Positions 1 through 64,000 of a DNA stretch of 64,000 nucleotides are shown in pieces. Source of the stretch: the human T2T-CHM13v2.0 reference genome, Homo sapiens. Under the pieces are notes generated by a model that made no database searches, was not told where the DNA came from, and saw nothing but the letters and a program-made list of their open reading frames with translations. The stretch's first letter is position 1. The number at the start of each line of letters is the position of its first letter. The translations under genes were made by a program, and so were the position numbers. Location: the NCBI RefSeq assembly GCF_009914755.1, contig NC_060929.1; one strand, 5' to 3'.

Positions 1-61
1 TCTTGAGGTTTTGTAGAAGATATTTGAGGCTCTTGGTGTTTTCTTGTTTTTTGTTTCATCA

Positions 62-455
<394 letters not shown>

Positions 456-953
456 CCTTTTCTGCAGTGATAAGATTCATGGGTGTTGTCATAGGAAGCA
501 GTCTACTTTCTTCCTGTCAACTCAGTACTGATCATTGCAAATTAAATACTTGTATGTTCATTTAAAAACTAATTACTGGTTTTCCAAAGAAGCATCCCTA
601 TTGTGGGAAGAGATCTTTAATGGTAGTTGGAAAGTATAGTGATAAATAAAATCCCCTCTATATATTCATATATTACCTAATCTGTATATATGTAATTTCA
701 AGACTTGTATCTGAAATAATCAAACCTAATGATTGTTTTTTTCAAGTGTGAGAACATGTGCCATTAAATATTTTCTCTTAAAAGTCAAGGAATAGTGATA
801 TGACCTATTTTTTGTGGATTAAAATCATGTGGATGAATCTTATAGGTGTAAGAGCTCTCATTTGACAGAATAAACTTCACTAAGGAAATAGCCTATGGAA
901 AAAATTGTATAGGATACAGCAATAACTATATTAACTTACCTTATGTTCTCCAG

Positions 954-1099
954 ACTTTTCTTCACAGGAATTAGAGATTTTCATTTGCTCCTTTTCCTCC
1001 TCCTGGCTTCAAATGTTTGTTGCAGAGGCAGTCTTTAAAAAGTTGTGTCTACAGAGCTCTGGCAGTGTTTCTTCTGAGCCACTCTCTCTTCAGAAAATG
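954..1099 (+). CDS. SLF1: SLF1 (ANKRD32, SMC5-SMC6 localization factor 1) internal coding exon, (D)FSSQELEIFICSFSSSWLQMFVAEAVFKKLCLQSSGSVSSEPLSLQKM
   Basis: Acceptor ttatgttctccag|953/954, donor ATG|gtaagt at 1099/1100; open frame that continues in phase into the next five exons; peptide recognised as human SLF1. Confidence 0.9.
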
Positions 1100-1103
1100 G
1101 TAA

Positions 1104-1444
<341 letters not shown>

Positions 1445-1566
1445 CACAAACTCAATTTTAAAAAATTCTTAGTTATTTCAAGTAAGTAGGCAGAATATAT
1501 TAATTCATAAATATTTCAATTCTGTATAAAAGCTAGTATATTTCTGTCTCTAATTAGAGTAATGAA

Positions 1567-1752
1567 AGCCAGCGGCCGTGCTGAGTGCCTGTAGGTGAGT
1601 GCCTGCAGGTGAGTGCCTGTAGTTCCAGCTACTCAGGAGACTGAGGCGGGAGGATTGCTTAATCCCCAGAATTTGAAGCTGTAGTGCATTATGGTTGCAC
1701 TTGTGCATAGCCACTGCATTCCATCCTGGACAACATAGTGAGACCCCTTCTC
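1567..1752 (+). mobile_element. Old Alu monomer (FRAM/AluJ right arm) carrying a 14-bp triplication
   Basis: cctgtagttccagctactcaggagactgaggcgggaggattgctt...ggacaacatagtgagaccc. Confidence 0.75.
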
Positions 1753-1794
1753 CAGGGGCAGTGGGGGGAAGGTAATCACCAAATAGAAATTTTA

Positions 1795-2121
<327 letters not shown>

Positions 2122-2886
2122 AGAAATTTTAATTACTTTTGAGCGTAGCCAAGGGTTGATCATAGAAAACTAAAAAATCCTTGTTTCCTAATAAAATTCC
2201 TACATAGGTTATTATTTTGGAAAGAACTAGATCCAACAAAATTCTAAATGGTATTTAAAAAGCAAAATATTATGCATATAAGCTACATTTGATTTAAAGT
2301 TTTCCAGTTTTATTTTGGCTATCTTTAGATATTAATATTTAATAATAATTATTTATTATTATTAATAAGGCAATATTAATTTAGATATGTAGATATTAAT
2401 ATCTATCTTTAGATATTAATATCTTTAGATATTAGTCAAATTCTGTTTTGCAACAATCCTTTAAGGATGTTTTTATTCCTTATTTTGTTTTCTGTTGAAG
2501 AAAGACTTGTTTTCTGTTCAAGGCATTATCAGAATGGAAATTACAAAATACCAGTTGTATGTAAATCATACATATAAAATGTGCAAATGAATCATACCTG
2601 TTGGGCATAAGACTAATCAAAAGAGCTTTCCTAAATGAGGATCAAAATTGAATTAGAAAAAAATAATTATTTTTAAGAAGGTGTTTTTCTGGTTGTTCAC
2701 ATGGTATTGACTTTGACACAAAACTAGTTTTCTTAATATTTTATTATGTTCAACCAAGATAGAGTGGCAACCATAGTGATGCAACCAAGAAAATATAACC
2801 AAATGTAATAGTGAAATGAATCAAATAATTTCTCTTTACTGCTGTTTTTGTAGTTGAGAAAATAATGCAATATTATTTTTCAACAG

Positions 2887-3050
2887 GTATATTCCTATTT
2901 ACCAGCCTTGGGGAAAACTGGTGTGCTTGGGTCTGGAAAGATTCAGGTGTCAAAGAAAATAGGACAGCGGCCTTGTTTTGACTCTCAGAGAACCTTACTA
3001 ATGCTGAATGGTACTAAACAAAAACAAGTCGAAGGGCTGCCAGAGTTACT
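2887..3050 (+). CDS. SLF1: SLF1 coding exon VYSYLPALGKTGVLGSGKIQVSKKIGQRPCFDSQRTLLMLNGTKQKQVEGLPEL(L)
   Basis: ttttcaacag|GTA acceptor, CT|gtaagt donor; 164 nt, phase 0 to 2, compatible with both neighbours. Confidence 0.93.
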
Positions 3051-3856
3051 GTAAGTGATGCTGATATCCCAGCTGTGCTTTGTTTTGGAGTACAGCTCTT
3101 TCTCTGATGCATTTCTTGAACTTAATGGTTATCTGTGATACTGTCTGAATTATACTGATTAGATCAAAACTCAATTTTAGATCTATTTGATCAACATTTT
3201 CTGTTTCTGTAATTCAAGGTACATGCTTTCTAAGTGCTTCCCAAAAGAAATAAAACTGCTCATCAAATTATTGATGAATTATTGATGAAATACAGTTCCA
3301 CACAATTTTTGCCCTATGATTTGAATGACTACTTTGCCATAATATAGATGGGATTTCAGAATGCATGGTCATATGAGATATCCTGTATCATTATAGTAGT
3401 TTCCCCAAAATGAGAAACCTCCTCTAAAAGTATAAGGTGTATAAAAGTGTATGTTGTATAAAACTCAGAAAGCCTGAAAGCTTCTGTGAGAGGAAGAAGA
3501 GAATAGAATCAGAATATGAAAGTAAGAATGGGGAGCAGAGGCCTGCTTGATCTTAGCTTTCTGCTTTATTCTCTCTGCCAAATATGGTTTAACTGGTCTT
3601 TTTCTCTTTATTTGACATTCTGTATTTATAAATTTAGTGAGCAGTTGGGGGAGTAGGACTAATAAAAGAAAATTAGTGCACTGAAGTTTGTTTCTACACA
3701 GTTGAAATAAATTTTAAAATTAGAAAGCAGTAAAGATTGAATGAGTAAGGGAGTTTAAATTAAAAGGGGGCTAGACTTTTAAAAAATACCATCTAATGTA
3801 TGCTGGCACGCCTTGCTGAAAAACAAGCTTTCATTATTTCTTACTTTTCCTTTCAG

Positions 3857-3990
3857 AGACCTGAACCTTGCTAAATGTTCCTCATCATTAAAAAAATTGA
3901 AAAAGAAGTCAGAAGGAGAATTGTCATGTTCCAAGGAGAATTGCCCCTCTGTAGTTAAAAAGATGAATTTTCACAAGACTAATCTAAAAG
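3857..3990 (+). CDS. SLF1: SLF1 coding exon DLNLAKCSSSLKKLKKKSEGELSCSKENCPSVVKKMNFHKTNLK(G)
   Basis: cttttcctttcag|A acceptor, AAAG|gtattc donor; lies within ORF 3813-4007; phase 2 to 1. Confidence 0.93.
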
Positions 3991-5305
3991 GTATTCCAAG
4001 TATTTAAATTAATTTATGCTAAGAACTTTTCATGGTTATAGTCAGTACTTGCAGGTTTCACACATTTGCCCTGATGAATACTTGAACTTAAATATTGGAC
4101 TAGGTCCAGGAAGTACCTTCTTGGATAACGTATTATTTTCTTGAACTGTCATTTATGCAAAGAAAGTGATTGTTTAATAACCAGTATAATAGAGTATTCT
4201 TTCCTTTTTTTCCTCTCCCTGCCATTACAGATATGAAACACAGTGTAGCATTCATTGAGCTCATTCCAGACTTGCCCGCCTTACTTTTCTATTCCATCTC
4301 AACCTGTGCTGCTTAGGATCAGTGTCTTCTGATTTGAAAGTATAATTCAGTCTTCATCTCTTTCAGTCCTAGACATTTTGTGAACAAAGAATGAAGAGTA
4401 GGCTATGTTACATAGCTGTGTTAAGCATATGGGCTCTTTTCTTCCAGGCATTGAGCCCAGACTATGAAATGTGTTTGGCTTTTGGTTCTAACTATACTGG
4501 AACCTAAGTACCTAAAGGATGAAATAACAAGAATAGCATAATAATTCACTTTGGCACCTCTTTTACTTAGCCACCTCATAACTTGTAAATGGATCTTCCA
4601 GAAGTCTATACCTGGCCAAAGTAAATTGCTGAGTCTTTTTTGTTGTTGTTGTTTATGAGTTATATCTTGTTTTTAATACAAATATTAACATTATGACACC
4701 CATGGAAATAGTGACAGTGAAGCACTTATATTTCAATGTGATATAAGTTCATAATTGCATATTACAGATTCAAAATAACTGTCCATTTGACTTGGAATAT
4801 GAAAATTATATTAGATGAGAACTCAGATATTAATTTCACAAATCAGCGTTCTTTTTCTTTGTTTTATTGTTTCAGAAAGTAAAATGAATATGAATGATTT
4901 TAGGCAGAACAGCAGAAGGAACTGGGAGAGAGGAAGAGAATTGAGATATAGTAGAGAAAAACTTCAAAAGCTTTTTATGCATGTAAAAAAATGTTTTTGT
5001 AGAAGTTAGAGATAATCTGTAAAACTGAACACTGTAAAAATGTGCTACTTAGTATTTTATAGTAAGAACAAATTAGATTCAGTATTTCATTTTGTTTCCT
5101 AAGCAGTCATTTATAGTAATTTTTTTAAAATTCCCCTTAAATAATCACTTATATCTTATTAATCTTGGTTGTAACAGTGATGGATATAGACAATTTTAGC
5201 CAGAAGGCATTAATTGCGTCTCTCCTAGAAAAAACCTTGTCATTTCTATTTGTTACTCTTGTTCAGCTTTAAATGGTACTAGGGATTTTTTTTTTTTTTA
5301 CATCC

Positions 5306-5342
5306 GTGTGTGTGTCTGTGTGTGTGTGTGTGTGTGGTGTGT
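5306..5342. repeat. Imperfect (TG)n microsatellite preceded by a T run
   Basis: gtgtgtgtgtctgtgtgtgtgtgtgtgtgtggtgtgt. Confidence 0.9.
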
Positions 5343-5947
5343 TTATATTAAGATTCCTCCATTTCTCCCTCTCTCTGCTGTTGTAGCCAAGCCAGACAGC
5401 CTATTGAGAAGCAGCAAACCATCTGTTAATGGATTTGAAGTTCTGAATTATACTTGAGTGTGTAGAGGCACTCATGCTTAGCCAGAAACATTCATTTGAA
5501 TTAAGCTATAAATGCTGTATAAAAAAGAGCCATACATTTAATGTAGGTTCATGAATAAATTTAAGAGAGGGCAATTGCACTCTAAACTTTTATTGCTGCA
5601 AAACCCAGTATTTTTGGTGTTCTCTGATCATTTGGGGGTTTTATAGCAGGATTGAAGCTTTAAACCTTGAACTAGGGGAGACAATGCCTGTGTTAAACCT
5701 TTTGCAGTAGAATTTCATTGCTGAATTGCTGATAGAACAGAAGCAGTATGGATTGGTGGGGGTCCTTCCCCTTCCCACCCCCCACCCCCGCCTTTTTAAA
5801 TGCAGGGGATGTTTAAACCAGTCAAAAGAAGAACTCAATAAATAAATTTCTGGCATGGGGCCAGATCTCCTAGTTCATGCCCTTTGATTATTTTTTTTAG
5901 TTGATATCTTGTCTTCTCTGGAATAATCTATTAATTTTTTATGGCAG

Positions 5948-6040
5948 GAGAAACAGCCCTGCATAGAGCTTGCATAAATAACCAAGTGGAGAAATTGATT
6001 CTTCTTCTCTCTTTGCCAGGAATAGACATCAATGTTAAAG
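5948..6040 (+). CDS. SLF1: SLF1 coding exon, first ankyrin repeat (G)ETALHRACINNQVEKLILLLSLPGIDINVK(D)
   Basis: ggcag|GA acceptor, AAAG|gtaagt donor; GxTALHxA ankyrin signature; 93 nt, phase 1 to 1. Confidence 0.95.
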
Positions 6041-6457
6041 GTAAGTTTTAAATCTTTGTGGTCTAGTCCAATGTCTTAATATTTGTGATATTAAACAGTT
6101 TTATATCACATTAAGAAAAATTATTTAAGTAAATTTACCTAAGGTATCTTAAAAGTATAAGAAAAATTTCTTAGCAAAGCCAAGAAATTTCTCATATATT
6201 GATTTATAACTAATGGTATAAAAACATTTTTTGGTGTCCATATTTTGATAATACCCAACATTAATATTTTAAAATTGTTTTTATTTTAATTTTTTAAGGT
6301 AGAAATATGATTACACCCTAGACATTTTTATCACAGCATTCTTTTTGTATATGAAGCACCTAGAAAGTCACACTGATGAGAAAAGTAGAACATCAGTACT
6401 TTTCTACCAAAAGTCCTACTTCTGCTGTTTTAAAACTTGCCTTGATTTCTAATTTAG

Positions 6458-6640
6458 ACAATGCTGGCTGGACGCCTTTGCATGAAGCCTGTAACTATGG
6501 CAACACAGTGTGTGTCCAGGAAATTTTGCAACGTTGTCCAGAGGTAGATCTGCTCACTCAAGTGGACGGGGTGACTCCTTTGCATGATGCACTGTCAAAC
6601 GGACATGTAGAAATTGGCAAGCTGCTACTACAGCATGGGG
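6458..6640 (+). CDS. SLF1: SLF1 coding exon, ankyrin repeats 2-3 (D)NAGWTPLHEACNYG...DGVTPLHDALSNGHVEIGKLLLQHG(G)
   Basis: aatttag|AC acceptor, GGGG|gtgagt donor; two TPLH ankyrin motifs of BARD1/TONSL type. Confidence 0.97.
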
Positions 6641-9214
6641 GTGAGTGTGTTTATGCTAAATGGGTTTTGATAAATTATCCAGTTTTTTGATGAATCCTGC
6701 AGAGGTAGATAGCATTTTATGTTTAAAATCTGTAAGGAAAGATGCCTTTATTTCATATTAATGAAAAAGTAAGGATAAAAAGTCTCCTAAAACGTAAGCA
6801 CCTTTTATTATTAGAGATAAAATCCTTTTCATAATGTATATTTGTTTATGTATATATTATTAAGCCTATTTAGGTTCGTGTATGAGAGTCTGTTTTTGAA
6901 TTGAGTTTGCTGGTTTTAAATATTTATCTTTTTCCTTCAGGTGTGTAATGTCTTTGTGAGCCAGTCATTTCTGAAAGCTTATTGATAAATGGATATAAAT
7001 GTTCAATTGTGATTACCTGGATTTTTTCATTTCCTGTATGTAACTACAAACTCAATCTTATTTTTAATGAGTCATTTCTGTACAGACTGTAAAAAAATGA
7101 TATCCTAGAATATTTTTCGTCATTCACATTTTGCAGCCAATTAAGTTAAAGCAGGAGGATTTTCAAATGGTGATAACTGTTATGCAGGGGTTTTGTGAAG
7201 GAGGTAACTTGAGCTGAATATTCATCTGCGTTTTTCCTGCTGATTTTTGATCTTTGCTTTCAGCAAGGCCCCACATTATTTCAGTGTCATTCTTCTTATA
7301 TCTAAACTGAATAATATAAATTTTACAACAAAATGTTCAAAACGGATTGGTGCTTTTAAAAGAAAAAAAGAAAACTGATGACCAGCTTAGAATATGGAAA
7401 CAAAGATTTGTAGAAATTACTTGTCGTTTTTATTTGTATTAATTTTACATTTAAATTTAACATTATCTTATCCTGTAATTAAAACATTTGATTGTGCATA
7501 AAGACAAAAAGCGTATTTTCTTAAGATGTCTTTTTAGTATATATGCATCTAAGGAAGGCTGTATAGCATGGGAGTTTAAGACATTTGGTTATATATAGTC
7601 TTCTCCTGCCCCCTAAAGGCCTTAGTGTGTCTGTTTTACTGATATCATTTCATAGTCAATGTTTTTCAGTTCTTCTACCTTGTTTTTTTTAGTATTCTGT
7701 GTTTACTAAACCATAAGTTCTACCTCCTTAATGTTTTATTTTTCTACTCAGCCGTGTGTCTGGCATTCAGGCCAATATTTGTTAGGAGCCATTATTGTAT
7801 TAGGTCCAGCTCTTCAGTAGAGTATGGCATTATACCAACCAATGTGAATTTTTCTAGGGCTCTTAGTGGAGAATAGTAAAGAGATGAGTTTCTCCTCCTA
7901 GAAGAGGAAATCTAATTGTTTTTGTTTTTATCAAGGTCCTTTGGCAGTCGTACAGACTTGTTTCTGCCTTAGTCATATTCTGGGTTTGGACCTGTCAAGT
8001 GGTTTGACACTTATATTGAAGTAACTGCATTATCTATTCATTGTGAGTCACTCAGCCTCAAGAGCAATAATTTCAAGAATTTATTTATTTCTCTAAAACG
8101 TTTGTTTACTTTTGGTATCCTGTGTCCGTAATTTTGTCTTTTTTTTTTTTTTTAAACAGAAGTAACTTGGAACAATTTTTTTGAGATGTTGGCACAGTGA
8201 AAAGGAGCCTAATTTTGTTTTAGAATTATCTTCTTTCCATAAATTATACATTAATCATATTATCAATGGTTGATCTTTTATATTAAGTACATTTTATATC
8301 TATGCTACTATGTATGTCTGATCAGAGTCATCATTATGAATTTTAGCAGTTATAATCAGTTCTCTCTTTCTGACAATATGATCTATGTTATAATTGTAGG
8401 ACCTAGTGATTATGTCTGCTAGTACTAAAATCTTTATATCCCCTGTAACGTTTTTATGGCCAAGTGCATAAATAATTATAAGACTTGACTGATGAAGGCA
8501 AAAGTACTCCTATACTTTGCTATGTAACCAAATACTGAGTTATGTTTTGCCTTCTCCACATCATCCTTTAGTACTTAGTGGATAAACTCTATCTTTAGTA
8601 CTTTCTAAGTAGGTAGTTAAATGAGTTTAACTAGTATAGATGGATGAGATCTGAGTTTGATCTAGAAGAATTAATATGTAATTTGTGTGAACCAGTTACC
8701 TGTACTAAACATTGAACACAAGCAAGGGTAATATGAAAACTGTTCTCTATCTGTGCAAGGTTTTGTAGTCTTTGCACTGCTAGAATTGTTTATTAGCAAT
8801 GAAAGGGGCACTACTTTTTCCTCTTGGTGATATTTTGAGATACCCCTGAGGCTCTTGTATAGAATTTATAAGATGAATAATACATTTTTAAGATTTCTTC
8901 TGGGAACACTGAAATTCTTATTTTAAAATGACAGTTGATAAAGTTTTATAAAAGTTTTTATTTGTAGTTGTATTTATTATTTATTTAACGGAGGCATGCA
9001 CGTTTGGGGAAACCTTATTAGGTAATTGACTAGAATTTTTTTAATGTACCTTTATTCGTCTATATATATAGTCAGTTAATTGTGTCGACATGAATTAATA
9101 CAAAATATGATTGCAAAGAAAGCACTGGATGCTTTGGGAAAAAGGAGAAAAGAGCTGTTAAGCTGCCAAAATAGAAATGTTTTACTTGCAACATTTTGCA
9201 TTTTCTTTTCACAG

Positions 9215-9696
9215 GCCCAGTGCTTTTACAACAGAGGAATGCTAAGGGAGAATTGCCCTTGGATTATGTGGTTTCACCTCAAATCAAAGAAGAACTGTTT
9301 GCTATTACAAAAATAGAAGATACAGTGGAGAACTTTCATGCACAAGCAGAGAAACATTTTCATTACCAGCAACTTGAATTTGGCTCCTTTTTACTTAGTA
9401 GGATGTTGCTAAATTTTTGTTCAATTTTTGATTTATCTTCAGAGTTCATTTTAGCTTCCAAAGGGTTAACTCATCTAAATGAACTGCTTATGGCTTGTAA
9501 AAGTCATAAAGAAACCACCAGTGTTCATACTGACTGGTTACTGGATCTTTATGCTGGAAATATAAAGACATTGCAGAAACTCCCACACATTCTTAAGGAA
9601 CTGCCTGAGAATTTGAAAGTGTGTCCTGGGGTACACACTGAGGCCTTGATGATAACATTGGAAATGATGTGTCGGTCAGTCATGGAGTTTTCATGA
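9215..9696 (+). CDS. SLF1: SLF1 terminal coding exon (G)PVLLQQRNAKGELPLDY...MMCRSVMEFS*
   Basis: ttttcttttcacag|GC acceptor; ORF 9196-9696; stop TGA at 9694-9696 followed by a second in-frame TGA. Confidence 0.97.
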
Positions 9697-10012
9697 TGAT
9701 GCTAGAAAGTATGGATTGACTTTCTAAATCTGTTCAGTTTGCATTGGTACTTACTGTGGACTTCATAGCTTACTGACAGATAGTAATTTGATTTATTTAT
9801 TGACAGACTTTGCAGCCTTGCTAAATTTTAAAAGCATTTTTAAAAAAACTTCTACAAAACTCTAGTATGGGCTTCTGACTTTTTCCAGGGTGTAGAATTT
9901 GACTCAAAAGTAAAAATAATTTTGTTTTAGTATATTCTACTTTCATTAATGTTTTTTTGTTCTGAAAGTGATATTATATTGTACATGTAAAATTAATTTA
10001 AATATTTTTTCA

Positions 10013-10018
10013 AATAAA
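10013..10018 (+). terminator. Candidate proximal SLF1 poly(A) signal AATAAA
   Basis: First AATAAA after the stop, with upstream TGTA motifs (9980, 9986) and GT-rich downstream sequence. Confidence 0.55.
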
Positions 10019-11971
10019 AATGTAATGTCCTGTATTCTAGATGTTCTAGGTCTTAGAATCATGGCAAGCATATTCATACAAATGCGTACCTATAAACTTG
10101 TAGCTCCTGACTCTTAGGGATGGATTTTGAGGAAAAAACAAGACTAAACAAAAACATGTAGCTCCCTATTTCTTCTCTCTAGGTTGTTGGACTGAAATAT
10201 GCATTTTAGCTTTGTGTGTTTCTAAAATAAACATTTCTAAAATTTACAGTAATAATTAATATTCTTTTGGTTTTTAAATGCAGCAAATATGCAGAGTCTG
10301 ACAGTTCAATTCCTTGATCTGTTTTATTTTAGCAATTCATATACAAAATGTATCTGTCGCTGCCCTATGTAACCCAGTATTCTGTACCTGAAAACATTCT
10401 GCTGCATAGGTTTATGAGTTTAATATTAAGATATTGAGTGGCATCTAAGTAATAGATTTGAGATTATTTAAGATCTTAATATATAGTATGAATTTACTGA
10501 GTAGTAATGTTTTAATTTGCAGTTTTTCCTTATAGCAGTTTGTAGTAAAACTAAAAGAAAGGGTGTGGATAATAACCACTTTTGAGATTGGAGTTTCTTC
10601 ACTACTGGGAGTAAGTTACATTATGATACAGGTGGAAAATAAACACTTCCATTTAGCTTTTATGTAATTCAAGTGATGACCTTAGCAGTTAATCTGCTAA
10701 AGCAATACACTTCAGTTTTATTTTGGAAATAGATATTTTAACAAGATACAAATGCTCAGTATCATATTACTGGGTTTGTAATCTAAATTGAAAACTGCTA
10801 CATCAGTATGAAAAAATATTTTAAATAAGTACTTTTTCCACACATACTCAGGAAATACTAGTTTCTATTTAGCCTTCAAATTTGGCATCATACAAATCTC
10901 TTTATTATTAATCTGCCAAAGTATCAGACAAAAAATGATATAGTGAAGACTATCTAAGAAGAGTTTAAATGCTTATAGAGAGTAAAGTGCTTCTCCAGAT
11001 GATGAATAAGAACGTTTTTTATTCCAATGAGTACCTCTTTACTTCACTTGTAAAGGTGTCTGGGATAGTGTTTGCTTGGTAAACTAATATAAACTTGTAA
11101 ACATAGGCTTTGACATCATACACATTTTCAAATCCTTGTCTAGTTTCTTAATAACTAAATTGCAAGGCAAATTCTTTTCTGAGCTTTGGCTTTCCTACAT
11201 GTCAAATAGAAATCACACCAGGTATCTTTGTCATGATAGAATTGTTAGCATATCACATCATATGACACTTAATAAATATTATTTCCTTTCTAATTCTTAC
11301 CTCCTCTTTTGATTATAATGAATCATTTAGACAAAAGGCAATATAGTAATTGTTTAAGTTGGTAGTAATTCTAAGGTAATTAAGGAATCAACATCATGAG
11401 TTAGGGTTTTATACTGTTAGTACAAAGTAGTTTTCCAAATTAGATGTTCATAACGTATATTTGTTTAATTGCAATTAGCATTAATATTTCATAATTGACT
11501 GCTCTGTCTGCCAACTTCTACAAGCAGTGATGACATGAAGTGTGAAACAGATGTCACTGAGGTCTCTGCCTTTAAGAAGTTTTACACTTCTTCGAAAGTC
11601 CAACGTGGCAAACATAGGTTACTGTGTTCTGTGCCCTGGCTAACAATACCAGTATATGAGTATGAATCTAAATGTTCAGGAAAAGGCTTCATTCCCAAAA
11701 TTACTTCTTATACTTTATTTTAGAAAACATAATAATAATTGCCTTGAATAATTGCCCAAATCTATCTTGGAGGTATAGGAAGAAGAAATTCTCAATAAGT
11801 AAAGTATAATTCATAGTCTTAGTCCTAGATTTTCAATGGCAGACTTTTCAAAGTTGCATCTGAAGACAAGGTTGAGAAATGCTATTCTTCACTGTATTTT
11901 GCCAGATGTGATATCATAGTTCTATGGAATCATATTTTTTAAATTTCTGTAAGAGACCTTATTACAATGTA

Positions 11972-11977
11972 AATAAA
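11972..11977 (+). terminator. Candidate distal SLF1 poly(A) signal AATAAA
   Basis: tgtaAATAAA hexamer with adjacent upstream TGTA elements. Confidence 0.45.
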
Positions 11978-14719
11978 GCTGGAGAGGAGATTTCTGAGCA
12001 GTTAAGATTCAGCTTTTCCCCATGCATTGTTTACTGGCAGTTTCTTAAATCTCTTTGAAGTTAGAGTTTTCTAGGTTGTTAATTTTTAATTTCACTTTGC
12101 AGAATAAAATCATCCAAGTATATACATATTCTGTCATTTTATTCATTCCAAGATGACCAGAAAAACATTTATCCTCATAAAAGTCAAATGTGAAATTAAT
12201 TCCTTTGAATTCAGCATTTCTTGAACACCTACTCTGAACCAGGTGGTGTGCTTGACAAGGGCTAACTACAAAAAAAGAGGAAAGGCCCACAGTCTAGGAA
12301 GGTAAATAAGGCTTAAGTATTGTGAATTTTATTGTCTTCTACATCTGCTAAAAAATTAATTTCAGTAATAATTGGTGTTCTGTTTTAGTTTATAAATGTG
12401 AATATTCAAGTGTCCAGTACTTTAATCCTTTGATGAGTATTATTTTAGCAATTTTATTTTAGAGTGGATAGGGTGTAGGGTGTGCTTTTGCAGTCTTAGT
12501 ATTTTTAAGCAAGCACAAATGCATTACACTAAGATACTTTATATAACCTCCAGAAAATATCTGCCATTTTTGTTTATGCTGCTATAGAAAGTTAATTAAA
12601 TGAATACCTTCACATGAAAAAAATATCCATGGAATGTGCAATCCTTATGCCTTTATACACCTTTCCAGTTAAGCGGTGAACTTGATGAGAGCCTGTCACT
12701 GTTGCTCCTTAATCAGTAGGAAGGGGTCATCTTGAGTGACATGAGGCACTCTTTCCCTGAGGCATTTATCACGTAGCTTTCACGCCAATTGCACCTCCTG
12801 CTGACGTGGAGCTTGCAAAACTAGGAATGATAATTGTTTTTATGACAAATGTGGATTGAGTTAGAAAGGTCAGTGATAGCGTTATTAGAATTAAGCTCTG
12901 CCTGGTGTTGTCAAAACAGGAGACATGGAATTGTTAACTATTCCTTGTAAATCAAATTATGTTATCAGAAAATTCACCTTGTAGGTTAAAATGAACTGTA
13001 GTTGGAGAATATACTTTGGTAGTTATTTGTTGTGATATATATTTTGAAATTATTATAGGCTATAAATTAATTAGAAAAGGTTGAAGTGTTGTTTTACTTG
13101 GCTCTGAGTATACATTTTCAAGGTAAGGCAAATCCTACTCAAAGAAGACCTTTTCAAAGGAAATAAAACATTTTTAACATTATTGATTATTAGATGTTTA
13201 AAAAGTTTGTCCTCTTAAGTACTTATCTTACAGAACATCTAAAATATGTACAAGCTGTTCCTAATACTTTTTATATTTGAATGTATTACTATGTCTTTTT
13301 TAGTGTAAGTATATAGTTTTGATTATAAATACACTTGAACTATGTTTTTTAAAAAGCTTGAAATACAATCCTTAGTACTAGATATAAGTGATTTTTTTTT
13401 TTAGAATGTTAATACTTTTTGTTTTTCAAGAGATGATCCCTCCCACCCCCTTTTTAAAACAGAAGTATAATGAACTCTGTTCTGGGTTTTTTAACTACTT
13501 GCAGAGTTAAAGATCAACAATATTAAGTCAGCAAAGTGACTATTAAACCATATTTCTAACAAAATATGCAGTATTGTTATATATGTAATATATCATATTG
13601 CCTTTAACAAATATAGACCCCAAAAGCCCTTATTCAAGTATTTATAAATAGTTATTTCCAATTAGAATTAAAACATATACTTCCAAATTAGTCATTTTTG
13701 TATCATGGCCCCAAATCTTTTTAGATGTAGAACCCAGATTTGGTAGATCTAATCCTCTTCCTTGCCAAAGTATCTGAGTTGGATCAAGTGAACGTTAATG
13801 TATTATGGATGTTAAACATTAATAGAGAATGGCTCACTAGTTTGGGACATACAATTTCATTCTACCAAAGAGTAGAAATTTAAACAAAAAACAAAACAAA
13901 AGGTTTAGCACTTCCAAAAAGTCAGGTGCGCTGAACTGAAAATCTGGAATCCAGGTTTGAATTTATACCTATCATACTGTCGTTTATCTTGATAGTAGAT
14001 GAACTAAAATTACCACTGCTTCTCTATTCTGTCTCAAAGTGAAATAAATAGTAATATTGAAAAATCATTAATCTTAAAGTGTTGACAGATGAAAATAACT
14101 TAGTTTGTTGTCAGTGACTTCTCAACCTAAAGGTTAGGTCAACAGTGGTTTATGTCATGACTCTTAATAAATTTTTCTAATGACCAGAATAGTTTGATTT
14201 ATGATAGTTTTTTTGTTTTTGTTTAAAGGAATATTTATCTTTGTTATCTGGCTTCATCCTAAAGATGCATTTTTCTACTTTGCATTCATTCCTTTTTATA
14301 TTAGAGATAAAATTACCGAGCAATAAGTAAAATCTGGTAAAATTAAAATATGTGTTTTAAGGAATTTTCCAGGAAAACTTAAAAGCAGAATTGTAAAGGT
14401 GAAAACTGGACAAGGGGATGAGGGGAAAAATGGTTAAGAATCATTCTGCTTAAAGGAATCCAAAGGGTAAAGATTTCTAGGTACTGTTTATTATATTGAT
14501 GGAACTTAATGAAGGTATAAAATCAGACAAGCATGTAGACTAATCTCAGAAATAAACTGGGTCTTTGAAATTTTTGAATAATATTCGATAAACTAAACCA
14601 AAGGTCCAGATAATTGTTTTATAGAAGGTTCTTTTGGTCGAAATTCAATTTAATCAAAAATAAAGAATAATAAAATTCCAGTTCTAATGGTATCAGAAAC
14701 AGGCTAGATTTTTTTTCAC

Positions 14720-15140
14720 TGTTTTTTAAAAAACAATTGACACATAATAATTGTACATGTTTATTAGGGTACAGTGTGATGCTTCAATACATGTGTACAT
14801 TGTATAATGATAAAATCATGGTGGTTAACATGTCATTTATCTTAAACCTTTCCAATTTCTTTGTGGTGATAACGTTCAAGACCCACTTTTCTAGCTATCT
14901 TGAAATATAATACATTGTTATTATCTGTAGTCGCCCCACTATGTAATAGAACATCAGCACTTACTCTTCTTAGTTCATCTAACTAACTTTGTAGCCCTTC
15001 AGACCATCCTCTCCCCATCTTTGCCTTCCCTCCCTTTCCCTTCCCAGCCTCTGGTAACCACCATTCTACTGTCTACTTCTATGAGATCACCTCTCTTAGC
15101 TTCCACATGTAAGTGAGATCATGTGGTATTTGTCTTCCTG
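14720..15140 (-). mobile_element. L1MA-type 3' end fragment
   Basis: aataattgtacat...gtacagtgtgatg...ccagcctctggtaaccaccattctact...ttccacatgtaagtgagatcatgtggtatttgtc, the antisense L1M 3' UTR signature. Confidence 0.8.
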
Positions 15141-15399
15141 TGAGAAAAAGGTTGTTTCGAATAGTAATACTCAGTCCTTTCTCACAGGCAAATCTTGACT
15201 CATTTCTTATTTTCCTGTCATTTCAGTTCTTTTACACTCCCAAAAATACTGTTAAGTTCCTACATGTTACTGGAGGAAATGGACTCAGAGAGTTGAAAGC
15301 TACTTATTAAAAGTGGTTGGACCTTTTACCTAAATATCATTTTTTACTAATATTAATATTTTAAAATTGAAACTAAATGTTATTAAAAAGGATCTTCTC

Positions 15400-15525
15400 A
15401 GCCAGACATGGTAGCACATGCCTATAGTCCCAGCTATTTGAGAGGCTGAGGCAGAATGATCACTTGAGCCCAGGAGTTCAAGGCCAACCTGAGCAACATA
15501 GCAAGACTCTTTTAAAAAAATAATA
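15400..15525 (+). mobile_element. FLAM-type Alu monomer
   Basis: gccagacatggtagcacatgcctatagtcccagc...gagcaacatagcaagactc plus A-rich tail. Confidence 0.8.
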
Positions 15526-18096
15526 ACATAAATATATCATCTAAATTACATAAGGAAAAAGATTGTAAGTAAAAAATTGCTTATAGTGATTGTCTTTATG
15601 TGAAAAAATTTTGGATCTTTTTCACCTCTCCAGGTTTCTTTGTAATGATTTGTATTTGTTTATAATACCAGTATCCAATTTATTTTGAAAGTAATGCTCC
15701 TGATTTAAGTAAGAATCAGTCCTTGAAATTTTTCTAAAGTTGCCTTATTTAAACTGGCACCTACTGGATTTTTAAAAGGTAAATTACAGTTTTAATATAC
15801 TATTTAAAGTTGGATATAATTAAAAGTATAATTAGTATTATCTAACACAGATCTCAAAAAATACACTATACATGTGCTCCTTTTTTCAAAGTGAATCTGA
15901 CCACTTTACTGATATGGTTCTCTACTCTTTAAGACACTTCAAAATGGAGCCCCAAGTATGCTGAAGTGGGAACTGGGGGGACTTTACTCTTTTGTAGTAC
16001 TCTTAAATTGCTAAAGATTAAACTTGCTCATGTGGATACTATGTGGAGTCATAACATATCTTTACTTTGTGGTTTTAGTATTTATGGGACCTGAAGAATT
16101 ACTTGTTCTCTAGTGAGATTTTTCAGATACGACACAGAAAAGCAGGGAGAAACTGGTAAGATTAAATGATAGCTACATTTATTCAAAGATTGTACCTTAA
16201 ATGGCTTTGAAAGGATACTACTGTATAAAGAATTTTTTTCTTCTATCATCACTCTGAAAAAATATCCACTTTATAACTTATTATTTGCAACATTAATGCA
16301 GATACAAACAACCCTCTGTTGAGAGAATTCTGAGAGTGTCTTACCACAGCTCTCCAGAGCATATTATTTTGCACCTCTTCTGTGAAGGCCGGCAAAATAG
16401 CTTCTTGAAAGGTACTCTTTTAAGTAGTACAACTCAGAACAATCTTTTTACAGTTGTGTTTTGTATAAATATCCTGGATACCTACATGGTAACTATAGTA
16501 CAACCTGATAGTATCAATCTGTTTTTAGGGGGAAGATTTCTTACCTACCGGTCAGGGCTGTTGTCACAGTTATGGGAGGGAAATCAAGTACATATGCATT
16601 AAATGTACTATGTATCAAGTACGTAGCATCATAGTGTGCAAGATTGGATGGTGAATACTTGGTACCCCCAATCCATAAGTCAGAGTATTTTGCTTTTGCT
16701 TAAATTACCAAGCGCTGTATGTTTTGATTTTTAAAAAAAGTTTTTCTCTTACTTCTGAAAATGAATGTTTTTAAAAGTGATGTTAAGCAATTTCACACAA
16801 ATAATGGAACATCACATTAATCTGTTTAAAACCTCCTTTGTCAGATATGTATAGTGTTTTCTGGATGGCTTCTCGTGTGCTTCAAAGACCCTCTTATGTT
16901 TGCTAGGTTCTCTGTTAATGGAAACTGAAGTTTGTAAGAGTTTAAGGCCAAACGTAAGAGGTAGGTATACCATTGTGTTTTTTTGCTCAGAAATTGTTAA
17001 CTACTTCCTCTATTATAAAACAAAGATGACAAAATTACATACTCCGCCTTGTATAATAGCAAATAGACACTTCTTTGTAAAATTTTTCCAAGAGCTTATT
17101 AGTTCTTGACACCGATAAATTGTTTTCCATGGTTGCAGTGTTACAAGGTACACAGAGATTTTGACTTTTCATAATTACTACTATAGAAAAGAAGAATGTT
17201 TTGTGGGGCATGTAGTTATAAGGTTTCAGTTCTCTGATAGCTTTATTAAAAAGGGTTCTTTGAGCTTGGGACAAATATTGTCATTTCCTTCCCCTCATCT
17301 CTCTTCTGTGGTCCAGCTGTCTCTAACAATGCTTGACTATTCTCAGGTGTCTCCAGTAATGCAAAAGGCAAGTATGAGTAGTGAGGGCCAGGTGTGCTTT
17401 TTCTATGAATTTAGCATTTCCTCCAAACCTGTCACCATTTGAACTCTGGCAAAATAAAATCCCTCAAATGGACTCAAGCCCTTTTGAGCTTGTCTTTGAC
17501 TAGAAAGTGAAACTGAACCTATATTATCATCTTTCTTCACTAGTGGGAGCAAGTTCCCACTAGCAAGTGGGAGTGAGTTCCACTCAGCCAGGCCTCAGGA
17601 TCTCCTTAAATGTATTCCTCCAGAGAAAAGATAGTTTTCAGGTTCACTCATTGGTTCAGGTTGGCCACTCCTTTTCTCTTTGGAAGGAACATTGAAGAAT
17701 CTGTAGTAGGGGATAATTGCACTGCAATTTTAATTTTGCTACATACTGAAAAAACGTAGGCACGGCTACTTACGTAAACCATTTCCGCTTTCCTTGAAAC
17801 AAATCTTTCTGCCTAATATAATAAACACTTAATTGACTAAAGCAGAACAGCAGTGTATTTTACTTTGTAAAAAATGGAGTAATAATTTTTCAGTGACATT
17901 TGGAGGTACGGATAATCATATAAATTTAAAAACCTGTCTTTACAAAAATACTGCTTGTGCATGTAATAGAACACTTCTTTTGTATGGGTTTTTGGTGGTT
18001 TTTTTGTTTTTTTCTTTTTTTTTTTAAGCTTAGAATGTCAAAGAAGAGCCCAATAAATTGAAACTCATTTGAGGTCAGTTACAATATTTGATTGTT

Positions 18097-18102
18097 TTTA
18101 TT
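18097..18102 (-). terminator. Candidate distal MCTP1 poly(A) signal
   Basis: tttatt on + = AATAAA on -; U/GU-rich sequence downstream on the minus strand (18040-18065). Confidence 0.55.
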
Positions 18103-19128
18103 TTTTGATTCTTAACCCAGATCCCTCCTTTGAAAAGCACAGATAGAATCATTAAGTTCCAGGAAACCTTTCATGGTGCTCTTAGTTTCTACATTGTATG
18201 ATTGCTTTGGACATTTGATAGTTTTTATTTGCATACTATTTTTTAATGAGATTTTTCAATAGTATTTCTCAAATTTTAGCCATTCAGCTGAAGTAAATCT
18301 TATGTGACTGCCTCTATTCAAATTGCCACTATATAAAAGAAACTGAGGTACCAGAGGGTAACATTTTCACCAAAAAAAAAAGAAAAAAAAATGTTTTGTT
18401 TTCTTTCAGTGAGTTACACCAATCATCCCAGGAAAAAGAATTATAATTGAAAGGAATGACACTATTGTAAGAAAGAATTTACCACATTATTTTCTATGTG
18501 GTTTTAATTCATACTTTACTTTACTGAGCAATTAGAAAAGGCTGATTCTAGATACCCTAATCAAACCAACGAATAGACATCATCTGTACACTCACTCACA
18601 CTAGAGTGTGAAATCACGCTATTCATTTAAAGCCCAAGAATTTAAGCAAGTATTAATTTAGCAATACCTGAGACGTTTTTCAAGAAGTATAATGGTAGCT
18701 GTCTTTACTTGTATTTCTGGAGCAAAAAGGTATAACTGCCTTATACCTTTTTGTTTGTTCTTAATGCTTAGTCAACATTATAAACATTTAGGCCCATTTA
18801 ACAAGTTTATTCGCTGAAATTACTGCCTTTGAATAACATTAATACAAATGTAGACTACTTTGAGCATAGGAGACCTTAGATATGAGATCAAAGTGGAAAA
18901 AAAGCTCCTGTGGTCCCTAGATAAGCATTTACTTCTGAGTTTTTCTTCACTTTTAAATGCAGAATAAAAATTTTATAAAAGATAATTTTAGAAATGTATC
19001 AATTAAATTTGGCTCTCACTGTACTTCAACTCCAGATTTGATTTTAGTATACAATCATTGGTTTGACCGTTGTCTATAACAGGGTCATACAGTTGGTATT
19101 CGATAAATATATCACAGAGTCCTTTTAA

Positions 19129-19276
19129 GAATCTCCCAACTCAGATTATCCTAGTGCATATAGAATGTTCAAAAACTGATTGATTGATTGATAGGTTCTG
19201 TAGGAATTCCAGTTTTTGAACATTCTATATGCACTAGGATAATCTGAGTTGGGAGATTCAATCAATCAATCAGTTT
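19129..19276. repeat. Perfect 50-bp inverted repeat (19129-19178 / 19210-19259, 31-nt spacer) plus an overlapping 19-bp inverted repeat (19173-19191 / 19258-19276)
   Basis: gaatctcccaactcagattatcctagtgcatatagaatgttcaaaaactg is the exact reverse complement of 19210-19259. Confidence 0.97.
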
Positions 19277-20997
19277 GAGTCTGGAACAGTACCAGAATGA
19301 ATGAGAAGTACTATTATGTTCTTTTTGATAAGTGGGGAAAAATTTAAAAGCACAAATACGCATTTCTTATGAATTATCACAACGAATGTCAGTAATAGTT
19401 TATGAATATAAATAATGACTCAGTGAATTTACTCACTAAAAGATACTAAAGGAATATATTTAGTAGTTCACAATATCTATAATAGTTAGCAGTCCAAGTA
19501 GATGTTTGAGTGACATTCAGTCTCTTAAGAAATATTTACATCACAGATCTCAAAATGAAGGCAAGTCAGGCAGCTCTCAAGACAGAATTGCACCTATGTG
19601 AGAAGGGGAAAGAAATAAATAGTTAAAATTTTAACTATACATATTCTGTTTTCAGCCTGTGAATGTAGTAGTTTCTAAAAGCAATGAAGATTTCCCTGAA
19701 TATCACTTTTGTGCCTCAAGCTAGTTCTTATTCCTCTGTTAATGTCATTGGTTGCTCACCCCTCCAGAGGTATTTTCATATAAGAGTCAGAGTTTCAGGA
19801 AAAAGGTCTTATTTGTTTAAACCAAATCTGTTTTTCTCCAAGTGACATATAGTTTTTAAGAATATGCACACAATCCCTCATCAATCTCTGAACCACCAAA
19901 AAAAAAAAAAAAAGGAGTGCTGATTATACGTGGGAAAGATTATTTTCTTTTGTATTTAATACAGTGAATGTGTAGTCAGCATTACCATTGAACTAAACAT
20001 CTGAAATTTGATACAGTGAAACAAATTAGTCATCTGTTAATGGTTACTATCCACTAGATACATCTGAGGTTGTAGAATATCAGGCTTATAGACATTTGAG
20101 TACACATTGTCAGCACAGAACATAAAAGTCTCACATAAGGTATAATTGAAAGTTATTTCAAACAGTTATCTCATCAATAAACTTTCTGTAGTAACATCAT
20201 GTTCATGGAACATTATGTTTTTAGCAACAAACAGTGATGGTATGCAGACAGAAGCATGTCATTTTAAACATGATACATTAAATAAAGCATGTTGAGGTCA
20301 AAGCCTTTCTGTAGAAAGGGAATTTAATTGACATTCAAGCATAGTATATAAACAGATCAAAATAGTTCTATTATAAGAAATAGTATTTAACAACTTATCT
20401 CTAAAATAAAAATACTTTAAAAATCAGCTTCAATGAGATTACATTTATTGTTAAAGAATCTTCCTTTAGAGTGAAATATACATTTCTTTTAGCTTTTCTA
20501 TAGTTTTTCCAGTATAACCCCCACTTTTACCCCATCCAAGTTTATTATTAATAAAGTAGTGCAAAGCATTGTCTGCTGCAATTTCAACTGAGTGTAGTCC
20601 CCTACCAAGTCAGGGAAGTAAGACATTCTCAACCAACCAAATTATTTTTTCTCCAGAGTTATGCTCCCTTAGTATACCAGGGAGTGAGATATAAAAACTA
20701 CTTTAAGAGTCTTGGGAATGCAATTTTTAAGTATAGATTCTATGATAATAGTGAAACATTGATAAAGGCAACCACCACCCCCAAGCAGTTTATTTTATTT
20801 TACAAAACAGGTTTTCATGCATAATCAAGAATGATTTTTTTTAATAAATGAATGTAGTGAAACACTGGCATATCACTTAGCACACTGAATTCTCTACATT
20901 AAAATTCACACTAATAACAAAATCATAGTATGAATTAAAGCATTTCAGTAATCTAATGAGAAAGCAGGTTTTTTTTTTCTCTGAGAGCACTTGAGTA

Positions 20998-21003
20998 TTT
21001 ATT
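20998..21003 (-). terminator. Candidate proximal MCTP1 poly(A) signal
   Basis: tttatt on + = AATAAA on -, ~0.9 kb past the stop. Confidence 0.55.
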
Positions 21004-21885
21004 AAAATATTTTTAGATGCACAGATACAATCTGACACCAAAAGCGATATGGATATAGTTTCCTAGTATTTTTGATAACTGTACTTACTGGGTTGCTAAT
21101 TTGCTAACTAACTGTATAAATTAAAGTAGTGGTAGGTATAAAAATTCAGATAGGCAATCGTTTATAAACTGGCAGTATTTATGTTATGTAGTCCTGTAGA
21201 GATTTTAAGGTTTTAGATGGAATGATTGATTGAAATTCTATAAAGAAAACTTTGTAACCTTCTGAGTATTGATTCTCTTGAGGGAGTGAATGTACCTTCA
21301 CTTATTAGCTTAAAATTAGCCTAAGTCATACCTAAGTAATTTGCACAGGAGTGAATGTCGGGATCTAAAGCCAGAATATATGTTAAATTGAAATGTATCC
21401 ATTCCATTATTCAGGCTTTGGAATTTCCCTCCCTTTTGAAATGTATAAAACATAGAAAAGTGTAATGGATTACTTTTCAGATAAAAAATAGTCGCATTAA
21501 AAAAAAACTTTAAAATCAAATCGACATTTACAATTGATGTAGATTTAATCAGAGCACAGGTGAGTATTTAATCCACTAGTAATTAGATAAGAATATATCT
21601 TCCAGTGTTATCATTCTTATATTTGTTCTTTCAGTGTGTTATATTATTATCCACAGCTAACAAGGTTTTGACACAGCAGTAGCAAAACCTTTATCAAGTT
21701 GAGTCTGTACAATAGAAGTATATATTCAAAGACATATGCCTTTGTACACTATTTACAGATTCTCTCGATCATGATAAAAAGGCAAAATAAATAAAAAGCA
21801 GAAAGAAAGGAAATGCTGCTGAGGCTGAGGGCTTTTTCTTTTATCTTCCCAAACAGATGCTGGTCTCCTCAGTGCTGGGAGCTGG

Positions 21886-21957
21886 CTAGCCAAGATTGTT
21901 TTTCTTTCTTTTATATGGGCTATGAGAAGGATCTGGTTTCAGTTCTTGGTATTGCAC
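21886..21957 (-). CDS. MCTP1: MCTP1 terminal coding exon VQYQELKPDPSHSPYKRKKNNLG*
   Basis: Minus-strand tttaaacag| acceptor at 21958-21960; TAG at 21888-21886; in phase with the previous exon. Confidence 0.95.
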   Translation of the reverse strand: MQYQELKPDPSHSPYKRKKNNLG

Positions 21958-22900
21958 CTGTTTAAACAGAGTTCAGAGGAAGACTGGTCAGGTGGCCACT
22001 TTCTGGCAAAGAAAGGAACAGCAAAGGAATGAGAGACGGTGCTTGGGGGAAGAAAGTGCTCACTCTAGAAGCTGTATGGGATCTGCAGCTGAGATGCAGA
22101 AAGCAATAGAATGACAGAGCAAGAATAAGGGAAATCCTGTTGGAAAGTACATGGGGCCCTGATGTGAACTTTAGTAATGGTATTCACTGTCTATAACACA
22201 TTACATTAAAAGTAAAACCATCTACATCAATTTTTTAAAGGGCTCGATAATGGTTTTTTACAATTTATCGTGTGTTTGCTTAATACAGTCTTAATCTCCA
22301 TCCAGCCCACTGTCATGTCATAGCAAATGAAAAAGGTATCACTGTAACCCAGCTTCAGGATTTAAAAAAAAAAAAACAAACTTCTTTTATTTTGAAAACA
22401 GCTGATGGTTAATGGGCATTAACCTCAAAGGATTTTTGAGATATGCTCCACTCTTCAAAAAGCAGTCAGCTTTCCTCTCCTCATTGATCTCCAAAATATA
22501 CTTCTTCAAAACTTACTTGTAACTCTTGCAAATTCTGGAAAGACTTTTTTTTCTTAAATGTCCACTGGCATATTTTGCTTTCATCATCTAATATTCCTGT
22601 TTCCTCCCCTCAGGTCATACTCCCTGTCACAAACTCCAGCTGAACTAACTTGGAGGAGGATCTTCCCTGACAGCTCTGGTAGGTTCTTTATGCAACTGCT
22701 CTTTCTCCCATTCTCTGTAAGTGCTTCTTGGATAACACCCCAGGTGGGCTAAATTTCTGACTGGTAAAATCTGCTACACAGGCTTTATTAATTTTTACTC
22801 AGCTCTTCTAAAGCCTTTGAAATTAGAAGGATATAAAAGCTAAAACCCCATGCCACACTACATTAAAATAATAGCAATAATAATAACGAAACCTACATAC

Positions 22901-22998
22901 CACTTGTACATCTGAAGGGACTCTGGAAAGGAAGTCAAGTAGTTCATTGTTATCAATTGCATATGGACTCCGAAGCTTTTTTGTAAATTTATTGATGC
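22901..22998 (-). CDS. MCTP1: MCTP1 penultimate coding exon (G)[32 protein letters not shown]
   Basis: Minus-strand tttgtttcag| acceptor, GTG|gtatgt donor; inside ORF 22823-23023; conserved [13 protein letters not shown] motif. Confidence 0.96.
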
Positions 22999-25206
22999 CT
23001 GAAACAAAGTTGGAGTTAAACAAAGCACATTTCTGACAAAAGTGTTGTAGTAATTTGAAGATCTAACTTGTATGCCTTGACTCAATGAACCAATACACCC
23101 AGTTTTTTCCCCCTCTTCCTCTTTTTCTCCTTCATTTCTTCCTCCTTTCCAGCTCAACTGCTTTTTTTACTTGTACCTTAGTAGCTTCTTCCAAGCAGGA
23201 AAGGCTTTCTATGTGGGAAATAAAGGAGCTGCCCTGGGGGTTAATTAGCAATATCTTGGTTTTTTTTCCCCCTGTGTTACAGTCTACTTAGAAGCCTTGC
23301 TTTAGTGTTTCATTTATGATGAAACTTGCTTTCCTACTTTTTGGGTTAAGATTGTTAAGGCAAGATGTCTAACTTATTTGGTTTCCCCTTTTCCAAAAGA
23401 TGCACCTTTTTGGAGGTGGGGGTGTGTGCTGCTGTTAATGCCAGCTAAATGTTTAGAAGACACATGATGTTTATTTTTTTCAAACCTGAAATGAAAAGAT
23501 TTGCCCCCAACTTTGTAAAAATAAATAAATAAATAAACACCTTTACATGAAATCAACAAACTGGTAAAAACTGAGCCATACACTGGAGCATCTTGGCTCC
23601 TCTTCAGGGAGTTCATGCAGAATAAACTTCTGGAATCTTGATTTTGGTCCATCTCCTCATGTAAGACCTATGTCTTAAATTTCTGGCTAATATTTCAGCA
23701 ATCACCTACCACTAAAGGAATACTGTTCTTGTTTTATTTTGTTTAATGAAACAAGAGGCCCAAACACATTCTGCAAAGTTACTTTTAAGACAGCTAGTCA
23801 GTGAGGGCACTGCAGGTTACACAGCTAGATGTCTGCCCTGGGCTCCAGTTTCTGTAAACCTGGGAGAACAGGGCATTCACCACCACCTATTGCAACAGAG
23901 ATGACTCCACAAGCCAAGGCAGGTCTGACCCTAGGTAGATTAGAGTTAATAAACTGCCACGACATGACATTCTACCCTAATTTTTTCTATAAAGCAGCAT
24001 CTGTTTTAACTATCAGGAAGAAATGAAAGATGAACATACAATAGGAAGCAAGAACATAGTGGAAATTATTCTTCCCTTATATAATGAAAGTGCTGTCTAA
24101 ATTGAATATCTTTGAATTATAGAAATTAGGAAAGGAAAAAATAATTACCATTTCCCCCACCTCTCACCCAGACTGAAAGGGTAATTATAGTGATAATAAG
24201 GGGTAAGAGGGCTTCCTCAATATATGGCAAGTTGGGCCAAAAAGAATAGGGACAAAGTATCTTAAAAGCGGAGGGCTTGGAGTCATCAGACTTGAACTCA
24301 CTTTATTCCAACATATTTCTTCAAAAGCCTTGAAAAGAATTTTGCTTTCAGTGTAAGCACATGCTTTCCGAAGCTAAGACTCATTTTGGTTCTTTGCATT
24401 TGATTTGTTTTAGCAGTCTTAGGTGTATGTGTAAGCAGGTGAGGGGTAAGTAGAGAATTCTTCTTCTACCCCGTCTAGTTTATATATTATTAATGTTATA
24501 GTAGATCCTAGAGACTGAAAATTGTTTTCCAAACCAAGAATTTTGTCAGGAAAGAAAGAAAAAAAGAAGAATGCTGCAACTGACAGTCTCCTAAATGGAG
24601 CCCAGGTGCATAAGAATCGTTGGCATGCAGCATAGTTGCATTAAAAATTAGGACCGAAAAAAATCACCTTTGATGTAGGTCTTTATAGAAACATTCTTGT
24701 TTAGTACACATAAAAGGATCCTTTTGTTCCTAAGGAACCTGCAAGTACCAAGGACCCTTTTCCCGAATGCTAAAGGTGACCTCTTAAACAGGCAGCCATG
24801 TATAGTACCATGTTTACATATATTCCACAAGATAAAATACAACAGCAAAAAAAGCATATTTTCCTAAATGCACCATATGGATTGAAATGCCTCTGTTTGT
24901 ATATAAATGGTGAAAATAAATCAGAGGGATATCTAGACAAAGCTACACTTTGATATATGAAGAATCTGCACAACTAACATGTTTATAGTATGATGAAGCC
25001 TAGTGTGCCAGATAAGAAAAATACATTTTGCAGGTGGACCTAAATCTTTATACTGTTGTGATTTTTAACCGACCTGTCTCTTTTCATCATGGAGTAGCTT
25101 CATGACCATAAATACAGGGAACTGCTGACAGTGTAACTCATCTCTTAAACATAGTTTGTTCTTAGCAGCTAAGACAGTTTGGGGGAGTGGGGGAGGCTTT
25201 ACTTAC

Positions 25207-25316
25207 CCCAGACAAGGACAATGTATCTCAGCGGAATGCAGTACAGGATGGCTGTGAACACACAGAGGGCTACAATGGCCAGCCAGCTTAAGAATGGGAC
25301 AGTCCAGTTGAAAGTA
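25207..25316 (-). CDS. MCTP1: MCTP1 coding exon, transmembrane segment (N)[36 protein letters not shown](G)
   Basis: Minus-strand ttccattcag| acceptor, TGGG|gtaagt donor; hydrophobic; phase 2 to 1. Confidence 0.96.
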
Positions 25317-28300
25317 CTGAATGGAAAATTAACACATCAGCAATCTGAGTACTTCATACTTTTTTCAAATATTAAAATACATATGATTCTAACTTGGGAC
25401 CTAGTTAGTCTGCATTTCTCTCTGGAATAGATTCCAATTGTAATAGGTTATCAGAGGACGCAGGCTAGCCATAATCTGCTCAGTTCCATGAACACAGGGC
25501 CCAAGTAAAGAGTCTTGCTGCCACCTCCTCCAGATTGTTCCAGGTGACTTCAGAGTCTAAAGCCATTGTGCTACTTGGGTGACTCCCCACATGAAAGAAG
25601 ATCTTTATTTTTCTTCTTTATTTTTCTACTGCTAAGACTAGTACCCATCCTTGTTTTCTCTGGCTTTTCAGAGGGGAATGCCCCTGGACCCACCATTCTT
25701 CCTTCTATCAACTCTCAGTATTCCCCATATTGGGAATAAAATGTTGCCAGCAACTCTTGGTAGATGTAACTCTTACATGGTTGTGTTAAAAATCCTCTGA
25801 ATGTTAGAATTCCTTAAACTACTCACTTGTCCTACCTCAGCTATGTTTGAAATAGAACTGGAAATCAGGAAAGAGGAACAAAACAGCCTTGCAAAAATTC
25901 ACCTCTTACTGCCCTTCTTCCCAGAAGTACATAGATAATTAATAAAATCAGCATTGCTTACTATTATCTCTCATGTACTCCTTGTGAAGGACAGCATTCT
26001 GGCAAAAGTAATTGGTAACGTAGAGGACTGGGTCAGAGAAGGCTGCAAGACTCAGTATTGACAACAAGACATGATAACAAATGGAAACGAGACCAATGAA
26101 CAGAAGTAGAAGTTACAAAAAAAAAAAGTACTGAGGAGATGGGAAGGAATTTACTGAGACAAAAAGGGAAAAGAAAAATGAAGACAAAGGCAAAAACCAT
26201 GATGTAAAAATGTTTTTAAAAGTAGAAAATCAGGGAACTGGAACATGGGAAGATTATAATCACTTAAGGCTTTTTGTGTGGAATCCAGTCTGGTACTTCT
26301 TAAGAGTGTGCCAAAATCATAAAGAAAATAGAAACACTGTGTAGAGCCTCCAGGGTTGGGCATATAAATATATCACCATTTACAGGCATACCATTGCATT
26401 CTTTGAAATTTCTCCTAAGTGTTCATCCACTAAAGAGGAACTAACAAACATATCATGTCCTCTGACCCTTTAGCATGAGAGCCAAGAAGTTAGCAGATTT
26501 GTATTCAAAGCCTAGATTCTATTATGTGGATTTAGCTGAGTCAACCTCTCTAACCTTTTCCCCATTTATAAAATGGGGATAGCTTTTATTCTGTCAAGGA
26601 AGACTGGTTGTGATGGTAATATGTTTATGTGAATCAAGATGAAATTATTAGAACTAATCAACTCAAGGAATCTCATTTATGGCACTTTTTTCTTATGAGA
26701 CAGAAGGCCCCTAAGACACTTCAGCAAAACATATTGTTCATGTGGATAAATGTGTTTTTTATTTCTTCTAATTTCCTGGTATTGTATATTGTACTTACTT
26801 GAGGTGAGTTTTTTTTTTCAGGGCAATTTTGACCCAATAAAGGATGATTGCTAAAGAGATTTTCTTCTATACAATGCCTCAGCATAATACTTAGGAATTA
26901 GTTGTTCCTTACCTTTGTGGCATGTAGCTTGCTTTTTGTCTCTCTCTAGGTCAAAATTGTTTCCTAAAATTTTTTTCTACTAAAAGAGCCAATGTTGGGT
27001 CAATCTGGTTATCCTATTTTCAGTAATCCCTGGTGTCTGGCTTTTCTGTCTTTGTCTTCTTCCTCTTATGGTCAAGAGTGAGCATCTGCAACTCACCAGG
27101 TAAAGGATCATGCCTTCCCTTCCTGATGGATACCTGTGCCTCCCTTGCTTCTGCTTGCTTGTGGAGAGAACAGAAGGCTAAGGGGATCTGCTTGCTTTCC
27201 TGTGGCTCAGCTCAGAGTCATCCATCACACGACTCCACGTGTGAGGGCACTGGCTCTTCACTCAGAAAACCTTCCTTCTGGGCAGCCCCACTGAAGAACT
27301 CCCTGTGTTCTCCTTACTCCTATTGGAAGGATAAATGGCAAAGAATCCCCACCAGTGTAGCTGTTAGAAAAAATAAAATAAAATAAAACTGCCCTTTTCT
27401 ATTTCTACACTCTGCATTATGGAATCTAAATCTAGAATATGATCTTCCCCCAAAAAGGGATGCAATTCAAGAAAGTTCTGGAATGATTATTTAGTAACAA
27501 GACATGGTAAGTATAGAGCCCTTTCATTTTGTGCTTAAAGATTGCTTTTGAGTCTGCTTTCTGGGTAGATGCTTTTAATTCCATGTGACCCCCAGGAGAA
27601 TTTCTTTTTTTTAGCATCCAAAAGATCATTTTGCGGGAGAGATGGCTCCTCCAAGACTCACTGGCCCCTGTGCCATATTCCTGTACCTTAGCATAGGAAG
27701 TTCTACAAAACCCAGGTTTCCCCAAGGCTGAACCACTGCCAAGATCTGGTCATATCCCTCAGCTAGTCATGTTTTCCAGCCAAGCATCTGCTCTGAGGCC
27801 TTCTACCACCTAGAGTTACAAAGGAGTTTCTTCCTCTCAGGCATTCACTGCCTGATCCATGGTCTTTTGGTATAAATGAGATGTTTCTGTCAGGTATCAG
27901 CACACTGTGTACCCCAGATAAAAGAAAGACAGCACTCAATGGGGAAATGCCCCAAATTGAGGGCTTCACACTGTTTCAGTGGATAGCGTGTGGAGGACAG
28001 GTAAACATTCTTAGAGATGAGAGGAAGAAGGAGAGAGAAAAGATACGGGAATAGTCTTCTGAAATCCAAGACTGAATGTTTCCTAAAGGCACATCTCGGA
28101 GTGAGATGGGGGCTGTTCTGTCTAATGTAAGAAAGTGGAAACTCAGCACCTAGACATGTGGAAATATACAAAATAAAATGCATTATCCCTTACAACATGA
28201 AAGGCGCGAGATGAATGACTCACACCTTTAGTTTAAATAATTTACTCCTTTCAAATTCTATGTATGCCCAAGGATTCAAATCTGTAGAAAACTTCTGGCT

Positions 28301-29164
28301 ATGAATAACAAACAATGAAGAGATACATTATACTAGGAAAATAAAGGTTTGTCCAGAATTTGGCACCCCTTCTTGAATAGACCATTAGCAATCATTATGT
28401 AGGCCAATTTTTACATAATTTAGAAGTATGAGGGTCTTATATCTTTTAACTGATAATTGCTGTAAATACACCTTTTAAAAAAAATATAACGTTAGTTTAG
28501 ATAAAACACATACGTATATAAGAATGTAAGTTTCTTAATTTTGCATTAGAGCTCAGTGAAGCTATATTTATTTTATTTTAAAAAGTTAAGGAAAAGGGAT
28601 TCTGTTTTTATAATTTTAAAAATTGTGTGCATTTTCTAAATGACAGAGCATTAGTTTATTGATAATTATGGATCTCAGCTATTTAAATACAAACTTGAAA
28701 AAAATATTTTTGCAGGGTACCATAAATATGATTAATTTTTTAAAAAATTTAGTGTCACTTGATGAAAATATAACTAGACCAATAGTAAAATACAGGTGTA
28801 TCTTAATTACCTGAAGTCCTCATTTAGCTTGGTTTATTTTTTTCCTATCACAATTTCATATTCCATTTAAGAACAAAGTCTTTCACAGTGAAAAATGTGC
28901 TAAAATTTAGGACGGTGTTATTTCTTCAAAGCTACAAGTATGACTTCTTTCCAACCAATATGTTCTAAATTTCAGGAAGGAAATTGACAGAACTTTCATA
29001 AAGCCAAAGACTGGCAGAAATAAAGTAAATAATGATGAAACTGAGCAATAGAGCACCCAGAAGGAGTGTCCCCTGCCAAAAAGAATGTGGCATTTCACCC
29101 TCCAAGAAACAAATGGACACCTTATCCCATAGAAGAATGGGGCTCACAGGTCACCGTCACTCAC

Positions 29165-29274
29165 TTCTTAATCCTTTCGCCAAAGGAAGCCACTTCATCT
29201 AGGATGTTCTGGACACTGACACATACCTCCTGGATGGCATAGATTTTATTTATAAATCCCTTTTTTTCACTGTC
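29165..29274 (-). CDS. MCTP1: MCTP1 coding exon [36 protein letters not shown](N)
   Basis: Minus-strand acceptor ttttag| (29275-29277), donor AA|gtgagt (29164); 110 nt; the ASFGERIKN motif is typical of the MCTP C-terminal domain. Confidence 0.95.
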
Positions 29275-31039
29275 CTAAAATGCAATAAAAAAGAAATTCT
29301 GTATGAGTAAAGGTATTCTTCATTGCTTGAATTCTTTGTGTTGTCCCTCTGTTACATTTTTAAACTTAAATAAACTTCATTTTCGTGTGGTTATAAATGG
29401 ATAATTGGAACCCATGAAAATATCAGGATTTAAAGGAAGATGAGGAGGAAGGGGACCCAGCATCATGGATTTGTGCTTGTAAAGATGGCTGCAAAGCAAG
29501 AGCCTCGGGTTCCTTTGCTCTTGCCCTGATGAGCAGAAGAAACATTTTGGGGAGGAAGGTATAAGAGAGAGGGGAGGTCCCAGAATTACCAAACCCGGAT
29601 TCTACAGTGCCTCTGGATCCACTGATACACTACTTAGTGGACCCAGTTTCTTGACCGCACTGCCCATAAACCCAAATTTTGTTGTGGCTCCAGATATTTC
29701 AGCAGCAGAGAATGCTGGATGCACTTGAGATTTGTGAGCAATGAAAACTACAAAAAAAAAAAAAAAAAAAAAAAAACACCACCACCAAAACCTGGAATCC
29801 ACTATGTGGATACTGCTTAGATCATATACAAACTAAGCCTGACCACCTTCTTAAAAATAATAGTCTAGTCATATATTTTATACGGTAGTATATGCTGTAT
29901 TAGGTTCTAACTAAACATTTTTTCCCCTTTTGGTGCTTAGTTCATTTTAAAACATACTGAATTTAAGCAAAGCTGGTGTGCTCCAGGTAATGGATGGGTA
30001 GAGATTGAGCATTAAAGCACCTAGAGAGTGGTGTGACCCTAGGAGAAATGTGCATATTTTGCAATTTTAGACCCAAAGGAAGAAACAGTGGTGGCCTTTC
30101 ACAATTGAAAATTCTGCTTAGTAGCCTGGCATCACAGGCACTTGCCTAGGCTGTTTAGTGGAGACCATCCAACCCTGATTCTATGACTCCATTCCTCCAT
30201 GCCAGCTTGAATATCTATGGAAATGTAGATCCAATTTCATTACTTTAACTTCTTTTGAACACTTGCACACTATGCCAGAACACTTGAGACCTCATGTGGC
30301 AGTCAGTGCTTGCTGAAAGCAGCCAGGAAGCTAGAATAATAATGTCATGTTGCACATTTACATACTGACTTTCATTTCAGAAGAGTCTAAAGCACTCTAC
30401 AGTGTGAACACTTGGCCAGGGCTGGCCTCCCGCCACCTCAGAAACTGCGGGCAAGTGAATGACAGATGTGTGTGCCTCCTCCAAGGACAACAGGGTACAC
30501 TGGGACCAAGGACATGGAGGCCAGTTTTATAACGATCTTTGTTATAGATACCAGTTACTTAGAGCCTTAATTTTAAATTTAATTCACATGGGAGAAATTT
30601 GTCTATTATTCATCTTGCTTATGCCAAAATGGATTGTCAATTAGACGAGACGCATAAAGCTTAATAACAGTATTGGGAACAGCTAGTTAGCTACTTAGGG
30701 TTCCCTACTGTCTTCAGAAGTCACCATTCACTTGTCATGACAGACGTTGGTGCATCAATTTATCTTTCACACTCTCCAGTAAAAAAAAAAAAAAAGTTAG
30801 TTTCACCTATACAATTGTGCACGTTAGAGTAAAATGAATAACTAGTGGCTTTTTCCTGTTCCTTTCAAAACTGCAAAGTTCGTCTGCCCCAACTGTGTGT
30901 CCCTTAGTATTCTCATCTCAAGCACCAGCTAAGTTCATTTATGTCTATGAAGCAAAGTACTCATAAATATTTAACCACATACAGAATAAGTCAAACGAGT
31001 TGAAGCATGCTGGTTGTACAATGAAAGTCCATTGAGAAT

Positions 31040-31560
31040 GTCTTTCAGCTCAAAATTATGTGAAAAACTATTTCACAGTAACAAAATATATGAAATACCT
31101 AGGTAAAACCTCAGCAGGAAATTTACGAAATATATAAAAAGTTTTTTTTTTTTTAGTTGAATATATAGGCTTAATGAAATTTCAAGCAAATCCTAATGTT
31201 TAGAGTGGAGAAAACGGGGAGAACTTAATAATGTTTCTAAAGTTTGTTGGACAAATAGGTAACTATAGCTAAGAAATTTTACAAAAGAGAAATCATGAGA
31301 AGGCATTCAGTGTACCCAGTATTTAATTAAAATGAGATATGGGCATCAAAAGATTGGTATATGATAAGGTGCCATGCACAAAGGAAATAAGGAAGTGTTG
31401 TTATTGGGTAGTTGTGTTAACTATTTGGGGAAAGTTATGTTAAATCCTACCTAAAATAGACATTCACATCTGAGATAGATAGCCAAAATCTATCTTAATA
31501 TGTGCCTCAAATAGCCCCAAATACATTCCATATTAATGTTAAGAAGTTAAAAACAATATC
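31040..31560 (+). mobile_element. Highly diverged old L1M ORF2-region fragment (continues at ~34550-35110)
   Basis: aaatacctagg...aaac, aactatagctaagaaattt, tatgataaggtgcc...gttaaatcctaccta resemble degenerate L1 ORF2. Confidence 0.55.
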
Positions 31561-31561
31561 T

Positions 31562-34695
<3,134 letters not shown>

Positions 34696-37600
34696 TTAAA
34701 ACATGTCAAAAGTCATAAATTTAAAAGGCTAAGTGGGAAAAAAAATCAACAAATGCTACAAATGATGGGATGATATTTCTAAAATAGTAAACATCTGAAA
34801 ATGTTTTAATTGCATTTTTGTTTATAACAAAAAGACTAATAGTATGTTGGATGAGATTATAGTACATACAATTGATAGATTATGAAATCAGAAAATATTT
34901 AGAAAGAATATATAATGACATCAAAAACGCTTATGATCTAATATATATAGTGTAATCCTAATTTAGGTTTAAAATGCCTATGTTGGGGAAAAAAAGGATG
35001 AAGGAGATGCATGAAAATATTCCAGTAATGGAAGTTTATCTTCTTCATACCTTCCTGTAATATTCAAATTGTTTGCAATTCATATTTTACTTTTGTAATA
35101 AGAATATTTCCCCAATTTTCTTTAATGTTACTAAAGGAAGATGGTTAGAAGAAATAAATGAACTGGTACTTGGCTTGTCTATTTTTAATATTTTTATAAG
35201 CTATCTTAAATTATTTTTGGAAAGAAATGGAATATAAACAGACACTCATTAAGTAGTGTAAAGTACTTTTCTCATAATTCATCCAATACTCACAACCATC
35301 CTACAATGTAGTTATTTTTCTCCACTCTACAGAAGAGGAAACTGAGGCTCAGGAAAAAGTGACAGAACTTGGGTTGGGACAATGCCTGGCTAACTCCAGA
35401 GCCTATACTCTATAATAACCATATGACCTTCCTATTCAATCCAGGAAGGTTTCAGTTCCTACAAAGAATTCCTTTGAGATAAAGAAAAATGATTTCAAAA
35501 TGTTTCAAAAATGCAGACACCATAATCTAGCCTTGAGAATCACCATAGAGCTAAAATCTTGAGCAAGAGAATGAAATCCAGAAACTTGATTTGAAGGTAG
35601 AAAGTGAAAGATGTGTTAGAAACCACCACATTTAATGTCAATAAGGTAAGCAAATATTAAATGCAGGTAAGCAAATATTAAATGCAGGACCTTCATTAAT
35701 AAGATGTGTCACTTGAGGCATCTGTGAAGAAAATTTTTAATAGCCACTTTAAAATCCAAGTGCTGATGTATGATTATTGGCTAAGGATTTTTAAATATTC
35801 GCTCATTCTTCATTTGCTTTGTTACTACTGCACTCCCACCCAGTCCACCGCCACTCCCTTACCCTCAACTGCCAAAAGACAAAATAATATGGTTTGTAAT
35901 GTTGGTGCAGTTTTGAAAAGCAAATGCTTTGGGATAAAATTTTCCTTTTAAAATCTGTCATCAAATTCTATATTCTTTCATTGTGGTCTCCAATCAATGA
36001 AGTAATTACTCTTTCTATAAAGTATATGACCCAAAACTGCAATGGATAATGGAATTGCTGTGTTGCATTCCAATATTTCATACTTTTTTCAATAATGTTC
36101 AATACTTTATTGTAGAGAATAAATTGGTACATTCCTTTATTGTTGTTTTTGCTTTACTTTATAAAGCAGCTTGGATGAAAGAAATATCATAGAGTAGTTA
36201 ATCACCCAGTCTTGGTAGTGACACTGTTTTGTTTTTTTTTTTTTTAATGCATTATTAAGGTTTCTTTTGAAGGTGAAAAAAAAAAAATATCCACAACAAC
36301 AGCTATAACCATGAATCTGAGAATATGTGAGATTTATATTGCACAACTATTTCTAATGATTCTATACAATATTTCTAAAAGCTCTCTTACTAGGTTTTAA
36401 ATAGTCCCTAAAACATCACTAACTGTAAAAGTTGAAGTACAGTGATTCTTTAATATATGCCTACTTTACTATGACATATTGCAACAGAAAGTTAACTAGA
36501 TTCTTCCAAAGAAGTACCTACCACCTAGTTTTGAGATATTTAAGAAAATCTAAAGACCTAAATAATCAATAGGCATACCTTACATATTCGAAGAATCCTG
36601 TTCATCGACTTTCAAGCCAAAATGACAGATTCTCCCCTTCACTGAGTCTGTTCTAAATGGGAACATGAAGCCAAAGTGATAGACATCGGGGTGAATATTC
36701 TGGGACTGGTTTTTCCTGCCGAGCTGTGTCCTAGCTTAGTCATTAATACATTTAGGAACCCTGCCATAGTGGTCATTGTCAACCATGTTGAGAAGTTATC
36801 TGTTGAACACCTGTGCTGTATTAATCAGAATTAGCAGGTATGTAGAATATATTTGCTACAAATATTACTATTATAAAATCAATGTTATTTCACTTCCTAA
36901 GGTGAGAGAGTCTTCAGAGAAAGGGAGAGCTGTTAAATCTTATGCTACGATAATGAACATAAAATGGAACTATATATACCAAGGCATATGGTCACCTTAT
37001 TATTTCCTGGAGGAAGTATTTGGATTTGAGATACCTTCTATCCCAAAGAGCTAATTAATCTTTATCATAATTTTGCTTCTCCTTTAAAGTCTTGCTTACA
37101 TAACCTTTGGCAAAAGGTGAATGGTAAGGTTCATATTTTCTATGAGACATAATTATTTATTATAGTTTACCATTGATTGGAGCTCTTCTTTGGACAAGTA
37201 TAGACTCACATAGCACAACGTCTAAAATTATGTTTGGAATATGTTTATGTTTCCCGTGATGGATGCTAAAGATGGTTTTGGTGCACTACTTTCTCTAGTT
37301 CACTTAGTCAGGTGCCATGCAAAATAGACTTCCTCTCAGATCTATAATTCCAACCTAAGGAAAATACATTAGATGAGAAGTATGGAGTGGATAAAGGCAC
37401 AAAAAGAAGTGATCAAATGTTTTCTCTGTGCCAATCTTTCTTCTTTTTCAGATATAAAAAAAACATGTTTCAACCTGAAATCTAGAATACTGAAATTCTC
37501 AGCAGTTTGGCAATTCAGAGTCCCTTGGCTACTGAATCTTATCTAAGTGTCTTACTCAGTTCTTACTGTATCAAATCTTGTGCAGTTTACTTGGTGCCTT

Positions 37601-38225
37601 GCCTCTCTTCCTGATATTAGCCTTGAAAAATAGAAACACTCTATTGAGACACTGAAGTTATTTAAGGTTAACAGGATATTTAAGGTTAACAGGATAAATG
37701 GACACCTTTTAACAAGATAGTATATTTTTCTCTTAAAACAGTTCTCAAACATTTTGGCTTATGTTAAAAACAAAATTTTGAGATATTAGAGGGAATTCTC
37801 AACTATATGAAACATTTTATGCATGTTTAGTTTTGTACCAGGTGACTCAGTGTTAACTTGTCAGAGTCTATTTTAGAAAATGATGGTAAATTCTTTATAA
37901 TGTTACACTGAGATTTTTTTTCCCTTCTGCTGACTTGGCAGAGTTTTTTTTTTTGTTTTGTTTTTGCTTTTTTGCAGAATGAGTCTTTACCTGGTTTTAA
38001 TATTTGCTTCCTCTTTTGCAAGGCAGCCTTATGCTTTTCAGAGCTCATTTCTACTACATAATTTATGATAGCATTTAGTTGTGCTTTACCTTGTTGGCTT
38101 AATCTTATACATGTAATTTGCATGCAACTTTAAAGGTGATTGTAATGTAAAAAGAATTTGGAGAGAAATATACCCTGGGCTAGACAATGCAAACAACAGG
38201 CATTTTTAAGTGGCAGCTGGCACTC

Positions 38226-38420
38226 TAAATGTTAAAATAAAAGCCAGGAAGGAAAGAATGGAAAAAAAAGAAAAAGTGAGGAAAGAGAAAGAAGGAAGAA
38301 AAGAGAGAGAGAGGAAGACACAAAGGAGAAGAGGGAGAGGAAAACACGGAAAGAGATACTCTAACGGATGGAAGAAGATGAGAAGACTGAGAAGTTGACT
38401 GACTATGAGAAAGGGAAGGA
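38226..38420. repeat. GA-rich low-complexity tract
   Basis: Purine-rich gaaag/gagag sequence; source of spurious K/R/E-rich ORFs. Confidence 0.8.
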
Positions 38421-38556
38421 AAATGTCTCTGGTCAGAAACACAAATGACATAAAGTCAAGACAGAAACAAAACTTGCTAACCATATTAACTTCTAATTCA
38501 ACAAAAATTATTTGTAAAAGGCTGTACATAAAATATTTTTTAATAAATGTAAATAA

Positions 38557-38933
<377 letters not shown>

Positions 38934-38964
38934 AAGAAAACCCTTTTTAACTGTCCTGCAAATA

Positions 38965-39109
38965 TAGTCAGCCCTCCACACAATGGGTTTGCATCCATCG
39001 ATTTGACCAATGGGTTACATCAGAGACTTGAGCATTCACAGATTTTGGATATGATTTTGGTATCCATGGGAGGTTCTGGAATAGATCTCTCAAAGTTACC
39101 CAGGGACCT
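38965..39109. mobile_element. Internally deleted MER2-family (TcMar-Tigger) DNA transposon
   Basis: Left end agtcagccctcc...tgggtttgcatccatcgatttgaccaa; right end gacttgagcatt...gattttggtatccatgggaggttctggaa...cagggacctg; TA on both flanks. Confidence 0.65.
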
Positions 39110-40084
39110 GTATTTGAAAGATCTTAGAAGAACCTTATCAATATCAATATCAAAACCTTTGACTTAATTGCCCAGCCAGCAGCCAGGAAAAAGGGGCCTT
39201 ATAGATTATCCCATCTCAGGCTTTTGTCCCAGAAGTTCTGCTTTCAGATGGACTCCAAGTGAAAGGGCCAAAGAGGACTAGTTCTAGGCTAACTCTGATA
39301 GAAGCCACAACAGAAGCTGTGAGGCTGAGGCTCCCAAGTATCCAGAGATTTAAAAAAAAAAGTAACAAAGGCTACTTTCAACCACGATAACACAAGTTTT
39401 GAGATAAGAATTTGTATGCCTCACAGGGTTTTCTGTAAAATCAAAATGAACAGATTGTGGAAAGGTTTTGAAATGTGAAAGCACGTGAACCTGTGAATTA
39501 GGTTGAAAATAAAGCACAAGAAAATGTGGAAGCACACTCAGGATTACAGGTCACTGCCTGTCCTTAGACCTCATTTGAAAAGAAAAGAAAAAAAAGGTGA
39601 AATAAGATGTTTACTAAAATCCCTCCTGGTTAGGTTTACTCATTTTACAGATAAGATAAAAAGGACTGTGAATAGTCTCTGCCCTTCAGAGTCCATTGAA
39701 AGCTTATTTGAGAATAGTTGGTGGGTGGAATTTCTCCTGCTCTTTCTACAAGCTCAGTAGTTAAAGCTTGAGTGAGAATACCAAAGCTTGAGTGAGCTCA
39801 GAAACACTGAGCTTGTTTCTGATTCCAGATAGCAAATGCTGGGCTAGGTTTTTTGTGTGTGTTTCTTAAATCTCAACTTCTAATGAAAAAGTTGTAGGAT
39901 GTACGTTTGTTTTTAAAAAAACTTCTTTTGAAATTGTTTACTTCATTTTCAAATATGTGTTTGAACATGGTTGAAAGTTCAAATGCAGAGCTGAGAAGGC
40001 AGTTGAGAGTTTAGAGAAGGAGGTGGGTACTAGATGACCATATTTAGAAGATGAGTAGATTTCTTAGTAACTGGCTCTCTTGCT

Positions 40085-40285
40085 AAGTATGGTTCAAATG
40101 CTGCTTCCATCATTTTCTTAGCTAGGTGATTTTGAGCAATTTATTAACTTCTTCATCTGTAAAATGAGGATAATAATTCAACCTACCTTTGCAATGGTTA
40201 TAAAATTAAATTAGTTTAATCCATTGAAGCCATAAAATCCATAAATATCTGGAACATAGGAAGTGCTTGGTAAATATTAGTCGTT
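40085..40285 (+). mobile_element. MIR
   Basis: ggttcaaat...agctaggtgattttgagcaatttattaactt...catctgtaaaatgaggataata core. Confidence 0.75.
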
Positions 40286-42027
40286 AATATTATTAACAAC
40301 TTGAAGAGACTGAAAAAGGAAATCCTACAACACTTTTAAAAGTTAAATTGTATTAAATCTTAATAAAGACAACAGAATTTTCTCCTTTATATCTCAGGAA
40401 TATTATTTCATGCTTGTAAAACTTCTTTGTCATATGTATCATCATATATGATCCTTACAACTATTCACACGAGGGTGATGGATATTATTCTCATTCCCAG
40501 CTTGAAGAAACTAAAGATCAGTTGCCTAAAGATCCCCCTCAAACTTCTGCCTCAATTTGTGCTCACTCTCCTTGGGTGCCTCCAGTTGTGTTTGTTCTCA
40601 TCTGAGATATGGGACTTGAAAAATGGCACCTGAGCAGAATGTTCATTTGTTTACAATATTCCCCACCCACTGGAAGTTGTATGTCCTCTGAAGGCCACTG
40701 GTTATACTCATAAGATGCATGCCTTTTATCATGTGATTTTATCTGTTAATGCTTATTCAGTTAAAACTATCAGAATCAGCTGTTCTTCAGTAAGCCTCAT
40801 GGCTGAATCAGCGCCAGAGTTATTTAATCTTAAATAGCACAAGTTCTGTTGCTAATATACTTACTAGTGCAGTTTTTAACCAAAGAAAGATTCCGATTCT
40901 TTTATTATGATTATGTCTTTTGTATAAGTTACAAAAAGTCATATACACAAGGTATGGGGCCCGCAAAGTTTTTTTTTCTTAAATAGATTTGTTATGAAAA
41001 TAATCACATCTTTTATAGGACTTTATGGCTTATAAAGCATTTTTAATTTATCTTTCCACTTGAGGTGGCAGGGTCATATGGTTCCTCCATTTTACAGATC
41101 AGGAAAGTGAGGCTTGGAGAAGCTAAGTTTTCATTACTAGTTAAAAAGAGTTCCTGGGACTATAACCCATGTCTCATGGTTGAAATTGGGCTCCTTTCAG
41201 GTCACTGTCAAAAAGTTGTCGAGTCCCATATGGTATTTTTTCGGTACATTGTTTTAGATATTTAAACTTGGGTCTTCCCCAAAACTAACCTTGAGTTATA
41301 ATCAAATCGTGTGAGAAAAGAATCATATTAGTATTAGAAAAACAATGCTCTTTGTGACATCTCCACAACCAAGTAAGGACTGCTTTGTGAAGTCCAGAGG
41401 CTATTTTTCTTTACAAATATTTTACAAGACAAACTTATACCTTTCTAAAAAGGCACATCTGTTGTAAATTACTCCCTTACAGAAAGAGAGAATCACCATC
41501 CCTTCTCCCCATCTGAGCTTAAAAGAGATTTGTTGATATATTCTAAGGCTAGCATAGACAAAACAGCACAGGAAAGAGGAGGTGGTCAGCAGGACCAGGG
41601 TTCAGCTTTGCTTAAAGTAATTCCACATGCCCCATGACCATTAGCTGTTTTTTATTTCCTGCTCTGAAGATCCATAGTGAAAATAATCTGGGATAGGGAA
41701 AAGCTGCACTTATTATTTTTTTTCCCCAACAAGATGCTGTGTTAGCAAATAGAAGATATGAGCCACCTTCAGCAAACCAAGGTCTTTAATAACCCATTTT
41801 TCAAACACTACTGGTATTTCCTTTCCAAACAAAGATGGACTGTGACTGGAATCAATTTCATCATTTGTATGGTTACAATTGCCAAGTTTCTGGAAATAAT
41901 CGCCATTTAAATACTGGATAATATTTTTACATGAAGCCAACAACAGTTTTATTGCTATTTAATTTCCATGATTTGTTTGTTTGCTGTAAGTCTTCAGTGT
42001 CTGCGAGCATGACGTTTGGGGATAGGG

Positions 42028-42770
42028 AACAGTCTTAAGAACAAATCAGGATAAAAGCAATGTCAAAGTCATGTTAAAGGCATGACTTGAATCCACCAAA
42101 TGAGAAATTAGCATTAGGAAAAAATGATTTGCTCCACCACTTTGGGCTTTTATTTCTCAATTTCCTTATAAGCTGCAAAACAGTAACATCATCCACCACT
42201 TTCAGACCTTGGCATAATGCAGGAAACCCAGAACAGGACTGAGAATTCAATTGTCCTCCTTAAGATAATAGAGTTCTTCAATGAAATTCAACAAAACATA
42301 GCAGATGTCAGTATAAATAAAGGGCCTGGCAAATTTGAGGGGAACTAGGCCATCTTTCTCTATTGATGCCATATGTAGCACATACCTGAATAACAACTTA
42401 GTGTTCTATGGGATGCTGCTGATATATGGGGTAGGCCTGTCCCCTAAACCCCTTCCTTACTGCAGAGTAAATCACTAGAACAGGCTCATTCTGAGGTCAA
42501 CCTGGAAGAAAATTCCAAAGGCCTACTTTATTCAGCTTATGATAACGTTGGTTACTTAGTGGTGTGGATCATGATGCCTTTCAATTTATTTGAGGGAGAA
42601 AGGGCAAGAAAAAGATGAGAATCAATTTCAAAAATGGCTCAAATTCTTAAACTAGGGATGGCTATTGGTTTAACAGGATAAAACAGTCTTAAGAGCAAAT
42701 CAGGATAAAAGCAATGTCGAAGTCATGTTAAAGGCCTGACTTGAATCCACCAAACGAGAAATTAGCATTA
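42028..42770 (+). repeat. Dispersed 89-bp direct repeat pair (42028-42116 and 42682-42770)
   Basis: Ungapped, 4 mismatches in 89 bp. Confidence 0.95.
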
Positions 42771-42904
42771 ATAAAACAAGTTCTTTAGAAATGGTAGTTT
42801 ATGTATCTGCGTCTTAAAATTCTGCATTTACAATAAAAGTGGGATGGGCATGGATTGAGGCTATGATGTACTTTCCTGGGCCTGTCCTAATCAAGCCGAG
42901 GGAT

Positions 42905-43085
42905 GTTGTAGGCTTAAATCCTGTTGTGCATTTTACGAGTCATGTGACCTCTCAGATACTTGGTTTTCTCTTCAGTAAGACAGAGATCATATCTACCCAA
43001 TAGGAGTTGATGTGGGAACAGAATGAAATCATGTGTGTAAAGCAACTGGCATGCTAATAGATACTATATAAATACTAGTTTTCTT
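42905..43085 (+). mobile_element. MIR
   Basis: aaatcctg...tgtgacct...ttttctcttcagtaagacagagat...tgtgtaaagcaactggca. Confidence 0.7.
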
Positions 43086-43254
43086 CTCACCCACTGTCTT
43101 TCTTCCCAAACGGTAATATTTTCATTTTTTCTGCCTGATTTCTCTCTCATTTTCTTTCCCCCGCACTGGCTAGAGTTTGTATTTAGGGGCCTGCTTATCA
43201 TTCACTTCATTCATGTCATCTCTTCATTTGAGTAGTATTTTGTTTAGCCAAATC

Positions 43255-44945
43255 TCAATTCATTTCTTTTATTCATTTACTCAATAAATATTTATTGAAC
43301 ACCAACTACATATCAGACACTATTCTAGGCTCTGAGGATACTGGACTCTGGGGATACAATGATAAGCAAGATAGCACCAAGCAAATACATGGATAAACAA
43401 ACAAAAACAGCAGATAGTAAAAAGCGCAATGAAGAGACCTGAAATGGGTACATGGGCTGGACAGTGACCCAGTGGTCAGTGAGGGCTGCTCTAATGATAA
43501 AACTCTGTAGTTGAGAACAGTTTTGGTCAGGAAAACAGAAACTACTCTAAGTATTTCAAACAAAGGGAATTGAACACAAGGAAGTAGCTACACAGGTGAT
43601 GGAAGAATTGAGCATCAAATAGAGTGTGGCAGACATGAGCAACGCAGAAAGCCACTAGCAGAGGGACGTTACTGAAGCCCAGATGATGGTCACATGGACC
43701 AACTCTGTGGCAGGAGTGGCACCATGGAGCGGGTGCTTGGCAGTACAATATTTGGGATTATGGAGGGATCTGTCTGGTGGAGAACTGAACCACAGAGGAG
43801 ACCCAGTCACCTAGTCACTGCTGGATAATGTCCGTGAAACCAGAGAGACATATCAAGGGGGTTGAGGGAGAATGAGAGAAGAGAATTGTCCTGTTTTTTT
43901 CCTTCTTCCCTTTTCCCAGTCTCCTTCCAGTATCTCCCATTGGCCAAATCCCCAAAAGAATGTGATTTGCAAGAGAAGAGTAAGTGAGGATCACCTGGAA
44001 GTATACAAGCAAGAACCAGCACAAGATAACAATGATGGGAAGGAATTAACCAGGAGAAGTGCACGTAGTACAAATGTGCTAAGGCAAAATACAAACTCAA
44101 CTTGCTTGAGGAAACAAAGGATGCCTGAACATGGTAGCCAGTGAAGAGGGAGCACAGGATGACAGAGAAATAGTGCCACAGAGGGAGGCTTGTAACCAGA
44201 ATGAGGAGTAGAGATTTTATTCCAAAGCATGATGGGAAGCCATTGGAATGTTTTAAACAGAGGAAGAACATTACATTTTGTTTACTTGTTTTGTTACTAG
44301 CTCTTACACAGAATAATTTACATTTTTAAAATACCACTTAGGTAGAAATATACTGTGTGGGGAAAACAAGATAGTTAGGAGGCTACTACAGTAGCCCACA
44401 AAAAGATGATAGCTTAGACCAGGGTGGATATATTCGGGATGTTTTGAAAGTAAAGTCACCATAGACATATTACTAGATTGAATGTGGAAACCAAGAAAAA
44501 CAGAAATCAGAGAATTGCTTACATGTTTGGCTTGAGCAACTGGGTAAATGAGACTTAGTTTTTTGAGACAGGGTCTCACTCTGTCACCCAGGCTGCAGTA
44601 CAGTGATGCAAACATGGCCCACTGCAGCCTTAACTTCTGGGCTCAAGCAATCCTCCCACCTCAGCCTCCTGAATAGCTGGGACCACTGGCACATGATACT
44701 ACACTCAGCTAATTTTTTGTTTTTTGTAGACATGGGGTCTTGCCATGTTGCCCAGGCTGGTCTCGAACTCAAGCAATCCTCCTGCCTTGGCCTCCCAAGG
44801 TGCTGAGATTACAGGCATGAGCCATCACACCTGGCCGAGGCTGATTTTACTGCCCTAGGGAAGAGTGGAGCAGGAGCAAGCTTGGGAAAAGGGCAGATGA
44901 AGAGTTGTGTTTGGGCTGTGAAAAAGTATGAGGTGCCCAGTGGAT
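43255..44945 (-). mobile_element. L2 fragments interrupted by an old LTR-like segment (~43490-44030) and an Alu
   Basis: attcatttactcaataaatatttattgaacacc (antisense L2 3' end); gggaagccattggaatgttttaaacagagg; gttaggaggctactacagtagccca. Confidence 0.65.
44558..44836 (-). mobile_element. AluJ
   Basis: Antisense Alu gagacagggtctcactctgtcacccagg...acaggcatgagccatcacacctggcc. Confidence 0.88.
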
Positions 44946-45298
44946 CTTTTACCTCAGTCTTGTTTGTGCCAAAGATTCCTGCATCAAGTAAGGAGGAGGA
45001 CATGTTCTCAATGGAAACCAGCAAGAAACAGTAACACAGAGACAGGTTTTAAAGCCATGCCTTATAGAAAGAGGAGCTCATTGGACATCTCATGAAAGTA
45101 CCCCTGGCGGTTATCTGTAACTTGCCCTTTACTCATTCTTTGAGGCCTCTTCTTCCTTGGTAACACCCTATTCCCAGATGTTTCAGAAGGAAATCTGAAG
45201 TAGATACTTGTCACCATTTGGGAACCTCTATAATAAAATAAAATCATAAATACTCTGAGTTCTGGATCATAGTTGTTAGCATCTCCAGCCAAAGAAAC

Positions 45299-45340
45299 AA
45301 ACACACTCCACACACACACACTCCACACACACACACACAT
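45299..45340. repeat. Interrupted (CA)n microsatellite
   Basis: acacactccacacacacacactccacacacacacacacat. Confidence 0.85.
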
Positions 45341-45620
45341 TGCAGAACACCAATATAAAATCAAGTACCTCTGTTAAAATGTAAGAAGACCTTCACTAGG
45401 AAGGAATTGGGAAATACTGCCACTGCAAGGGAGGGTGATCTTACTTTCACTTCTTTTCTTTGAATATACATTCCAGGAAGACAAAGAACAAATTTTTTTT
45501 GGTATAGTTTCTTGTAGAGCTTAATAAATCTCTACATACGTGGGGGAATTTAAGATTGTTTTGAGTTTAATTTAGGATTGTTTTGGGTCTAATAGGGGGA
45601 ATTTAGGATTGTTTTGATAA

Positions 45621-45737
45621 TGTGGCCCAAGACAATTCTTCTTCCATTGTGGCCCAGGGAAGTCAAAAGATTGGACACCCCGATTCTAAAGGTTTGTGTA
45701 TTTCTTCTTAGAATTCTTATTTGCTTAATAAATTTAA
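45621..45737 (-). repeat. Partial MER30 end plus flank, a copy of 46750-46866
   Basis: tgtggcccaagacaatt...aaaagattggacaccc + attctaaaggtttgtgtatttcttcttag present at both places. Confidence 0.9.
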
Positions 45738-46596
45738 ACAATTAGTCCTGAATTTTTTAAGTGTTTAGACTACTGCCTAGTATGTAGTAAGTTCTCAAAA
45801 ATGTTACTTATTAACATTTTATTACTATTATTTGTTACTGTAATTATCTGAGTGCTGATAGATTACAATAAATATTGACTTTTCCTACCTGATTCTTGAT
45901 GTTTCTGTAATGTCAGATATACACAAACGTTTAAATGCCTCTGTTTATGAATGCTCCCTGATTGTAAGCAGGAAAGTTACAACAATCTGCTCTTCCTCAA
46001 ACATACTGTGCAGAGTTGATAGAAATTATTTTGAACCTTCTGGTTTGTGTGACTTTTTGGCACATCTACCAGTATTATGAATTAGATGATTTATCTGAGC
46101 CAAACTGCTGCTATGTAGAAATACAAATAGAAATACCATTCTGCAGACAGACAGATAGCTGGGGAAAACAATGTTATAAATTAACATTAAAAATTTATTA
46201 TTCACTTTATTAATCTAAATATCAAAACTAATTTTTACATTCTTGTTTTTCTATTTCTGAGAATAATTTAGATACTTTAGTAAATGGGCATTTATTTATT
46301 CTTTTACCTTAGGAGAGATAATGGGCAATATTCAATTAAAAATGTAAAATCAGTGATACCAGGTAGCATTACTCCTGTAAGGTCATTTTATAGAAAGCTA
46401 CCTAGTGGCAAATGTCCTGTGAGTTTCATCACTTAGGGGAAAAGTTAGTTTTTAGCAATTACATTTAAACATGGTTTTAAGAAATATTAAAAGACAGTAT
46501 TGCTACATTCCACAAAGGATTCATTGACAGGCAGTGTTAACAGTGCAGATTGCTATGATTTTATTCTGCTAGGATACAGTGTGCATCCATCTAAAG

Positions 46597-46812
46597 CAAG
46601 CTCGTCCAATCCATGGCCTGCATGCAGCCAAGGATGTCTTTGAATGTGACTCAACACAACTTCGTAAACTTTTCTTAAAACATTATGAGACTTCGTGATT
46701 TTTTTTTTTCTTAGCTCATTAGCTGTTGTTAGTGTTATTGTATTTTATGTGTGGCCCAAGACAATTTTTCTTCCAGTGTGGCCCAGGGAAGCCAAAAGAT
46801 TGGAAACCCCTG
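46597..46812 (-). mobile_element. MER30 (hAT-Charlie) non-autonomous DNA transposon, full length
   Basis: caagctcgtccaa...ccagggaagccaaaagattggaaacccctg; tctaaag on both flanks as an approximate 8-bp TSD. Confidence 0.88.
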
Positions 46813-46908
46813 ATTCTAAAGGTTTGTGTATTTCTTCTTAGCACTTTATTTGCTTAAAAAATTTAAGAAACTTTTTAGCTGCTTAAAAAATTAGTCAAAT
46901 CATCCTGG

Positions 46909-47287
46909 TGCTATAGACTGAATGTTTTTGGTCCTGCCCCATCCCCACCAAATTCATATGTTGAAAACTAATCTCCAATCTTATGATATTTGGAGGTGGG
47001 GCCTTTGGGAGGTGATTACATCATGAGGGTGGAACTCTTATGAGTGGGATTAGTGACCTTATAAAACAAACCCTAGAGAGTTCTTCTGCTCCATTCTGCC
47101 ATGTGAGGACACAGCTGAAAGACAGCTGTCTATAGAACCAGGAAACAGGCTCTCACCACACACTGGATCTGCCAGAGTCTCGATCTTGGACTTTCTAGCC
47201 TCCAGAACTGTGAGATACAAGTTTCTGTTGTTTATAAGCCACTCAGTCTATGACATTCTGTTACAACAGCCTGAACAGACTAAGACA
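46909..47287 (+). mobile_element. MLT1A-type MaLR solo LTR
   Basis: TG...CA termini: tgctatagactgaatgttt...aaattcatatgttgaaa...cctccagaactgtgaga...gaacagactaagaca. Confidence 0.9.
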
Positions 47288-48053
47288 CTTAAAAAATTAT
47301 TCAAATCATTCAGGTATGGTTTATAAAATTATTTTTATATATTAAAATTTTATGCCTATAGTGTTTAAATTTAAAGTTGAAGTCTGCATAATTATTTAGA
47401 GTAATTTTATCTATTCCAAATATGGCAAATTTTATCATTCTCATCTACTTTATTATTTAAGCTAGTTGTGTTAGAGAGTGTTAAAAATTATTTGGAACAC
47501 ATGTTGGAAAATCATTTTCAAAGTTACTATTTCAAAAAAATTTTAATGCAACTGAAGTCAGAGAACAGGGAGAGCAAAGAATTTTCCATTAGATGTCCTG
47601 CTTTATCTTACTTGCAGGAATTATATGAGGGATGAGGTATTTCTCAGGGCTAGAAGGTGGACATCAAAAGGTTTGTGGCTTTAGGCAAATATCCAAAACC
47701 CATACTAATGTAATAAGTTATCCAGTGTCCTCAAGCACAGCAATACGATCAATACAGGATTTCCATCATCTTTCGTTAGAACAAAATTCTAGAGGTCATA
47801 AAGTGGGTCTGTGTGTATTTTGTATCAGCACAGCATAGGTGCTAATCGCTGGGGTGTTAGGATGGTCACAAGTAATATTCCCTTCTCAAATCAGTAAAAT
47901 GGGATAATCCATATCTTAAAGGAACATTAGTAGGATTAAGGAAAATATCTGATTAGAAAAGAAGCCCCCTTCCCTATTTCCTGGATATGTCTGTAGTCAC
48001 CAACTTGGAAAAAACAAAAATCACATCTAATGTTACAGAAAATACCTCAGTAT

Positions 48054-48414
<361 letters not shown>

Positions 48415-48916
48415 CTAGTTCTGTGATCTCTCAAACGTGTAGAGTGATATTGTAATTAACATTGAAATTATCCCTTCATGTACCTCCAATGCGCACTAAA
48501 TGTACCAGCTGCCACTTACATACCACCACCACCATCCTTTCCAGAATTTCTGTAAGCACTGCTGATCAAACGCAAACACTCACTGGTACTAATTAAAATA
48601 GCTGTTCATTCCTCTGTAGACAGACATGGCATGAAAATCATTAATATTTTTTAGGATGCAGTCTTATAACATGTATTGTACTTCTTTCCAATCTATTGTG
48701 GAAAACTTGGAAAATAAACACAAACATAGAGTAAAAAAAACTCTGGTAAACATTATTAACATTTTAGGGTATATCTTTCTAGTATCTTTTCCACTTATTA
48801 ATCTTTGTGTTACTGTTAATCATGTGGTTACTATGTGTCAAACACTGTGTCAGATGATGGGATTCAATGAAGAAGTCAGGCCTGATCTGGAATCTGTTAT
48901 ATTGAACATATACATT

Positions 48917-49130
48917 TGTTGGGCCTAAAGTAATCCTCCCACTTCAGCCTCCCAAGTAGCTGGGACTATAGGCTGTGCCACTACACCTGGCGAATTTTTG
49001 TACATTTTGGAGAGATAGGATCTCACTATTTTGTCCAGGTAGGTCTTAGACTCCCGGCCTAAAGCAATCCTCCCACCTCGGCCTCCCAAAGTGCTGGGAT
49101 TACAGATGTGAGTGAGGCATCATGCCTAGT
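48917..49130 (-). mobile_element. Partial AluJ
   Basis: aatcctcccacttcagcctcccaagtagctggg...cccaaagtgctgggattaca. Confidence 0.8.
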
Positions 49131-49179
49131 CTCTTTCTTTCATTTTTAAGGCACAAATAGTAGCATATGATAAATATTT

Positions 49180-49570
49180 CCATGCTTTTTTTTCTTATTT
49201 AACCATGTTTCTTAGAGATTGTTCCATATCAGTGTTGAAAAGCTTCCTCATTCTTCCAGCTTCATCATGACCTATGGTATTGATGTACCATTATTTATTT
49301 AATCCGTTTTCCCTTAATAGATGTTTAGGTTCTTTATCAGTTTTTTGCTACCACAAAAAAAGTAGTAGCAAAGAACACCTTGTCTATGTGATAATTGACC
49401 TGTGTGAGTGTATCTGTAGTATAAACTTCTACTACAAGAAGTGGAATTGTTTGGCCAAAGGATTTGTGTTTTTGTAATTTTGGTACTTACTGCCAAATCG
49501 CCTTCCAAAAGAGATTGTACAGTTTCCACTCCCACCAGGAGGACACGGAGTTACCCATTTCCTTGCCAGG
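49180..49570 (-). mobile_element. Old L1M fragment
   Basis: gatgtaccattatttatttaa...tttaggttctt...actgccaaatcgccttccaaaagagattgtacagtttccactcccaccag. Confidence 0.65.
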
Positions 49571-49694
49571 CCGTGTCACAGACATGCCTTCTCTTTTCCA
49601 TGTATTTTCAAGACTACTTGGAGACCCAGACTAGTTGCTGTGGGGGCTCCATAGTGTCACTTTTTACACTTTTAACCACATTATTTGTCTACAT

Positions 49695-49948
49695 TTTTGG
49701 TTTTTGTTTTTGAGACAGGGTCTCAAAATAGTTTCAACCTCCTGGCTCAAGCAATCCTCCCATCTCAGCCTCTCAAGTAGCTGAGACTACAGGCGTACAC
49801 CGCCATGCCTGGTTAATTTTTTTTTTAAATAGAGACAGGGTCTTTCCATGATGCCCAGGCTGGTCTTGAACTTCCAGGCTCAAGAGATCTCCTTATCTCA
49901 GCCTCCTAAAGCGCTGGGATTATAGGCATGAGCCACTGTGTTGGGCCT
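49695..49948 (-). mobile_element. AluJ with internal deletion
   Basis: gagacagggtctca...ctcaagcaatcctcc...ataggcatgagccactgtg. Confidence 0.82.
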
Positions 49949-50581
49949 ACATTATGTTTCAGATTAAGTGATATTCATTTTGATTTACAGGATAGAGTAC
50001 ATAATATACATAAGAGAACAGTTTCACTCTATATAAATAGCCAAACCAGTTGAGTATTTTCCAGTAATAAGAAGGTCATGAATAACTTCTAAACTACTGA
50101 TAGACTAAGTATAATTTTTCTTAAGTGCCAATTTCCACCAAAATTGCTACACTAAAAGAGACTTTAAAATAGTATCTGTGCATTATATCTAAGGTATCTA
50201 ACTCGACAGTATGTTCAAATAAATGTGTCTATTTTATTCCTTTGGATGGGTTATCAAGCAGGGAAGTCAACACAGTAGTAGAGAAAGGCAGTACAGCAAT
50301 TGGGTAAAGTACACAGGCTATAGAGCCAATCACCTTGGGTTTGGACAGACCTTGGTTTCAACCCACTACCCCTGGTTTTGGACCTTGCTAACCATTATGT
50401 ATGTCCATGTGTACCTTACTTATTCCATTCAAACTTCAGCTTCTTTATCTCTAAAACATGATTAGTAATACTTGGTTATTTGAAAGATTCAATTATACAC
50501 AATAAATGGCCACCTCAACCACCACTATCACTTACAATATTGCTATGGTAGCACAGTCCCAAATTCAAATATTTGATCTTC

Positions 50582-50904
<323 letters not shown>

Positions 50905-51361
50905 TTATATAGATAAATAAAGGCAATGTAAATATAGATTAACCCTGAGAACTTAGTGTAACCAAAATCACAATCTTGAATTAACCTTGAAAGATTAATA
51001 CCAAAATGCCAGCCTCTTTCACACATACATACACACACACCCTTGCATGCATATTTTAAATGAGAGACTGCAAGAAACACAGAGTCCATGAAGATCTCTG
51101 TGTGAACTCCTTCTGAGTCATTTTCAGGAGGTAATAGAGGTAAATTCTGATTACTTAACTGGCAAAAATACACTACGTAGTTGTATTTGATTTACTGAGA
51201 TAACATGGAGAGGTCACTGCATTATTTTTTAACTTGCAGAAAAAGTTCATTAACTCATTGAGAGTCTACTCTGTACTTGGTACCATGCCAGGCATAGGAT
51301 AGAGAGCTAATCCCAACAGACATGGAGACCCTGACTTCATGATGCTTATAGTCAAGTGAAA

Positions 51362-51576
51362 TTTTTCTTTTCTTTGGAGACAGGATCTTGCTCTTTTAAC
51401 TCAGGCTGCAGTGCCGTGGCAATGATCATGACTCACCACAGCCCTGACCTCCTGGGCTGAAGCGAACCTCCTGCCTTAGCCTCTGGAGTACCTGGGACCA
51501 AGGCATGTACCACCACATCCAGCTAATTTTTAAATTTTTTTGTAGAGAAAGAATCTCACTATGTTTTCCAGGCTGA
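51362..51576 (-). mobile_element. Truncated AluJ
   Basis: gagacaggatcttgctc...ggctgcagtgccgtggc...tttttgtagaga. Confidence 0.78.
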
Positions 51577-52056
51577 GGTAGAATATTTTTATCTCAGAGA
51601 AGGAGGGAGGGAGGGAGGGAAACAGTGCAAGTAATATGCTTTTGCTGGGCCTCCTGGTGATAGCAGAAACACTGCCAGATAATGGTAGTATCTAACATAT
51701 TGGGGCACACATCTAAGTAGAAGAGATAGGCTCTAACCCAGAGCAGTAAGCTTAGATATTAGAATAAAGCATAATTTCAAATTCTAAGCACCCAAATAGT
51801 TTGATGTCATTTATTACCAAAAATTCTTGTCACTGTTTGAATACTAAATAGGGATGTTTCTTGAGTGAGTACTGAATAGAAAAAATTAAAATAGGGAGTC
51901 CTGTAGTTTTGTTTCAATAACTCCAATTTATACAGGTTCTTAAATATTTGCAATAACCATTACTGAGGAATAGTTCCATTTCCTCTATCAATAACCAGTT
52001 ACATAAGTTATCAACTCTTTACTAAAAGAAAATCTAATTTGATTCAATTAGAATTA

Positions 52057-52350
52057 CTTTTGTTTGAGACAGAATCTCACTCTGTAGCTCAAGCTGGAGT
52101 CCCGTGGTGCGATCTTGGCTCACTGCAACCTTTGCCTCTGGGGCTCAAGTGATTCTCCTGCTTCAAGCCTCCCAAATAGCTGGGAGTAGAGGTGTGCGCC
52201 ACCACACTTGGTTAATTTTTTTGTATTTTTAGTAGAGACGGGGTTTCACCATGTTGCCCTTGGTGGTCTCAAACTCCTGAGCTCAGGCGATCCACCTGCC
52301 TCGGCCTCCCAGAGTGCTGGGATTACAGGCGTGAGCCACCGCACCCGGCC
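52057..52350 (-). mobile_element. AluS
   Basis: Full antisense Alu ending gccaccgcacccggcc. Confidence 0.9.
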
Positions 52351-52429
52351 AGAATTTGAATTCTTAAAACTAGCTAAATGCCATTCATCAGAAGCGAAAC
52401 AGCTAATCTCAAGCCACGAATAATGCGTG

Positions 52430-52463
52430 CTCACCACCTAGTGGCACTTGTGGCAAACTGCAG
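52430..52463 (-). promoter_or_regulatory. Candidate CTCF site (core plus upstream motif)
   Basis: Minus strand reads CTGCAG TTTGCCACAAGTG CCACTAGGTGGTGAG: core CCACYAGRKGG match with TGCAG at the known upstream spacing. Confidence 0.6.
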
Positions 52464-54006
52464 GTACATTATACTTAAAACAGTATGTTCTGCTAATTTA
52501 ATTCATGGGTAACATTCAGAAGCTTTATGGATAACCCTCATCTTCTAGTTAATTTATGAAGTTTTAGCCCCCAGAAATTTGGCAGAATAATATCTTTTGA
52601 AATTCCTTTTCAATCCCCACTGCACTATCTAGATCGGACCACCCTTGCCTTATCGTTGTGGTCCTGATTGGATTCTCCACTGTCTCTTAAGAATTGCCAT
52701 TTATATCATTCCTCTGCTTGAGAAAAATGAAACAAATTTGTTTGCAATACATTCAGTAGAAGCACCTTGTCCCAGTGCAAAGTGCCCAATTCTGAACTTC
52801 CTTAACAAGCTGAATTCTAGCAAGAGGGTCAGATGTGGCCTGTGAACACACATCACACTCACCAGCCTGTCCCCCCATACTGAACATTCTACCTGAAGCA
52901 GCACCCTCTCCACCTCACCTCTACCTTGGGAATTCTTATTGTTTAAGACTTAACTCAAAGCCCATTGCCTACAAGAAGCCCTACTTGACTACTACAGTTG
53001 ATTCATCTCTCCCTGTTGTGAATTCTGAGAATGATGATTGTCTGCAGCCTGAGATGTACTCCTGATCTGTTTCTCCTGCCCTCTCATTATTGTCCATTAT
53101 GTCTGTGGGCTAGCAGATGGCTTCTGTAATGTGAAAAACACCTTGAGGACGGCGATTGTTGTGTGTTTTAAAATATCCCCTTCTCCACTGTACCGAGCTC
53201 AGTAAAGAACACAAAGCTTCCTAAATACTTCGGTTGTGTCCACCAATACAGCATTTCATTATTCTGATCTTTTAGGCTGCAGATGTCTCCCAGGTGTGGC
53301 TTCTGATCACCTTGTCATCTTTTGCTAGTTAAAACACATGTGATCTTTTCAACAGCAGCAGTAGCTTCATGTCAATGTATCTGCATATTTGGTGAGGAAG
53401 AAAACTGGCATAATGTTTCCCAGTAATTTCGGCCAAGAGAGCAGTTCTTTGATTACCTTGGTATTTATGGTGAAAATTGTGTTTAAAATTTGGCAAGGAT
53501 TTGTCTAATTTATTCATTTCACTTTGTATTTGCAGGTTGGTTGTGATTTATGAATACCATTCAAGAGGTCACTATCGATCTTCAAAATACATCAATTCTA
53601 AGTAGACAACCTTCCACCTTTGAAGAACAAAACTTTTACTGTTTCACAAACACATTAGACAAGAATGTGGTTCGATCAACAGGGCATAGGATTCATGAAA
53701 TCAACATTTATTCATATGGTATCACCTGGGGCAGCAGGAATGCTTCTGGTTCTGATTAAAACCACCGCAACAACTTGTGGATCTAAGGACTTTGTTCTTA
53801 AATTAATTTAAATATATCATGGAATTACAAAATGTATTGAACTTCCCTACACAAGGCTTCAATGGCATGGCATTCGAATAAGAAGATGAGTTGATCTTAA
53901 TAAAATGGATAATCCAAGGAGTGCCCAAACCCAGCCTTTTGGCATCTCAAATCGCAATTTTAACCCTGTAATTATAAGTGTACAATGAGATCTTAATGTT
54001 CCTTGA

Positions 54007-54343
<337 letters not shown>

Positions 54344-56174
54344 TAAGGTAGTTTTAAATAAAATTTTGTTAAGGCTCAAATCTCTTCATCACATGAAGTG
54401 CTACAGTAATTACTTGCCAGACACAATATTTTCTTGAATCATACACGTATTGGAAATATATGTATATGTACATTTCAAAAATAAAATTCATGTTGACTTA
54501 TCATTCTTAAAATAACTTTCTCTACACATATCCATTTATCTTTAGACAAAGTCATTGAAAATATGATTTGCCAAGATTTTGAATTTGTGTCTCTACAGGC
54601 TGCATACTCTTACAATAAAAAAGCAGGAAAACCTCCTTACATGCCTTCAGTTATCTTTGTTGAATTTGATTTTTTTAGATATAAATAACCAAACTCTCTC
54701 AATGCAAGCCTGACACTGATAATGAGTATGTTTCAGATGGCAACAGGAAAACATACTACTGCTGTAATTAAATGCAAATTTTTTTTAGTGCATGCAGTAT
54801 TAAAGTCGAGTTTAAGCCACTGAATGGGGGAAATCTAGAAGTTAAGTGGCTCAAAATGAATAATTTAAACCTGCTGAGTCAGGTTTTCCTAGTGAACAAG
54901 CTGCTACTTGGAGTAAATTTGGTGTGGTTGTAAGTGGCAGAAATTCAGGCTGTTGGATTTCATAATTTTAATATGAATAGAGACATTATTCCCAATACCT
55001 TAGCAATTTGTATGCAAAGTACGTAGAGCTTCATTGTGAGAGAAGCTCTGCTTCTGTTTATTTGGTCAGTCGGTCCATATTTCCGAGTGCCAACTGTGTG
55101 CAGAGTATAGCAGGCCAGGCTTTCGAAGAGATACTGGACTTTTATGCTCTTGAGGAGTTGAACAGACCCAGATGAAAATATTTCCAAATACTTGAGAATC
55201 CTGACTCTATTAACTTTGGGAAGACCTTCAACAAAGGAATGATTAATTGGGAAGGTGAGATTAATCAAAGAAGACTTCCTGGAGAAGGTGAGAACACAGG
55301 TTGCGGAAACACACAAATTATTGCATGAAGATGAGAAATCAAAGCACTGGATTAAAGCCAAGAATCCACAGCAAGGAGAATGAAGTTAGAGGAAGCTGGT
55401 GGGGAAGCTGTCAAGAGTCTTCATGACCAAGGGCACCTGCTCGGCCATCTTGGTAGCATCTCCTTCCTCCCTGGAGTGTGAAATGTTCACTATTCATCTG
55501 CAAACTGTGTGTAATGTGAGAGGACCTTTAGAAGTAAATTAGAGTCTTATTTATAACTCTGTTGTCAAAACTTATAATTTCACAGATATGTCATCGAAAA
55601 TATTTGGCTTCTGGAAACACTCTCACATAGTGACCCTTGTAAATTAAAATTTCAAGTTAAAAAAAGGAAATGATGATTGCTCACAATAAGAAGTATAAAA
55701 ATGGAACACTCGTTTATTCATTTCAAGCTGCACTTTCCTTCTTAGACTAAACAATGAGAGAAAACATGAAGAGACCCTCTGGTTTCTACCATTCAAACAT
55801 TTATATCTGCTTTTGGTAAATAAAATGACTTGACTTCTCTTTTTGTGCCAATTATTATGGTGTTGAATTCAAGATAGAGTCCAATACAAAATCAATCTTG
55901 GATGACAAAAGAGGAAACAGGCAAGCTCCAGGACTCAGACCTGGCAGCTACTTTGGGAGGCTCTGCTAATGCTGCTAAGAGCATGATTTTAAAATTAACT
56001 TGTGGTCAGCTTCCTCTCAGATGCTTTAGTAATAATTAAATAATAGCAGCCCATGCCACCAAGGTAAGAACCTCGTCTAGCAAAAGTCACTAGTACCTTT
56101 TGGATGAGGAATTTCTGCCAAACAGCCTATAAGAGCAGAATTCTGGGATAGCAGAGGGGCAAATGCTTGCATGC

Positions 56175-56385
56175 GTTGAATTAGAATTCTACTCTGTGAT
56201 TTACTGCTTGTGACTTTGCATGAATTCCTTAACCTCCCTAAACCTCAGTTTCCTCAGATGTGAGATTGGGGTTAACAGTGCTACCTATTTCTTAGGGTTG
56301 TTAGATGCCTCAAATGTAATGATCCAGTTAAAATGCTTAACCCAGTGCTTGGCTCATATCAGTGTTCCATAAATGTTAGTCCCTA
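56175..56385 (+). mobile_element. MIR
   Basis: tgtgactttg...ttccttaacctccctaaacctcagtttcctcagatgtgagattgggg...cccagtgcttggctcata. Confidence 0.78.
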
Positions 56386-56569
56386 CTTTATTTCTAGAGT
56401 GTTTGAACGACACTGTATAAGCCATGAAGTGTAAGGCAAAATCTTTAGTGTCATTAAGGTAATAACATATTAGGGTAAAATGGCTGGAAAGTGGAAGACT
56501 ATAGGAAGAAATGATGCTCGAACCCATCTACTATAGCCCAATAGCAGAAAGTGAAAAAGAATGTATGTT

Positions 56570-56725
56570 TTTAAATTTTTTTAAATTTTCTATTATTATT
56601 TTTCTTATAGAGATGCGGTTTTGCCATGTTGCCCAGGCTGGTCTCAAACTCTCGGGTATAAGTGATCCTCCTGCCTCAGCCTCCCAAAGTACTGGGATTA
56701 CAGGGGTGCACTGCCATGCCTGGCC
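56570..56725 (-). mobile_element. FLAM/Alu left monomer; TSD AAGAATGTAT
   Basis: tagagatgcggttttgccatgttgcccagg...ccatgcctggcc; aagaatgtat on both flanks. Confidence 0.85.
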
Positions 56726-57832
56726 AAGAATGTATATCTTTTTATCAGTTTTAAGTGTGTCCACTGATTTTTCCATCTTGGGCTTAGTGATACTAAGTAA
56801 ATGAAGTACCATAGCTATCATTGTTTTGGTTAACAAAGTCAGAGCTGAGGCAGGAACTGTGGCTGCCTAACAGCCTTAGGTCAAACCCACAAGTGCTCCC
56901 TGGGTCTTAGAGCTTGCCTTGGAAAGAGAATCATGAGCTAATGATCCCAATTACTGCCTGTTAAAACCAACACCAAAGAAGAATGCATAGAAACTTCTAA
57001 AGCCTTTTTCTTTTTTTTTTTAATTTGACAGAATATCTCTTTGCTGTTTAAGGATTAACATTACATTTTTAACTGAAAAGAAATACAAAGAAAAGTACTA
57101 TATTAAACTATCAAAACCACTGATTAACTTGAGGAAGTAAAGTCTATGTTCCTTCATGTCAGACTAAAGAAATTTCAATATATATCTTCTATCTATTGTG
57201 TACCTACTTCAGGCAATAATTCACTCATTGAAACTGTATTGAAAACCTATTATCTGCTAGGCTGGGGGAGATAACGAAAATGAATAATGCACAGTCCCTG
57301 CCTGTAAGGGAACAGGTTGGTAAACAAATCCTTAGGATACTATCTGATAAATTCTACAATAGAGGCATAAGAAAGGTGGGGAGATGACTAACCTAGAAGC
57401 ACGGAAGACTTCATAGGGAAAATAAAATGTGATTTCCTAATCTACCAAAACAGAGCAATCAAGTACGAACATCTAATAAGAATCTAATGAAAACACTGAT
57501 GTAACCCAATGTAAAAAAAAAAAAAAAAAATCTGGGGGATTATTCACTGGCTTCTCACTCCTATTTTTCTATAAATGGGACGAAGCAAGAATTGGCTATA
57601 CTAAAATTAACCTAAAAGCTGTATTTGGAGCAGTATTAAATGTTGAACTTATTAGCAAATCTGCAGGCTTATATTTCAATTCAATAAAAAAAAAAAAAGA
57701 GAGTCTATGATATGCCAAGCACTGACTCCATGCTAGAGAGAGGAAAAACACAGCAGAGAAGACAGAAATAAAAAAGGAAGCTTGCAGCCTCACGAAGGTG
57801 AGATAAGAGAGAAAGTGAAAAATGCTTTATGA

Positions 57833-58640
<808 letters not shown>

Positions 58641-58848
58641 TTCTCCTGATTTTTGAAGACTGTTTTAAAATCCTGTCCACAGCTGAATTCAGCCCCTTAG
58701 CTGCCAGTTAGCAGCCTCTGTACTTCTAAAATGCACAGGGAGCAAGGAGCAAGAAGCATGGATAACGGACTAATTAGATGGACAGGGGATTTAGCACTGG
58801 ATTCAAATCCTGCCCTGCTGGCGTTATGCAAACTTGGTCAAGTTCTGA

Positions 58849-59178
<330 letters not shown>

Positions 59179-60129
59179 ACCAATAGGTAGTTCTTGACTG
59201 GATTACATCCCGAGATTTGATACCAAGACTAAAACTGTGTTCAGCTCATTTCCCAAAATACAGTAAGGGGCTTTAACATTGGATTCAAATCCTGCCCTGC
59301 CTGTGCTGTGCAAACTTGGACAAGTCCAAGGGCACAGCCTTAACACAGCATTTCTTGTCAGATAACCATTGCTTTTAAGATGGTTGAAACAACAAGAGAA
59401 GGAAGACTCCAGAGTAGTCCTATGACATGCTCCCACCCACAGAGAGTAAGAATGTTTCCCAGCCACTTCTCATGACCATAGTTTTCTTACTGGATACGCC
59501 TGAGTGCAGCAAGGTCTAAGGGGAAGTTTAGGGCTTCAGGTTTGAGGACTTGCTTAATAATGCCTTTCTGTCTATAACCAGTATGCCCACAAGTGAACAA
59601 ACCTTTTCCCAAAATGGGTCAATTATAATGTTCTGGGTGGAGATTCCATAGCTGCTCCACAGCTCGGAGAGTGTGCTCTTTGGTGCAAGATGTGAGGAGG
59701 GATAAAGGAGCTGCACTGGCTTTCCTGTTCTCTTACAGAGTGTCCACTTGTTTCCATTTCTTCTGGGAGAATGGGGAGGAGGCATGTGTAATACATATAT
59801 TTGACTTCTTTTAGCCTCATTTTCACTTTGTCTCTTTTTGTCTCTTATTCCCATTTTGCAGATGAGCTGGTAGGGGTAGAGGGCAGTTAGGCGATATGAA
59901 AGAAAGGTGGAGAGGAAAGAGTCATTTTACTGTTCTCCATTTGAGTATCTTCAAAATCATCAGGTATTCTTGCAGAGAAAAATTAAGGGAGGCATCATTA
60001 TATTTATTTCTAGTGCCTAACACTGAGCCTGACACATAGGTGCTTAATAGAAACTTGAAGAAAAATGTGTTGAAGAAATAAGTACTCATTGAAGAAAAAC
60101 ATATTTACAGAAGAGAAGAAGCACAAAGT

Positions 60130-60615
60130 GCTCGGCTGCAAGCAACAGAATATTCTAGTAGTAGATTAGGTAGTAGAGTTAATTTTCCTCATGCAATAGG
60201 AAGTTCAGAAGTCAGGTTATTGATATTGTACCAGATGTTCAAAGTGATCATTTGGGCCCTAAGAACTTTCTGTCTTTCCATTTCTTCATCCTTATGTTTA
60301 TTGCCTCATGGTGTTAATATGGCTGCCCCAGCTGTAAGCATTGCATTCACATTCAAAGGTAGATGAGAGGGGGAAGGATGGAGTCAGCAATATCTGTCCT
60401 ATGTTATCAAGAAAGTAAAAAACTTTCCCAGAAACCCCCGGAACACATCCTTTTCCAGCTCTTTGGCCAGAACTATATTAAAGAGTCATTCATAGATACA
60501 ATGAAACCTTAGAAAACTGAGGATTTAGGCAGAATCTTTGTCATTATGTACAAAGTCCGTCTTCCATTAGCAAGGGAAAATGGGGAAATAAACACTGGGT
60601 AGACAATATCAGCCA
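60130..60615. mobile_element. Old MLT1-type LTR remnant
   Basis: ggctgcaagcaacagaa...cctcatggtgttaatatggctgccccagct...ctttcccagaaaccccc...ttggccagaact. Confidence 0.55.
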
Positions 60616-61784
60616 CACTTGACTGGAGCCCTTTCTGCCTCCTACTCCTTTCTGAATACTCAAATGACTCAAAGCCCTCTATTAATTCTTTTATGTCATT
60701 TATTTCCCCTCCCAGATTGAAGGCGTTACTCATGTTTGACTCATTTTCTCCTATCTTTTACACGGTAAACCCCTAATAAGTGCTAATATTATGAATGTTT
60801 TGAGATATATGTAAAATGATGCTCTTTAAGTAGTTACAGAAAGAATAAAAACCATGACTTCATTTGTATATTTGTGCATTAACTACTACTCCATTTTAAA
60901 TACAGTAGGTAAAGTAGGCTTAAGTGAAATTTTACAAAGGGGAATAAGAACAAATATAAACAACAAATATAAGACATTTTTATAATGTAATAGTGCAGAC
61001 AAAACTGAAATTCATCTCTTTAAAATGAACTTAATTTCCTGTTTCTTTGTCTTCTCATGCATTCCATATCATAAAGATAGGTAAATTATTCTAGAAATAC
61101 TAATATTTTTCAGGTTCAGAAAACTTCAGTGGATCTCAATGCACATAAGAAACTGTCTACATTCCTTGCTCCAGTGCTCAAAACTCCACAACCTGGTCCC
61201 AACCAACCATTCTTACCCTGTCACTCACAACTCTTGCGTCAGTATATTTTGCTGTGGCTAAATTCTTCTACAAACTGCCCTCTCAAGGCCTCTTGGGAAT
61301 TCCACTTCCCCTTGACCTTGAATACCTTTAAGTTCCTCTTTTGGCTTGTTTGAATCTGACTTAGCCTTCAAAGTCTAGCTCAAGTATCAGGTTGATAATT
61401 AGATAATGTAGGTTTCCAGCTTTTTTTTTAGGCTGGAGATACAGTTTGCCTTTATCCATATCTTCTGCCTGTACTGGATTTTGTTATTTCAGTTGTCCAG
61501 GAGTTCTGTGTGTGAACTGCCATCTTTTCTGTTCCATGTAATATCGTAGCATAGCACGACAGCAGCAAGTATTTTTTCTGTAATGGAAAACTGATTGCTA
61601 CAATTCTGACAATGGTCATGCTCACCATTTTAACAGTTATATAATTATATGTTACCTATCATTTCCTATGTAGAAACTGTATTAAGAACCATCATTTAAT
61701 CCTCATAATCTTATGAGGCAAGTATTATTTTTGTTCCCATTTTGCAGATGAGGAGACAGAGGAGCTATCTCTTGGATAGCTTCC

Positions 61785-62003
61785 AATTCAGAAGTAATTT
61801 TTTTTTCTGTAAAGGGCTAAATAGTAAATATTTTAGGTGTTCCAGGCCACATAATCTGTGTTGCCGCTATTCACCCCTTCATTGAAAGCATGAAAGCAGC
61901 TGTAGATAGTAAGAAAACAAATGGGTGTAGTTGTATGCCAATAAAACTTTATTTACAGTTGGCTGAATTTGGCCTGTGGACTGTAGTTTACTGACTTCTG
62001 TTC
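61785..62003. mobile_element. MER58A-like hAT transposon inserted in a MIR (MIR parts ~61660-61765 and ~62035-62110)
   Basis: ttttctgtaaagggctaaatagtaaatattttagg...ccaataaaactttatttaca...ggcctgtggactgtagttt. Confidence 0.8.
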
Positions 62004-62119
62004 TAGCCCAAATAATCCTTTTCATATATAAAGCTAAGAGAGGTAAAGTCCAGATTGCAACAGAGGCGGATCTAGAATCGAGGTCTTCTGATTGGTGGGT
62101 TAGTGGTCTTTAACTATTA

Positions 62120-62488
<369 letters not shown>

Positions 62489-63741
62489 CTATTGACAAAT
62501 TATACTGTTTGACCCAGATGATTAGGTTTCTGTAATTTGATGTGGGTTTTATTCCATCTTCTGTGTCTTCCAAAGGTATGTGGACTTTTAAACTCAGTTT
62601 CTTCATCTTTTATAGGAAAGCATTTTCCAGACTAGATAAACACATGCCAGTTGCATGTACAGTTAGGACTCAGAGCTTGCTAAAGAGCACAGGGTGACGA
62701 CTGTGGAACTACTGAAACATTGTCGAGACAGCAGTCCGTTAAGGCTTCTCAGAGTAGTTCTGAGTACATGGCTCCCTGCCAACTTTCTAACCTGGCCCCC
62801 TAGTTTACCAGGAAACATTTTGACATGGTTAAATAGGTACATACATCCTTTGTGGCTACAGGACAAAACCCATGATTGCCTGATCTCTTTAGTCCCATGC
62901 TCTGAAAAATTTAGATTCAAATCTTTGACTGGAAATAAAATTTCTGTGGGGCAAGTTTTTATTCTCTGATCTTTGTTCTTTCTATTAATAGACTTGGAAT
63001 GTAATGGAAAATATAGTTAACATTGCCTTGCACATTTACTTTTTGAGCATAGTTATCAGCACTCTAAATTTCTCGATTGTCTCAGGACACTGATGATACT
63101 AATAGATTCCAAAAAGACTTTCTTGAGCCAGAAGCACTGTAGCACTACATTTCCAGCTCTCTGTTGAGTCTTCAAACTAAGTAGAAAAAGAGAAGCAAAT
63201 TGAACCTCATATATTTTACTATCCAAGAGGATATTACCTTGACTGGACACGGTGGACTGACTACACAGACTGGCCACCGTCTGCAATAGCGCTCAATGCA
63301 ATTAGAAGCCTGGGAGATGAGCTGACACTAGAAGGTCAAGAAATACAGTTTTGTTTTGTTTTTTGATGCTTCTGCTGTAATTGTGGCCCCAGAGCATTCT
63401 TGTCCTTGACTTATGTGATGATCTGAAGTTATGTTTTGATTCTGAGCATCTATGTCTTATTAGGTTATATGCATCATATTTAAATAACTAGACAAACCTT
63501 GAAAGTTCAGAATCCTCACCAGCCTGTAAAATTTTTGCTAGGCCAATCTATCATCAAGAAGACTACAGAAAAAAGTATTTCCTTTGCACAGACAGATGTA
63601 CCCTTTGCTGTGGATGACTCAGCAAAAAACACCTGCAATAGTGTCTTATTAGGTGGTATCCCCTGGCACTTAAGATATATGCAACCCTGTGCCCTGGAAC
63701 CTACTTTTGAAGAATGAAAGAAATATTTAAAACATCTTATC

Positions 63742-64000
<259 letters not shown>

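What the first reader, a model, noticed from the sequence alone, without database searches (positions are those of the whole stretch)
19129..19276. Perfect 50-bp hairpin in the distal MCTP1 3' UTR: an isoform-specific dsRNA element
Seen: 19129-19178 and 19210-19259 are exact reverse complements (50/50) around a 31-nt loop. A second 19-bp inverted repeat (19173-19191 / 19258-19276) overlaps the first, so two competing folds exist. The element lies between the proximal poly(A) hexamers (20444-21003) and the distal ones (18097-18806), so only long-UTR transcripts carry it. Established: uninterrupted duplexes of this length can be substrates for ADAR, Staufen, PKR and Microprocessor/Dicer; L2-derived hairpins gave rise to miR-28 and miR-151. 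Inference: alternative polyadenylation could switch a dsRNA signal on or off, or this could be a nascent small-RNA locus. The arm with its (ttga)n tail loosely resembles an L2 3' end.
Basis: partly seen in the sequence, partly recalled or inferred. Interest (0 to 1): 0.8.

Follow-up and report, generated by a model that had tools for sequence, protein, structure and literature searches.

The report
Young perfect hairpin in MCTP1 3'UTR
A real, single-copy, perfectly paired 50-base hairpin sits in the tail of the human MCTP1 messenger RNA; it looks like a recent DNA-copying accident of a well-known kind and not a transposon relic or a known RNA gene, and whether it does anything is untested.

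Summary
Positions 19129-19178 and 19210-19259 are 50/50 reverse complements around a 31-nt spacer. The 19/19 second inverted repeat also exists. No other complex-sequence perfect inverted repeat in 264 kb exceeds 21 bp. The MCTP1-sense RNA folds into a 51-bp stem (-95 kcal/mol, z = -13.8).

The arm sequence occurs nowhere else in the T2T genome. It has no target-site duplication, no Rfam family and no likeness to (TGAA)n-tailed L2-like 3' ends.

The two blocks are circularly permuted reverse complements of one 61-nt period, with sharp edges. This is the footprint of a two-jump replication template switch. Zero differences over 63 nt, 13 of them outside the stem, put its age under about 50-60 My.

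Such hairpins are common: 6,054 with 30-55-bp stems arose in genic regions on the primate-to-human lineage, and 0.9% are annotated miRNAs.

The "competing fold" loses by 49 kcal/mol. The poly(A) hexamers occur at chance frequency. The RefSeq-selected transcript already carries the hairpin.

Verdict: a real, young, probably incidental dsRNA element and a likely ADAR substrate. It is a new member of a known kind. Interest 0.3.

The parts
19129..19178 (-). Left arm on + coordinates; 3' arm of the hairpin in the MCTP1 (minus-strand) RNA
   Evidence: Exact reverse complement of 19210-19259, 50/50. 36% GC, no CpG, 14 A in mRNA sense.
19179..19209 (-). 31-nt spacer, the apical loop. 19179-19191 is an (ATTG)3A microsatellite and 19192-19209 is unique sequence.
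   Evidence: The loop holds no UGU/GUG motif in mRNA sense.
19210..19259 (-). Right arm on + coordinates; 5' arm of the hairpin in the MCTP1 RNA
   Evidence: 18 A in mRNA sense.
19173..19191 (.). Left copy of the second inverted repeat: the last 6 nt of the left arm plus 13 nt of loop microsatellite
   Evidence: 19/19 complementary to 19258-19276. Read here as a mutational footprint and not as a structural element.
19258..19276 (.). Right copy of the second inverted repeat: the last 2 nt of the right arm plus 17 nt of flank, (TCAA)3 then CAGTTT
19129..19276 (.). The whole rearranged block. The left 63 nt (19129-19191) and the reverse complement of the right 67 nt (19210-19276) are both exact substrings of one 61-nt periodic string.
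   Evidence: Identity to the periodic string extends 0 nt on all four sides.
18075..21885 (-). Annotated 3'UTR of NM_024717.7 (3811 nt, 31% GC) that carries the hairpin
   Evidence: Hub annotation. AATAAA at 18097-18102 lies 22 nt before the annotated end.

Best explanation
The element is a genuine, single-locus inverted duplication. It arose within roughly the last 50-60 million years, on the primate lineage, and could be much younger. The cause was a replication or repair template-switch error inside the MCTP1 3'UTR.

One block, arm plus (ATTG)n, was copied as a reverse complement next to itself. The copying involved two template jumps, so the copy is circularly permuted relative to its source. 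That permutation is why a second 19-bp inverted repeat overlaps the 50-bp one.

Every MCTP1 transcript that runs to the annotated distal end, including the RefSeq-selected one, then contains a 50-51-bp perfect A-form duplex with a loop of about 30 nt.

Inferred, not shown: the most likely molecular consequence is promiscuous A-to-I editing by ADAR (32 adenosines lie in the stem), which would loosen the duplex. The duplex is long enough to bind PKR or Staufen and far too short for MDA5. It is most likely a tolerated by-product of mutation with little or no selected function.
For: Reality and rarity.

Single locus: a whole-genome BLAST of 19100-19300 finds only itself and its own inverse. A 36-mer allowing up to 3 mismatches finds 2 of 2 places, which are the two arms, and 0 controls. 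The flanks 18500-19128 and 19260-19900 also match only themselves.

Footprint: the 63-nt left block and the reverse complement of the 67-nt right block are exact substrings of one 61-nt period with sharp ends. Neither block is a contiguous reverse complement of the other, so a second jump is needed. That jump has 2-nt GA/TC microhomology if the left block is the source, or 6-nt AAACTG if the right block is.

Youth: there are no differences over 63 nt. Thirteen of these nucleotides lie in the loop or flank, where pairing is not used in the stable fold, so selection on the stem would not keep them perfect. The 95% upper age is 48-60 My at 0.5e-9 per site per year, and there are no CpGs.

Precedent: template-switch mutations make perfect hairpins in one event. 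On the primate-to-human lineage 53,666 putative events were found in genic regions, 31,007 made new stems, and 6,054 have 30-55-bp stems (PMC10710096, sections 9 and 14 read).

dsRNA thresholds: edited human dsRNAs favour more than 30 contiguous bp and short loops, PKR needs about 30 bp, and MDA5 needs more than 300 bp (PMC11838218, passages read).
Against: - No outgroup sequence could be examined. The absence of the repeat in an ancestor, which is the defining test for a template-switch mutation, is not shown. The source arm is unknown.
- A single four-point switch does not explain the whole block, so a two-jump event or two successive events must be assumed.
- There is no microhomology at the first switch point.
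- Template switching can also re-perfect an existing stem (PMC8794818, abstract read). The zero-difference age bound is therefore soft, and an older hairpin is not excluded.
- No expression, editing, CLIP or small-RNA data were available, so the ADAR step and the 'no selected function' step are inference.
- The genome DNA search skips very common words, so searches do not exclude ancient high-copy repeats.
Confidence: 0.65

Rival explanations
1. It is an APA-gated dsRNA regulatory element. Only long-UTR MCTP1 transcripts carry the duplex. The duplex recruits Staufen (decay or localisation), PKR or ADAR, and so gives the long isoform a different fate.
For: The duplex is long enough for these proteins (Staufen by established knowledge). 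It lies 2.6 kb into a 3.8-kb UTR. AATAAA/ATTAAA hexamers exist upstream of it in mRNA sense.
Against: The hexamers occur at chance frequency and equally on the antisense strand. Per the hub table, the RefSeq-selected transcript and another exon model both include the hairpin. The non-structural 13 nt of the duplication are as perfect as the stem, which argues for youth over selection. The paper searches MCTP1 + 'alternative polyadenylation', + 'RNA editing', + 'ADAR' and + 'inverted repeat' gave 3, 5, 22 and 0 papers. None is about this element, judged from listings plus one passage check.
Confidence: 0.12
2. It is a nascent or unannotated small-RNA locus. Microprocessor and/or Dicer cut the hairpin into miRNA- or siRNA-like RNAs, which would also destroy the long-UTR mRNA in cis.
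For: The stem length falls in the 30-55-bp 'miRNA-like' class of template-switch hairpins, and the loop exceeds 10 nt. Template switching has produced at least 18 human miRNAs (abstract). Rfam's best hits are miRNA hairpin models.
Against: The Rfam hits are far below threshold (50 bits against a gathering score of 100). They score the same on both strands and are to a plant family, so they reflect hairpin shape only. The stem is 50-51 bp against a preferred 35 bp (passage). There is no UGU/GUG in the loop and no CNNC in the 31-nt 3' flank. The base rate for hairpins of this size class being annotated miRNAs is 0.9%. No second genomic copy exists that siRNAs could target in trans.
Confidence: 0.07
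3. It is transposon-derived: either two inverted L2 3' ends (as for mir-28/mir-151) or a MITE-like DNA element with long terminal inverted repeats.
For: There is a tetranucleotide run next to the arm. The best, non-significant alignment of the L2-like profile in 18900-19500 happens to fall on 19143-19186.
Against: That alignment scores -1.0 bits, E = 0.6 in a 601-nt search with filters off, while the same profile finds 13 sites at E<1e-3 in 264 kb. The repeat unit is ATTG/TTGA, not TGAA. Arms that are 100% identical are incompatible with two insertions older than about 60 My. There is no other copy in 3.1 Gb. No direct repeat flanks either 19129-19259 or 19129-19276.
Confidence: 0.04
4. It is an assembly artefact of T2T-CHM13.
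For: None was found. The possibility is listed because only one haplotype was seen.
Against: The structure spans 148 nt, which by general knowledge is far shorter than the long reads behind the assembly. It has a unique 18-nt spacer segment and sharp, internally consistent junctions. Per the hub table, RefSeq transcripts are annotated straight across it.
Confidence: 0.02

Closest known systems
Template-switch-mutation (TSM) hairpins of the primate lineage (Monttinen, Frilander and Loytynoja 2023, PMC10710096; Monttinen and Loytynoja 2022, PMC8794818)
   Same: A perfect reverse-complement repeat sits next to its source in a genic, transcribed region. The stem of 50 bp falls within their 30-55-bp 'miRNA-like' class, with the loop central. 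It is not a simple repeat and not a transposon.
   Different: The ancestor state was not examined here. The block needs two jumps (a circularly permuted copy), whereas their basic four-point model has one. The element lies in a 3'UTR, while their TSM-derived miRNAs are enriched in introns. The locus is not named in their main text, nor in the one supplementary file held.
Non-repetitive intramolecular dsRNAs of the human transcriptome (dsRNAscan catalogue, PMC11838218)
   Same: It is a highly paired, non-repeat duplex in a 3'UTR. Its 50 contiguous bp exceed the median of edited non-repetitive dsRNAs (30 bp), and the loop is short. This is the profile that paper associates with ADAR editing.
   Different: Whether this locus is in their catalogue, or is edited, could not be checked. 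The duplex is much shorter than their putative MDA5 ligands (more than 300 bp).
L2-derived hairpin miRNAs (mir-28, mir-151; recalled, not fetched)
   Same: It is a hairpin formed by two inverted copies of one sequence inside a host gene.
   Different: The arms here are identical and single-copy. They show no detectable similarity to (TGAA)n-tailed L2-like 3' ends. No such Rfam family was among the 3 matches at E<=1 in 17500-22500.
Canonical pri-miRNA hairpins
   Same: It is a stem-loop with flanking single-stranded RNA and an apical loop longer than 10 nt.
   Different: The stem is about 15 bp too long and perfectly paired. The loop and flank motifs checked are absent. It is not a member of any Rfam family.

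Membership tests
Template-switch-mutation hairpin | A reverse-complement copy lies close to its source sequence | tested here: met
   50/50 and 19/19 inverted repeats lie within 148 nt.
Template-switch-mutation hairpin | The repeat is absent in the parent/outgroup sequence while the source region is conserved (criteria in PMC10710096, section 14) | not testable with these tools
   No primate or mammalian genomes are held. The own genome 'has no relatives here'.
Template-switch-mutation hairpin | The whole change is explained by one four-point switch | tested here: inconclusive
   One switch explains the 50-nt arm. The extra 13-17 nt need a second jump, because the blocks are circular permutations of a 61-nt period.
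Template-switch-mutation hairpin | Not mostly simple repeat (less than 50% overlap) | tested here: met
   Only 13 of 63 nt are (ATTG)n.
pri-miRNA / Rfam miRNA family | Scores above the gathering threshold of a curated family | tested here: not met
   The best hit is MIR7994 at 50 bits against a threshold of 100, identical on both strands. mir-3045 scores 21 against 90.
pri-miRNA / Rfam miRNA family | A ~35-bp stem with an apical UGU/GUG and a downstream CNNC (the motifs are recalled; the stem preference is from the passage) | tested here: not met
   The stem is 50-51 bp. There is no UGU/GUG in the loop and no CNNC in the 31-nt 3' flank.
pri-miRNA / Rfam miRNA family | Discrete ~22-nt products | not testable with these tools
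   No small-RNA data are held.
Inverted L2 3'-end pair | The arms resemble the sequence family that precedes (TGAA)n tails | tested here: not met
   The profile was built from 20 tails plus 6 hits. As a positive control it finds 13 sites at E<1e-3 in 264 kb. On the locus the best score is -1.0 bits, E = 0.6. Calling that family 'L2' rests on recall.
Inverted L2 3'-end pair | The arms are diverged as expected of independent ancient insertions | tested here: not met
   0 differences in 50 bp. The 95% upper age is 60 My or less.
MITE / DNA transposon with terminal inverted repeats | Multiple copies in the genome and a target-site duplication | tested here: not met
   Only the two arms match in 3.1 Gb. 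The flanks CCTTTTAA versus AATCAATC or GAGTCTGG are not direct repeats.
ADAR-preferred dsRNA | More than 30 contiguous bp with a short loop (PMC11838218) | tested here: met
   50-51 contiguous bp and a 29-31-nt loop.
ADAR-preferred dsRNA | Observed A-to-I editing | not testable with these tools
   No RNA-seq or REDIportal data are held.
MDA5 ligand | More than 300 bp of near-perfect duplex (PMC11838218) | tested here: not met
   The duplex is 50-51 bp.

The most novel reading that the evidence does not exclude
A template switch created, in one step and recently in primate evolution, a perfect 50-bp dsRNA module in the long 3'UTR of a neuronal calcium-sensor gene. That module has since been co-opted. 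It would act either as a switch that marks distal-poly(A) MCTP1 transcripts for ADAR, Staufen or PKR, or as a young hairpin source of small RNAs whose excision destroys the host mRNA. The transient 19-bp alternative helix seen in nascent-transcript folds would time the folding of the main stem.
Probability: 0.07. Interest if true: 0.6.

Novelty: new member of a known kind. Interest (0 to 1): 0.3.

Why it matters
If the reading is right, this is a clean example of how replication template switching drops a ready-made long dsRNA into a mature mRNA. The mutational footprint, a circularly permuted copy, is still intact. The hairpin is single-copy and perfect. In the 264 kb scanned here, no complex-sequence inverted repeat exceeds 21 bp. 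It would therefore be a convenient natural substrate for asking how cells handle a 50-bp perfect cytoplasmic duplex that is not Alu-derived. It does not open a new class, since thousands of comparable hairpins have been catalogued.

Tried and rejected
1. Known RNA family: rejected. The Rfam scan of 17500-22500 at E<=1 gave 3 matches, all sub-threshold.

2. Multicopy element: rejected. The caveat is that the DNA search skips very common words.

3. L2 3'-end origin: no repeat library is held, so I built a profile from 20 (TGAA)5-tailed loci plus 6 first-round hits. All-against-all BLAST of the 20 bodies barely clustered them: 2 of 20 had one partner each. The profile still recovered 13 sites at E<1e-3 in 264 kb and nothing at the locus.

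4. Competing-fold or pseudoknot idea: rejected. The cost is 49 kcal/mol. By reasoning, not computation, the two helices would cross with zero-length linkers at the base of a 44-bp stem.

5. Poly(A) hexamers as evidence of alternative polyadenylation: rejected as evidence.

6. Literature: the searches found nothing on this element. The search for the 'long 3'UTRs in neurons' dsRNA paper found 0 papers. The search aimed at the 'purifying selection of long dsRNA' work returned 4 other papers.

8. A reference was not accepted as a genome pattern, so an approximate-match enrichment test of short arm words was not run.

9. I did not search papers for the arm sequence as text.

Full report
**1. The observation**

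Positions 19129-19178 and 19210-19259 are exact reverse complements (50/50) around a 31-nt spacer. Positions 19173-19191 and 19258-19276 form a second exact 19-bp inverted repeat that overlaps the first. The pairing ends abruptly on both sides.

It is not a chance feature.
- A 29-mer of the arm had 0 matches in 100 shuffles of the window.
- The next independent perfect inverted repeat with a spacer of 100 nt or less in the 64-kb window is 15 bp.
- In a further 200 kb of the same gene the longest one in complex sequence is 21 bp. Everything longer there is (AT)n or (TG)n.

In MCTP1 sense, the RNA 19100-19300 folds into a 51-bp stem with a loop of about 29 nt. The energy is -95 kcal/mol against -39 +/- 4 for shuffles, z = -13.8. 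As single-stranded DNA it is -56.8 kcal/mol, z = -14.3.

**2. Where it lies**

By the hub's annotation, the last exon of NM_024717.7 spans 18075-21957 and the coding part ends at 21886.
- The 3'UTR is 3811 nt and 31% GC.
- The hairpin occupies UTR nt 2627-2757, ending 1054 nt before the annotated transcript end.
- The annotated end is preceded by AATAAA at 18097-18102.
- A second annotated exon model, 18075-19593, begins at a proper polypyrimidine-AG acceptor and also contains the hairpin.

However, the UTR holds 8 AATAAA and 7 ATTAAA, against 5.9 +/- 2.4 and 5.6 +/- 2.3 in first-order Markov simulations. The antisense strand of the same stretch holds 9 and 7. They therefore say nothing about real proximal poly(A) sites. 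"Isoform-specific" remains an untested possibility. The default annotated mRNA carries the element.

**3. What it is not**

*Not a known RNA family.* An Rfam scan of 17500-22500 at E<=1 gave three matches, all below threshold. The best is the plant family MIR7994 at 50 bits against a gathering score of 100. It scores identically on both strands, so it reflects generic hairpin shape.

*Not a multicopy element.*
- A whole-genome search of the T2T assembly with 19100-19300 returns only the locus and its own inverse.
- A 36-mer allowing up to 3 mismatches returns only the two arms, with 0 controls.
- Both flanks match only themselves. This tool skips very common words, so ancient repeats are not excluded by those two calls.
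- No direct repeat flanks the block.

*No support for the "L2 3' end" lead.* No repeat library is held, so I built my own test.
- (TGAA)5 occurs 5,942 times in the genome against 108 for the reversed control.
- I fetched 20 single-hit sites and aligned the 100 nt before each tail.
- I added 6 first-round hits and searched 264 kb. The profile finds 13 sites at E<1e-3, several of which were not used to build it. That is the positive control.
- In 18900-19500, with filters off, the best alignment scores -1.0 bits, E = 0.6.
- That these tails belong to L2 is my recollection, not a tool result.

Independently of that test, the tetranucleotide here is ATTG/TTGA and not TGAA. Two independently inserted ancient elements could not be 50/50 identical.

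**4. Anatomy and origin**

Call the arm a+m (m is its last 6 nt, AAACTG) and the following (ATTG)3A run t.
- The left block 19129-19191 reads a-m-t (63 nt).
- The reverse complement of the right block 19210-19276 reads m-t-a-m (67 nt, with t sharing 2 nt with a).
- Both are exact substrings of one 61-nt periodic string, offset by 44 nt. Identity to that string stops with 0 nt of extension at all four ends.

One block is therefore a circularly permuted reverse complement of the other. The second 19-bp inverted repeat is simply the part of the permuted copy that falls outside the 50-bp arm.

No single contiguous reverse-complement copy gives this arrangement. It needs two template jumps.
- If the left block is the source, the copy ran 19178 to 19129 and then restarted at 19191, with GA/TC microhomology (2 nt).
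- If the right block is the source, the copy ran 19259 to 19210 and then re-annealed through AAACTG (6 nt) to the second CAGTTT and added the 13-nt run.

This pattern, short inverted copying next to the source with sharp edges, small microhomologies and more than one jump, is what replication template switching produces. I infer that mechanism. I have not shown it, because no outgroup sequence is available.

Published work shows that such events create perfect hairpins in one step. On the primate-to-human lineage it reports 53,666 putative events in genic regions. Of these, 31,007 made new stems and 6,054 have 30-55-bp stems with a central loop (PMC10710096, sections 9 and 14 read).

**5. Age**

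There are no differences across 63 nt of repeat and no CpG in the arms. At 0.5e-9 substitutions per site per year, the 95% upper bound is about 48-60 My. At faster rates it is 11-30 My.

Thirteen of the identical nucleotides lie in the loop and the 5' flank, where they are unpaired in the stable fold. Selection for pairing would not have preserved them, so their perfection argues for youth rather than for a maintained ancient structure.

The bound is soft, because template switching can also re-perfect existing stems (PMC8794818, abstract read).

**6. How it probably behaves as RNA**

At equilibrium the 50-bp stem wins outright. Forcing the 19-bp helix costs 49 kcal/mol, a relative weight of about 1e-35. 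The two helices cannot coexist, because they would cross with zero-length linkers. That point is reasoning, not computation.

The 19-bp helix is the best fold only for a nascent transcript ending between about 19179 and 19165. It is displaced once about 24 nt of the 3' arm exist. It could be a brief co-transcriptional intermediate at most.

The finished duplex has 50-51 contiguous pairs and a short loop. That matches the profile of edited human dsRNAs: more than 30 contiguous bp, short loops, and a median of 30-31 contiguous bp in edited sets. It exceeds the ~30 bp needed by PKR and is far below the more than 300 bp considered for MDA5 (PMC11838218, passages read).

The stem holds 32 adenosines, 18 and 14 per arm, with three UAG triplets. 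I therefore expect ADAR editing to be the main thing that happens to it. This is inference.

As a Microprocessor substrate it looks poor.
- The stem is about 15 bp longer than the preferred 35 bp (passage).
- There is no UGU/GUG in the loop and no CNNC in the 31-nt 3' flank.
- Only 0.9% of hairpins of this size class are annotated miRNAs.

**7. Literature**

Four searches combined MCTP1 with another term.

| Second term | Papers found |
|---|---|
| inverted repeat | 0 |
| RNA editing | 5 |
| alternative polyadenylation | 3 |
| ADAR | 22 |

From the listings, none concerns this element. For one of them I checked the passage, and MCTP1 appears only in its reference list. MCTP1 occurs 0 times in the main text of PMC10710096 and of PMC11838218, and 0 times in the one supplementary file held for the former.

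**8. Verdict**

The feature is real and striking in its local context. It belongs to a known and numerous class. It is a young, single-copy inverted duplication of template-switch type that places a perfect 50-bp duplex in the MCTP1 3'UTR.

- The structural core is supported.
- The L2 link is not.
- The competing folds are not.
- The hexamer-based isoform specificity is not.

Function is open. My best estimate is an incidental, tolerated ADAR substrate (confidence 0.65 for the whole statement). A selected dsRNA switch (0.12) and a small-RNA locus (0.07) are the live rivals.

Noticed in passing
L014:9078-9218 (G000:C5:95333078-95333218): An imperfect hairpin of about 140 nt lies in an MCTP1 intron. 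It has two perfect segments, 21 bp (9078-9098 / 9198-9218) and 20 bp (9103-9122 / 9159-9178). It is the longest complex-sequence inverted repeat in the 200 kb sampled. It may be an older event of the same kind or a small transposon.
   Followed up: no
window 18004-18025 and 18372-18391: A T-run and an A-run form an 18-20-nt inverted pair 347 nt apart. They straddle the annotated MCTP1 transcript end at 18075 (I3-I6). This is low-complexity sequence and probably trivial.
   Followed up: no
window 43264-43353 (-), 51247-51358 (-), 12209-12302 (-): These are matches to my profile of (TGAA)n-tailed, presumably L2/MIR-type 3' ends, at E = 4.9e-13, 3.4e-05 and 0.0057. The third lies just beyond the annotated SLF1 3' end (12005).
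   Followed up: partly
window 2326-2424: An AT-rich cluster of short perfect palindromes sits in an SLF1 intron: 15 bp at 2391-2405 / 2410-2424 and 13 bp at 2326-2338 / 2393-2405.
   Followed up: no
window 18723-18753: A 13-bp perfect inverted repeat with a 5-nt spacer lies in the distal MCTP1 3'UTR, next to the AATAAA at 18806-18811.
   Followed up: no
whole genome (G000): (TGAA)5 occurs 3027 + 2915 times, against 59 + 49 for the same letters read backwards. That is roughly a 55-fold excess, consistent with this unit being a retrotransposon tail.
   Followed up: partly

What the first reader, a model, noticed from the sequence alone, without database searches (positions are those of the whole stretch)
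19210..19276. The hairpin can be reconstructed as a 61-nt three-step template-switch insertion
Seen: CAGTTT occurs at 19210-19215 and again at 19271-19276. Removing 19216-19276 (61 nt) leaves ...taggaattc CAGTTT gagtctgg..., and every removed base is an inverted copy of the adjacent upstream DNA. Inference: the nascent end CAGTTT folded back onto AAACTG (19173-19178) and copied to 19129. It then jumped via a TC/GA microhomology to 19191, copied tcaatcaatcaatcagttt, and returned to the original template using the regenerated CAGTTT. This fits FoSTeS/MMBIR or Pol-theta snap-back synthesis. Zero mismatches suggest a young, possibly human-specific or polymorphic, event.
Basis: partly seen in the sequence, partly recalled or inferred. 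Interest (0 to 1): 0.72.

Follow-up and report, generated by a model that had tools for sequence, protein, structure and literature searches.

The report
Template-switch hairpin in MCTP1 3'UTR
A perfect 50-base-pair hairpin in the tail of the human MCTP1 gene looks like the scar of one copying accident in which the DNA polymerase twice copied nearby sequence backwards, a kind of mutation that is already well described.

Summary
Window 19129-19178 and 19210-19259 form a 50-nt perfect inverted repeat with a 31-nt spacer. 19173-19191 and 19258-19276 form a second, 19-nt perfect one. CAGTTT stands at 19210-19215 and 19271-19276. This is far beyond chance: 20 surrogate windows reached arms of 11-15 nt. 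The locus is single-copy in its own genome and reaches no Rfam gathering score.

Junction microhomologies are 6, 2 and 6 nt. Removing the 61 nt restores a 6-bp hairpin with the switch point in its loop.

Two parts are not shown. The mirror polarity, with the left 63 nt as the insert, has microhomologies of 0, 6 and 1 nt; it is disfavoured, not excluded. Zero mismatches bound the age only to under about 23-51 My, so "human-specific" does not follow. No primate outgroup was available.

The kind is known. Three switches copying two fragments are published for hsa-mir-561, and germline templated insertions from up to five templates are described. It is a new member of a known kind, of modest interest.

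The parts
19129..19172 (+). Source segment A (44 nt); template of the first inverted copy
   Evidence: Its reverse complement equals 19216-19259 exactly; part of inverted repeat I1
19173..19178 (+). AAACTG (B): proposed landing site of the nascent CAGTTT end; shared by both source segments
   Evidence: Overlap of I1 and I3; 6-nt microhomology at switch 1
19179..19191 (+). Source segment C, within a TTGA tetranucleotide tract; template of the second inverted copy; ends in GA
   Evidence: I3. The period-4 tract spans 19177-19192 (16 nt), one base beyond the copied part, against 15 nt on the right
19192..19209 (+). Uncopied spacer D (18 nt); with C it forms the 31-nt loop of the hairpin
   Evidence: loop 19179-19209, 31 nt
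19210..19215 (+). CAGTTT, taken as ancestral: the primer end that left the template. The insert boundary is ambiguous over these 6 nt
   Evidence: 6-nt match at switch 1 and at the return
19216..19259 (+). Inverted copy of A (44 nt); first templated fragment
   Evidence: Exact reverse complement of 19129-19172
19258..19276 (+). Inverted copy of B+C (19 nt). It overlaps the first fragment by TC (2-nt microhomology) and ends in the regenerated CAGTTT
   Evidence: I3; 2-nt match at switch 2
19207..19212 (+). TTCCAG: left half of a 6-bp hairpin that exists only when 19216-19276 is removed
   Evidence: it pairs with 19281-19286 across a 7-nt loop that holds the switch point. 2.8% of window positions lie in such a loop
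19281..19286 (+). CTGGAA: right half of that hairpin
19129..19259 (-). RNA hairpin in the MCTP1 3'UTR (gene on the minus strand): 50-bp perfect stem (one further closing pair in the predicted fold), 31-nt loop
   Evidence: MFE -91.4 kcal/mol, z -13.65. The hub's gene table places exon 18075-21957, with coding sequence from 21886

Best explanation
This is the scar of a single serial template-switch mutation in the germline of a human ancestor. I take the pre-event allele to have read A-B-C-D-CAGTTT followed directly by 19277 onward.

Proposed steps:
1. A growing 3' end finishing in CAGTTT (19210-19215) left its template at a small hairpin-prone site. It paired with AAACTG 31 nt upstream (19173-19178), either on the same strand (snap-back) or on the sister template.
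2. It copied 44 nt backwards, down to 19129.
3. It dissociated, re-paired through TC/GA at 19190-19191, and copied 17 nt backwards to 19173. This regenerated CAGTTT.
4. That 6-mer let the end re-anneal at its original place on the intact template, and normal synthesis resumed.

The net result is a 61-nt insertion, a 50-bp perfect inverted repeat, and therefore a 50-bp double-stranded stem in the 3'UTR of every MCTP1 mRNA that carries this exon.

Shown: the geometry, the perfect identity, the microhomologies, single-copy status and the folding energies. Inferred: the polarity, that it was one event, the replicative switch-and-return nature of the lesion, and the age, which lies anywhere from polymorphic to a few tens of millions of years. 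No function of the hairpin is shown; most likely it is a neutral scar.
For: - Two perfect inverted copies tile the 61 nt exactly.
- Junction microhomologies are 6, 2 and 6 nt under this polarity. This is in line with templated insertions in human genomes: 138 of 155 and 135 of 148 resolvable junctions had >=1 bp of microhomology, and tumour junctions averaged 3.7 bp (PMC8421209, passages).
- The template lies 19-87 nt from the insertion point, inside the 100-nt range used to define short-range switches (PMC7954356) and MMB-TIs.
- Removing 19216-19276 restores a 6-bp hairpin (19207-19212 with 19281-19286) with the switch point in its 7-nt loop. Only 2.8% of window positions lie in such a loop, and nothing comparable spans the junction of the mirror model.
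- The tetranucleotide tract runs one base beyond the copied part on the left (16 nt) but not on the right (15 nt).
- In the two shortest contexts folded (51 and 66 nt), the minimum-energy DNA fold of a strand ending at 19215 pairs CAGTTT with AAACTG.
- The locus is single-copy, so it is not a repeat family.
- Published precedent for three switches copying two fragments: hsa-mir-561 (SI Fig. S3 legend of PMC10710096; main text).
Against: - No ancestral or outgroup allele was seen, so polarity, the single-event claim and the age are untested.
- In the three longer contexts folded (87, 96 and 116 nt), the minimum-energy fold does not use the CAGTTT/AAACTG pairing. Where it appears it is worth only -1.2 to -1.6 kcal/mol.
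- The hairpin at the reconstructed junction is a post hoc observation.
- The second switch rests on only 2 nt.
- The locus is not in the great-ape template-switch list of PMC7954356: 0 rows at chr5:9470xxxx. That list should tend to catch a human-, chimpanzee- or gorilla-specific 50-nt event. The GRCh38 coordinate I searched for is recalled, not verified.
Confidence: 0.62

Rival explanations
1. Mirror polarity. The right side (19210-19276) is ancestral, and the left 63 nt (19129-19191, or 19128-19190) is the templated insertion. It too would be built from two inverted fragments in one serial template-switch event.
For: The inverted-copy relation is symmetrical: 19129-19178 is the reverse complement of 19210-19259, and 19179-19191 that of 19258-19270. 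The middle switch would use the 6-nt CAGTTT repeat. About one junction in ten of published germline templated insertions has no microhomology: 17 of 155 and 13 of 148 (PMC8421209).
Against: Entry and exit microhomologies are 0 and 1 nt. No hairpin of 4 bp or more spans the reconstructed junction. The left tetranucleotide tract is one base longer than the right and continues into uncopied DNA. The 6-bp hairpin restored by removing the right 61 nt would be a coincidence, with a background of 2.8-6.1%.
Confidence: 0.12
2. More than one event. Either an older, imperfect inverted repeat was later made perfect by quasi-palindrome correction or repeated short template switches, or the 44-nt and 17-nt fragments entered in two separate mutations.
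For: Template switching was first described as converting near-perfect into perfect inverted repeats (PMC7954356 introduction; PMC10710096). Repeated hits at one locus are documented for hsa-mir-4713 and mmu-mir-3086. Perfect identity would then say nothing about the age of the arms.
Against: Two separate insertions at the same nucleotide are unparsimonious. An intermediate allele with the first fragment alone would have returned to the template without microhomology (read; my inference). The circular-permutation layout, with the insert starting and ending on the same 6-mer, is what one continuous excursion gives.
Confidence: 0.13
3. Same product and polarity, different lesion. A two-ended double-strand break was repaired by polymerase-theta end joining (snap-back SD-MMEJ), with two rounds of fold-back synthesis before the ends were joined.
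For: [quoted passage not shown] The abstract of PMC11292364 says Pol theta extends stem-loops from two 3'-terminal base pairs (search listing only), which would suit the 2-nt second switch.
Against: SD-MMEJ needs a microhomology repeat that spans the break. Here the regenerated CAGTTT has no partner on the right flank, which starts at 19277 with GAG. One of the two joins would therefore be blunt, whereas return to an intact template uses all 6 nt. A 61-nt insert is long for this pathway: yeast fold-back insertions are mostly about 5-34 bp (PMC11724301, abstract in the search listing only).
Confidence: 0.15
4. Not a mutation scar of this kind at all: a palindromic transposon remnant (MITE-like), an RNA gene, or an assembly artefact.
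For: A 131-nt palindrome superficially resembles a miniature inverted-repeat element. Rfam gives a sub-threshold match to a miRNA precursor model (MIR7994, 50 bits).
Against: The locus is single-copy in its 3.1-Gb genome in both searches. The sequences flanking the palindrome are not direct repeats. Perfect arms do not fit an old element. The Rfam match is half the gathering score (50 against 100 bits) and scores the same on both strands, as any perfect hairpin would. The hub's gene table lists no RNA gene here. An artefact would not be expected to show ordered 6, 2 and 6 nt microhomologies.
Confidence: 0.03

Closest known systems
Multi-switch template-switch mutation that created hsa-mir-561 (Monttinen, Frilander and Loytynoja 2023, PMC10710096, SI Fig. 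S3)
   Same: A long insertion that a simple reciprocal switch cannot explain. It is accounted for by three template switches that together copy two separate nearby fragments and create a hairpin (SI legend; main text).
   Different: That event is placed in the ape ancestor by outgroup comparison and gave an annotated miRNA. Here no outgroup was seen, the stem is 50 bp (longer than the 35 bp the paper gives as the strongly preferred pri-miRNA stem length), the site is a 3'UTR rather than an intron, and no small RNA is annotated.
Short-range template-switch mutations, four-point model (Loytynoja and Goldman 2017, PMC5453318; Walker et al. 2021, PMC7954356)
   Same: An inverted copy of DNA within about 100 nt appears as an insertion or mutation cluster and creates a new inverted repeat able to form a hairpin. 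In great apes 65.0% of gold-standard events lengthen the sequence, the median copied fragment is 12 nt and the maximum 128 nt.
   Different: The four-point model has one excursion (two jumps); this locus needs two excursions (three jumps). The 44-50-nt fragment is in the upper tail of sizes. The locus is not in the published great-ape list (coordinate recalled).
MMBIR-type templated insertions, MMB-TI (Osia et al. 2021, PMC8421209)
   Same: Defined as insertions of 10 bp or more that are inverted copies of a template within 100 bp, with microhomology at the junctions. [quoted passage not shown]
   Different: Those were called as differences from the reference genome in two individuals and in tumours. 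This one is part of the assembly itself. It was not found in their supplementary file by gene name or by recalled coordinate prefixes.
Snap-back synthesis-dependent MMEJ / polymerase-theta templated insertions (Yu and McVey 2010, PMC2943611; Kent et al. 2016, PMC4912351, search listing only)
   Same: A 3' end folds back on a short primer repeat, is extended, dissociates, and may go through several rounds, leaving inverted repeats at the junction.
   Different: That pathway joins two ends of a break through a microhomology on the far side. Here the far side offers none, and the product looks like a return to an unbroken template. The insert is also longer than is typical of that pathway.

Membership tests
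Short-range template-switch mutation (TSM) | The new sequence is a reverse-complement copy of DNA within about 100 nt | tested here: met
   All 61 nt are exact inverted copies of 19129-19189, which lies 26-87 nt to the left of the insertion point
Short-range template-switch mutation (TSM) | A parent (outgroup or ancestral) sequence lacks the copy, and the switch explains the difference better than substitutions and indels | not testable with these tools
   No primate genome other than the window's own is held.
Short-range template-switch mutation (TSM) | One excursion only (four-point model: two reciprocal jumps) | tested here: not met
   Two non-colinear inverted fragments are needed (19216-19259, then 19258/60-19276), which means three jumps. 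This places it in the multi-switch class of SI Fig. S3 of PMC10710096
MMBIR-type templated insertion (MMB-TI) | Inverted insertion of 10 bp or more with its template within 100 bp | tested here: met
   Fragments of 44 and 17 nt (50 and 19 nt with microhomology), template within 87 nt; definition from PMC8421209
MMBIR-type templated insertion (MMB-TI) | Microhomology at the switch junctions | tested here: met
   6, 2 and 6 nt if the right side is derived; 0, 6 and 1 nt under the mirror polarity
Snap-back SD-MMEJ / Pol-theta end joining | An inverted primer repeat on one side of the break | tested here: met
   AAACTG at 19173-19178 and CAGTTT at 19210-19215
Snap-back SD-MMEJ / Pol-theta end joining | A microhomology repeat spanning the break, so that the newly made 3' end pairs with the other end | tested here: not met
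   The regenerated CAGTTT has no copy at the start of the right flank (19277 onward). It matches only the original position on an intact template
Snap-back SD-MMEJ / Pol-theta end joining | Dependence on polymerase theta | not testable with these tools
   Needs genetics or biochemistry
microRNA gene | Match to a curated RNA family at its gathering score | tested here: not met
   Best match is MIR7994 at 50 bits against a gathering score of 100, equal on both strands. 0 of the 10 listed matches reach their cut-off
microRNA gene | A transcribed stem-loop of about 35 bp with an apical loop of 10 nt or more, processed into ~22-nt products | tested here: inconclusive
   It is transcribed as part of the MCTP1 3'UTR (hub table). 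The stem is 50 bp and perfect, the loop 31 nt. No small-RNA data are at hand, and no MIR gene is listed in the hub's table
Miniature inverted-repeat transposon | Many related copies in the genome, with target-site duplications | tested here: not met
   Only the locus itself matches in the 3.1-Gb genome. The flanks 19120-19128 and 19260-19268 are unrelated

The most novel reading that the evidence does not exclude
The 61-nt insertion is recent (great-ape or human lineage, possibly still polymorphic), and the 50-bp perfect double-stranded stem it placed in the MCTP1 3'UTR is not inert. It would be cut or bound by Drosha/Dicer, ADAR or Staufen. It would then be either a nascent small-RNA locus born in one mutational step inside a 3'UTR, or a lineage-specific cis-regulator of MCTP1 mRNA level. 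The evidence excludes neither. Its only quantitative guide is that 0.9% (57 of 6,054) of suitably sized template-switch hairpins in human genes are annotated miRNAs (PMC10710096).
Probability: 0.06. Interest if true: 0.6.

Novelty: new member of a known kind. Interest (0 to 1): 0.3.

Why it matters
It is an unusually clean example of a multi-step template switch. There are no later mutations, all three junctions are readable, and a hairpin-prone site sits at the point of departure. Current detection algorithms model a single excursion and miss such events (PMC10710096), so it could serve as a test case for multi-switch callers. It also shows how one mutation can place a 50-bp perfect RNA duplex into the 3'UTR of a gene. 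In a 348-nt context the predicted folding energy changes from -51.5 to -117.0 kcal/mol. Beyond that it is one more instance of a process already counted in tens of thousands of putative cases in human genes.

Tried and rejected
Searches for an ancestral allele:
- Paralogues in the own genome that might keep the pre-insertion state: none, only the self-match.
- A 24-nt flank pattern in the prokaryote genome collection, in case of host contamination: 0 hits.

Rejected identities:
- RNA family: Rfam at E <= 10 over 18000-20500 gave 10 matches, none at its gathering score.
- Transposon reading: rejected on copy number and flanks.

Published lists searched for the locus, all without a hit:
- Walker 2021 S2 Data: 4,016 rows, 0 at chr5:9470xxxx. 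S3 Data: 0 for MCTP1 or 9470.
- Monttinen 2023: the 3 readable supplements gave 0 for MCTP1, chr5, 9470 or 9518. One file (sd02) was too large to read.
- Loytynoja 2022: 11 of the 22 listed files searched, 0 hits. Files 1 and 13-22 were not searched.
- Osia 2021: one file of 2.9 million characters, 0 hits.

All coordinate prefixes rest on my recalled GRCh38/hg19 position of the MCTP1 3' end, so these negatives are weak.

Attempts to check that recalled offset:
- A paper search for MCTP1 with 9470 gave 2 irrelevant papers.
- The neighbouring listed event (chr5:94713355) is intronic, as the offset predicts. No inverted repeat of 9 nt or more (7-nt seed) was found at the predicted window place, so the offset stays unverified.

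Paper searches:
- MCTP1 with 'template switch': 0 papers.
- A looser search listed 10 of 4,694 papers, none mentioning MCTP1. It is not a clean negative.

I considered one turn round a 61-nt loop closed by the GA/GA microhomology as a single-excursion alternative. It gives the same product as two hops and cannot be told apart from it, so I did not rank it separately.

Full report
**What is there.** Window 19129-19178 and 19210-19259 are 50 nt long and perfectly complementary, with 31 nt between them. Window 19173-19191 and 19258-19276 are 19 nt long and perfectly complementary.
- CAGTTT stands at 19210-19215 and again at 19271-19276, and AAACTG at 19173-19178.
- The 61 nt at 19216-19276 equal the reverse complement of 19129-19172 followed by that of 19173-19189.
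- The two copied pieces overlap by TC (19258-19259).

Naming the left side A (19129-19172), B (19173-19178), C (19179-19191) and D (19192-19209), the right side reads B'A'C'B'. This is a circular permutation of the reverse complement of ABC that starts and ends on the same 6-mer. The stretch has no CpG and is 34% G+C.

**More than chance.**
- The whole 64-kb window holds 3 perfect inverted repeats with arm >=14 nt and loop <=200 nt. Two of them are these; the third is a 15-nt one at 2391-2424.
- Twenty first-order Markov surrogates of the window gave longest arms of 11-15 nt.
- The MCTP1-sense (minus) RNA folds at -91.4 kcal/mol, z = -13.65. The plus-strand DNA folds at -58.8 kcal/mol, z = -14.21. 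In each case 0 of 200 shuffles did as well.

**What it is not.**
- The window lies in a 3.1-Gb human assembly. A 201-nt and a 1301-nt query found only the locus itself, plus the palindrome hitting itself in reverse. It therefore belongs to no repeat family and has no paralogue.
- The flanks of the 131-nt palindrome are not direct repeats.
- Rfam at E <= 10 gave 10 matches, none at its gathering score. The best, MIR7994, scored 50 bits against 100 on both strands alike, as any perfect hairpin would.
- The hub's gene table lists no RNA gene here.
- By that table the site is in the MCTP1 3'UTR on the minus strand, about 2.6 kb past the stop codon and about 1.05 kb before the transcript end.

**Mechanism.** The layout is what a serial template switch gives. 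I scored the microhomology available to the 3' end at each of the three switches.
It is formally possible because the inverted-copy relation is symmetrical. Its values are 0, 6 and 1 nt.

For comparison, 138 of 155 and 135 of 148 resolvable junctions of human germline templated insertions have at least 1 bp of microhomology, and tumour junctions average 3.7 bp (PMC8421209, passages). The mirror model is therefore disfavoured, not excluded.

Two further internal clues point the same way:
- The tetranucleotide tract is 16 nt on the left and runs one base into uncopied DNA. On the right it is 15 nt.
- Removing 19216-19276 brings 19207-19212 and 19281-19286 together as a 6-bp hairpin whose 7-nt loop holds the switch point. 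Only 2.8% of window positions lie in such a loop, and 6.1% in loop or stem. The junction of the mirror model has nothing comparable. This clue was found after the fact and weighs little alone. It does agree with the report that unusual secondary structure marks initial switch sites (PMC7954356, abstract passage).

Folding a strand that ends at 19215 gave mixed results. It pairs CAGTTT with AAACTG in the two shortest contexts (51 and 66 nt; -1.2 and -1.6 kcal/mol) but not in the three longer ones. The snap-back is possible but weak, and it would need a polymerase or the sister template to hold it.

**Which lesion.** The regenerated CAGTTT matches the original position on the template, but nothing at the start of the right flank.
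- A switch-and-return on an intact template uses microhomology at all three steps.
- A two-ended break joined by snap-back SD-MMEJ needs a microhomology repeat that spans the break (PMC2943611), so one of its joins would be blunt.

I therefore rank a replicative or one-ended mechanism above Pol-theta joining of a two-ended break. This is inference. Whether the switch was within a strand or between strands cannot be told from the product.

**Age.** A change at any of 130 sites would break a pair, and none has occurred. With recalled rates of 0.45-1.0e-9 per site per year:
- the 95% upper bound on the age is 51-23 My;
- the probability of zero changes after 6.5 My is 0.68-0.43;
- under a flat prior, the probability of an origin after the human-chimpanzee split is 0.32-0.57.

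Perfect arms thus do not show a human-specific or polymorphic event. The great-ape event list of PMC7954356 has no row at chr5:9470xxxx. It should tend to catch a lineage-specific 50-nt copy, since its longest fragment is 128 nt. This leans slightly towards an older event or one fixed in all three species compared. However, the GRCh38 coordinate I searched is recalled, and a two-fragment insert might fail that study's filters. The offset is only loosely supported: the neighbouring listed event is intronic, as the offset predicts, but I found no inverted repeat of 9 nt or more at the predicted window place.

**Comparison with what is known.** Short-range template switching was described as a one-step source of hairpins in 2017 (PMC5453318, passages). 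The findings of Monttinen et al. (PMC10710096; Results read in full):
- 53,666 putative events in human gene regions since the primate ancestor;
- 31,007 of these formed a new RNA stem;
- 6,054 were of miRNA size, of which 57 (0.9%) are annotated miRNAs;
- cases needing more than two jumps exist and escape their algorithm.

The legend of their SI Fig. [quoted passage not shown] That is the architecture seen here. [quoted passage not shown] The locus is therefore a new member of a known kind.

I found it in none of the lists I could search, and no paper in the library holds both MCTP1 and 'template switch'. These negatives are limited in two ways: some supplements were unreadable or not searched, and the coordinates were recalled.

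**Consequence.** In a 348-nt context the predicted RNA folding energy is -117.0 kcal/mol. It is -51.5 without the right copy and -45.1 without the left copy. Whichever polarity is true, the event placed a 50-bp perfect duplex in the 3'UTR. From general knowledge of dsRNA-binding proteins, which I did not test, such a duplex could be a substrate for ADAR, Staufen, Drosha or Dicer. Nothing here shows that it is, and the base rate argues for a neutral scar.

**Verdict.** The kind is known and the interest is modest.

Noticed in passing
window 2391-2424: The only other perfect inverted repeat in the window with arm >=14 nt and loop <=200 nt. It has 15-nt AT-rich arms and a 4-nt loop, and by the hub's table it lies in an SLF1 intron. 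Arms of this length turn up in some of the surrogate windows.
   Followed up: no
window about 27741 (predicted from a recalled coordinate offset); MCTP1 intron between exons 25207-25316 and 29165-29274: Walker et al. 2021 list a 'partially_significant' template-switch event with human as the descendant at GRCh38 chr5:94713355-94713358, event 3004, in their Introns sheet. If my recalled offset is right it falls in this window. I found no inverted repeat of 9 nt or more (7-nt seed) within 27550-27950, so the placement is unconfirmed.
   Followed up: partly
window 19281-19295: A small 4-bp hairpin (CTGG ... CCAG) just right of the insert appears in both the RNA and DNA folds. It shares its left half with the 6-bp hairpin that removing the insert restores, so the departure site is rich in short self-complementary motifs.
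   Followed up: partly
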